Shown piece by piece: positions 1 through 64,000 of a DNA stretch of 64,000 nucleotides. Each line of letters starts with the position of its first letter. Within the stretch, counting starts at the first letter, position 1. The notes below the pieces were generated by a model. It was given only the letters and a program-made list of their open reading frames with translations. It was not told the origin of the DNA and did not search any database. The position numbers and the translations under genes were made by a program. This DNA comes from Blasia pusilla (Eukaryota): NCBI GenBank assembly GCA_050084515.1, contig CM114271.1, forward strand, positions 25,606,001 to 25,670,000, written 5' to 3'.

Positions 1-199
1 CACGAAATCCCATAATCCTCGCTCTCTGCAAAACTCCCATCTAGACCACAATTGGCACACCTGGCCATTTTCCTCACACAATCTTGGCACAACCAGCTCC
101 CCTTGTGGTTTGGTAGGAGGTTGACCCCTGGGCAAGAGTTCTCTATAGCCCCCGCTGATTTTGCAGTTGCATGGAAGTGTCTGGCACAAGGCCCGTCGC

Positions 200-480
200 A
201 AACAACCAGGTCTTTCCCATGTTGTGCGAATCCACATCGTCATACAACATACATCGTTGACATACCATACTCACATACATATATATCATAGACGAGAGCA
301 TCCACAAACACAAGTGTACCACAACTGAAATCCGTGAAAGACCTACTTTCATAAAACACGTATAGAATCACATACAATCGAGCCAAACCCATTACACGAT
401 GGGAGAATCCAGGTCAAAGCTTGCGGGAACCACCATAGCCAAGAGCTCTACTCACTATCAAGGCTAACTACCAAGGCAAT
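200..480. repeat. LTR-like repeat of a family recurring at ~55030-55300 and ~58925-59215
   Basis: Shares CAACATACATCGTT and CCAAACCCA...ACCATAGC motifs with the two later copies, which lie beside gypsy integrase remnants. Boundaries approximate. Confidence 0.4.
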
Positions 481-621
481 AGGCTCAACTCAAAGAACTA
501 ACTGTTCTTTGAGTGCACTCCACACTATATCCTCCAACCTAAGAGCGGGCCCTACTGGAAAAGTCACCCTCAACTCAGTAAACCCCAACCCTATGTATGA
601 AACCGCATCTCTACCTAGACA

Positions 622-1870
622 CTACGGCCCTACATAAGGTATGGCCTCTATTAGCATACTATACTCTACGACATAATCCGTATGGTCATGATACCCATCA
701 TCACAGATTGCACAAATGTGGGTTGCCTTTTGCAAAACCTGGAGTGCACTATATGGCGCATAAGTGCTCATCTTGAGGGTTTTCTTGGCCTCGTATTTCG
801 GGCGCGCCATCCTTGTACTCGTACATTTTGAGACAAAAGACAATAAGATTACTATTAGGTGTAGAAATTCAATGGATCTTGAATGTCCATGATTCAGGCA
901 TGGAAAAAAAAAGGCTATAAAATGGATGTCAATGCATGTGGAGGTTACCTATTGCCTTCACGATACTCGGATTTCCAATAGTCAAACCTTTCGTACCTGT
1001 ACATAGAACAAGTTAAAGTTAAGTAGCATAAGAAGCAATAATTTCTACAGAAATCATTACTTCTTATTAATTATTTGGTTGCATACATCCCCGTAATAGC
1101 GTCTTTTATCGTCCAAGGTCAAGAGTGTACACACACCATGCCCCCTCAAAATAAGCCCAATTCCCTCAATGAAGACAAATATCGTGCCTCAATTCATGAT
1201 TGGCAACCATGGATCCTGTTATTGTCTTCATGTTTATAATGACAAATGTTATCCGTCTGCCATATGAGGGGCCTCAAGTTAGGCTATGGATCTTACTCGT
1301 TACCATACTGCAGCATCACGACATATGTTTAGGCAACATATGCAAACTTTCCCAAAAATTGTTCTACGACTTGAGCGAATGCATACTAAGTCCCCCGAGG
1401 TTACAACTTCCCAAGTATTACAATACTCAAGAGTAACCTCTACCGTGTGGCCACCAATAGAACGTGCATATTCAATGATGGCTCGTGCCTTCCTAACAAT
1501 GGGATGATCCTCCCTAGGGAGAATCCCCCTTGCATCATGACAGATATGAAGAGTGATTTTGCAGGTGAACCCAAGCATTAGCCATGCTAATAGTGCTTCT
1601 CTATCCTCCCTCCACATAACAATATCTACAAATCGGACATACACGTGGCAATCTTCTAAGCGGGAATAGCCAATTCCTAATATGCCTTTGTTGCCTATTT
1701 GGGGTCCAATAACGGTCAGAGTAAGTATGAAAGTAACAAATGTTTTCCCTTGCAGATTCTGGGAGGGCAAGGATACGGTCCAAGAGACTAGTAGGCATGA
1801 TCATGGTAAAGATCTTGACCTTCACTTCAAAAGGAAGGCTCCTTAATCTGGACAAAAAGTACCCTTAGTC
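622..1870 (-). mobile_element. Degenerate retroelement-like coding remnant (zinc-knuckle-like motif plus unrelated ORF fragments)
   Basis: CAICDDGYHDHTDY at 673-714 fits C-x2-C-x4-H-x4-C with the last C as Y (TGT>TAT). Flanked by broken ORFs and the LTR-like repeat. Confidence 0.35.
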
Positions 1871-2397
1871 ATTTTGAACCATTGTTTGGAAAGAAACACC
1901 CGCCATCACTCTGATGCCATCCAGAGACATGAAGGATGTTACATTCCTAAGACTTCTCTTTCCATAGTGCACAAGGCTACAATTGCCCGGTATTCAATGA
2001 CAACAAAACTTCTCTCTCCGTTCAAGTGAATACCCTAAATATTTACTAAAGTACAAAAGAGTAGTTCAAAACTAAGTATACAAAGAAGTCACCATACAGA
2101 TCGTCCACCTCTCCCTCAAGTATCCACCTATGGAACTTTTCATGGATTGGTACATGGGATTTCTTTTATTGCACTATGTGACGCATATGTCCTTTAAGAT
2201 ATTCAAGAAGTTCCTACAAAAAAATCCCATGAATACCAATCAGATTTCATACCTTTATAACCGTGTCCAAGGAAAACGTAGCTTCCAGATTTTTATACAT
2301 GCTTACTATATGCTCTGACTCCTTCAAAGCTCTAACAACCACCAATGATTATAACACTTGAATCTCTCCACCAACACTTTATGGTCAACATTCACAC

Positions 2398-2504
<107 letters not shown>

Positions 2505-2630
2505 CCATTAAGTAGTGTCTGTCATAGCCTTGCCACCATAGACCCGCGCCCTAGTTGGATGGTGCTTGAGACTAGGATGGGTTTAGAGAGAGAAGCAAGT
2601 GAAGAAGGTACCATATGAGAGGAGGGAGAC

Positions 2631-2782
<152 letters not shown>

Positions 2783-2881
2783 GGCTACGCTGAATCACAA
2801 TCGAGATGCTCACATGGAAAAAGTGTTCAAGGGGCTTACCCTGCCTTGTTTGCAGCATGTCGAAGGAAGCTAGACCCGTAA

Positions 2882-3092
2882 TTCACCGTGGGCAACCTCT
2901 CCGTGGAGTCCTTCATCCTATGCATGACCAAAGGAGGGGACAAGGTCGTCCAAAACGTCCCTTTTGGCTGCGACCACGCCAACGAAGGCTTGTTCATGGG
3001 CATCGGGGGCATCCTTGGCCTCGGCAAGGTCTCCGTGTCCTTCCCTACCCAGCTTGCCTTACCCTACGTGAAGAAGTTCTCCTACTGCATGG
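2882..3092 (+). pseudogene. Internal fragment of a nepenthesin-like (A1 family) aspartic protease gene
   Basis: GNLSVESF...VPFGCDHANEGLFMGIGGILGLGKVSVSFPTQLALPYVKKFSYC matches the FGC...GILGLG...S.PSQL...FSYCL region of plant A1 proteases. No catalytic DTG/DSG motifs nearby. Confidence 0.85.
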
Positions 3093-6000
3093 AAGAGAGA
3101 TAGAGAGTTGGGGTGCGGGGGGGGAGGGGGAGGGGAAAACCCTTAACGCGGGCTTTAGGGTTTTCAAGAGGGTTTAGGGCCTAAATCCTATTTCCCTTTA
3201 CTCCACTATCTCTAACTTTTTTCTCTAACTTTGAACAAGTTTTAGTCATTTTCTTCATAATAGTTGTAGGTTAGATGATCCAAGTCACTCTTTGGAAGAT
3301 AGAGAGGAGAAATAAATTGTTCATTTTGCTCATTACATGGCTAGGTTTTAAACATTGATATACAAGTTAAAGTGGCTTCCTAAATGTTTTCATGTTGTTA
3401 AATAAGTATCAAATTGTGACTCCCCTACCGTGTGAGTAATTCTCAAGTAACAATGCCGGTTTTGGAGTAACTAAGAGTAATAAAAAAGAATCTAAGTAAC
3501 ACGAGTCACAATGATATGGGTTTAAAATGGCCCTTTTTCTACTAGTGTACCCATCATGTTGATCCCTACAAAGATATCTACCACTCTTGCACCCTTCTCC
3601 AAACGCTACCACACAACATGTGTGATATCCAAAGATAGCAAGTCTCCAATCCAAGAGCATGACCGACACCTAACTCTGTGTGCTCCAAGACACAAGCGCG
3701 GCTCCACGCCTCCCTCATAAGCTTGTTTGCACTCATTTGCAACTAAACACTCGTACCCAAAAATGATAAAGAAGTCTCCGTACCATGGAAAGAGATACCC
3801 ACCCAACCATGTCTCTTAGTAGGACTATCTACTACTAGGATGTCCTCCACATGGGTGCTCCTCTCCCATAACTCTCATGGTTAGCTAACACTACCTATGA
3901 ATGCTGCCAACATGATCACCGTATCGTCGCGTGGTCGACCACCACAATGCCCTACAAACTACACCGGTAGATGGTTCACCCGCCCATCATTTGATTTCCA
4001 TCCAAATCAATAAGAAATTGTCTCCTCCCATAAATCAAGGATGAAACCAAAGGGGTATTACACCGTACTCCCTACCAACATATCATACGACTCTGCCGGT
4101 ATCGTAATCGCACGAGAGCATACCGTCGCACTATTTGACGGATGCTCTAGCTAGATTCTGACCACTTTCTCTTGTCGAGTCATGTACAGCGTAGGTAACA
4201 CGTTCCCAATAGAGGTTTGTATTTGAAAAGGACGTGCTAAGCTCAATGTTTCCTTTCCATAATTAAGAACCAAACCAGGTATATGGACAACTTGGGCATG
4301 GTACTTGCTTTCTCGAAGCAAGCCTAGGGGTGAAAGCGAGGTAGATCCAATGTTTGGTTAGCCAAGGCCAGCTCTGGGATTCAAAGTTTTGTAGAGCTAA
4401 TAGAGATGCACATGCTTAAGGTAAAATAAGTTTTCCATAATTGTAGTTCATTTGTGAATCATCTGATTGTTTTTTTTAGCCTATTCCAGTCCTAATATAT
4501 TCTTTAATGATTTAGGTATCGAGATAGAGCTCTCTATGTTCAAAAACGTTCTTTTGAACCTAGAGACCTCTCGATTAAAGTGGTTTCTTTGACCTCAAAG
4601 AATCCACTTCAATGGGAAGGATGCAACAAGGCTATTTAGCCATATATCTAGTGGAATCAAGCTATATCAACTTTGTGTTTTGAGGCATCAGATATATGCT
4701 ATTTGATTTGACTTCAGCCAAAACAACCCATCTTATAGACTTGATAAAACAACTCTGGATAATGGCCAACTACCAGCCTTTAAGCCTATCCCTAACAATC
4801 TGGATAACCCACATCACTTCCCAATTCTCCCTAAATTGGATGATATGATCATTATATCTTGCGATCCTAGCATGGGTCTTTCTAGCTCTTCTCACATTGG
4901 CTTGAAACACTCCAACCAGATTCCAACGAGTTCTACTTCAGCCCACAATAGTGATTAAAATTATATTTTGCAACCTCCAAGCAAGCACAAATGTATTTGA
5001 TTGGAGTATCTTGCCTTGGTGCAGCATTGCGATTATGTCTCATTCTTGATTTTCCGTTTGTCACGCAATGTCATTGTCTTATTTCCATCATGTGTTTTCA
5101 ATAGTGTTTCTTGATGAAATGCAAGTTTTTGTTGGACATACCATCACTCTAATCAACCATGACATCGCTTTCCACAACTTACATAGATGCTCCTACAATA
5201 AGATTTTGCAGATGTAGTCTCCACACTACTTTCATGAATAGCAAGATCTACCTTCATTTGGAACAACATGCTTTATGTCCACAATTCAAGATCGACACCA
5301 TTTTCTAACTTCTAAACTTCTCAATTTTAAGTGTAGCCATGGGACATTAGAACCCATTAGCATGTTTTTGTGTTTCATTGAGATTCCAATGCTTATACTA
5401 TAGTTACTACTGATTGCATAAATTCAAAATGATTTTTTTCTTTACATTTTTTGCGTGTTTCTCTATTGTTCACTCTTTGCTTGTTTTAGTTTTCTACACC
5501 AACATGTACCTTTATTGCTTTACTCTAGTATCCCCCTGCAACTTAATCTTATAACTTGGTTAGACTCTTATAGTTGTTATGGTTGTAGGTTGCAGGCATA
5601 TAACTCACTCCACCTCCACCTCCACAAAGGAGTAGTTTTGGCGCAACTTAAAACTTGTCAAATGCCACATCGATTGACTTTGAAGAGACTCCAATGCACG
5701 ACCACCATCAACATGGGTCCATTGCTGTTGATGTTTATGATTCAATTTCTTTGGCATTACATGAAGCAGAAGAATGTTGTATTCATCTCTCTATAAACAT
5801 TGCTATTCTTACAGATATGTTTTGAGCAACTCAAGGAGAGGCTCGATTAAGTGTTGCTACTTAAGCTGAAACAAAGCATAAATTAGCATAAGCGAAGGCT
5901 TAGTTCAAAGATTTTTGCAAAGACATACAAAAATTATATAGAAAATGATCTAGAACTTCGTTTGCAAGCATCCGTAATAGAATGCATGTTGCGATGGTAG

Positions 6001-6649
6001 TTCTTTATAGGAGTTCTTGCGACTACATATTTTGATCCAACAACAACCAGTGTTCAAGACATGTTGCTTTTGTAAATGTTGTTAGCTAAGGTTTTCACTT
6101 TATGTTTTATGTTACCATGATTCAAAACAATTTTTTTGCTTCAATGGCTAGTGTATGCCTCGATATATTTGCCTTAGATACTGCTGATGAGAACTTTAGT
6201 TGTTGATTTATGCCATAAAACTTCAAAGCGCCACTTTCGTTTAAGCTGGCACCACTTAACTCTTGTAGTCCCCCTATATTACTTATGGCTTCCTCCAATG
6301 GATGGTTTCTCCATTTACTTTCTATTTGCACGCATTTTATTCATGCATTCCTTGCTTGTAGCATCACAATTCAGATCGACACTTTTGCTTCACTATGCAA
6401 CCTTTGCTTGCATATCCTTGTAATAGATGTTCCACACAAGCTTTCACTTGGTATTTTCTGCCATTTCAAAAAAACCCTTACGTAAGAATTACGAGCACAT
6501 GCCACTTTTGCAGTAGCCTCATATTATAGAGTGTCGTCGTCCAATTGATTGTATCTCCCTTATGCATTCTATTTGCACATGTATTTATAACACCATCCCT
6601 TTTGTGTGGGACCCCATTCACCTCTATGTGTGAAATTAGCCTTCGCTCA

Positions 6650-6765
6650 TATCCAAATGCATGCTCAACATTTATTTATGTTTCTTATCAACCGCACTTA
6701 GTTCTAATCCTACTCCCAACATCCAAATGCATGCTCATAATTTTATTTGTGTTTCTTATCAACCC
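6650..6765. repeat. Imperfect ~45-bp direct repeat, period ~70 bp
   Basis: ATCCAAATGCATGCTCA...GTTTCTTATCAACC at 6651 and 6721. Confidence 0.8.
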
Positions 6766-8782
6766 CATCAATCTTACTCAACTCTAATTAGAACATAGAT
6801 AAATATTCCAAGACTATTCATTATCTGTGCTAGGATGCGGCTTCACTACTCATCAAAAGTATCACCCTTTATTTATTCGAGCTCCACCAATGAATATATA
6901 CGATATACCACATATTCTTAGTTGCTTACGAGTTGGTGCCCGTGCGAGGCACTAATTTATAAGTTTGAATTACCCATCTTAAATGTACGATTGAATTCAC
7001 GCGATCCTATTGGTTTAGACAACAAGCAATTATATTGGCTAAAAAATGAATGTGTTAAAAGGAGAGGTGATCTCAAAATGAATAGGCACTCTTCAATAAT
7101 ATAATAGGTGAACTATGCTCACCGCTTACTGACCACATCCCACGATCATATACTCTGGTCAGTATTGCATGTAGTAATGCTCATGCATTCTCGATCCTAC
7201 TATTTGTCCGGTCCAACCATCTATATTATTGAAAGAGGTTGGGACTTGAGGAACCCCTCCTCTGCCGTCAACATGTATGCTTTCTGCACTCCTCCCGTAT
7301 TGACATGTTTATTGTTCGACGGAAGAACGAACAAGAGGAGCTCAAATCTAAAAGATTTAACGAACATGTTTCCCGTAGGATGATTTTTTCACCCGTGCAT
7401 AGCGTAAGGGCGGATGCTAGTAGATTTTGTGACCATTCACCGTTTAAACCATTCATTATTATGGACCGCACGCTTGTTCTTGCTGGGAAATGAATGGGAA
7501 ATGAATGGCAAATGGGTGAAATTCGGATGCGGTGAACGTGGGGCGGCGAATGCAAAACGTGGAAAGCTAGGAACGGAAAGAGGAAAAATCAGTTAACTTG
7601 CCAGACGGAAATCCATCGCGGCAGTAGACGGCGCAGAAGTAGGGGCAGAAGAAAACCAGACCGGATGGGACCTGACCGGCGAGCGACATACAAAGCGAGA
7701 CTAGCGAGTGCGCTCTGTGTGGGAAACGCGGGCAGCGGCGGGAGGGTCGCGGGCAGAGCTAGAAGAGCATGCATGGATAAGCAAAGTCGATGGACATGGG
7801 AGGAAACTGCACAAACCGGGCGAAGAGAGGCCGAGAGCGGGTGCCATCAGGAGGGGCAGCGGAGAAGTGCGGCGTGTGCTGCGGATCTCGCAAACCACGG
7901 CCAGGGATTGGGTGGGAGAGGGCTCGTGCAGGCGGGCAGCGGCGAAAAAGGGCGGATCCGCATCCTCTTCGGGTTCCCGTTGAGGTGCGGGTGCCCACCT
8001 CCCCTCTGTCCACCCGTTCCGAATCGCACGGGCTCCAAGGAGAGGGACGGGCCCCGGCGGGACTAGGCGCGGGTGGAGTTGATGGACCGGCGAAGCGCCA
8101 ATTGAAGGGGAGGGTGCTTAGCAATTGTTCTCTTCCTTCTGCTTTCTGGCCTCGCGAGAAGGCAGGCAGCTCGGCATCCCGTGTTGCTATCCGCCTTGTA
8201 CCTCTCTCTCTTTGTTGGGGCGGAAGTAGGAGCAGGCAGCAGTAGCTCGTGGGATTCCTAGGCTTAGATTGGGACAGGGAACAGTCCGCTGGTTCTGGAT
8301 CGAGAAAGAATCGAAGAGGGAAAAAAATCGGGAGAGATTTTCTCGAGTGTTGCTGTGGCGTGGGAATGCACGTGATGCTGGTTCGTTCGTGAGCGATGGG
8401 AGGGAAGGAGTGATTGATTGATTCACTGATGCGGTTGGTGGTTGCGGGTGGGCGAGCGAGTGAGCGAGGTCGATTAGATCTGGTGTATCCATTTCGCGTG
8501 CGAAGGTGCATCTTTTTGGATCGAAGGAACAGACGTTCCGTGGGGAAGGATTCGAATTCGTTGTTCTTGGGGGAAGGACTGTTTTGCATTTTTTTTGGGG
8601 TGAAGTAGTTTGCTGTTGGGGATCGTGTGATCTGTTTGCGATCTTGGAGGATCGGAGGGAGTCCAGGTGTGAGAATAATTGGTGATTTGTGACAAGGGGA
8701 AGGCCCCTTGCAGCACGGCAGAATCGGATTCTGAGAAAGGAACAGGCCTGAGGCCGTGTGAGGGGAGAGCAGAGGATCGAGA

Positions 8783-11700
8783 ATGAGCAGCATAGGATCT
8801 GCTGCGAATGGAGCAGCTCTGGGACCTGGGGGGAAACGGCAAGGACAAGCGTCGACTCCGAAGCGGCCTGGGGTGGCAAGAAAAAAGCCTCCGTCTGAAA
8901 GTGGCGGGGTTAGAAAGACGGGCGGGGCGGGCAGACCTCTGTATGACTCTTGTCCCTTTTACTGGAAATCAAATTGAGTTTGTTGTTGTGGAGGCTAGTA
9001 TCAAGGGTTTTGGCTTACGATGGTAGTAAAGTTTTGTCGTGCTCTCAATTTGCTGTGAAAGTACCGGATCTATACAGCATGAGATCCTGCGGAAAGAATT
9101 GCGAAACAAATATCTTTGAATGACGCTCAAACTCACTAGTCGCCATAGGCAGTTGAGAATTGGGAGTGAATTGGCTCTCTTGCCCCAAATTCATGGATGA
9201 GAAAGTGCAGCTTATCTAATGTATGGTTTGCTGGTCTGGTTCACGTTTGAGCGTGTAGGTCATAGAACCCTCTCTTCGCCTGGGAGCGGAAGAATGTGGT
9301 CGCATGGAAATATTTAATATTTTGCCTCACTCTGAAATTGTGGATGTACGCATATCTAGGCATATCGACGAGGCAGTTTTATAAATACAGACACCCGGAA
9401 TCTTGAGAATCTTGATGTCATGAGTTCTCTCGTCCATACCGCAGTACACTGTCTACTGTGGCAGGAAAATGTCAAACGATTATCCGCTTAGGTAATGCAG
9501 TACCGTCTTGTGCATTCTTAGAATGTGCACACCGGTTGGAAGACTAGAGAACTTATGCTCTCTCACTATAGGTTTCTTCTAGCGTAGACTGCGAACAGTG
9601 GTAAGAAAGTAGGAAGGGCACCGGTATCCGTAGTCAAATAAGTATGACGTAGGTGGAATTAGTTTCAAGCAAATCCCGAAAAGTGCTGAAAGTTTCGAGT
9701 CACTTTGTTAGGATTCACATTGTTGTCAAATACCTATGGTACTGTTTGTGGGAAGCTTCTTGACTGGCAACACAAAGGATGTTGCGATAGCATGAAAGCT
9801 GGGCTGGCTGGTAGGTTTTGAATTCGAATTTATCATGTGTGCAGCCTTTGCTGGCATCTCCATTGATTGAAGACGTGATGCTATTTCGGTACAAAGGATG
9901 TAGATTTGCAGCTTTGAGAAGCTCAATAATGGACAGTTATTGTTTCAAGCTCTACAATATTTTTTGAGATTCCAATGCCCTGTTTCTCTTTACCAAACAG
10001 AACCTCTCCAGGGGAGCGAACTGTCAAAAGATTGCGGCTGTCAAAGGCCCTCACCATTCCTGATGGCACAACAGTTGCAGATGCTTGTCGCCGCATGGCC
10101 ACCCGAAGGGTGGATGCTGCCCTTCTCACTGATGCTAGTGCATTACTCTGTGGAATCATCACTGACAAGGTGACAGATCGGTTGGGTCTCTGACGGCTAT
10201 ATCTGGTTGTGTGACTTTATGGCAGTGTGGATGTTTTCCTGTTTCTGTTTCTTCAGTATGATTTCTACACTTCAGGTGAGGTGAGAGCCACTTTTCTTGA
10301 CAGCTTTTTGCACCTCTCAGGTCAGTCCAATTGTGTTGTGTAGGATGTGGCTACAAGGGTTATAGCTGAAGGTCTGAAACCTGAAGAGACATCTGTGTCA
10401 AAAGTTATGACACGGAATCCAATTTTTGTGATGGGAGATACTTTGGCTGTAGACGCCCTACAGAAGATGGTTCAAGGTGAGTGGTCCAATGTAGAACGCT
10501 GATAGTACGTTTGAGTGATTAGCTTTCTATTATCAAGATGAATTGCACGAATATGAGGCAATATGAAATAGGGTTGGACTGGAGGCCATATAAGTTGCAG
10601 GCCCTTATTTATGTGCGCTATGGTTCTTCCCTATGGATGTGGGAGCCTATCAAGACTCTGGTATTGGTGGTTGTTCTAGTAGATTATTGTGCAACTGTGC
10701 CGTTTGGGTTTGGCTGCATGCATCAAAGCAATTCGACGTATAGGTGACTAAATACTGCAATATGCAGGCAAATTTCGGCATCTTCCTGTTGTTGAGAACG
10801 GTGAAGTAGTTGCCCTCCTGGACATCACCAAGTGCCTGTATGATGCAATTGCACGCATGGAGAGGGCAGCTGAGAAAGGCAATGCTATAGCTGCAGCTGT
10901 GGAGGGTGTTGAACGCCAATGGGGAAGTGGTGTCAATGGTGGGTTTTAGAGAGACCTGCAGAACTTGTGGATGGCTTTCTCGTCTTTTATTGAGATTCAG
11001 AATTGCTCATTATTATAGAGAGCCAATGTTCACAAAGATAATCATGGAAGAGTTGATGTTGAAGAATTTGTTGTTATCTCTGCATCTGCTCTGATAACTG
11101 TATTTTCTGTCAAGCAGCTCCATCCAATTTTATTGAAACATTGCGTGAGCGAATGTTTCGACCGACTTTAGGCTCTCTGCTTACTGAAGGAACCAAGTAG
11201 GTTTTTTCTTTGCTTTGTTTCTTTTTGCATTCCCTACAAGAATTGGTGCATTGAAGGAGTCTAAATTGGCTAAAAACAGTTGCAGATACATCTGGAACAA
11301 CAGGTGCTTAAACCATAAACATGTGCTGGGTGCAGGAGTTAAGTTTGCTTGCTCACATTCAAGTGAACTTAATTTTCTATTTCTTTTGACAGGGTTGCAA
11401 CAGTCGGTCTTTCTGACACAGTATACACTGCAACCAAGAAGATGCGCGATCTGCGGGTTAATTCAGTGGTAATCACAACAAACAGCAAGCCTCAGGGCAT
11501 TCTCACGTATGGATTTCATCCGCAACTCGTGTTTTCAGACGAACAAGAACCTTTATTCTCAGTCAGCAGAAGTAATTTACATTTTCTCCCCATTTTGAGC
11601 AGGCCAGCAAGGAGAGATGAGAGAAACCTTGATGGTCATGTAACATGCCTCTGTGTACTTGTTTGTGAACTCCACAGCTCAAAAGATGTGTTGATGCGAG

Positions 11701-14104
11701 TTGTTGCACAGGGTCTACCACCTGACACTACACCAGTGGAGAAGGTATGTTCCAATGTCTTACTAGGTGATAGATTGGAACCGGTCGATGGTGTTGTACT
11801 GAAAGGAATTGGTAATTTACTGTGGAATTTGTTAGGTTTACCTTACTAGACACTGTTTGCAGTGAGAAAGTTTTTGGTCACTTACTCACAAACTATTGCG
11901 GATGTAGGTGATGACCCCAAATCCGGAATGCGCTTCACTTGACACGACCATTGTAGATGCACTGCATACAATGCACGATGGCAAATTTTTGCATCTTCCA
12001 GTGGTGGATCGAGGTCAGTATTTGTCTCATTTGTTGAAGTGAAGACTTGTCACTACCTGGCCCCCATACTAATTTTTTATTCCTGGCATGCAGATGGTCT
12101 TGTTGTGGCATGTGTTGACGTTCTGCAGCTCACGCATGGAGCTGTTGCAACAGTATGTCTTTCTGAAACAAAGATGCACCCAACATTGAATGTGTGTGAT
12201 GTATTACAATCTGCGAAATCCTTTTTAAGTGAACACTAGATTAGTCAAATTTTTGTTATATCTGAAAAAATATAACTAAGTAGAGAAAACTAACTGTCTC
12301 AAAATATATCAACCTGAATTGCATTTTTCAGTCAAGTTGCATGGTTGATGTTTCATTGATGACCATGCTTTGAGATCATAATGATATGCAGGGTTTCTTT
12401 TTCTTCATAACCTCTGAGGTTACGTTTCCTCAGAGTACTAAAAATCTGAGTTGTGTGTGAAGGTGGGCAGCAATCAAAACGGTTCTGGTGATGTTGGTGG
12501 TACTATGCTACAGAAGTTTTGGGATTCAGCCTTGGCTTTAGAGCCGCCGGAAGATGATGATGATACTCACAGGTAATTTGCAAGTTTGAATTGATACAAC
12601 TGTTCGGGGAATGTTTGACAGCGCTTTTTTGTTGGGTCTCTTCAGTCAATGCAAAGTTTTCATGTGCCAGTTGAGTTTATTTACTCAGAATATGTGGAAC
12701 AGAGAAGGGAAGCTGTACGGTCAAGAGAAGATTTTTCTGAGGTGTAATTCTGGATGAGAAGGCTTCATGGCATGCACTTCTAGAAGGAAGATTTAAAGAA
12801 TTTCAATACTGAAGGTTCTCCCCCTCTTTTAATGTGATTGTAGTGTGACTGCCAGTGATATATCCGCAAGGCATGCAGCTTCAGATGTCTATGGCTCAGA
12901 AGCTGGTGGTGGACGGCAAAGTTACCCATCCCTTGGGATGGGAAATACTTTTTCTTTCAAGCTGGAGGATCGGAAAGGCCGTGTTCATCGTTTTAATTGT
13001 GGTAAAGTTTGATTGACTCTTCAAGCTATGACATGTTCTGATTAGTAGCTGTGTTGATTTAATCTGGAACATGCCATCGCAAGTTCTTACCTCTTACCTC
13101 CCAGGCAGGCAGGAGTGATTCAAAAGTATATTCAAAATTATATTATGTTATTTCCTTATTTAGAACTGGACAGGTAGATGTGTTCTAGTGTTTCTGAGGT
13201 ATGGACCTGGTTATTGTTCCTGACTAAAACAGGGACAGAGAGTCTTACAGAGCTGATTTCGGCCATAGTACAGCGTGTAGGTGACGATGTGGATGTGACT
13301 CAACTTCCTCACATCATGGTAGGCTATGGGGAGTGCTCTTACCCTGCTTTTCTGGATTGAACAATGTGGTTGGATGGTGTGCATCACCATCAGAGAGAAG
13401 TAATATATCCATCTGCAGAATGAAGATGTGATCTCTAGCTCATGTGGGGGTGACATTTCCTCATCATTTGTTAGTTTTTGCTTTGAAGCCATGCCAGATT
13501 TTTTTGGGGCCTGATGCTAGCCTGTTGATGATGTTGGATCAATCAATAAACTTTTTGTCTGGACTTCTGCAGTATGAAGATGATGAGGGGGATCGAGTAC
13601 TGTTGGGAAGCGATAGTGATCTAGTTGCGGCAGTGAACTTTGCACGGGTATCTGGCTGGAAGGTTAGTTTAGCACTGTCATTTCATTTCAAAAGTGAGTT
13701 CTTTGTAGTTAAAATAGCTCGTATGGTTGGAGTCTTGTCCATGGAGGTTTCACGTCCGTAATCGATTCGTAAATCATCCATTGATAATGTCTTAAAATTA
13801 CTAGGGATGGTTACATAAGACTATGTTGGATATCAGAGTAAACATCTATTTTTTTCTTTCTGATAGTATTTTCTTGCAGGGTTTGAGACTCTTCTTGGAC
13901 TACACGCACCTGCAGACTCTGCGCACTGTAACACAAAAAGTTCCCAAAGGACCTCCCAGAATTGAACACCGTAACTCTGAGCCAGTACATGTGGAAAACG
14001 AGAGCAGCTGGCTAACACCGGTTCATGTTCAGACAGCTATTGTGGCAGCCACAGTTGTAGTTGTTGGTATTTCTCTTGCAGTGTACCTGAAAAGGTCTAA
14101 CTAG
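8783..14104 (+). CDS. CBSCBSPB: CBS-domain / PB1-domain tail-anchored protein (CBSCBSPB family), isoform with last exon A
   Basis: GT-AG exons in consistent phase: 8783-8940, 10001-10169, 10344-10476, 10768-10938, 11118-11196, 11393-11506, 11678-11744, 11908-12013, 12094-12152, 12463-12572, 12844(or 12856)-13001, 13233-13318, 13573-13662, 13880-14104. Motifs: GERTVKRLRLSKALTIPDGTTVADACRRM, GKFRHLPVVENGEV, PB1 FSFKLEDRKGRVHRF...YEDDEGDRVLL, and a C-terminal hydrophobic helix. Confidence 0.95.
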
Positions 14105-14117
14105 ATTTTTGTTGCAG

Positions 14118-14315
14118 GGTCTAAGACTTTATCTGGACCTTCACCACTTTGCACCAAAAAAATTCCGCAAAGGTGTGATAGTGTACTCACGTGAAGAAAA
14201 TTGGAATCTAAAGCATGCAGCTGCAGCGGCAGCAGTTGCACTACCTGTTATGGGTCTTATTGTATATCTGTGGAAGTCTAAAGCAGACATGCCTCCACCC
14301 AAATGGGGTAAGTGA
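14118..14315 (+). CDS. CBSCBSPB: Alternative (duplicated) terminal exon B of the CBSCBSPB gene
   Basis: TTTTTGTTGCAG acceptor, phase 0 like exon A. Starts GLRLYLD (exon A: GLRLFLD), has its own hydrophobic segment AAAAAAVALPVMGLIVYLW and a stop at 14315. Confidence 0.75.
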   Translation, partial: GLRLYLDLHHFAPKKFRKGVIVYSREENWNLKHAAAAAAVALPVMGLIVYLWKSKADMPPPKWGK

Positions 14316-16899
14316 TCATGTCACATTTGTACTGGATCCACATGATGAGTTTTAGCAGATAACACAGTTATTGTTCAGTACCCGTTGAACTGGTCCTGAT
14401 AACTTATCCTAATTCAAGCAAGATGTCGTTCTGCTTTGACTCACACATATCTGATTATGTGCGATTTGGTGATTTCCTGGGTTGAGTTGACAAGCAAAAG
14501 CAGGGCACTGTATTCTTTGCCATAATTACAATACAACTCATCAGTAATCTATCTCCTTGTGAAGAGATTGTTTGCTTGAAGTTTATTGACTGGACAACTT
14601 TTTGTACATACAAGGTGAGCATATGAGAAAGGAGTCGGCATAATGTCATTGTTGGTGGAAGGGACTCATTTTAAGCCCGTTTTGTGCAAGTAAGTGTCCC
14701 GAATGGATGTCGGATTTTGACTGTAGAGTAAGTCTCATGAGACTCTGGATGGCATAGGTGGCATCTAGACACAGAGAAAATTATCTGAAGTGGGAGGAAC
14801 TGAAATGCCAGGTTTTTGTCACAGTATATAAGAACATTAGGCTACATCTGTGTGTAAGCATCGATCCTACAGGTGCATGTGGAAATCTGGCACAGCAGGT
14901 AACAACAAAGCCTGTGGATAAGGACGCCTCCTGCATATAGCTATTGGCCTTGATGGCACAAATCTTGAAGCCCTGACCACCCACCATTGAATTAAGTACC
15001 AGTGACAAACAGTAGTTATCTTAGGCAGCCAACCACTATCAAGAAGAGAGAGAATTTACAGTAGAGAGGGCACTCGGGATGAAGAATCATTTGGAGTTTG
15101 GGTGCTGGAGAATACTATATTTTCTGAAGTTAACTGTATACTCAAGTGAAATTGTGGAAATGTCCTCATCAAATCTTTAGGAAATTTTGAACTTTTGATG
15201 ACCTCCCTCCTTATCAAACTCGGCGTTTGGATTGCCAGAGTAGTTTTGAAGCCAAACAAAATCTGACATCTGGTGAAATTGCGTGGTATTATGTTGTCTC
15301 CCATGTCTGGAAGAGTGTAAGTGGCCTATACTTCTATATCGGGAGCTACGTAGGACATCCACTCTCAACCTCACGAGTAATTACTGAAGCACTCAACTAA
15401 ATAGACGACATTCAATCCACACTCTCTCACTAAGACGTGTGTTGTGCGGCAACAAGTGGCGTGGTGCAGAAAATATACTATTGTCTTATCATTTCATCGA
15501 CAAGACATATCTTCAACTCTGGGGAATTGTGGGTATTGGGCAGTTATTTGGGATATTGGGTTTTGTGAAGATGTTGAGAGCATCGTTGATGTATGGGTTT
15601 AGGGAACACAATATCTTCAGAGTTTTATATCAACAAAAAATTTCTTTGAATTTTTTCAACTCGATGACTTTTACAGGTCGATCGGCGGGAGGGTTGTGTT
15701 CCATTTAAAGTCCGGACTCTCTCAGCGCTACTGTCCAGGATAAACATCTGTCTATTTAACCTGTTTTGCGCTTTGTCCATAACTCGAGAAAGGCCACACA
15801 AAAAGGATTTAGGATTTACGGAAAGAGAACTTTATATGAAAAGATCAAATGATCTTGTACACATGTTCGATAAAGGGTTTTGCATAATGCCACTCATGTG
15901 AAGAGTAAGGGTTAGGATAGGCCAATCATACGAACTTCCCGGATGTTGAGTAACGTCAAAATTGCCTCCTTATCCTAATAAGTAATCACCTTAACATTGG
16001 AGAGGTGAGCCGCAAGAAGCAAAACCAAGTGCGGAGCAAAGACGGAAGTATACGACCTTTCTCTAGGTAAAGGAAAAGTAAATCCGGATCAAAGACGGAA
16101 GTAATGGAAGGGTTAGGGTTAAGTAAAGTGATATGAAGGGAACAAATTTACATTGAAGAATAGCAGAAAGTTACCTCTACATACTGCGGTGTCACATTTC
16201 GATTTGTTTTGCCGTCCCGATCAGAAGTGGATTGAAAAAAAGGTGCGGAATCTTTATATCAAAATAAATTGGGCAACACATTTGTCCACTTTTTTAATCC
16301 AATTTTTATGTTACTAGGCTAAGCAGTAAGAAGTCTTTCAAAAGGTTACGCAAGCACTTTCTAGATTTTCAGTGTGAAGGAGAGGCCAATCTTTAGAAGA
16401 AAAGACTCTAAAGTTTATTGAAGCTTTATTTTTAAAGTATCCTCGATCTTTCAATTACAATATGGGTAAAATTAGAAATGATGGAATCATCGTATACACC
16501 ACATGCAATGTATGGACTCATCTTATTTCTTTTGCACTAGAGGTAATGTTACATTTCACCCTTCCTAGGTATGGAAAACATGCAATTCACTTAAAAATTA
16601 CTTTCCATCCATACTAGTCCCTACTTCCTCATTGCACTATAGATCAATTTAGTGTCAAACTTTCATGAAAACGTCAATGCATGGATTGATGGACTATTAG
16701 ACTAATGTCCAAGTCTCCCACCTTTTGACATGATAGAATAAGGAATAAGATCTAATATGGAACAATCATAAAGAAGCCTCTTGACTTGCATATGTGTATC
16801 TCTTTCCTTGCCATAACATAATCGGATTGATTGATACATGAATACATAATACAAAATGATTAATAATGGACTAGGATGAGTTCACATTCGCCTAATAAC

Positions 16900-19450
16900 C
16901 AAAAGTCCTTCATAACCATATAATCTCAAGCTTAACATTAGACCATATAATTGCAACCTTATATCACTTGAAATTTCCATACTTCAATTCTCATATGATG
17001 TTGGCTACACCAACATCCACAAATTGCGATGTAGCCTCATGGGTATCCATCTTACAGAGGGAGTTGGTGCCAATAAGAGACCATCGCAGAGAGCGTGCTG
17101 ATTGACAATGGTTGGTGGAGGCATAAAGTTTGTCTTTGATGTCAAACGGACCTTACTCCTTCTGTAAGAGTAGAGAGGAAGCATTCTAACATGCCTTTGT
17201 AAGTATCTCTTACCTCTCAATGCCCATGGAATGTAGGGTTAGTTAGGAAGCATTTTAGAAGGATTAGTTGACTTTGTAGGAGCCTTATGTAATTTATGAG
17301 GGTTTCTTGACTTTTGAAGTTGTGGATGATGTGCGATGGGGTTGAAAGACCCAAGAGGGGATGTTTTTCCATTAGGATGTCCTAACATCAATGGTAAGTT
17401 CTTAAAACTCTTGTATTCATGTAGTCTCTTCCATTTAGTTATTCCTAGTAAAGATACTAATTCCACATCTTGTGTTTAGTGCAATATGATATGCCACACC
17501 TTGATGAGCCTGAGATGGAGGAGGAGTGGTGATGGGTAAGTTTGCCAACATTGATCAGATTGGATCCCTACCTTTACCATCTTGGATCTGCTTGTTGGAG
17601 GAGACGACCATTCAAGTGATGGCTACAATGAGTTTGAGAAGGACTAGGAGATCTACTTTATTGCACGTCTAGCCTCTTCAAGACAAAGTAGGATGTTCTT
17701 GAAAACAAACTCACACTGAACTTATTATCACAATGGATACACACCTACTATTTGCGAGTTCAACTCGCAATTGGATTGTAGTGCATCCACAACATTGCAA
17801 AAATTTGTGAGTTCAGTGTGAGTTTGTTACAAGCCTATTGCCACCCAAGTATGAGCCTATTGTGACTACACTGCAAGTATAATAAAATGGGACTTTTTGT
17901 GCCATGCTAATGACCAATAAAATTCTCAATTTTACAAGTGCCATACTTATGAAGTTGTGATTGAGCTATGGCCACATTACAACTAAGATGCGGAATTTAG
18001 GACTTGATGGTCACAAACTTTCCAACGCCTCTTTAATAATTCACCCCAAAACATCTTGGGTTTAGCCGCCATGACCTCAAATGTGGAGAGCCCCCAAATG
18101 CCTAATAACATTCCAAGCTAGGTATTGTCACAAATAACTAAGTTTGCAAGGCCCGCGCTAGTGGGGTCCCAACAAGCAAATCATGATGGCAGATTAAAGG
18201 TCGAGACCTTGGTGTGACCCACCAAAGTTGAAACACAGACAAACTATTTAGAACACTAGAAAGGACGACCATACATACCGTGGAAATAACACTTGTCAAG
18301 ATGAGGGTATGCCTTTAGATTAACCTTGGAAGAGAAAGGATGTAGCCACTCGTGGGGATGGGGCGAGGAAAGAAAGGTGTACGACTCTTGAGGCAAGTTC
18401 TAAGGCAAGGGTGAGCAACAAGGAAGACGAGATTAGTCAAGACGGGTGAGACGGCATGAGAATAATCATGAAATATAAAGGACCGAAAGACAACCATGAG
18501 ACATCCAATGGGGGGAGTCAAGACATGTGCTAGTCACGAGACACACAAAACCCAAAGTGAGGTTTTAAAATAAGTTTGGGGAAGTGAAGAGGGGTAAAAT
18601 ATGCCAAGAGACTCCCCGTAGCCATCTTGGGGATTAGCTAGTTAAACTCGTGGTGAACAAGATGGTAACCACGTTTGGGTTGTGGACCAAAACTGAGGGC
18701 TTGAGATGAAGGATGGAAGAACTGGGTTTACTCTAGAGAACCTCATAAGTACCTATTAGGGATGGAGTTTATCTTGCGAATAAACATCGCTAGACAATCC
18801 ACATCGTTGGTTACATCTACACACCACACAACATCGATCTTCCCAACACACGGATCGATCCACCCATAAAAAAATATACTCACGCAAATACATCTAGATC
18901 TCACTACAAAATCAGAGTAAAAATAACTCACAGGGCCAAAAATTCCACTCCTAAATCTACATTGGCATATCGACGCTAGCACCCTAGTTCCTACATACAC
19001 AAGCAAAAGAGGCGCTCCTAAAGCCCAACATGAGAAAGATGGCTTGGGAAATCCATCTCTCCCTCTCTTATAGCCTTGGGAAGAGCCAAAAGCCTCTTCC
19101 CCCAAAAATAGCCATCCCACCAGTAACCTGCGTGCACATGTTATTGGTTGATCCTAGGTTTTTACTTATAATGTCATCACCCGTTCTCTCTGGGCCCCTT
19201 AGCAGACTCATGTTAGTTATTTTGACCCGGTCAATAGGTCACCTAGTCGCCAAAGACAAAAATAGGGAAATCGCCAGAAACAATACTCGCGACACAATGG
19301 ACGTGTCTCCAACCTCATCCGACATCTTAGGATGAAGTTACATCCGTACAACCCGCTTACCCTCTATGACGTCAGCGTGGTAGAACTCTATGACGTCAGC
19401 ATGGTAGAACAATGATTAACAACTTAAGGTATTAATCATTGCGCTCTAAT
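16900..19450. mobile_element. Probable decayed LTR-retrotransposon sequence, family not identified
   Basis: Stop-ridden ORF fragments and a minus-strand TATA-like GGCTATAAGAGAGGG near 19062-19076. No diagnostic domain recognised. Confidence 0.25.
19362..19409. repeat. 24-bp tandem duplication, each unit containing TGACGTCA
   Basis: CTCTATGACGTCAGC(G/A)TGGTAGAA x2. Confidence 0.9.
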
Positions 19451-20732
19451 TTAGGAGAGCAACTTAGGGAGATTAGTTGAGGCTTGGGGAAAAGACTTTA
19501 TAGGGAGATGGTTTGCACCTCAAGGATTGCAATCGTTTAGTGCTTATTACCTATAGAGTGAGTGACTGATTGGGTTTTTGAGACATAATCTAACTACTAA
19601 GACTTACACTCATAATCTTAAGGTTATCATCTCTTTGTGGGCTAGCAAGGAAGAGTAGAGGTTAAACTCTACGGCAAGTAGGTTGTAACATATTTGGATC
19701 CTAAGTCTTGTAGGACTTGAGCCCTTCTTAAGTTCCACCCTATGTTTGGTCATGCTCTCTCAGGTTATAATGTGATAATTCAAGATTCCCTTTTTAACTC
19801 GCATCTCGGTTTCGCAATTTATGTCTTGCTTGTGAGACTTCAACATGTTTTGATTATAGTGGAAATCGGATAGAGTTTTGATATTCCACGTTGGCACGTG
19901 TTTGGTTATGAGGGTTAGGACAATGCCAAATTTCAAATGCATGTAACTTGAAGGGATATGGAAGAGCGGAAAATGTTAAATCCATCAACTTTATGAATGG
20001 ACGCCAAATATTTGAGGGAGCGTGCACTACTACCTACTCGAGTATGAAGGAATGTATTAGCATAGAGTTGTGCATCCTAAATTAGATGATATGGTCCCTA
20101 AGATGCTCTTAGCTAAAACGATGGTGGTAAGAAGGAAATGAAAGTAGAAAGACATTCTACCAATTAATCAATTATACCTTGCCACAAGAATGATTGGATA
20201 TATCTCAGTGTAGTTCCCATTATATATGGTAAATGGTAAATGAATCAAGCCCTTAGGATCTAAATGGTCAAAAGACAAAAAATTTATCATAAGTAATATA
20301 GTACATGAGGAAAAGATCTTAGAGTCCTAATCCCAACTCATGCCTAAAGCACTCATGCAATGAATAATGATATCCAAAGCAAAACAACCTAAATAATACG
20401 ACGTTAATTATACTAAAGAATATCAATTTTCCACATCAATTTTATGAGTTAGTCTAATCTTATCTAAATTTAATATTTAAAACATGTTACAACCACATGT
20501 TCTTAACACTCAAAATTTCTTATATTATATAATACCAAAATTTTATAAAATTATCTCACCATTAGAAGAAATAATTTTAAATGATGGAAAACAAAAGGAT
20601 AACTCTAGATGAGAACTCCCACGCACACGTCGCCAGAACTGTGGAGTTCGTCGGCGATGTCGGATTCGCCGCCGGTGAAGGGACGAACTTCCCCCCGAGC
20701 ACCAAACACGGCGTCGCCGGCTTTGGAGGGTT

Positions 20733-20777
20733 AACTAACTCAACCCAACCAACTAACTCAACCCAACCAACTAACTC
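20733..20777. repeat. 18-bp tandem repeat (2.5 copies) just upstream of AATF
   Basis: AACTAACTCAACCCAACC x2 plus AACTAACTC. Confidence 0.9.
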
Positions 20778-20952
20778 GGCTGTCACGCTAGTTTATGTTT
20801 CACCGGTGTAAACCTCGGGATACGAAGTTTCTCTGTCTAATCTCCTGTCGGTTTCACGCGGGGATGTCACAATTAGGGCTCGATTGAAAGAGGGAAGGAA
20901 CTCAAGTTCGGTGATCGGAGTCTCGGAGTGCGAACACTCGGAGTTCACAACG

Positions 20953-23900
20953 ATGGATGAATTCGAGGTCGATTCGAGCGACGAAGATGGAAGTTATGGG
21001 ATGGAAGATTCGAAGCACGAAATCTCGCCGACCATGGACGATTCCGGACGCCTGCGGCTACGGGCTGATATCACGCTGGACGGGCCGGATTATGCGGGGA
21101 GAAGAAGTAGTCGAAAGCAAGTTCTGGGAGACGCGTTTTCGACCGAGAATGATTTGGATGAGAGTGGATTGGAGCAATTGAACTTGAATAGCAAGCTAGA
21201 AGCCCTGTATTCAGAGGGACGCTCCGACGAGGACGAGGATGATGAACTCGTAGGTGTTTGGCTGTGTTGGAGGCGAAATGAAGTGTTGTAGGTATTCTTC
21301 AATTCTGTCTTGTTAATCTTTTGTTCGTGCCTAGCCTTATCTAATTGAATCCTTCTACTATTTCAGAGTCGGAAGTGGCAGTTGAATGCCGGACAGGATG
21401 ATGAACTGGCGGCTTTGAGTAGAGAGTACGAGAAGCTCCGAGAACAAGAAGTGTAAGGTGCTTCTGGAGCGTCAATTTCTCTTCTCATTTGAATTTTCTT
21501 CAATTATTTCCATAGGTGTGGATTCTGCTGTAGAAGACCAATGCCACAACGAATTGACAACTTCTGAATGCCTTCCGCTTGCTCAGAGAGGTACTTCAGA
21601 ATCTAAAAGTCGAACAAGGTGACAATCATCGCAAGGGGCAGGCTGTGCAGCACCAAAAGGTGTGGAAAGAATGCTTCCCTTTCATGTCCTCGAGCTGCAG
21701 ATTGTTGGTGCAAATGTCTCTCAAGCCAAGTTTGAAAGATGTTGACTTTTTTTAAATAACGAGGTTTATCCACATTGGCTTAATTTCCATGCGCAAGCGT
21801 GCAGGGCTGTTTTTCTTCTCAACAATTGTGGATGCTCAGCTGTTACAATAAATTTCTCATCATTTACCGAGAGTTGACGTGTTTCTTTAGCGTAGCTGGG
21901 TTAGACATCGTAGTTGAAATCCTCATCGCTTCTCATAATTCTCATTTGTGGCAGAATCTATGGGACAAAGGCTTAGAGGCTCGGATATCCCTGCAGAAAA
22001 TACTGTCTGTTGCAAACAGACTTCCAAAGGTGCCCTTTGTTTCTCTGTGAAAATGATCTGTGCTGCACCATTTTCCTTAGTACTAGTAAGAGAAAACGTT
22101 TGATTGGGCGTTTTGATGTAACAAGTGTTTTTATGTAGAGTTTTTTTCATCTGAGATTTATTAGATAGCAACTTCACTTTCTCCTTATGTACAAACACAT
22201 CTGTCAGGAGATGGCTACTTCTAGACATACTCATAAGTGTGCAAGTCTTTAATTACTCTTGCTTGGTGACTACAGACCCAGGCCAAGGCAACATTTTGTG
22301 GAGATGACATCAACATTGAAGATGCATATTCAAAGCTGACAGAATCCGCAACTTTGACTCTGGATTGTTTTCTGGCTTTAGAAAGGGTAAAGTAAATCGT
22401 ACACTTGGATAAATTGCTCATGTCCACCAAAGTGGCCCCTTATTCTTCGTGCAGCACATATGGAGGTTGCCAGTCATTTTATGGTATTTGGAAGTTTGCC
22501 GAATGTCCCAGGTGCAGGCCCAGGTGCTTGCACCAATGTTGTGGATACATACTACAGGATTACTTCTGAATTGTAGATAAAAAAGTGCTGCCCTGCTCGT
22601 AATCTTGATTGGTGGGTGATGTGTGCTATTTTTTTGATCGTAGTTTGTTTCCTTGACAGGCCCTGATTGAGCAAAACAGTGTCGTAATGAACTGTTTGCA
22701 AGCACAAAAAACGGTGGGCATTCATGTTCCTTGCTTGTGCTGTATTTCATGGATTCTTGATGAAACTGAATTCAATAAGAGATAGGGAGTTTGTAGTTGA
22801 ATATTAATGGATGGTAATTATATGTTACAGCTAGTGGGAAGAGAGAAGCACTCAGGGACCCAAATGAAGAGACTGATCTGGATGTGGTAGATAAGACTTG
22901 GGAAAAAATGGACCAAGTATACTCCAGGTATGGTCATCTCTTTCATCCTTGTTGTATGCTGCTGAGGATATATACATGTTCTGAATGTGGATGAGCCTGT
23001 TCTCATTTTGGTCAGGCATCTAGTGTGGAAGCTTGGTAGACTTTGACTCCAAGAATCTGTTTCTGTGTATTTTTCAAATCCTGCTGTCATCTGAGGTCTG
23101 CCAGAATGGATCTCAAGGGGATTGTTGAACAACCTGACCAAGGAGGAAATGTTGTCTCGTCAGAGTTGTGCCATTTCGGGACAATGCTTTGGATCGGTGG
23201 CAACGCAAGACACAACTCAATACTGGAGCTGTTGCTAAAGGGAGACTACGTGCATTTAATCAGGTATAGGTTTATGCTATGGTGCACAAGTACAGTGTCT
23301 CCTTAAGCATAGCAGATGACAGGATGTGTGTCATCTTTTCAGGTGAAACTGTAGGAGGCTGCATAAGATTTATTTTGGTCTTGTTAAGGGTGTTGGGAGC
23401 TTTTCCTTTGATTTTGTTGAATATGGTAGTCTCCAATAACGTGAATGGTGTCTACTGAACTCTTTGAGAATCACTTTTGATGGTTATATTGATCTCTTTG
23501 TTGCATCAGAGCATATCCCAACAAATAGTAACAACTATGAGAGACACATCTCGACTTGTGAAAGGAATGAGAATAAAACAGTCAAGTATTCATATTCTCG
23601 GTGAGGTAAGACTTCTTTATTACACCTGTAGATGTTCGATCTTCTTGTTAAAGTATGCATCAAACATGGCTTTGTCTGGAAGTGTAAACAATAACTGCTT
23701 TAGCTGGTTGCAGCCTTTTGGAAATGGAGCTGACCAACTTCGGAGTAATGGGGATAGCATCACGAGTCCTGCTCCCAATGGAACATCTGTAGAGGTTCAA
23801 GAGGATGAGGGAGACCCAGAGACTTTCGACGACTCAGAATTCTATCAGAAGCTGCTTCATGAATTCTTAGAACTAGCTGATCCAAATATGCAAGGTCAGC

Positions 23901-24995
23901 GAAATGATTTGAGCAACCCTTTCTCCTTCTCTGGTCCCTGGCACTGTCCAACCTGGGCACGGATTAGGTTGGAATGACTGGTAAATGTGGGAATCTCAAT
24001 CAGGTGATGTAGATTGTGTTATAAGGAGCTTGGTTGACACTAAGAAGTTCTGCAAAAACGCTTTGTATGGTCAGCTCTCAGACTGTGTAGTGTCTCCCTC
24101 CTCTCATATGTTACCTTCACTTCTTATTCTCTCTACACCCATCCCAGTCTCTAGCACCGTTCAACTGGGCCTGTGGGGTCTATGGTCACCAGGCCACGAC
24201 AAACACTACTTAATGAGTAGTCCCTCTCTATCTTAACTGCGGTAGCCAGAGGAGAAATCATTTGTGGATACTATAACCAAAGCAGTGGGAAACCCGCACA
24301 CCAAAACAGCTTTGAGGAATCTGTTTTTAACTCGATCAAACCAGCAGTTTAGGAATAGCAAGAAACCTCTCTCATGTCATGTTGTGCTTTCTTCATGGCC
24401 TCCCTCTGAACCCAGCCCAATCTATAGCACTGTCCAACTGGGGTATGGGTTCTGTGGTCACAAGGCTACAATTAGCAGCACTTAATCATTGCAGTCTTTT
24501 TTTAATAATTCTCTTATCTGATGTGATGGCTTGTATTCCTCCCAGTGACACTGACCACTGTGATCTTGATGCTTCAGACAGGTGGTTACTTCCTGTGACA
24601 AGTATTGGGTAACTACTCATTTTAGACTGTTTCTCTGTATCTGGCAGGTGGAATGAGTCTTCACTCATTAAAGAAACTTCGTAACAAGACCAGAAAAGTA
24701 GTGGACCGCCGTGCATCAAAAGGCCGAAAAATTAGGTGTGCCTTCTGGTTATCTTCATTCTTTACTTGTGAGGTTCTCAATTGGAAGTGCCTGTCATTGT
24801 GATTTTCTTGGCAATGCTGTTAATGACTACATAGATGCTCATAACTTCTTGAAACTTTTGTATGGCAGGTACAATGTGCTTGAGCCCTTACTGAATTTCA
24901 TGGCACCATCTCCACTGGTAGTGCCTCCCATGACAAGTAAGCTCTTTGCAAATTTGTTTGGACACCAAAATCCAGGCTTGACTTTGACATCGTGA
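20953..24995 (+). CDS. AATF: AATF/Che-1/BFR2 family rRNA-processing protein
   Basis: Exons 20953-21249, 21367-21452, 21587-21659, 21955-22029, 22276-22386, 22660-~22713 (donor uncertain), 22831-22927, 23164-23263, 23510-23605, 23714-23894, 24648-24735, 24869-24995. Motifs: KGQAVQHQKNLWDK, ANRLP, FRDNALDRWQRKTQ, DPETFDDSEFYQKLLHEF, VDRRASKGRKIRYNV..PLLNFMAP (TRAUB domain). Confidence 0.93.
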
Positions 24996-27900
24996 GCCTC
25001 CAAGTAATATTCAACAGAACGTCTTTCCATGTGTCAAGTTGCAGAGTATGTTGCTGGAAGGATCTCACACTATGGTAGTGAGTGCTAGTGTAGGGATAAT
25101 GTTAGAAGTACAGTGCTTGTTGGCCAAGGACAATCATGTAGTGAGACTCATGGCTTTGGTAGCAAAAGGACAGGAGTGAAATCTTGAACATTTTAGAAGT
25201 GATGCAGATCACTGTACCAAACCATTTATATGTTACAGGGATAGTTGAGGCATTAGACATGTAGTGGGATGAAGCAGAACTGGGGAGAAGGCACCCAGTA
25301 TTTGCAGGACCAATGAGAGAAGCAATATGCTCATTTTTGTTCATGAGAGCCACTCCTTAACCTTTATTAGGGTAAGGTGAGTGAAAAAATTAGGGCCTTT
25401 TTGAAGGTCTAGTTACTGCATCCTCTTTGTGTGATTGTGTTTTGCTATCTCTATCTGATGGGTATTGCTGTTTGAGGCCATTACAACACATCAATCGTGG
25501 CACTAGCCATGGGTTTTGTGCTATTCGGATGAACTTTTACAGATGGAGCTCTCAACTTCTATTATCTTTAACCTTGTTTTCTGTTGGCAGTATTGTTTAC
25601 ATACCATCCAAGTGTTTTTTTTCGTCTTTTTTATGGAGAAGGATCTTGTTCTATTCTTTCTTTTGGCAATTCATGTACTCTGGCTTTTGTCAACCTTGTA
25701 GACTTCAGAGGAACCCTGTGGGTTTATATAATGATGGCAATTTGGCTCCAAATCTGGATTCATTTGTGGGTGTGGGTTTCATCATCAAACAGATGCTTTA
25801 TTCATTTGGCATTTATACTTGGGCTGACATGATGCTGGTTTCTGTGAGTTGAACGTAGTTGATATCGAGATCACATCAGAGTTTGTTTGCTTCTTTTGGT
25901 TTTAAGGCGTAAACCTTCCATGTATTGGCAGAGCATAGCTCTTTTAGAACGAAAGGTTTATACGGAAGTCTACAAAATCCAAAAGTATATCCTTTTAACA
26001 GATAGAGAAAGCAATATTAGTACTTGTTCATCTAGTAGTTGTTGTGGACACCCAAGGAAGGATTCAGCAAGTGTGGCACTCACGAAGAAGTGCGGAAGGT
26101 GATCAATGGAGTTAACTATGGAAATCAGAGAAGATGGGAATGGAAGGGTTTTCTGGAGTTGACTTGAGCATCATGACGCAGGATTACTGTAGTACTAATG
26201 TGTTGTAAGACTGCATTGGTACCTTAGCGTCTTTGATAGGTATCCCAGGATGTCTATCTAGAAAATGTATATATGATTATTAGAAGATTGATTTGTATTT
26301 TTCAATACTTTGGTCGCAAGTTGTGGTAAAATGGGAAGTTTGGTTGAATGACACATGACAAACAGGAATCGAGAAAAATATGATAGCTTTAGAAAGCCCT
26401 ATGCAATTTGAATCATGTAAATTAATTTACATTCCATGGATATTAGGGTATCTTACTAGTACTTGTGATTGAATAGAGATGCTAATGGTAGGTATTCATT
26501 GAGAAGAAATGTGTCTGAAGCTGCATTCTGCCTCCTACCTAAGCTTGTATTCATTCCCTCTTTATGGAGTCTTTGATACTACCTCAGTCATCGAACTTCA
26601 TCATCTGCGGAGAAAGGAACGACTAGAGGTCGGAAGGATGAACCTCATCAGTATCGGAAAGCTCAGTTTTGGATTGCTTATTGTTTCAAAATGGAAGCAC
26701 GGCTGTAGACTTCAAGAGATCAAACTGCTTTCCAGTGGATCTAAGGCACAAGATAGAAATTCTTAAAAGCACTAAATCTCTTCAATACGTGGCCACTTAC
26801 TACCCACATCACCATGGCCGCACTGTTCATTGCAGTTCCCTAATATTTCATGGCTGATGTGACCTGCACATGGATGATTTCTGCATCTGATGACTTCCCA
26901 GAATTTTCCCTTACCCTTAAAATTTACATCCTCTTCTACTGTTGTCGGACCTGAAATGTTAAAAAGCTATTGTGACCTAAAGCCGCTGACAATATCCCCA
27001 GCATGAGGCACACCACAAATATTTTCAAATGGTTTGTTTAATACTTGTTTGTGCCATGTGGAAGGAATCCTCTCTATCCCTTCGTGAAGGGTCCACTCGA
27101 TTCTGAACTACTCCTTTCTCATGAGAATTTTCCTTCACAGGGTAAGAATCTTGGCAGAGGGTAGGACTCAATGGAGGCCATGACAATCACTTGGCAGGCA
27201 TTGCAAGCGCCTCGGGTTCTGCAGAGCTTTAATGCAAGGCGGATATAGGGTTGTCCGGAGTCAAGGTCGTCGGAGTCGTTGAATGTGCGAACTTTTGAAT
27301 GTAGAATTTTAGAACATCCGCTTTGTCCGTCGGTGAAGGTGTGTGGTCTGTTTGGGAAGGAAGTTCATCCATGGACGGTCATGGTCCCGTGATGTACAAT
27401 GAGGTGCCCCGACATCTGGGCGAGATTGGGTTTGGACATTGCGGTTGTGCCGCGGAACTGCGAGATTTGGATCTAGGTCTAGATGAACCAGGTTTTATCA
27501 TTGTGCTGTTCTGAAGAGCGAGTTTGGCGAGACAAAAGCGCAATTCGGAGGAATTGTGGCGGAAGATGGGAACAGGGGAAGCTGCAGCAAGCGTGGGAGC
27601 GCATGAGTGTGGACGCCTTTTGTCGAATGGTTTCGGACATGGATAATTTCTCACACTATTAGGTGAGCTCTTTGTTTGGTGTGCAAGTTTCATGTTGCCA
27701 TTTCAAATTAATCAACGATGTTTTGTTCGCCTTTTCTTTGCCTTGAGCGAGTTTAGGGCTTAGGAGATGCACTTTGTGTCAATTTCTACCTGGACTTGCA
27801 AGGCATAAACAGATTTATTAGTGAATTTATGCCATTTGGGACTTTTTTGTGTGTCAAGTGCAATCATGGGCTTGTCACTCGAGGATCTGGGACCAATATA

Positions 27901-28369
27901 TATGTTGTACTCTAATTATTGACCACGAATTGGTTGAACTCTATTTATTTAGCGTTTTCTTGTGAATATTTGGTGAATTTTCTTCACCATGTCTAGGCCA
28001 TTAAAATTCATTTCAACTCTACCATGTGATGCTATTCAAAATCTTGATGATGGACCGTTCAACATGAATGCTCTCAACTTATATGGCCCTAGAAAGGAGG
28101 CCTGGAGAGAATCTCATGTTTCCCTGATTTTTTATCAAGAGAGGTGTGAATGGTCCATTAACACACTTCAAAATTTAGAGGTGTGACTTGAAGCACATTC
28201 AAGGGCCAACCATCTACTACTAGTGTGCATACGGACCACCAGATTGTAGTAAGATGGTTTGAAAGGATTTACCCCCTCGAAGCTTTAATGAAAATATTCG
28301 AAAGTAGGGCGAGAAGGGTTGTAGGCCAGAGACCAACTCATAGATAAAGATGGTAGGTATTGACATGAC

Positions 28370-29900
28370 GTTTTGGATGAGACTTCTACAATTTGTAATG
28401 CCAACCTAGCCCCAAAGTTGAGCTCTATTTGTCGAGACTTTGTGAAGCGTCTATTACGTGTGAGTATATCTCCTCACCGCATTTTGAAAATGCTTACAAA
28501 GTGGATCAAAGATTGTATGGAAGACAACAATTTTAGAAAGAACACTCTAGCAAGAGATGCCTTACTCACACATCAAGATAGTCTAAACATTAAGAATGCA
28601 ACGAGAAGATGATAAGACAAATACGATGGGATAGTTGATGCTTTAGTGGTTTAGATGTGGATTCAGAGACACCTGGATGATGTGTTGTTTTAAAAATACT
28701 TTGACTCTATCAATAATAAACCATTTGCTTTGTATTCTTAATATGGTGGATGCTATAGAATTTGGTTTGATTTGGAAACCATGGTGCCATAAGCATGGAT
28801 GTCATCCATTGAACCAACACGTACAAGGTGAGTTGCATACAAAACTTCATTCCTCTATATACTCCTTTCTTTAATCTCACATGTTCTGCTCACTACATGT
28901 GTAGTTGAACATAATATTTTTGTAGTGTTACTTCGGTTCTCCAAACAAATGGTATTCTCCTTCTCATTCATAATACTATGTTCCTGCACGTATAGAGGCG
29001 AAACAGACTCAGGTCAAAAATGTCATATTAAACTAACTTTTTTTTATCTCTTGTATGAAAGTATCAATTGTTAACCTTACTTGGTTTTGACTCATTCCAA
29101 AATGGTCTACCTATGGTTTGGGCAATTCTCCAACGCTAAGACATTTTGGAAGTTCTCACGAGCATTAAAGTTCGAGTGGAAGTTGTGACTTTAGTTGTTG
29201 GACAAGAGAGTAGATGATTCCAAGGAAGAATAATCTGGCATTAGGGAAGTATTCCCAGAATTTCCTATCCATCTATGTAAATAGCAAGTGAAAAAGACTT
29301 GACTAAGTCAACTCCATCAATGTATTATGTGTCCAATCACTAAAGCACAAATGAATGAAGATCTTGGCAAAGTCATGTTCATCCGCAATGGTGGTATGTG
29401 TATGTGTAACCACTAACCACTGGCCCATTTACCTTCCTACCTACAAACATTGCATTCTAGTGTACACTACATATCTTTTAGGTAACAAAGTTGGCAGGTT
29501 TATTGCAGATCTAGCCCATGATCCTATTAAGTTCATCCAGAAATATGCAAATTCAAATCTGAGCTTTTTAAAAGATTATTGGCATCGCAAATTTTCCAAA
29601 TGGGCAAAGGGCTATCACAACAAAGCCAAATTGGTCCAAGATACAAATGCACAATTACAAAGGTTGTATGCCACCTTGAAAACGATCTTTGCGCAAGGAA
29701 GCCGTGGAAGGATGCTTGATCCATTATTTGGCTACTATCCATTGTAACAAATGAAATTGAAGACTTTTCTTGGTATATGGCCCTCTTTTAATTCCAAGGC
29801 TAGGGTTCAGAACAAGGACATTCACAAAGTAATGACCATGGCCATAAAGAATGCAAAACCCATTCATGATGAACACGTTGTGTTTGAAAATCACGAAGGT
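28370..29900 (+). mobile_element. Decayed Mutator-like (MULE) transposase
   Basis: LTLLGFDSFQNGLPMVWAIL (~29071), DDSKEE*SGIREVFPEFPIHLCK*QVKKT* (~29213; MULE D...VFP...LC.WH motif) and WAKGY...QDTNAQLQRLYATLK. Multiple stops; TIRs not found. Confidence 0.8.
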
Positions 29901-31359
29901 AGAAAATATGGGAAAGCAAGGGTATGGATTCATAGGGGGATCCACCAATGCCGTAATGATCAAGGACGGGAGACGAAGCGACATAGACATGCAAGCCATG
30001 TGTTTGATGGCATTGAAGGGTTTATCCCAATTGAATGATTAACTACTCAAAGTATTATTCAATGGTATTTCCTCAATCGAGACCCCTCAATACCTTGCTC
30101 CACTCGGCATAATACCACTATCAATGCTCGAACTATCCAATTCGTCATAACCCTAGAAGAACGTCGTAATGATAACATTGACTCCCACGCTCAAGCACTT
30201 ATTGAGAGTCTCTTGCACTCCTTACTAGGTTACCTATGCTAATGCTAATCTCGTGATAACACACGCAACCTCACGCACACTCAATCACTCGGGGAGCACC
30301 CTGAGCCTCCCATACTAGTCCACATAGGCCATGATAATCTCGGGTCATATATATGACCCTACTTGAGAAACCAAGCTATATCCATAAATGCGCTAAATGT
30401 GTAGGGAGTTTACACTAAACACCATCACACGAGCTCTACATTATACCCAACACCCTTAATGACACAAGACCAAGTGTAGAAAAATGACTTGAATGTACAA
30501 CCTAGACACACAATTCCTCACTCTACTGCATGGTTGATACTGGCTACTCTATGCGGTGCAACAACCTCTACGACATGATTATTTCCTTAAATAGCACGTA
30601 AAAACTCCCATTAATAAATGTAGACTACTCGTCGGTATTGACGCGTGTGTCATCAGCTCTAGAATTCAGTTGCAAATGGTTAGTGGAAATCACTAATCTT
30701 GGCCCCAATTGGCATGGTACTAGCGAGTAAAAACTCTTTCAATCTCTCACAATGGACTAGGAATCCCGATGAAAGTCATAAACCCTGCTTCCGCCCGAAG
30801 CACCAAGTTGTGAAACAACTCAAGAAATCTCTCCAACCAACCTCCAGGTAGACCAAATAGCCTAGACTCAACCACATCAACCGATCTACCACAACTTCCT
30901 CTGACCAACTGTGTTTCCCACTTAGCGTGCGTTTCTAAGGCCTCGAAGGCTGACCATGCTTTTGCCCTACATCAACCCCAATAGGGTATGAATTCAGTAG
31001 ATTTTGTGAGGTGTATGATGGGGTATGTAGTGAGAGGAGTTAGGCCTACACCATGAGTCGTTAGACTAGATGGAGATGATGGGGGTGATGACGATGAAAT
31101 GGTAAATATCATAGGTGGTAGAGGGACACTTAGTTTCAGTCCTACAATGGATCTCTTGTGATGTGGGGAGGAACAGCCAAGGTGTGTGGACCAACAAGCT
31201 AAAGAGTCTATAAGATTTTTATGAGAGATCCGATGAGAAGCTACTAGAGGAGTTCATGGGTATGTAGCAAGTGGTCATTGCCACTCACGGAGTGAATGCG
31301 GCATGGGAAGTTTAGTATTGGTATGGGATTTTCGATCAAGAGTTTGGGAAGATACAATT

Positions 31360-31520
31360 TCCTACAAGTTCTACAAGCTTGAGGTATGTTGTATGGATTT
31401 TGGATCAAGTGCAACCACTATGTTAGTATGTGATGGGTATTCGAGAGGATGGCATATGGCATGCTTGACGCCACCTCACGCTAAAAGTTCCATTGATGGA
31501 TGGTCTTGAGTAGGTGTGTG
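31360..31520 (+). mobile_element. PHD-finger remnant from the C-terminus of a Ty3/gypsy pol
   Basis: MLVCDGYSRGWHMACLTPP...DGW matches the PHD core and is homologous to the PHD downstream of the integrase at 55575-55712. Confidence 0.75.
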
Positions 31521-34500
31521 ACATTAACGATGGGGCCACATGACGACATCCAGAGATGTATGTGTAGGTAGGGATAGAGGGCTAAGGATTTAGCTCCACA
31601 TGGTGATTTGAGATATTTTGGTACTTTTTGTCTCATTTTTGGATGCCATGATGGGAGATGTGTGTATGTTTGGTGACAACAATGTATGTGGCGAGAAGAC
31701 TATTCTTTTAGGATAGATGGGGTGAGACAAGCCAAGTGAGTAATTGCCACTCAGAGGAGGTTGAGGATGACGTGAGACCCCTGAAAGGCAGAGTTTCCCT
31801 TTTTTTGTCTTATCACTTATAGAGGAACCCATTTCAAGTTTTATTGTAAACTAAACTAGCTGGTGTGGACTTATCACCCTCAAATTGATTTCCAATCGTT
31901 TACATTGTGGATATAACATTGGAGGATAAAAAGGATGGGACTCATTGTTATCCTTAGTAGAGTTCTCATACAATAACTCCATGAACTCTTCCAAAGCCCA
32001 CGTTTTTTTAATTGCAAACATCCCTTAATTCCTCCTGGTCTCACTCGAATAGAGAAAGTTTGAGGGAACCTACAAAGGTATGCAATTAATGAGTTTTTAG
32101 ATTCAGAAAGGGGTTCAACAGTTGGGTGCCCAAAATCAACAAAAACATGTAAATCGAGATGTCAAGTTTTTGAAGACCAAAGATTCCAACAACCAATTTA
32201 TTAGTCGGAATAGAATCCATGGGCTTATATGGTGGATTTAGCTCAACATGGGTGAGGAGCATGTTGTGACCACAAGATTCCTACAAGAGTCAATAGATCC
32301 ATGGGTGCCGGTAGCCCCACATGTGTCTCAACGTGCACATGTGCCACGAGAGTGGAATGGCATGCCTAGAGAGTAGAGCAAGTGTCGTGAGCCAATGCGG
32401 AACAACAAAATTCTATTAGGCTCATATGAGGATGGAAGCACTTTTGAGTCTCATGTATGAGACCTAAGCTGTAAGAGCAAGATGTGAGCCTTGATGGAAA
32501 TCTCAAAAGATGGGGTTTATGACCTAGTAGAGTATGACCAAACATTAAGCGGGACTTGAGACAAGCTTAAGTCTCACAAGAGCTGGGCGCTAAGGGGATA
32601 ATAACCTAGCTTGGAACTTGACTAAGTGTTTGCAATTATGGGTTTTTGATGTTTGAGATCCTTATGACTAGACCCAAGATGTGTTAAAGATGAATACGAT
32701 GGTGTTAGAAAACTTTTATAAACCAATTCCAATCCACTAAAAATCCAAACAAACGTATGAGTAAAGATATAGAAGCCATTCCCGAATATCACAATAGAAG
32801 GAGTGGCCCAAGAGGACTTCCCTAGATGCAAGGAGGGTTGGGAATAACTAGAACCATATATAAGGGGATGAGTCTCTTAAACCCCATTTTGAGAATCGTG
32901 GGGATGAACCAACGACATGAGATGGATTGAAAGGTTGGCATTGGGATTTTGACACCAAACCAAATCTTGGTGGACCAATTACGGACATTAGACTTGAACC
33001 TTGACATGTGACTCAAATATTGAGTCTTGGTTAGAGACTCATTCAAGGTCTATTAGACAATTGGGACTGTTAGGCGCGCTAGTGCCATTTGAAGTCAGTA
33101 GACTATCAAGGAATTGAACGGAGACCAAGACTTGGGAGACACAATGTTGGTTGACCCAAATTGTAGTTAATGTGAGTATGATTGGGTGCAGATTAGTAAG
33201 GATACCATCACCTGCTAAATGCAGGCTTCTCCGACATACGTATAAGACCGTCGTTCAAGGGAGTATATATGTGCATGACACTAGGCAATAGCATTCATGA
33301 TGGGATATGTGCCCACCCCTTCACGTACACAAGGAAAACAACTGGTTGCATCGTATGTTGGTTTGTCTAGTTCATGAGCTATCCTTCGTCCAACTGTTAT
33401 GAAAATAATGCCATCATAGCTAAAATAATTAAGGCTTAGACTCGCTTGGAACCTCCCTTCCATTCCTTTGCGGTTCTAGATGAACCTTGCCCTTTCCTTT
33501 TGGACTTAGCATGAAGCTCCTTCCTTACCTGAGCTCACCTCAAACTTTTGTCTTAAGAAAGAGTAAAGTTGGTCATATTCGTTTTGGATATACTAGACCC
33601 TATACACTTCAATTATATTTCCATGCTCCTTGCTCAAGTGACCATAGCTCTCTTCAATAAACAACGCATAAGCCACATCTCTACTACTATAGGAGGATTC
33701 AATTAGAGACAAATCCCTCCAGTGGATGACATATGTCCTCTTAGACAAGGTTAGAGAGTGACACGCATTGCAAGCACGTGCATGTTTAATTTTTAGACGT
33801 GCGGCTTTCGACGAATAGGTATGAAAAATTCCATATACAAACAATGTAGCTTTCACAAAATTCTAGATAAGACGGATCTAAGCCATAGCTATCCATGTAA
33901 TGCAATTTTGGGTGCTCTGCGACATCTTGAGGGATCGTCCCCCATTGAGCTTGAAGGTGATTTTCTGCCCAAATTGCTAAACCCTATGCATGTGCATGAA
34001 TTTGTATCTTTGTCAGCTTCAAATGATTCGAGCCAAATCCTATCACAATCCATTAGTCCGGAGCTGTAGTAGGCAAAGACTGCACTCTTGAGTTGGGCGC
34101 GATTCAAGACAATGGAGCTGATCAACATTTCTAGTTTGATCAGTTCTTTTCATGGCTATCATCCCACGGAATCTTTGGTCCATAAAGGAAATGTGTGGTT
34201 TCTTGCTATTTCTTCAGTTTATGCATCGGGCCTTATGGCATGCATTCAAGCACATACTCTACCAAATTGCGTTGTTCAAAACTACGGTTTAGTAAAATGA
34301 TGCTCGGGCTCCTTTTCTGTAAATAGAATGTCTTATGTATGCCATTCGTGTACTCTATAGTTGTAAACTATGTTAGCCTGAGAGCGTTGAGCATCTGTCA
34401 ATAGTATCATCTAGGATAGCATCGTCATTGGTAAGAATAGAGAATGTATATTAAACAAAGTAATTATGGCATTATATTACAAATATTACTTAGTGTGCAA

Positions 34501-36599
34501 TGTTGATCTGCATGATAAGCTAGTTTCTGTCAAGAACTAAGGTATATAGTCTCCACGATGGCCAAGCGCACTATTGGGTGACACTGAGTATTGTAGAATT
34601 GGTCACTCGTATTATTCACATAGACTCTGACTGTGTGCGTTAAACCCGATACGGGTATCCTTCTGGTTTTCAAAAACTCTGTAAACTTACGCTTTTTAGT
34701 TTTACACGGACGGTTTAGCATTAGATCATACTCTCAGCAGACGCCTATGGAGTGTTGTCAAAATCAGTTGTGGGTTGCTGATATGCTTTTTCAGCCTTTA
34801 GCAAATACACTTATGGACATTCCAACTCTACTCATGACAAACATTTATATTACTTAGTATTCTCATAATATACTTTTGCTCTGATTACAAAAGCAGTTGG
34901 CACTCCATATACTTGTTAAGAATTTCTAAAAATTTCCACATGTTGGATGTGCTTTTCTGGTCAAGGACGTAGAAAAGACAAGTCCACAAGTACGGTAAAG
35001 TCTAGCCTTCTTCTAAACTATGTTTGTGCATTCTTATTTTTATAATTCAATTTTTTTCCATTTCAAGGTATATGTATCGTGTCAGTGCGTTGTGTTTGAT
35101 GTGTTGCACTTTAACTTTCATTCATTGTCATATAAGCTCTTATCTAAAGTAAGCTTTACTTCATAGGTTGCCTTTATATAGAATTGCAGAAGTAGACCGG
35201 GACTTGATATGACTTGTTTGAGATTGTAAGTTAAAGCCCTATAGACACACTAGTAAATATGAGGTTTACAACGTCTTCCTCCATGATCAACACAAAGGTA
35301 TTTTGTCTTCCATGGCTTATGCTGCAGTAAATTACATCAAAGCTACTAGTTTGGTAAGACCTATATCCTCAAAAACACATATCATTTCAGATATTTATTT
35401 CTTAGAACCATTTAGATTTCGATTATATGTTGACACTTCAATACCAAACAAAGTATTGATTCACGACACATAAGAGAATCAAGCTGTTGTTGTTATTGAG
35501 CTAAATATATATCTCTAGTCTAGCTCACCCCTTATCATCTTAAGTGTGTCCATGAGACTAGCTTAACACAATCAGTTTCATTGAATACATACTAGCCTTT
35601 GTAACACATATTGAGCTTCAAGGACTAAAAGTGGCTTAAGCAATGAGCCTACACATACATACTTTTCCAAGTCAGTCTACCTAATTATTGTTTATTCTCT
35701 GACACAGTGTGACCTAATATATTATGCTCTAGTGTAGTTCTCTCCCTGATTGTATTTACATAGTGTTTAACCAATTCTAACATCTAGTTTTCTTGACCAA
35801 CAAGAAGAACTACAATTGTTTTGGGACACACAATGACCTATTGTCTCCAACAATTTGAAATGCTCAGATCGTATCGTAATTCCTACACTTATTCCATTCC
35901 AAACATACCCTATTCTATAGAGGACTTTAATGTGAGCCAGAGAAAGTAATTCACCCAAACTCTCAAAAAATACCATCAATTTCCACCTTGCACTGCCTGA
36001 ACATCCTCACACTAGAAACCCACATGTAAGCCAGTACCAAGCATAAATCTTCCTAACACCAATTATTTCTTACTTGCTCTAATATTCATATCTACTGAGC
36101 AAAAAGCCACTTGTAAGTGTGTATCATAAAAAAAAGTCATCTTAATAGGGTTTTGCTCATTTGGAGCACTAGGCTATAAGATAGTTATACATTCTATGAC
36201 AGAAATGATAAGATTCATGTTTATTGTTGAATCTCTGTCTAGGCTTGCCATAAATGAATGTGGAGATCTATTTTAAAAAAGTGATGTGGATTCATCCATT
36301 CGTATCCATTGCATGTCAATGCATTATTAAGACACAAGCTTACACCTTGTTTATATAAGATTATACTTCCATTTCTGCCAAATTTGTGAGTAAATTCATC
36401 AAATATTATACATTCAAGTTACTCGAAGACCATGGTTAGGGACAAAGTTCACAAAATATCCTCAAGAAAAAAGGAAACAGTCCCACTTCCAATGCAAGGA
36501 AGTTCTTCCCCACTTCAGTTAATTGTTTATTAAAACTTACGGAAGAAGAACTTCATAACATCCTTCACTTTATGTGATAAGAGACTAACCAGATGTAGA

Positions 36600-39500
36600 T
36601 CATCTATACGTGAAAAGGTGAGTGTGAGAAAAAAATTTGATGTGATTACCACAATGTACTACTCATTGATTATTGGCAGATACATATTTTCTCAATGGCA
36701 CGCACTATGTTCTGCCATGATGAAGCAAATGCAGTGTTGTGGTTATTGTGGGATAGTGCTTTTCAATAATCCACGCAATAAGATGGGTGTTGTTCACTCA
36801 AGCAGTCCTCCACTTTATGCCTTATATAATGGGTTCTTAAGGGAGTACATTATACCTCAATTACATCATTGTTATGTTTGTGACACATACATTTCTAGTG
36901 AACCCATGATACGTTTAAACGTATACATGACTCTGTCTTATATTCGTACTATTGTAGGTGTAGTTCCATTAAAATTATAAATACTCTCCATAGTAGATTC
37001 AAGAATTGGGATAGAAAGTAAATTCAAGGGATTCCCTAAGGGTTTCTTCACAATATCTTCCATGCTGGATTCTCCTTGGATAAGGTTTAACATTAATTAT
37101 AGCCTAGATACTTTGTAGGATTTGTTTTTCCGAGCCTTAAAACAAATACTATCCATAAATTTCCACACAAATGAGTTGTACAAAGTCTATTTAACACTCT
37201 TAGAGCTACCAAATCCATCTTGTGGGTTGGTTATCCTACAAGAATCATTTGTTCAATCTATAACAAGTCCATCTTAGCTTAAGGGTCAGATTACACACAA
37301 CATGGATTAAAACCCATATCACCTTGATTTAAATGTCCTACAAGATATCTCATACTCGGTTCCTGTGAAAAGAAGAAAGTCTACTCACATATTTGATAGT
37401 GGTAGTCTTTCATTACGGTCATCTTCAAGCTTGCATAAAACATTTCTTACTGATTCCTTTGGATGTTCTTTAAATTCTAAGTTGACAATAGAGACACGCT
37501 TGTTTCCATTTTTATTTCCCTTCTTACATGGGTTCCATAGTGGTCATTCCATATTTTCAGACTATATACGCAATAGATCTAAACAATTATTCTGCATGTT
37601 TTCTCGCTACAAGCCCTACACTCTACGTATGTACAAATTACGCCAATCTATTGTTGTATGTTCAACAAGTAGAACATTCATAGTAGACATAGAGCTCTCC
37701 AAACTTAGAAAAGATAAACCTCAATTGAAAGAGAAAGAGTTATACAAGCACATATCTAAGTATTCCATTAGTCCACAACTACCAAATAGTCCTTCTTGGC
37801 ACAAGAGGCATCTGAAGGATTTAAAAGTAATGGTGCATAAGTGGGAAATGCTCCACTTCTTTCTCACCTTAACATCTGATGAAGCCTTACCCACACAATA
37901 GCCTAAAGTTGATGATGTGCAGAATTTAGTTATAAAATTTAACAAAGACTTTACATGGCATGATGCACCATCAAAATGTGCTCAGCTTTTTCACATACGC
38001 CTCATGATATGCTTATTTGAGTTCATTCTCTTTGGTCCACAACTTCTCCGTAGAGTTCAAGACTACTTGTTCACATATGAGTTATAGAACAGGGGGAGCC
38101 TCCACTATTATATGATCATATGGGTAGACAATGCTGATGTTGATAATATGAGATTTTTTGTTATATTTCGTATAATCCACTTGAACCATTTCGTTCTTTA
38201 GTACCAAGTACAAAAATTAACACATAACTATTCTCTCAGATTATGTGGTTACTAAACAACTACATAAATACAAAGATAGTATTTGCATTGTGAGGAAAAG
38301 ACACAATAAACCATTATGTAGATTAGGCTTTCCTGTTAGTCCTAATTTGCAAACAACACCCTTTGTTGATCCCCAAATCATGAGATGGACATGAGATGGA
38401 CTTACCAACACTCCAACACCGCAATGTAATACCTTACCATCCATTGATACTTCTTTTATGGGAAGCTTACATGAACATTCATAGGGTTACAAGTATTGAC
38501 TGGTCATTCTACCTCCTCAAGTATGCTTTGAAATCAGAGCCCACTGGTTCTCTTGACAAAGACATTGAGAGAGCGCGTTGTTTAGGTTTTGAATCCTTAG
38601 ATGAGATCAAATTGAAACTTATATCAGGAGTAGTATTGAATCTCTCTGTCTCTTCAACCGAAGTTGCACGTACATCTATGTAGATCCCAATAATATACAG
38701 ATCTCAAGTTGTTCACTACATTGAGAGTAATCCACCAAGTAGAAGAAATTTGTTGTATAAAAATGTTTTAGTTCCATGCATACATCCAACAATTCTTTAC
38801 TCAAATAGGCCTTCTGCACTTGAAGAACTTACATTCATATAGTACTGGTCAAAATATGAAAATTTCAAATTATATCCTATAAAATTGAATAATGTAGTTG
38901 GAATAGACAATCTGGGTAATATAGTCCGTAAGACAACAAGAATTGTAAGATTCATAGAATTCCACCCTTTGTATCAATGGAATGAATTCTCTTACATGAC
39001 ATTAATAGCTCGTATTCCATTTTGTTGTGAGTCCACATTGATGTCATCCAATATGTCATTGTGGATGTACATTTGTGAGTGTGTCTATAGAAATATACTT
39101 ACAAGTCTAGATGATGTCCATGATCTTATTAAAAATAATGCATTTTATAACCTGTGGAGTAGTGCTCACATGGTAGAAATACTTGCTAAGACTCTCAATG
39201 TTCTCAAGCCTTAATTTGAATTGGACATCAACCAAATGTTAACTCTATCCTCAGACCAGCCCACAACGCCTACAGTTCCAAAGGACGTTCCATGTGAAAC
39301 TTAGACATTGCTGTTCTTAATGAAGAACATTAGTTGTTATTCACAAAATTATCAACACAACAATCAGGACCTGTTATTCTCAAAGGGCCATCAGGGTCTG
39401 GAAAAAGATTTTTCATATTCTTCATGTATTCTTAGTGGAAATCTGCACATATCCACATATCAACTAACAACTCCAGTTAGGCAATTGAAAGATAGAGAAG

Positions 39501-40210
39501 ACTTAGAGTTTCTCAACCGCATACGGACTTCTCCACCATCTCAAGAAGAGATAATAGCTTCTTTAGGAAAGTGTTTTGTTTATGAAAATGAAGCTACAGA
39601 CTATATACAATCTGATACAAAAATTATTTGTACACACAATGAGGATGTTGATATGTTCAATCTTGTATCTTTGAAACGTCTATTTGGTGATGCATGTATT
39701 ATTCAAGTTCTTGTAAAATTAGACGCATCTAATGAATTCGCATTTGCTAGCTGGCTAGGAGACACTACTTTCCACCAATTACCTTTTGTTTCCCTTCATT
39801 GTTAAGTTATGCTTACATTAAATATAGACCTCACGTTACAAGCAACAAACGGATCTTAGGGAATAGTATCTATGTTACTATACAAGGATGATAAACTAGT
39901 AAGTATTGTTGTTAGAATTTTGTCTAGTGACAAGCTTGTTACCATCTCAAGAACAAAGTTTGCAACTCTCAGGTATGGCCCTAACAAAAAATACATCAAA
40001 AAAACATTTTCGCTTGTTCTTGGCTATGCTATAACAGGGCATAAAAGTCAAGGTTCTACTATTCCTGGTCGTTGTCTTCTAGTCATTGGATCAGTTTTTG
40101 CACTAGGACTTGCTTATGTTATGGTATCTCATATCAAGTCAAGGGATAATTTAAGAATTTTTGGTACTTTAGAGCCATCTAATTTCAAAGTAATCACAGT
40201 TCTAAAGTAA
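36600..40210 (+). mobile_element. Helitron-like Rep-helicase pseudogene; the element probably spans ~33200-43285
   Basis: ETRLFPFLFP; Rep motif 1 HFFLTLT; motif 2 YEL*NRGSLHYYMIIW (38076); PYHPLILLLW; motif 3 YLLKYALKSE; Walker A GPSGSGK (39385); PIF1 motifs VRQ..D...FLNRIR and YAITGHKSQG...GLAYVMVS. Many stops and frameshifts. CTAG|T at 43267 and 43282 are candidate 3' ends. Confidence 0.88.
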
Positions 40211-43200
40211 TATTTTCTATTCAGATTTTGTGTGTTCATTGGATTAGAACATCACAACGTCACGAAATAACTCATCTAGAGGATGAGGATCCAGGCAGTC
40301 AAGCCAAGCTCCGTACGTAACGAACACATCTCAAGTTGGGTAGGGCCTTCCCCTCTATGAGTATGAGACTAATCCCAACATAATGGTGCCAGATACACCA
40401 TTATCTCTACACATCGTTAGCGTTGAGGTTCACTCCCAACATGTAATATACATCAACTGACCGGTTTATTGTTTAAGAGTGCTTCTTTTCAACAATCTAA
40501 CATAGTATTGTAGGTTATGAGTTCTTACCTAGACTTTGTGAGCATGATTTTGGACGATATCAACTCGCAAAAGCATGATGTTTGTCCAAGATATACAACT
40601 CCCATTGAAAACCAAATGAAGTACTTAGACAATCAAGGTTATCAACCAACATTTTGGGAACATGGAGTCATAGGACGACCAATCCAAGTCTTGATTAGTC
40701 AAGGCCAACTTTGGGACTCTAAGTTCAGGCGCATCAATAAGGATGGACTTGCAACAGGTAGACTAAAAGCTATATTTTATATCAGGTTATTCTTGAGTGT
40801 TAGATTTAAAATTCTCAAAGTATTAAAATTAGTCTTATTGGAATGGATCTCAGGAATCCAAAAGGAAGCACTAAGATACATAAATGTGGATTTCAAAGAA
40901 ACTACATTAATACTCAAGGATGGGGCAGAATCCACATTTGTATAGTGTTGTCTTAGGTGGTATTAGATTGGATTAATTATGCACACTAAAGCATGAGATG
41001 CACCTCCCCTTAAGTATGTTGATTGATCTGAACTCAGCCAAGGCAACTCATCTTTTGGAACGTATGAAGGAAACTAAGGAAGCTGGTCAACTTCATGAAT
41101 TTGAGCCATTGCCTATCAATCTTGATGATCCACATAGCTTGCCAGTTCTACCAGATCTTCAAGACATTATAGTTTCATCATCACAACCAAGGGATACTCG
41201 AGCTAGAGTGTCTGTTGCAGCCATTATTTAGGCTAATCCAATAATTCTTGATTGACCTTCCAAATATCAAATCTACTCCAGGCCCATCGTGAGATCCTAG
41301 TGGAGGAGTCACATCACCAGAAAAGGGTAAATGTGCTTAAACATTGCATAAGTTCATTTCAACTTTTTATATTTCATGCTCATAGATAGTTCAACTCTAC
41401 ATTTACTCTCAATTTCTGCTTCTTCACTACCTTTCATACCACACCTACTAAATTTATTCCACGTATCTCGTCATGACTGTGATGTAATATGTTCTTCATG
41501 CAGGAAAATGATGTTACACTAAGCTAATACCTATGATCAACATACCTACATATGCTATCAATTTTCACTGTTGTATTATTCATAGAATATTGCCATTTTG
41601 TACCAATCTGCATTTACGCTGAAATTTTCTAGAACACCAGACTCTTATATAACTACCTTCAATTGTTAATTTCCAAATATCACAATTTTTTGTTCAACTT
41701 CAGTTTTGCACTTTCAATCTGACTTGTTCATGATCCATATGATAATTTTGCAATGTTTTATGTGTACATATAATCTCAATTTCAATAGGCAAGTTGGGTA
41801 CTTGTAGTTTATATCACTATAAGAGTGCTCTTTATTCTCTAAGTTATATTTACACATGGGATGTGCAATTCATATTTAGTATGCACATGTTCCTTGTTTT
41901 ATACTCAACATTACTTATTTAGCTTGGGTATAATTCACTACTGAATTTAGTACTACATATTTTAGTTTATATTTATCTTGTTTAATGTACAATGTTCTTT
42001 GTTTTACATTGAATCTATATGCTACATCCTAATTTTAATCTTCTAGTCTCGGCACATCATACTCATGTGGTCAATTTTGCCTATTTCACATATTTTAGTT
42101 AAAAAATTTATATTGGTAAGATGCCTTAAGTTCATAGCTTTCTTTTTCTGATAGTGATCTTATTATAGTCCGATTAGCTCAGTTTTCAAGAGAGATTTCA
42201 ATTCTTCAGAGTGTGTTAGAGTATGCATGTGAAGACAGTGAGAAAAAATTGCGCAAACTTCAAGAGGCAGAGCATAACTTAAAGGCAACTAGGGATGAGT
42301 TTAAAGAGTTTTCCAAGGAAGTTGCTCCTTTGGTTGCTGATGACCCTAAACTTAGACTTCAACTCCTTCTAATCCAGTCGATGTTGAGGAATTAATTTCT
42401 CACTTTAGTTCAATGTTTATCCAGGACTTGACGAAGTACATTAGACTTCTTCACTTCCATACCAGATTCTGGTACAGATCTAGATTAAAAAATTTCTCAT
42501 TGCAGCATTGTTGTTAAATCTATTTCATGATGCTTTCAAATCTTATGAAAAAGTACTTTGCAGCCAAATTTTGTCTTAATCTTTATTAATGTACAGATTT
42601 TTGTTAGTATGTTGTAACACTAGCACATTATTACTTCTACTCACAACCGTATGATGTTTCAATGTGGGTGTAAACAAGTCTTGCATCTACTAAGTCTTCT
42701 TTTGGTAGACCTGTACCATCTAAATGAGCTAACAATCTGTACGATAAAATCTGCTCATATTACATTTAGATAGCTGACTCTCTTTCTGCAGTCGTCATAA
42801 AAGTTTTACTGAGTATCTAATCTACTTCACATTGATGCAATGAAGTAGATTAGATGAAAATTTCCAGTTCATGAAAATTAATTACATTCTCCATTTTTGG
42901 CATGCTATATTTAAAATGTCGATTCAAGCAACGCGTTCCCACATCCATAATGTCTCCAAGCCATTTTGCATCAATGAACCACATTCACACACTCATTACA
43001 TTCTTGATTTTGTGTGCTCCAATGCATTCTCACATCTCTTCCAAAGTATTGCATATTTCCTTTAATATCACTATTACATTTGGCCATATTACAAGTATTT
43101 TCCAACAACCATATGAAACAACATTTATTTGTACTTAAATACCACCATTTAAATATAAGTCACAAACAAAACTTAAGTATATCTAACTACCACCATACCT

Positions 43201-43852
43201 AACCTAAATTTCTACTTCAGTCCACGTATCTAATCACATATTTAGTCATACTACGGTGGCCGCATACTAGTTTGCCGGATACTAGTCAGCGGGTAACGAG
43301 AGGGCGGGGTACGTGAAGGGAGCGGAGGGGATCGGGACGGGGTTTTGAACTAACCAAAGGGGGAGGGATTCGAAGGGGAGAGAGGTCCCAGGGCAAGCAT
43401 TTAGAAGTACGTCATGACTCCCTACCTATTTTCGTTGGACGACGACGACGGAGGCGCTCTACGGGATGGCGGTCGGGATGGTGAAGGGGGGACCGATTTT
43501 TCTGGTGGGATGGAGGATGGAGGGGGGTCGTGTGTTATATCAAAACAGAGATATCGACTTCCTCCACGTTTTGATCTGTAGCATCAATCTTATAGTGAAG
43601 TATTTTTCATTTTATTGTGTTTTGTAGATTTTTTTTTTTAGGGTTTCTCATATTGGTATTAGGGGCCTCTTTGTTGTCTCGTTTCGTTGTCATGCCTTGA
43701 ATGTTTCCAAGACAACTTATGTTGTTATTCCACACCACCATTTTTTTCTCTGTGTCCTTATCATGTAGTCATACATGTTTCTCGCTCACGTTTGACTTAT
43801 GTTTTTCTCCCTTATCGCACTCTATTTCCCATCTATTCTCTTTCCAGCTGAT

Positions 43853-46800
43853 TAGAGAGGTTGTGGCCCGATGATTGATAGATTTGGATGGGTGGTTCCT
43901 CCAATCGATCATGGATGCTCACCGGTGCTTCATGCATCATCACCCCCTCCCGAGGCATGGGAGTGGTTGAGGTCCCACCTTGGCAGCATCACAGGTCTCT
44001 TTGAGGCCCGTTTTCCCTGCCCGAGGTTGTTTCATAGGATCCCCCATGCTATTCGGGACGAGCTTCGCCATTCTTTCCTCCTGCCCTTATCTAGGATCGT
44101 GCTTGATCCTATGGATGAGCTCTCGTGGTATCTACTACTTCTCCTTCCACGATGGTGTCTTCGCTATACCCGAGGAAGGAAGGCCGGCCATAGAGAGGTT
44201 GTGGCCCGATTGCGGCGCTTACGAGGAGGTGATTGGGAGTCTCTACAGAGCGAGTTCGTGGCATATGCCAGAGGTAGCACTCCACGTGGTTGTGGCTGCC
44301 AGATTGGGACGATGTAGGACACTTAGGAGAGCCGGGGAGTACTCGCGAGCAGCTCGTGCGCTCCGCCCTATGGATATGGCTCCTCCTTCCAGTGTTACCA
44401 TCGACGCCCTCCGGAGGCTACACCCTCGTCCAACGGTTGACATCCCAGCATTTGTATGTAACTTCCATCCTGACACGACCTTATGCCTAGATCCGTCCCT
44501 CTTTGCACGGGCACTCGGGCATTTCCCTAGGATAGCAGCTGGAGGGTTGTCCGGTATGATGTACGAACACCTTCGTGATTGCTTTCCCCCCGAGGACTCT
44601 GCTAGCGGCTTTTCCGAGTTGCTTCAGGTTGCCTCTCACCTAGCTCAGGGGAGAGTGCCAACAGCAGTAGCCCAGGTTTTGGGGGCGGGGCGACTTTTGG
44701 CGTTATCGAAGGAGGGTGAAGGGATCCATCCGATTGCCATAGGGGAGGTGCTCTTGCGGATGGTGAGTCTCACTATCGCTTTGCAGTTCCGTGAGGCTTT
44801 CCAGTCACATCTGAGTCCGTACCAGTTTGGAGTTGCCACGCCAGCCGGTTGTGAGGCTGTAGCCTTAGGTTTGAGGGCTTGTTTAGACATACATCCCGAG
44901 TGGGTGGTTCTCCAAGTTGATGTGGAGAACGCCTTTAAGTCAGTGTCTCGAGCAGCTATCTTCACGGAGTTGAGAGACACAGAGGGTCCCATAACGAGTC
45001 TGATTCCCTTCGTGCATGCTTTTTATGGGGCTCCCTCGGCACTCTATTTTCACCACGGTAGGTTCGAGGAGGAGATCACGGTCTTAGAGTCTGCTACCGG
45101 GACGCATCAGGGTGATCCCTTGGGGGTGCATTGTTTGTCTTGGCTCATTATCGAGCGGTTCTTTCTACGGTGGAGGCTTTCCCGGGTTGCATTTTCCCTT
45201 CGTTGGCAGATGATACTCATATTGTTGGCCCTAGAGACTTGGTTGTTCCTGCATTTCAACACTTCTCAACACAGTTGGCACATGTTGGCCTTGCGATGAA
45301 GGTGGGAAAGTGCAAGGCTTGGTCTTCATTAGGCTTGTCAACGGATATTCATTTACCCGATGGTTTTTTGACACCTGCTGGAGGGCTTCGTGTTTTGGGA
45401 GTTCCACTCGGGAGCGAGGACTTTGAATCGAGTTTTGTGGCGGCGGCTCTTACCGAGGATCTTCTCCACGTCGACGATCCCACGAGGATTGGTGACCCTC
45501 AAGTAGCTTATGGAATCCTCTCGTCATGTTTTGCCCGTAGACCTGGTTATCTGTGTAGAACTGTGTGGGCGACTAGCCATATTTCTTCCTTGTATAGATC
45601 CTTTGATAGAAAGATTATGCAGGTGTTTGGGGATCTTCTAGGACCCGGCTCATTAGAGTGCCCCGCGGGGGAGCTAGCTCATAGACAGGCTTCTTGGCCG
45701 ATTTCCTTTGGTGGAGTAGGTCTCATAGCGACTAAGTTAGTGGCGTCTTTAGCCTTTTTAGGGAGTTGGGCCACTATAGCACCCCTCTTTTGCTCCCGAT
45801 TTTTGGTTAGGGATAGACCGCTACTTTTACAGTACGTTTCCCAAGTTGAGGATGGTCTTTTCCCACTTCAGTCTTCACTTACAGCTTGTAGAGACTCCCT
45901 TGTTGTTGAGGCTAGAGCAGTTCTTCCCACTTTCTCTTCCCTAGTTTCCTCCGGACAGTCGGGGCTCCAATCTTCTTTGATGGAAGCCCACTTTGATGCA
46001 TTTTTAGAGCTACTATGTCGGACGGGAATATCCCCATGGAGGTTCAGGCCCGTATTCGCTCTTGCTCCGAAAAGGGGGCAGGCTCATGGGTGGGGGCTCG
46101 TCCCCTCATCTCGGCTTTCCGCATCGCACCACTTCCCTACACTACAGCGATGAGGTTCCGACTAGGCCTGCCCCAACCAACAATGGTTGGTTCGACACAT
46201 TGCGAGTGTCGCCGGAGTCTGGATCCACTTGGTGTGCATTTGGCACGGTGTCCAGTTGGGGGTGAGAGGATAGCCACTCACGATGCAGTGTAGGATATTA
46301 TGTTCTCTATTGCTCGGGAGAGTGGATTCCATGTACAGAGAGAGAGGCACTACTCCATGCGGGATTCCCTTATCCGTGCTGATCTCTACATGACGAGGGA
46401 GGCTGAGGTGGTGGTAGCGGATGTTGTAGTGACGGATCCTACGCGGGAGGCGGTGCGAGCCCAAGTGGTAGCACAAGGGAGATTGCTACAAGGAGCGGCG
46501 GCGGCGGCGGTCAAGAAGACCCACATTTACAGTCGATTTCATGACGGACATCGATTTATCCCCCTAGCCATTGAGATGTACGGGGCGATGGGAGAGAGGT
46601 TTGACTCGTTCCTTACGGATTGCGCCCATCATCTCCAGTCGAGAAATGGGTTGTCCTTAGCCACTGCGATACTTTATTGTAGGCAACGGGTCTCCATAGC
46701 TTTGCAGCGCGCCCAGGCAAATGGGCTTCTGCGACAGGATCAGGCGGTTGGAGACGCCAATGCTAGAGGCCCACTTAGTAGTAGTCATAGTTCTGTAGGT

Positions 46801-46990
46801 ATTATTGATATTGTTTCCGCTGTTGGTGATCGTTAGGTGGAAGGCCCCCTTCTTTATGCTTGGGGCCGATTCTGGCCTCTTGAGGTCTTCCTTTTTGGCT
46901 CTCTTTGCCCCCTCATTTGTATCGTGATGGGTTCCCATCCTTTTTTTATACATATTTTATATTTCTCTAGTTTGCCTCTCCATCAAATAA
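43853..46990 (+). mobile_element. 5'-truncated non-LTR retrotransposon with RT plus C-terminal restriction-like endonuclease (CRE-like clade)
   Basis: Frameshifted single ORF 43871-46836 (shifts ~44290, ~45125, ~46000; stop 46291). RT: HPIAIGE, QFGVATPAGCE, DVENAFKSVSR, QGDPLG, SLADD, VLGVPLG. Zinc knuckle: CEC...D..GVHLARC..GGERIATHDAV. REL: RADL...ADVVVTDP...KK..Y...FIPLAIEMYG...QRVSIALQR. Confidence 0.9.
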
Positions 46991-48319
46991 GTTTCTAAAA
47001 ACCCATTGGGTATATATATGTGGACTATTTTTTATGGTGGCGCCTGATGCGGTGCAGCTGACTTTCCGAGACGAAAGAGTGTGAACTACAGCCACCTTCC
47101 GTCGTCAGCTGCGCGGCCTTCGGAGAAAACGAGAGGGAGACGGAGAAGGAGAGGGAGAGGGAGAGGGAGATTAGACGGGAGAATTATGGGATGGGAAGAT
47201 GATAAAGTGGTAATGCATGGGAAGTGAAGGACCGGGAGCAGCTGTCAAAGGAATGGGATTCTGATCAATGGAAGAATAAATTGGTGAGAATTTCAATTGA
47301 TCCCGGAGTGGTGTAAAAATTTGCGTCTGTCCGGTTAATTCATGGGGAAGAATTCGATTCAAAAATGTTCCCTGTCCTTGTGCATCTACTGTGCAGGAGT
47401 CTCGAGGTCACACACTTCGATCCTCATTTCCGATCCGCGTCTCTCTCCTTCAGTTCTTGCAGACCATGCTTTGCTCCTTCATGTCCGCTCTGTCCGTCTC
47501 CGGGCCATGTAGGAAATCGTTCCCTCGCCGACTTCGCTACTATTGCATAGATTTTGTGCGGTTCTCTTCCAACTAGTCTCAACAAATTGAATGAAGAGAG
47601 AAGCCTATTCCGCTTCGCTCGCCGCTACTAACGGAGTCTCGGTTGATTTCCTTTTCTTTAGCTACTTAATGTTGATTGAGAGAGGAGAAGTGGAGTCCAA
47701 TGCTTGGGCGGTCTCCTGTTTTAGACCGTATGGTGCACCGTGAGGCTCATTCCTTATCGTACAGTTGCTTCCGGATGGAACTCGGGCATGTGGATTAGGA
47801 CTGCTCCGAGCAACAACGGAGGCACTCTTCAACTGGAGTTTCCAGAGTGTTCTGCTGCTGATAATTCCTTCGGCAACATTGCGCATTGCATGACAATTAG
47901 GACGCGGATCGCCTCTTTTTGCCCGAGTTGATGATCTTGTATTGCCAGGGGATGTAATTGTCAAGTTCGAACTCTTTGGAGATGAGCCACCCGCACTCTC
48001 GGTACTGAGAAGGCTGTGAGGAGCTCAGTGGGACAATAGTGAGGTTGATGTATTGCAGCTCAATGCGTCCGAATTTAATTTGACTCTGTCCTTTCGACGT
48101 CTTTTTTTGGGGGTCCGTGCTCGAGTTGGAGAGAGAATCGGCTACAGTGAGTGCAGGCCTTGCGACAGCTCGTGCGCTCAATGCAATACGTTTCTTAGGC
48201 TCGGATTCAGTCCCAAGCTGAGTCCAGCTGCCGGAATTTTACGTTTCTAAACCCAGAGTGTAACTTGGGGGGTTCTTGACGTTAGAAATCCTCCATCCGC
48301 TGTCCAGAGTCGTTGTATT

Positions 48320-48356
48320 GAGGAGGAGGGGAGGAGGAGGAGGAGGAGGAGGAGAA
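48320..48356. repeat. (GGA)n tract upstream of ITPK4
   Basis: Directly visible imperfect GGA repeat. Confidence 0.85.
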
Positions 48357-48420
48357 GAAACCCATCTCACCTTCTCAAATTAACAGCGTATAGCAGAAGT
48401 GCGAGGGTCTCAGAGTCCTC

Positions 48421-48522
48421 GTAAGAAGTAGTGGGGTTTAGGCATCCTTAGACAGATCCTCCAGACAAGCTTGACACGATTTTTTTCCCTCCGCTAGTCA
48501 AACGCTCATATTCTGTTTGCAG
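48421..48522 (+). other. Probable 5'UTR intron of ITPK4
   Basis: GTAAGA donor at 48421 and TTCTGTTTGCAG acceptor ending 48522, upstream of ATG 48667. Confidence 0.5.
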
Positions 48523-48666
48523 GGGTCTGGTTTGTTTGAGTGATTGTTGCGAATTAGAGCATCTCTCATAATTCTCTCTCTGGATCTGCTATTGCAGATT
48601 GGAAAACGTTGAGTTAGGGAAGACCGAAGCTGGACCGTAAAGAGGTGTGGAAGTGAACTACCGGTG

Positions 48667-51600
48667 ATGGAGGCGGAAGGTTTGCAAGGTGTTTTGGTCG
48701 ACGCGGGCGTGCTATTCAGGGAAGACAGGAATGGAGCTGTGGAGTTCAAGCCGGACGTGCCTCACTTCTTGTGTCGCCTGCGATACTCCAATCTATGCAT
48801 TGTACTGTTAATCCACCATAGAAAAATTCGCTACAACTGCAGTGATGGGAGGTTCTCAATTTCAGTTTTATGATTCTCTTGATAGAGATCTTATGGAGTT
48901 ATTGTTGCATTTACCGTTCTAGTGTTTGTCATTTGTCAATCTTAATGTTGGAGTGGGCTTTTGGTGACTGAGTAGAGTAGAGGTGTTCCTTTGTAGTTGC
49001 GGTGTAGGTTTGATGCGTCTTTGTTTATGAATGTTGTTTATGGTCACAGTAGAGAGCATAGTTACTTCATCTTGGTTCGACCTGGAAACAGATGTAGGCT
49101 TGAGGTTAGAAAGATTTCATGAGACAAGGAGTAGTGAATACTTATTTGACTTTCGGAAGCTGAGAAGTAAAACGAATGAGCAGAAGAAACCAGAAACAAT
49201 TTGATGGGGATTCACCTCTCCGAGTGGATGGTGGAAAGGTTTCACTAGATGACCCTGCAAAGGAGTTTGTGTGCCATGAAGTTCATCTTTCCAAGCCGAT
49301 TGTTTCTTGTGAGCTTCCTGAGGGTGGGGATGAGGGTTGAAATGAGGAGTGTAGAGTGATCTGTGGATATAGAACTCAGATTGAGAAATGTGAGACAAAA
49401 TAGAAAGCAATTGCAAGAGCAAGCTTTGCACAACTTTTCCATGATTTTTGTGCTGTTCTAATTTTATGTATCCTGGTCTCGTGGCAGGGAATCCTCTTAC
49501 AAAGCACATCTCAAGAATCCTACATGAAAAAGGTATAATTCAGATTAGCTATTATTCGTTACAATTTTGTGCTTCAAAAGAAATCTTGCTCTTGTTATAA
49601 TCTTGGACGTTTAGGGGCAATTCTGTTCTCCAAGGAAGTTGAGGGTTACTTCTTTCCTCTAGAGAAGTAGCATATGATCTAACCTGTTTTTCATTAGGAA
49701 TTTCTGCTCAGGGAAATTGGAGTTGCGGAGGGGCTGCACATAATAACTTTGGAGCGGGGTGCCTCTGCAACTGGGAGTGTGAGTACATCAGGATGGGGTG
49801 TACCTTTTACTACCTCTGTATATATAACTGCACAGCAGAATGAGGCTATTCAAGGAGATCTTATTGGTCAAGGATGGACAATTATAGGTGTGGTTTCAGG
49901 TGGATTTTCTCCGAAGTTCTTTCCACTTTTTACATGGACATTTTAACAAGCTGGAAAGTGCCTCAGATCCTTGAACAGACATAGATGGTTTGATATTTAC
50001 AGAACCTAGAAATTAGTCCTGAAATTTTACAAATCAATTAAGCAAGTGGGAACTACCAGTATTTTATGAATAAATTAAGTGATCTGTAAGGAATGGACTG
50101 TGATTGTGTTACAAAAATACAGTGGTGACTGAAAGGGGGAGCTGTTTTGGCAGTGCTGGGTCAACTGTAGACCAGCTTTATGAGATTCCAGCTAGTCTTG
50201 CGATGCTAAACAAGAGGGTATGTCCTGCTCATCATCTCTGTATGCATTTTGGAGTCTCTCCCTCCAAGTGTGTCTTGCTGCTGAAGCAGTGTAAAGGTTC
50301 TCTAGATAGAATGAACTATGCTCATTGCCCGGACGTGGTTTGTTACCATGGTTTATATTGTATTGGTCAGAAGTATATTTGTGCGATCTATATGTGTGTT
50401 TGCTATTGGTAAATTAGGGTTATTCTCCAGATGTGGCCTTAAAGCATAGTCTCCTACGTCCTTTCTCCCGGTTGATGTTTGCAGGCTCTCAGAGACATGG
50501 TGGTGGTTGTAGGATACACTATGAAGTGGAGTCGAGAGCTGGAATTCCTAAAGGTTCTGGAACTTCTATGAAATGTGTGTAAAGAAGATTGAGTAGCTCG
50601 TTAGGAGTGCTGTCTTATTTCTCTTCATTCTTTCCAGTCAAGTGCACAAGTACACATGCTCTTTGTAGGATACACAATCCGATTGATTGGATGGAATTGA
50701 TTTTGGAGAAATGAATACCAAACGCTCTTTGGAAAGTTGTTAATTTTTTGCAGAGAGGTGCCCTGCCGATACTACAAAATAACTATGGCCTTAGTTTTTT
50801 ACCGATTCAATTGGATCGACCTTTGGAGCAACAGCTGATGGCTGTGGATGTTGTCCTCCATAAAGCGACGGATGAAATTATGCCCGTGCATTCTGGCCAC
50901 TTCAATTCTCCCGCCTCAATTCAGTTCTCTGATGGAATATATGAACTACAGAGGTAATCTAAGAGAACTTATGCCAGTCAATTATATTGCATTAGGAATA
51001 TGAGGATGCAGTTTCATGAAAATGGTTGAGGAATTTGTTACATCTTTTGAAATGGCGAACACGCAGTGGTTATGACTATTTTTACAAGTCCATGTTGATG
51101 TCAGGGTCATTACAGATCATATAACCCAATGTAGATTTTGATGAGATATGAGTGGGAAGATTTCAGATCATCAGGTGGGCTATTTTCAGGATGGGTCATA
51201 CTGTGAATTTTATAGGAAGTCAAAATCAAGGTTTTGTATATTAGTTCTTAGACCATTTCTACCCTATTTGTTTTGTACAGGTACTTGCAGGAACATACAC
51301 ATATCTGTGTCGTTGATCCTATTGATAGAGTCTTACCGTTGCTGGACCGTGTTGCAACTCAGGCTATCTTGCAAGACTTAACCATACGCTCTCAGCAGAT
51401 CATCCGATCTCCCCGTTCTGTGGAGGTCTGCAACCCTAAAATAAAAGAAATTTCAACCTCTTCACACTTCAATTGTTGGTCCTTGAAAGCTTTGTTTTAG
51501 TAAACCTGTGGAGTTACTGAACCTGGAAATTGGTGTGTTGAGTTGGAACAGCTAAGGACACCATGGGTATAGGAGCTTGGGGCCCAGGGTTGTCGTACTT

Positions 51601-53644
51601 TTTGTGTTGGGAACAAGTGTTGTCTTGGCACCATCTCTTTTACTTATAGTAATGATCTCAGTTAGAGTGCTATGAGATCCCTACTATTCAATGGACATAC
51701 TTGCCTATATATAAACTCACGTTCTCACCTCTCATTTGCAGATATGAAGGTTGTTACCAACATAAGTAGAATCTTCTAGCTGAGATCACTTAGGTTGTGT
51801 TTGATTCATGACAGGTAACCACCTTTGAAGAGCCCTGGCTTTCAGAAGCAATAGAGAAAGAAAAAATAGTGCTTCCAACAATTGTGAAACCACGAATTGC
51901 ATGTGGCACCTCTGAGGCTCATTCAATGGTGAGCTTTGCAGTTCCCGTCTATCAATTGTGCAGACTGGAAAGCAATTGGAATTCATCATTTCTTCTCCTG
52001 AACAACTTGATTTTTTTGGAACTCATGGCCGTCTGAACTCTCCAATAGGTAGGAAAATGGATGGATTTTCCAGTGTGTGTTATGTGCGTATGTGGGTAAA
52101 CTTTGTAGAGTGGATTGAGGATTATATTGGAGATGTTGGCAATTGACCAACGGTTTGTGTTTGGTCACAGGCCATCGTCTTCAACAAAGATGGTTTTAAG
52201 GGACTGCCAGTCCCCGTGCCAGCTACAATCCAGGTAGCCCTGTGTGGGAGGATAGTGTGAGTTTGGTGTAATTCTTTGATATAGAGGCTAAGTTTTGTGT
52301 CATGGATTCTTCTTAGAATTGAGCGGCTCTTTCACCACCGCTGATAAAACAAACACAGTCCTTATCAGTTGATATGAGAAATTGGGAATTTTGCCCTAGC
52401 ATTAATATTCTTTTATTTTTCTTTCTATTTGAGTTATTATTTTTTTTGTTTTTATAGCTTTATTTTGGAGGCTTGTACTTTACATGACTTGGTGGAAAAC
52501 AGGAATATGTGGACCACGGATCGTCCCAGTATAAAATATATGTTGTGGGCAGCAAGATTCTGTACTCGTGCAGGCAATCTACTCCAAATGCATCAATTTT
52601 GGCAGCCACCAATAACAATGCCCCAGCTATACATTTTGACAGGTGATTCAATCTACTACTCGGAACTCACTTTCTGTTGCTACTTGAAGTGTGACCACAC
52701 CAATTGTCAGAGGCTAATTTGAGAGGCTTCATGACTCAGGAGTGGAAATTTGATCACCTCAAGAAGCTTAAAGAACCTTCAAGAAGGTCTCCTTCTTGTT
52801 ACATCCACATGAAGCTGTCATGAGGGTGCCAGCTTTGAAGCTCCCACTTAAAGTTTGGACTAATGTGGCTGGCTAGTTGAGTGGGAGTTCTATGTTGAGT
52901 CTATTTTGGTGTCCAAGTCTGAGGAGGGTATACTCTTTAGCCAGGGTTAGATGTTGCATAGTATCTTGTCTTTGTTTGGTTCTTAATTCCTGCCCTTTCT
53001 GGTCATTTTATTAATGAAGCCTACATCATTTTCTCATGCAGAAGTTCTTGGAATGTGAGATTGAGAAGATGACAACTCTAATGTATTTTGGTGCATGTTT
53101 TGATGTCAGCTTAAAGTCACTTCCGGTAGACAAAGGTGCTGAAGCTCAAGGACGTATGTCAGGTTTTGGTGGTGGTAAGCCTGATGAGCTAGATTTGGAT
53201 GCAGTACAAAAAGCTGCAAACTGGCTGCGCTCCAAGCTAGGACTCACGATCATAGGGTTTGACATCGTGGTATGTCACTCATCGTAAATGGAACCTATGT
53301 TGACCCCAGATGTACACAAGTTTTTAGCTTGAAATTTTCCCACATGTTTTAAATGCATTCCAGGACTCATGTGGAGATGTGGTTTGTCTTGGTTGGAGAA
53401 GTTTTATGCACTTTGAGCGGTGCGTAAAACCTGAAAGTGGTCTCCTTTTCACAATCGTCATTTGTGCTTGATCAATCTGTTGTTTGTCTACAAACAGGTA
53501 CAGATGGAAACCAACGATTATGTGATTGTTGACGTGAACTACTTTCCCTCTTTCAAAGACGTCCCAGATGCAGAGGCAATTCCAGCGTTTTGGGAGGCTC
53601 TCTTGACTGCATACCGGCAATGGACTAGCCAGAGACAGTTTTGA
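48667..53644 (+). CDS. ITPK4: Inositol-tetrakisphosphate 1-kinase, ITPK4 type (N-terminal HAD-like domain plus ATP-grasp)
   Basis: Exons 48667-48801, 49488-49532, 49698-49899(or 49887), 50123-50217, 50485-50553, 50754-50953, 51281-51425, 51815-51928, 52171-52233, 52503-52642, 53110-53269, 53498-53644. Motifs: GVLVDAGVLF...LRYS, GYTMKWSRE, LHKATDEI, IVKPRIACGTSEAHSMA, QEYVDH, FDSLKSLP, GFDIVV...IVDVNYFPSFKDVPD..AIPAFWEA. Confidence 0.95.
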
Positions 53645-55029
53645 GGTTTTTCTTGAGCACTGCAATTGGTTCAGGTCCTGAATCAAATTTAGAGATTTAA
53701 TAGACCTTAATACCGTTCATGTTTGCTGTCTTAGGGTGTGTTTAACTGAACTTCGTAGTGTCCAGGGGATGTTATCTGGGGCTCTCACACTTTTGCAACT
53801 TAGAAATGAGATTGCCAAAATGATTCATTCGTGCGCACGTCAAGGTCTAGAGAATCATGAGGCATTATTACCACTTTTGCCATTGGATATCAATTTGCAG
53901 TGTGCTTTTTGTGCTCCCATTTCAGGACACATGAATTCTAATGATCTGGGAAACCTTCTGGCTGGTCTCTGGCATGACTCCCAAATGTGCTCCTGGATAC
54001 GAAAATTATCAATGAGAATGTCTAAACTCACTCAACGTTTGGAAATGGCTCTTGAAACATGTCGATTGGTAAGAATTCGATTGCTGGCAATAACTCAAGT
54101 CATCAGAGCAATAATTTTTTAAATGGTCTGCAGAAATACCAAAGTTGCAGTCAGTTCTTCTTGGGTTATGAACTCTGGGAGTGATCGGCCGAGCCCTCAA
54201 ATGAATGTACTTCTCAAGAATTGATTCCCATTTAATCCACCATTATGAATAAATGCTACTTGCAAACAAAGGAAGTAAGTCAAGGAGTCACTAGGATATG
54301 TACACCAGTCAAAGTCGTGACGAAATATAGAGCTGGAAGATAATTGTCAGAAAAGTCTATTTGCTTGGGCATGTCTTTTATGATATAAGTGCATTGCAAT
54401 AAAAGAAAAATAATTTATGAAATTGGATGATACAATACTATGAAAGGACAAACCTCTATCCCAAGGCCATATAGATCAATAGCTAATGAAATAAAGGTAT
54501 TGTCTTAAGTGAATGCTTTGTAGTCTTTACCATGCCATCGATGCTTCTAAGAAGTCTTGTGCCATCATGTGGACATGCATTGATTAAGACGCAAAATGTG
54601 TAATTACCAGGTTGACCATTGACATATCAATCTCTCACCAATCTCTCACCTCATGGAATTTAAGTTTTCTTGAATGAAGGAATCTCGTCGGTAGTGCTAC
54701 TTTCTACACGAGTAAGCCACTCTCTAGTAATGCATTGAATTGAATATACCCCATCACGTCACGAGTAGCAATCCTCTTACGCTTTGTTGTAAAACATACT
54801 AGATACACATCAAAAGAGTCTAGGTTCTAATAGTAATCACAATGTGTAAACCAATCATAAAGTTTTGCTATTGGTTGAGGGAGGCCCAGTCATTATCGTA
54901 ATGTTGTACGAAAAGTCATTGCTGCGAAATAGAATTCCGGAATGAGTGGAAAATTGCCCACCCACATATCTCCCCTCTTATTGAAGTAGAAGCATAGAAG
55001 GGTATGAATGTGTTTGTCGTGTGTATATA

Positions 55030-55300
55030 TATTGTTACGCAACATACATTGTTGTCACCGACTATAAGCATAAACATAAAATATATCATACTCACTCATA
55101 ACATCTAAACATCGAGACGATCCTCTACCAAAAGATCTCCAATAAATCAAGGTCATTCAAAAAAACTTTCACGCAAAACCTCAAAAGGTTTTTCTCAAGT
55201 TAAACCAAACTCAATGTCTTAATGAGAGATTTGGGTTACTTAAAAGGTAAGGAAGACCATAGCTCCATTGCCTCATGCAGAGAGGTTCAACAAAGAGAAC
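55030..55300. repeat. LTR-like repeat copy
   Basis: Collinear similarity to 58925-59215 (CATCTAAAC..CGAGACGA, TCTCCAATAAA, AAACCAAAC, TAATGAGAG..TTGGGTTAC, GACCATAGCT, AGAGGTTCAACAAAGAGA). Confidence 0.7.
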
Positions 55301-55574
55301 CCGCCCGTATTCGAGCCCGCCCCCAGAGCCCGTAGTGGGCACTCGGGCTCGCCGAGCCTCCACCATTTTTGTGGCCCGTGGCCAGGCTTGTAGGACACGC
55401 TTAATCGTATATGGGCCGCGGGTACCCGAGTAGCATGTTCATTTTCATACAACCTTAATCCCTACCTATCATGATACATATCTCTCAGACACTAAGAGCA
55501 AATAGATCGGATGTTGATGTGGTCCTATTGTTAGTCACCTTTTCGTTATCAATATCACTAGCTAGTACCTACTC

Positions 55575-56670
55575 TATGTATATTTGAGGCACATTCATCA
55601 TCCTCGACAAATCCTAGTAAGAGGTGGTGTTAGACATGCCATGTGCTATCCTCTTGAACATCCATCACAAAACTAGCATAATGGTTATACCATTGACACA
55701 TCCATACAACATGAGTTTGCATGAATTATTGCTAAGCTCCTTCAATTATACCATTGATTTAAGGAAGGTGATACCGAATCATATGATTATGTCCCTCCAA
55801 TGAGAGAAAATGTGATAACAATATCTCACGCATTCTTGAGCCTATCTCAAAAGTGCGTGAGATAGGCTTTGATAAGTTGCCCTACTCTTATATCGAATGT
55901 CATAAGTTTTTCTACTATAAGTAGAAATAGTCTCCTTGATGAAACCTCCTGCTCGTCGGTTGATAATCACCTCCCCTAATAGTTGCATACCTCAACGTAT
56001 CCTCATGTTGCACAATCATGAAGTTCTCAAACTCCATGGGTATAACTCTCCAAGACAACTCAACCCTTTGAGAACATGCTTGCATCCATACATCATGGTT
56101 ATTGAGGTTCAACCCTTGACTAGCATTACGATGAATGGTCGTAGGCAAGTCCGACTCTCAGCCATCAAGCAACAACTAAGGTGAGAAAGACGCTAAGGAT
56201 GCTTGTCTGCTGAAATCTCTATCCCATTGCCAACTATGGCAACAATAGGTCCCAATCTCCTAGGTGACCTCTTTGCAAGCCATACTTCTCTTCACTCTCT
56301 AGACAATTCTCTCAATTAGTTCATGTGCCTCACAATGATCTTGGGAAGTGGTGCGATAGTTGATCATCGCCTGATCACACAATGCCTATAATTAACTCCC
56401 TGAAAAACTCTGCACTGTTGTCTATCAACAACCTCAACGGTATGCCATAATTACTCAACACTCAATCTAGGAATGCATACACTACTCCTTCACTCGCTTT
56501 TCCAGGAAATACAACCAACTCTATCCACTTTAAGAAGTGCTCAACCATCACCAACTCATAGTGACTATGGCCCTTCATCAAAGATAAAGGCCCTGAAAAA
56601 TCCAAACTCCATCTATAGCCTAAACCTATGATTGGTACTCGATACAACTAGGGAGTTGGAGCATTTATCG
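55575..56670 (-). mobile_element. Decayed Ty3/gypsy integrase with C-terminal PHD finger
   Basis: PIIGLGYRWSLDFSGPL...VMVEHFLKWIELV; QHEDTLRYATIRGGDY...F.QGDY; then MLVCDGCSRG*HMACLTPPL. Confidence 0.85.
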
Positions 56671-57384
56671 TGCAAATACACATCGCTGCCAACATACATC
56701 GACTGTCATGTACACACATGTCTAAGATCCATCTAGCTATGAATCCTAACATCTCTACACATGAGCAATTGGACAACCCCAATATAAAGTTGAATATGAA
56801 CTGTAAACTGTGATGAAATTTGCAATCAACCGTGCTTCATCCAAACAACCATATTCATGAATCACATACACACTGTGATAACAAGAAGGGAAAGTGTACA
56901 CAAGGACTCCCAAAATGTATGTGATCTCCCTTATTGATCACTCCTAGCCCATTATTCAAGAGAGAATCCAAGCTTAATCAAGGTTGCATGTGGACAAATT
57001 CCGTGTCCGTGGACATATGTTCGTCCTATGGAAGGACTTGTCTGTATGGGCCCCACCTTTCTCTTCTTTCTCATTCCTCTTACTTGCCTTCGGGTTCCAT
57101 ATTCCCCCACTTCTTCCTCCCTCCACCTCCACTCCCTCTTCCCTCATTGCTCCTCTCATCCTTATCTTGCCTTCTATCATGGACTAAAAGTGTGGATCCA
57201 CCTCTTGGAATCCATGTCCGTGGACATGTCCACACTTGTCCATCCATATCCGTACTAAGGAAGGACTTGTCTGTTTTTATGGGCAATACATGCAAGCTGC
57301 ATCATATCACGGATCCCAACACGGATCTACAATCCTAAGGAGATGAGCTCCAAATGAGCTTGATCCAAGATATACCCCCCTAGG

Positions 57385-57455
57385 CACCTCCATGGGTGAC
57401 CTGTACACACAGGTCACCCATGGAGGTGACCTGTGTGTACAGGTCACCTCCATGG
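57385..57455. repeat. Overlapping perfect inverted repeats (20-bp and 17-bp stems)
   Basis: CACCTCCATGGGTGACCTGT-acac-ACAGGTCACCCATGGAGGTG and CCATGGAGGTGACCTGT-gtgt-ACAGGTCACCTCCATGG. Confidence 0.95.
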
Positions 57456-57456
57456 T

Positions 57457-57542
57457 ACAACCAACCTATAGTACATAGAGTACTAACTCCGTAAAAACTA
57501 CCCTAACAACAACCAACCTATAGTACATAGAGTACTAACTCC
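57457..57542. repeat. 34-bp exact direct repeat
   Basis: ACAACCAACCTATAGTACATAGAGTACTAACTCC at 57457 and 57509. Confidence 0.9.
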
Positions 57543-57889
57543 CTAACAACTACACATGTGGTCCCCTCATGAGACCAACTACCAACTAACCCACGACCCT
57601 ATAGGTCCAAGTGGAGCCATATATGGCTGGGAAGGTCAACCTCTCCAAGGTTGCCATTCCTCATAAAGTGAAGGGTGACCTACACTTGCAGGTCACCTCC
57701 TAAGAGCAGGTCACATATGACCTCTCAAAATAGGGAAGTACAAGACCCCTCTAAGGCCTCGATACTATCTTGCCCTACGCCTCATCTACCATGACACATT
57801 GAATGATGCTTGCACTCAATCATACATTGCATCTGGAAAAAATTGCTAAACGACAATATGCATATCTCACCACCACTAGTGTACTTGGA

Positions 57890-58270
57890 GCAAGATGTAT
57901 TTCCACTTTATAGATAGCACGATAGGATATATTGCACCAATCATGGTCTCTACGAAGTATGAGGCACTATGTGTACTCTGCCATCCTCCCAAACTCACAA
58001 GACATGTGTCCCCTCTCACCACAACCATCTGTCTTATTGTAGGATCGATATCGGATTCCCACTATCTAGCACCCATTGTGGTCGTGACCCTGCCAAACAC
58101 TCACCTTCATACAAGCTATATTTTTCCTCTATAGTGTTGTTTTAGCGACTAGCGTAAGCCACCATGAACTCTCTACCCTTATTATCATGTTGGATCAGCA
58201 CCGCTCCAAGCCCCAATATAATATAATTTGTATGCAACTAGAAAGGATGCACCCTCACTATAGGTGCGTA
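57890..58270 (-). mobile_element. Further decayed gypsy pol fragment
   Basis: GAGGCACTA...CATCCTCCC...ACATGTGTCCCCT at ~57961-58014 is homologous to 60334-60386. Confidence 0.6.
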
Positions 58271-58924
58271 CCTCAATCTCTCTTTAAGAAACTAAATTGC
58301 TCTCTTCTGCTAAAAATCACAAGTTTTTTACGTCTCCTAATGAGCTCAAAATTTCTCCCTCACATGGTAATTATGGCAACCCCGCGCAAATGGAAATAAC
58401 TTTGCACTCAACCATCAAAACCACACATTGTTTTTTTTTTTTCACAACCTGTTTGACTTCCCAATCTAGATCATCATGAAATCATATCCTTTATCGGAAA
58501 CTAAAAGCAATTATTGTACAACACACAACCTCAACTCCTAAAAAAAATTCAGCAATGTTTCCGTGCTGATTTCTTGAACATAAAAACCTCTCACATAATA
58601 AAACAACTAACTCCACCATGTTCAAGGGGATCATGGGCCATGCACTTCCCAAAGTGGAAATTCAACTTTACTTTTAATAAGAACCTACCCAAAATATCAA
58701 TATAACCTAAACAAGCCAAATCGAAGGCCAATTACCCTCTCTTAGGCTACGCAAGGCTCAGGCTACGTGGGGCTTCAACACATCATGCTTGAGGTCTTGA
58801 GGTTGTCTTCTTATCTCCTCAAAGTCTCCCTATAGATACTCATCGATCCATCCTAAAAGACGTGACAGCTTAGCTAATATCTCTATCAGGCATAGTGGCT
58901 CTATCTAATGTGCCGTGCGCATAC

Positions 58925-59215
58925 ACATTGCTACACAACATACATCGTTTTCATCAAACACACACACAAACACGCATGATCCCATGCAAACTCATGGCAT
59001 CTAAACAACGAGACGAGAAGTACCAAAATATCTCCAATAAAAAAAGATCCAATCTCTCTCACAACACCATAGTTCTCACATGTGTGCACTCTCACATGTC
59101 TCTCTCAATGTCAAACCAAACCCACTCTCCTAATGAGAGGATTGGGTTACACTCACAAGGCAAGGGACCATAGCTTCGCCGCCTCGTGCCAAGAGGTTCA
59201 ACAAAGAGAGAATGA
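58925..59215. repeat. LTR-like repeat copy
   Basis: Collinear with 55030-55300. Confidence 0.7.
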
Positions 59216-59538
59216 GCTCTCAAGCTTTCTCTCCTTGAGGTATACCCCTCCCCTCTCCCAAACTCTCTCCATGGTAACCTTTGCTCCCAAGTCACCTCCT
59301 TGGATCTTGACCTGATGTAGGAGGTCAAGGGCTACTTACCAAAAATATAAAGTTGACCATATATTCAAAATGGTACTTACCTAAAATAGTAAATTCCTCA
59401 ATATGGCTCCAAATGAGCCGAAACGAAGGGGAAACCTGCTCTCTCAGGTTTACCGGGGCCTTAGTAGGTCATCCTCTATCTCTTAAGTCTGTCCTCCACT
59501 ACTCGCGAAGACGCTCTACTAGATCTCACCGATCTATC

Positions 59539-60386
59539 CTAAAATATGTGACTGTTGTTGTGTATACAGTACATCCATACATCAGGGTCATCAAGGTTCA
59601 ACACCTCACCAACATCTCGAAGAATGGCCATAGGTAAATCTGGCTCTCGGCCATACAAAAGCAAGTACGGTGAGAAAGATGCTAAGGATGCCCGTCTGCT
59701 AAATCTGTATCCCATCGCCAACCACAACAACTAGAGGTCTTAATCTCCTATGTGACCTCTCTGCAAGCCATACTTATGTAGTCCTCTCTCCATCGTCTGC
59801 ACAACCCGCTCCGCTAGTCCATCCGCCTCAGGATGATCTCGCGAAGTAGTGTGGTGATCGATCAATGCCTGATCACACAAGGCCTGAAACTCCCCGTGGA
59901 ACTTTGTACCCTGGTCTTTCAACACCTCAGCTGGTGCGCCGTATTGACTCAGCACTCGATCTAGGAAGGCATACGCTCCTCCCTCACTCGCTTTGTCAAG
60001 CAATACAACCAACTCTATCCACTTCGAGAAGTGCTCGACCATCACCAACACATAACTGCTATGGCGCTCCGTCAAAGGCGAAGGTCCTGAAAAATCCAAA
60101 CTTCATCTATAACCTAATCCCATGATCGGAAGTGGATGAAACTATGGAGTCGGAGCATTGAATGATGCTCAAACTCGATCACACACCATGCATTTGGCAA
60201 CAAACTGATGAACGCCAGTCTGCATGCCTCGCCACCAATACTGAATCTGGAGCAAGCTATACGTCAGTTTCACTCCAAAATGACCCAACTCCTCGTGGGC
60301 ATGACGCACCAAATGTGCTCTCTGCAAAAGATGAGGCACTACACGCACTCTATCATCCTCCCACACTTGCAACACATGTGTCCCCT
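59539..60386 (-). mobile_element. Ty3/gypsy integrase fragment (HHCC plus DDE core)
   Basis: HAHEELGHFGVK.TY......YWWRGM......AKCMVCDR; SLDFSGP; EHFSKWIE; DQGTKF.GEF; HPEADGLAERVVQT; SPYLLLYGREP. Internal stops. Confidence 0.93.
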
Positions 60387-62100
60387 CACTAGAAGAAATG
60401 TGTGGTTTTTATGACTAGGCTATAAATGACTCACCGAAAGAATGACTCAAATCATCACTAAAATGGTTGAGTCATAAAATTTATGTTCATGCAACTCACG
60501 TGGTTATCTGCTTATGACTAAAGCAGTTATCAATACCCTTTAGTCAAGACTAGTCGTACTTGTTTCACTTGTCTAGTAATACCTAGTCATAAACAACGAC
60601 TAATGTGCTTAAGTAGTCCATGCTCCATTGTTAAGGGGTTTTTTGTTGTTGTTGGGATATATACCATGCATTTCTTGGCTGTGGGTACCGATGCCCCTCT
60701 GGAAAACCATTATTGATTTTTGGACCATATTAAGGGGGGTGGAAAGGTGTTCCAAAAGAGGAAGATGGCATCGAGTATGAATATTTTAACTCTTGTGGCA
60801 TTTTCATGTTAACATGCTTTTAACATTTCCTACAACCATTAGATGGTGGTGAAACTTGCCACAAGCCTTGTGATTAAATCCCCCCACAATTTCAACGAGA
60901 AGGAGGAGGGGAGAAAATGATGGCTCAAGAAGGAATACGAGGACTTTGACCAGTCTTGTTCTAAGGCGTTGTATCATTTTCGTGGTAACATGGTGATAAC
61001 TTTTCTTTCTATCATTGCATGTTAATGAATATTTGGCCTCGCCTTGCCAATAAGTTCCTCCCCATTTTCAACGGTGCAGATCTGACATGGAAGATCCCAT
61101 ACTAATACCAAAAATCAAAAGCCTTAATTAGGGTTTACGGTTTTTAATTCCATGTGTGAGTGGTCATTTGCACTTTTTTCTTTTGCCATGTATTCCTAGG
61201 GTTGGGTTGCTCCCCAAGGAAAAGTATCATGACTTTTGGACTCTTGGCTGAGGAGGAGGGGAGAAAATGATGGATCAAGAAGGAGGACGAGGACTTTGAG
61301 TAGTCTCGTTCCAAAGTGTTCTATCATTTTCACAGTAACATGATGAAATATTTTATTTCCACCATTGGATGTTGATAAAACTTTGGCAAAGCCTTGCCAA
61401 TACGTTCTTCCACGTCTTCAACGGTGCAGATCTGCTATTACAGATCCCATACTAATACCAAAAATCAAAAGCCTTAATTAGGGTTTACGGTTTTTAATTC
61501 CAGGTTTGAGCAGTCATCTGTAATTTTTGTTTCCCCTGTGTTTCTGGGGTGTGGGTGCCCCTATGGGAAAAGTCTCATGATTTTTGGACTCATGGTTGAT
61601 GGGGAGGGGAGAAAATGGTGGATCGAGAAGGAAGACGATCGTGAGGACTTCATGTAGTCTTGTTCCAAACCATCTTGTCATTTTCATGGTAACATGGTGA
61701 TAAATTTTTCTTTGCACCATTGGATGGTGATGAATATTTTCTTTATCATTTTCATTAAATCGTTCCATATCTTCAACGGTTTAGCTCTGCCATTTAAGAC
61801 CCCTTATTGGCGGACACCTCCTTTGGGGTTTTCGATTTTTAAATCTATGTGTGAGTGGTCATTTCAAGTTTTTTCTTTTCCCTTTTGATCCTCGTGCTGG
61901 GGTACCCCTCTGGTCAAAGTTGCGGCACACATGAGGAAAGCGTTTGGATCTATTTGCAAAATGGACGATGCGACAAAACACTAGGGTGCGTATTTTGTAC
62001 TCCTGATTGTAACCACGTCAATGTGGCCGATTTGGCGTTGAGTGAAAACTATATAAGTTTGGTTGCCCATATCTATTGTCAAAGGGCTCTTCTTGTAGTG
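60387..62100. mobile_element. Non-autonomous CACTA (En/Spm)-like element
   Basis: Left end CACTAGAAGAAA truncates the gypsy ORF and is followed by many ATGACT/AGTCAT subterminal repeats. Right end is TTCTTGTAGTG. The 3-bp flanks differ (CCT vs AGA), so the two ends may not belong to one insertion. Confidence 0.6.
60901..61900. repeat. ~350-bp tandem repeat, about 3 copies
   Basis: GAGGGGAGAAAATG at ~60906, ~61256 and ~61604. GATCCCATACTAATACCAAAAATCAAAAGCCTTAATTAGGGTTTACGGTTTTTAATTCCA is identical in copies 1 and 2. Confidence 0.9.
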
Positions 62101-62624
62101 AGATGGATCCTAGGTGGCATTGTTGGTAATATCCTAGGTTGATGTGGCATATTTAGTCCTAGGTGGCTTGCTGCGTCAAAGCGGGCATGGGAGGGAATGG
62201 ACACCCGTATAGCATACAAACGTTTGGTGTTTGGTGCCCAAGTAAGGTGTGTTGTGTTTGGCGGGAGAGAGTGTGCACTCGAGTGGGATGGTTGGAGTTT
62301 CTCCAAGAGTGGGAAGTTCAAAGATTAGGGGATTGGGGAGGTCAGGAGGCTGAGAACAATTTGTTGTGAACGTTGTGAAGACTTTTACGCCTAGACCGCA
62401 AGCTCCGAGTTTCTTCTGAAGACTCTGCTCTCTGAAGATTGTTTCATCTTCTTAGCCGCGGTTAGCTCTCTCTCTCTGTGCCTTTGCGATGTTCTCTCTC
62501 TCTTTGCGCAACATCTGGAAGAGCCTTGCAAAATGACGTTCAACTTCTTCTCGGACTTCAAAGATCGCTCCACTCTGCAATGTTGTCTTGCTATTGACCC
62601 GAGTATGTCCGAATAGCTTGGTGG

Positions 62625-63046
62625 CTCCGAAGGTTGAAACTTCCTACGATGTACCGGTGTTGAAACTAGACCTACACTTTGTCGCACGCGCTCTTCATCT
62701 ACAAACCACTCATCGTTCACTTTGCTGACACTCCAGTTGAAGTATCGCAGGAGAATACCAGCTTCAGTCCTTGATAGGGAAAGGAAATTTGTGATTTTGG
62801 TCATCGCTTCTTCTTGTCGCTGGCGAATGTCCCTCTCATTGAGAATTGTGTAATTGGACTGAGGAAGCCTAGAACTCACATGAACGTCAAGTAAAGGGAA
62901 TCATCGAAACCGTAGTCCGGCTCATCATCGTCATCATCACTGCCCATGGTATTCTCACTCGCCTTGTCGTCCTCTTCATTCATATCATAGAAGTCCCCGT
63001 CTGATGTTCCATACCAAGCATCCTGCATTTCATCTTCGGAGTCCAT
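62625..63046 (-). pseudogene. ARI: 5' fragment of an ARIADNE RBR E3 ligase (ARI7/ARI8-like), frameshifted, intronless, truncated before RING1
   Basis: MDSEDEMQDA...DFY...DDEPDYGF, frameshift ~62890, then QSNYTILNERDIRQRQEE...LLRYFNWSVSKVNDEWFVDEERVRQSVGL. No RING follows. Confidence 0.88.
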
Positions 63047-63163
63047 CGAGAGCGTCGAGAGCGTTTAGGGCGTACGCCAAGGTGTCTCCAATTCTAGGCG
63101 GGAAGAAAGCTTTTCGAATTCGAGTGGAGGTAGTTAGAAAAGTTTGGGTGTTGGTGACTCCAA

Positions 63164-63363
<200 letters not shown>

Positions 63364-63399
63364 GCCAAGCATTGTTACAAAGTTTGAAGGATTGGGTTG

Positions 63400-64000
63400 C
63401 TGATATTCAATTCTGTTGCACATCATTGGGTCTTTTGATGAGACTTGTGCTACAATGTGCACTTCTTTTCCGCGATATAATGTAGAGCCCTAGTGCTAGT
63501 AAGACTGAACTGGAGGCTGCATATGGAAGCATTGGGGATGTGTTTTCTTCTACTTTGAGGTTTAGAGTGGTTGTGTGCAGGCTGCTCTCCGAAATCTTGG
63601 AAGTCCAAAAAGTTGCTTTCAGCTCCCGCAAATTCTCCGTGATACTTAAAGTTGGAGCTAGCTACAGATTGTTACCAACCAAAAATGCATTCTTCAAGTG
63701 TTCCTCGAGTTGTACAAACAGAGAATTCTTAGAGTCATGCTTTTCATGAAGCAGTTGTGTTTGGCTAGTCATCTTGGCAATGTCCTCCCTCAATTGATCA
63801 ATTTCAACATTTTTTTTCTCCACACTTCCTTGCAAACGGTCAAGCTTTGCAACAAGTCCTTCTCGATTCGTTGATAGAGCTCAAAATTTATTGTGAATCG
63901 TGAGCTTGTTGACATCGTTGCCGCGTGAAAGTTATGCTGCCTTCAAAGAAGATTGCTTCTCCTCAATGACTTCCTTAAGATTTGCAACGTGCTCAGACAA
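63400..64000 (-). pseudogene. Disrupted coiled-coil protein fragment running off the window
   Basis: LSEHVANLKEVIEEKQSSLKAA*...LVAKLDRLQGSVEKKNVEIDQLREDIAKMTSQTQLLHEK: heptad-like, with stops and a frameshift. Confidence 0.5.

Follow-up and report, generated by a model that had tools for sequence, protein, structure and literature searches.

The 64-kb window, by which we mean the whole stretch of Blasia DNA analysed, contains a gene for a CBS-CBS-PB1 protein whose last coding exon (A) is followed by a second, related open exon (B) on the same strand. The features on which the analysis relies are the following:

8783-14104, plus strand: CBS-CBS-PB1 gene in its A-tailed form, 14 coding exons
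8783-8940, 10001-10169, 10344-10476, 10768-10938 and 11115-11196, plus strand: exons 1-5
11393-11506, 11678-11744, 11908-12013, 12094-12152 and 12463-12572, plus strand: exons 6-10
12844-13001, 13233-13318, 13573-13662 and 13880-14104, plus strand: exons 11-14
13573-13662, plus strand: exon 13, encoding the PB1 domain (Pfam) as far as ...ARVSGWK
13662/13663, plus strand: donor of exon 13, AAG/GTTAGT, phase 0; the exon ends at 13662 and the intron starts at 13663
13860-13879, plus strand: 3' end of intron 13, leading into exon A, with a branch-point-like CTRAY (CTGAT at 13860-13864), then a U-rich tract and TTGCAG
13880-14104, plus strand: exon A, terminal, with beta5 GLRLFLD, linker, transmembrane domain (TMD) TAIVAATVVVVGISLAVYL, tail KRSN and stop TAG
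14097-14117, plus strand: splice signals of exon B, CTAAC at 14097-14101 and then ATTTTTGTTGCAG (U-rich tract and acceptor AG at 14116-14117)
14118-14315, plus strand: exon B, with beta5 GLRLYLD, short linker, TMD AAAAAAVALPVMGLIVYLW, tail KSKADMPPPKWGK and stop TGA

We built the gene model by tblastn with the M. paleacea protein Mapa_003936 (P0004) followed by a splice-junction fit, which gave GT-AG boundaries for every intron and no internal stops. The A-tailed product is 575 residues long and shares 93.7% identity with Mapa_003936 over 568 aligned residues and 87.3% with a Riccia sorocarpa protein (P0005). It has 1628 relatives at E ≤ 1e-30, and among the matches listed its identity to land-plant CBSCBSPB members was 55-89%. 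Five separate exon translations matched Pfam CBS, one of them over the cut-off (30.6 bits against 24) and the remaining four, all exon fragments, at 13-22 bits and below it; the M. paleacea orthologue carries four CBS stretches with 113.6 bits. The exon-13 translation reached 29.8 bits against Pfam PB1 (cut-off 23.6). Two CBS pairs, a C-terminal PB1 domain and the orthology identify the product as a member of the plant CBSCBSPB family. Proteins of this family, Arabidopsis CBSCBSPB1-5 and rice OsCBSCBSPB1-4 among them, are found across the land plants, with reported links to stress tolerance, and have the same four CBS motifs, PB1 domain and C-terminal helix ending in YL[KR][KR]S.

The PB1 domain extends into the last exon. 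Pfam PB1 spans residues 425-508 of the orthologue, including GLRLFLD at 502-508, which are the first seven residues of its last exon. The AlphaFold2 model of this protein displays a beta-alpha-beta PB1 fold (pLDDT about 90), with a strand at 503-508 (pLDDT about 93), disorder at 518-547 and a helix at 549-573. A G-x-L-x-L-x-L motif in beta5 is described in a section of PMC7051960 as specific to CBS-associated PB1 domains. Judged from the model, the GLRL[FY]LD segment common to exons A and B is the last PB1 beta-strand, and the PB1 fold would therefore be completed by either exon.

The first-pass annotation had described two exons after the phase-0 donor at 13662, each preceded by TTGCAG, fully open and closed by its own hydrophobic helix and tail. 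Translation reproduced GLRLFLD...TAIVAATVVVVGISLAVYLKRSN and a stop for exon A and GLRLYLD...AAAAAAVALPVMGLIVYLWKSKADMPPPKWGK and a stop for exon B, and, together with the splice-junction fit, placed both in frame with the donor. The two C-terminal hydrophobic helices were confirmed as well, with Kyte-Doolittle (KD) values of 2.37 in A and 2.04 in B. The exon A maximum falls on TAIVAATVVVVGISLAVYL (KD19, residues 553-571 of 575) and is followed by the four-residue tail KRSN, of charge +2. Outside the anchors, the highest hydropathy of the gene product was a KD19 of 1.71 in a folded CBS domain, and the first 40 residues, disordered in the orthologue model, hold no hydrophobic window (best KD19 -0.03). 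With a single TMD at its extreme C-terminus and a short tail after it, the product is predicted, from hydropathy only, to be tail-anchored.

Exon A is 80% identical to the tail of the M. paleacea orthologue, and its identity across liverworts was 80%, 65% and 56%. An A-type tail is present in every annotated liverwort orthologue recovered, from M. paleacea, Riccia sorocarpa and Calypogeia fissa, and a TMD followed by YL[KR][KR]S forms the C-terminal end of virtually every one of the 113 land-plant homologue tails inspected. Exon A is the ancestral tail, shared across the family. Exon B also retains family-wide elements, namely the strand, the pre-TMD Trp, the TMD and basic juxtamembrane residues, and aligns end to end with the family tails, its top match being a Diphasiastrum protein (P0010; 37.7% identity over 61 columns). 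Its TMD, AAAAAAVALPVMGLIVYLW, contains a Pro and is followed by a 13-residue tail of charge +3.

Exon B starts at 14118, with 13 bases between it and the exon A stop codon, which ends at 14104, and the only route that puts it in frame is the acceptor at 14118. Read-through from the exon A stop was rejected, as B is shifted to the +1 frame against that of A (the two starts, 13880 and 14118, lie 238 nt apart) and the extension would add a second strand and a second TMD. A splice from exon A to exon B was rejected as well, the stop codon of A being only 13 nt from B.

The two exons, which had been reported as a tandem pair with strongly diverged middles and intact frames, are true tandem duplicates, as the repeat and profile scores demonstrate. 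A 37-nt direct repeat with a spacing of 238 nt and 76% identity comprises, in each copy, the last 16 bases of the intron and the first 21 of the exon. At the protein level A and B align with 38% identity; pairwise BLASTP, which is weak evidence when taken alone, did not extend beyond the first 11 residues (E = 0.002). We then scored exon B against an HMM of the 113 family tails from which A and B had been left out, and obtained 23.2 bits, against 4.6 for the best of 1000 shuffles. Without its first seven residues it still scored 14.4 bits, against 10.7 for the best of 1000 block-preserving shuffles.

The repeat includes the splice signals. The CTAAC at 14097-14101 does lie inside the last codons of exon A (TCT AAC TAG), as noted in the first pass, with its branch A 17 nt before the last intron base; coding and splice signals overlap there largely because the Ser-Asn-stop codons are conserved. 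At both acceptors, A and B, a CTRAY places its branch A 16-17 nt upstream of the final intron base, and a CTRAY within 60 nt was present at only 5 of the 14 acceptors examined. The duplicated unit brought with it a branch-point-like CTRAY, a U-rich tract and an AG of its own. The U-rich tract scored 0.59 at acceptor A versus 0.45 at acceptor B; since acceptor A is proximal, reached first and more U-rich, use of B would need regulated skipping. A search for competing RNA structure that could choose between the acceptors yielded just imperfect inverted repeats of 11-12 nt, and none of the poly(A) hexamers AATAAA, ATTAAA, AATAAT, AATGAA, TATAAA and AGTAAA occurs in 14001-15600.

Tandem exon duplication can give rise to mutually exclusive exons, which are adjacent homologues of the same phase, only one of which enters the mature coding sequence. 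The Blasia exons are likewise adjacent, homologous and in the same phase, each with splice signals. Classical mutually exclusive exons are internal, whereas the Blasia pair is terminal, with acceptors 238 nt apart and a shared 3' end.

We propose, with a probability of about 0.5, that the terminal exon of this gene was duplicated, that copy A supplies the ancestral anchor and that copy B has been retained as an alternative terminal exon reached through the distal acceptor. In this account the tandem duplication, with its 238-nt period, copied the final exon of a CBSCBSPB-type gene in a liverwort, which encodes the end strand of the PB1 fold, a disordered linker and the transmembrane tail anchor at the C-terminus, and the duplicated unit included the last ~16-20 intron bases with the branch-point-like CTRAY, the U-rich tract and the AG. 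The upstream copy, with its TMD and KRSN, would specify the major, annotated protein, and B would be mere 3' UTR whenever the proximal acceptor is used. The downstream copy would have been kept translatable: joining donor 13662 to the distal acceptor at 14117/14118 would remove exon A within a 455-nt intron and give a protein with a different anchor, Ala-rich, Pro-containing and less hydrophobic, followed by the 13-residue +3 tail. We infer from the DNA that exon B may still be spliced in today.

A rather unlikely alternative treats exon B as a duplication relic that has no function, is never or negligibly spliced in and lies in the 3' UTR of a single A-type mRNA, with an open frame that is residual or was left by selection that has since ceased. 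The stronger proximal acceptor agrees with it, as does the restriction of the annotated liverwort orthologues to A-type tails. So do the TMD Pro, which none of the 113 family tails shares, and the atypically long post-TMD tail. The GC3 of exon B is 0.32, against 0.40-0.44 in the other exons and an intron GC of 0.40, in a sample too small to settle coding status; a low GC3 close to intron GC would, together with the TMD Pro, be compatible with relaxed constraint. A second, B-type tail was found on 0 of the 113 family tails examined and on no database protein, which sets the Blasia gene apart from its family. Neither phmmer with exon B against 1.84 billion representative proteins nor a word-indexed search of a 5.8-billion set, restricted to proteins of greater length than the query (68 candidates, none at E ≤ 1), recovered a B-type protein. 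Two phmmer matches at E of about 2e-5 fell on hydrophobic or low-complexity repeats of unrelated proteins and were discarded as spurious. These negatives weigh little because the gene's own A-type protein was equally missing from the results and because a B isoform would hide in a 50% identity cluster.

Against a relic stands the divergence pattern itself. Over 55 aligned codons A and B differ with a pS of 0.62, so that synonymous sites are near saturation, and a pN of 0.41; in the first 11 codons the values are 0.96 and 0.26, and four of the first seven codons differ synonymously only. With synonymous sites this close to saturation, a neutral copy of B should have lost its frame, its TMD and its strand motif. 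We simulated neutral decay in 5000 copies at the observed p-distance of 0.46, with the whole divergence placed on the B branch, indels ignored and a protein-guided alignment: 250 copies remained open, 325 kept a TMD-like segment, 13 kept at least six of the seven strand residues and none kept frame, TMD and strand together. The divergence of exon B is moreover concentrated in the linker, which varies family-wide too, and its acceptor, U-rich tract and CTRAY have been retained. In this comparison with A, exon B appears to carry the signature of past purifying selection and looks retained by selection.

Selection of this kind on exon B may be confined to the past.

If exon B is used, the two anchors could still be equivalent and reach the same membrane, the choice between them being splicing noise or a means of tuning abundance or turnover; we regard this as quite improbable. 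The KD of exon B, 2.04, is the family median (range 1.65-2.60), and its juxtamembrane K-S-K resembles the YL-basic-basic pattern, both as equivalent anchors would have it. In an animal precedent, SLMAP, both of the alternatively spliced tail anchors, TA1 and TA2, reach the ER and one additionally reaches mitochondria, as reported in part of PMC2712456. Tail length (13 versus 4 residues) and the Pro, however, make exon B an outlier among the 113 tails: the 13-residue tail sets it apart from 110 of them. A redundant exon would also not be expected to persist for long. The earlier claim that the tails differ in features linked to sorting holds for TMD hydrophobicity, post-TMD length and charge, features treated in sections of PMC2712456 and PMC4154396. 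The dibasic motif of plant mitochondrial outer-membrane (OMM) proteins, as given in a section of PMC4154396 (Marty et al. 2014), restricts the post-TMD tail to 3-8 residues and has no Glu directly after the dibasic pair, a limit that argues against equivalence. Scored with a simplified regular expression (two basic residues and a tail of 3-8 residues), the motif fitted KRSN of exon A and 108 of 113 family tails, but not exon B. In this simplified coding the canonical CBSCBSPB tail fits the published motif; in that respect exon A resembles the OMM dibasic tail-anchored proteins of the same source, and exon B, with its 13-residue tail, differs from them.

Very improbable is a reading of exon B as internal, with GTAAGT at 14308-14313 as the donor to a downstream exon and a longer, non-tail-anchored C-terminus, for although a consensus-like G/GTAAGT overlaps the last codons of B, an in-frame stop directly follows GTAAGT in the exon, none of the 113 family tails runs more than 14 residues past the TMD, and tblastn of the orthologue found no downstream coding match in the 64-kb window, only chance hits at E > 3.

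Under the favoured reading of a retained alternative terminal exon, the two anchors may place one and the same cytosolic CBS-PB1 unit on different membranes or alter how it behaves at the membrane. The first-pass annotation had likewise suggested retargeting between membranes of an adenylate-binding CBS-PB1 protein, and both the retargeting and the adenylate binding may hold for such a product. An unlikely, more ambitious extension would have a land-plant CBS-PB1 sensor or scaffold shared between two organelle membranes through regulated choice of anciently duplicated terminal exons; the canonical dibasic KRSN tail might, for example, anchor it in the outer membrane of mitochondria or plastids, and the long-tailed Pro anchor in the ER.

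Alternatively spliced tail anchors are already known from SLMAP, where one gene also has two alternative C-terminal anchors unequal in hydrophobicity and, according to part of PMC2712456, the less hydrophobic one adds mitochondrial targeting; in the Blasia gene, B is less hydrophobic than A. SLMAP is nevertheless an unrelated protein of another kingdom whose anchor use and localisation were shown experimentally, whereas alternative use and separate localisation of the Blasia anchors are predictions; unlike the SLMAP anchors, the Blasia pair arose by tandem duplication, and each copy encodes a domain strand along with its anchor. In plants, a section of PMC6941117 reports that splicing of Arabidopsis YUCCA4 decides its C-terminal TMD and ER location. 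There too alternative splicing sets the C-terminal TMD of a plant protein, but the choice is between an anchor and none, and in the Blasia gene between two homologous anchors.

An anchor swap of this kind would be the first plant case based on tandem-duplicated exons and would offer a handle on CBSCBSPB cell biology. For rice OsCBSCBSPB4, localisation relied on GFP fused to the C-terminus (PMC5817877), an arrangement that would hide the conserved tail anchor described above. The word "transmembrane" has no occurrences in the CBSCBSPB papers PMC2694836, PMC5817877 and PMC7051960, where the C-terminal TMD is undiscussed. The main text of PMC4154396 does not name CBSCBSPB loci and gave no matches for At5g63490, and a full-text search for the five Arabidopsis locus codes did not return this paper. 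Among the papers searched, we found none joining tail anchoring with the CBSCBSPB family, although supplementary gene lists such as published catalogues of tail-anchored proteins may still name it, and the papers retrieved on Marchantia, tail-anchored proteins and splicing did not treat the CBS-CBS-PB1 gene. If exon B is used, the locus would be a compact natural experiment in which an identical cytosolic module sits on two anchors. It would reveal how features of TMD and tail govern the sorting of plant tail-anchored proteins, and how a terminal exon duplicated together with its branch point and acceptor turns into a switch for alternative splicing. If exon B is unused, the locus is an ordinary exon-duplication relic.

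Finally, the closest counterparts of the exon B tail were found in three Diphasiastrum complanatum paralogues, encoded by 07G114300, 09G083800 and 18G060400, whose post-TMD tails are 9-14 residues long. On the unlikely reading of two organelle membranes, the long-tailed anchor type may be old, and would have persisted as an alternative exon in liverworts and as separate genes in lycophytes.

Using tblastn with the best database relative and fitting of the splice junctions, we delineated a CBS-CBS-PB1 gene whose terminal exon (exon A) is followed by a diverged tandem copy (exon B):

8783 to 14102-14104, + strand: CBS-CBS-PB1 gene, 14 exons, from ATG to stop
13662, + strand: end of exon 13, phase-0 splice donor AAG/GTTAGT
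13880-14104, + strand: exon A, preceded by TTGCAG
14097-14101, + strand: CTAAC, within the final codons of exon A
14118-14315, + strand: exon B, preceded by TTGCAG

The first-pass annotation had claimed duplicated alternative last exons at this site, and its coordinates and sequences for the donor, both exons and the CTAAC were all reproduced. The window consists of nuclear DNA from a plant, and its introns are of the GT-AG type. Translated exons matched Pfam CBS in five cases and PB1 in one (exon 13). For the 575 aa product, identity is 93.7% with Mapa_003936 (P0004) of Marchantia paleacea and 87.3% with P0005 of Riccia sorocarpa; on these identities we assign the gene to the plant CBSCBSPB family and its source to a Marchantia-like liverwort. 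By tblastn, the gene occurs only once in the window. A GC-rich, stop-poor stretch (7536-8958), overlapping the gene's promoter, 5′ UTR and first exon, holds long ORFs in several frames on the + as well as the - strand (on the latter they reach 399 aa), likely a compositional effect and not genes.

A direct repeat of 37 nt (238-nt spacing, 76% identical) comprises, in both copies, 16 intron bases and the first 21 exon bases. Because the repeat reaches into the intron, the duplicated unit must have taken in the intron's 3′ end. A CTRAY sequence precedes both the A and B acceptors, with the branch adenosine 16-17 nt ahead of the last intron base. In the set of 14 acceptors (that of B and the gene's 13), a CTRAY within 60 nt is present at only 5. 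A third acceptor-like sequence, TTCTCTTGCAG/TG, lies at 14071-14084 within the transmembrane codons of exon A (repeat family D2); joined to the 13662 donor it would lead to a stop after two codons, if used.

Both exons start with the motif GLRL[FY]LD. In P0004 the Pfam PB1 domain spans residues 425-508, GLRLFLD (502-508) included, and an AlphaFold2 model of this orthologue (33-sequence alignment, mean pLDDT 72) displayed a confident PB1 fold with its last strand at 503-508, followed by a disordered segment (518-547) and a helix from 549 to 573 up to the C-terminus. In addition, a published survey describes G-x-L-x-L-x-L in beta5 as particular to those PB1 domains that accompany CBS domains (PMC7051960). 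Since Pfam span, modelled strand and published motif coincide, the shared motif is the final PB1 strand, which has to come from whichever exon, A or B, is used.

Family tails were read from the last 90 residues of 125 database proteins; these came from searches that gave at least 120 full-length relatives, P0004 and P0005 among them. The tail statistics leave out P0003, P0006 and P0007 (not family members), P0008, P0028, P0124 and P0105 (truncated, fused or aberrant C-termini), and P0062, P0080 and P0085, whose tails look canonical but were missed by the start-motif regular expression; this left 113 family tails, to which A and B were added. All of the 113 have a hydrophobic segment close to the C-terminal end (hydropathy score KD19 1.65-2.60), never with a proline (0/113), and the tail after this transmembrane segment (TMD) measures 5 aa in 93, 4 aa in 9 and at least 9 aa in 3. 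As a query, exon A retrieved the M. paleacea (80% identity) and Riccia (65%) proteins, both ending in VYLKRSN, and by its sequence it is the canonical family tail. The best TMD-like score elsewhere in the window protein (1.71) falls within a folded CBS domain, and hydropathy gave no hydrophobic N-terminus. With a C-terminal hydrophobic segment in all tails and no other candidate in the window protein, the family looks tail-anchored. Rice OsCBSCBSPB4, carrying GFP at its C-terminus, was reported as nuclear and cytoplasmic (PMC5817877); because such a fusion would block a tail anchor, the published localisation may differ from that of the native protein.

Exon B is 38% identical to A. Tails of family members ranging from lycophytes to angiosperms align with B over the full length at 30-38% identity; its best match was Diphasiastrum P0010 (37.7% over 61 columns), and A was absent from its best 25 matches. 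Retained in B are the strand, the Trp just before the TMD, a TMD start rich in Ala, the VYL, and a Ser preceded by basic residues. As first described, the middles of A and B have diverged with intact frames: the strand-TMD linker differs and B is open; this linker is variable across the family too. Scored with an HMM built from the 113 tails, B gave 23.2 bits, reached by 0/1000 shuffles (maximum 4.6), and without the strand 14.4 bits, reached by 0/1000 block-preserving shuffles (maximum 10.7). Over 55 codons of a protein-guided A-B alignment, which also underlies the simulation below, pS was 0.62 and pN 0.41; in the first 11 codons they were 0.96 and 0.26, and 4 of the 7 initial codons differ only synonymously. 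These values suggest that the duplication is old and that replacement changes were filtered. We simulated neutral decay in 5000 copies that started as A and were mutated up to a p-distance of 0.46, as observed, with all change assigned to B's branch. Indels were ignored, which makes the test conservative. An open frame survived in 250/5000, a TMD-like segment in 325/5000 and at least 6/7 strand residues in 13/5000; no copy (0/5000) kept all three. We put at roughly 0.5-0.55 the probability that B serves, or once served, as a translatable alternative terminal exon under selection. That B is a relic is a less likely alternative; selection on it may have ended recently. No B-type tail was found in the protein databases queried with B, a weak negative, as a B isoform would stay hidden inside a 50% identity cluster and even the A-type protein of the window itself was not retrieved.

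As for how a selected exon B would be expressed, stop read-through and A-to-B splicing were rejected, as the frame of B is shifted by +1 from that of A, with a gap of just 13 nt between A's stop and B. The only productive route is splicing from the donor at 13662 to the acceptor at 14118, the mechanism that the first-pass annotation proposed; it would remove A inside a 455-nt intron. Use of the proximal acceptor would leave B as 3′ UTR. Exon A is the expected default, since the tract at its acceptor is more U-rich (0.59 vs 0.45 at B). We found no convincing competing RNA structure, and positions 14001-15600 lack a canonical poly(A) hexamer. A consensus-like donor, G/GTAAGT, at 14308-14313 overlaps B's last codons and stop; it could mark a 3′-UTR intron or a further junction, and nothing 3′ of it in the window matched the family's coding sequence.

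The claim of two different hydrophobic tails was also borne out:

Exon A anchor, + strand: KD19 2.37, no Pro in the TMD, post-TMD tail KRSN (4 aa, +2)
Exon B anchor, + strand: KD19 2.04, Pro in the TMD, post-TMD tail KSKADMPPPKWGK (13 aa, +3)

Marty et al. described a plant outer-mitochondrial-membrane dibasic motif in post-TMD tails of 3-8 residues (PMC4154396, whose main text does not name the CBSCBSPB family). A simplified coding of that definition fits A and 108/113 family tails, but not B. SLMAP has a pair of tail anchors, produced by alternative splicing, that are unequally hydrophobic; the anchor of lower hydrophobicity additionally directs the protein to mitochondria (PMC2712456). Given the motif difference and this precedent, differential targeting of the A and B forms is plausible by analogy; that B would retarget the protein to a different membrane is judged less likely than not. 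The only tails of at least 9 aa among the 113 belong to Diphasiastrum complanatum paralogues: P0010 (07G114300), P0026 (18G060400) and P0032 (09G083800), with 12, 9 and 14 aa. Two of them start basic-x-[TG]-D-[IL], similar to K-A-D-M in B, and one ends HWG, similar to KWGK in B; this likeness may be accidental or may reflect an ancient type of anchor with a long tail.

Tandem exon duplication is a known source of alternative exons. Alternative tail anchors are already known in SLMAP, and splicing is known to gain or lose the anchor in Arabidopsis YUC4 (PMC6941117). Particular to the present case is a terminal exon that was duplicated together with an acceptor and a branch-point-like site and that encodes a domain strand and anchor anew, in a plant family whose membrane anchoring appears undiscussed in the searched texts of PMC2694836, PMC5817877 and PMC7051960, where the word "transmembrane" is absent.

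Elsewhere in the window we observed:

29355-29747, + strand: weak, sub-threshold adenylosuccinate synthetase match (18.7 bits, cut-off 27)
43971-45299, + strand: long ORF matching the Pfam reverse-transcriptase family RVT_1 (30.1 bits)
62391-62900, - strand: ORF of exon size encoding an ARIH1-type UBA-like domain (29.8 bits, above cut-off)

The RVT_1 ORF lies in a block at ~44000-48000 with 51-53% GC (~41% elsewhere), probably a retroelement insertion, and the UBA-like domain suggests an Ariadne-type E3 ligase gene.
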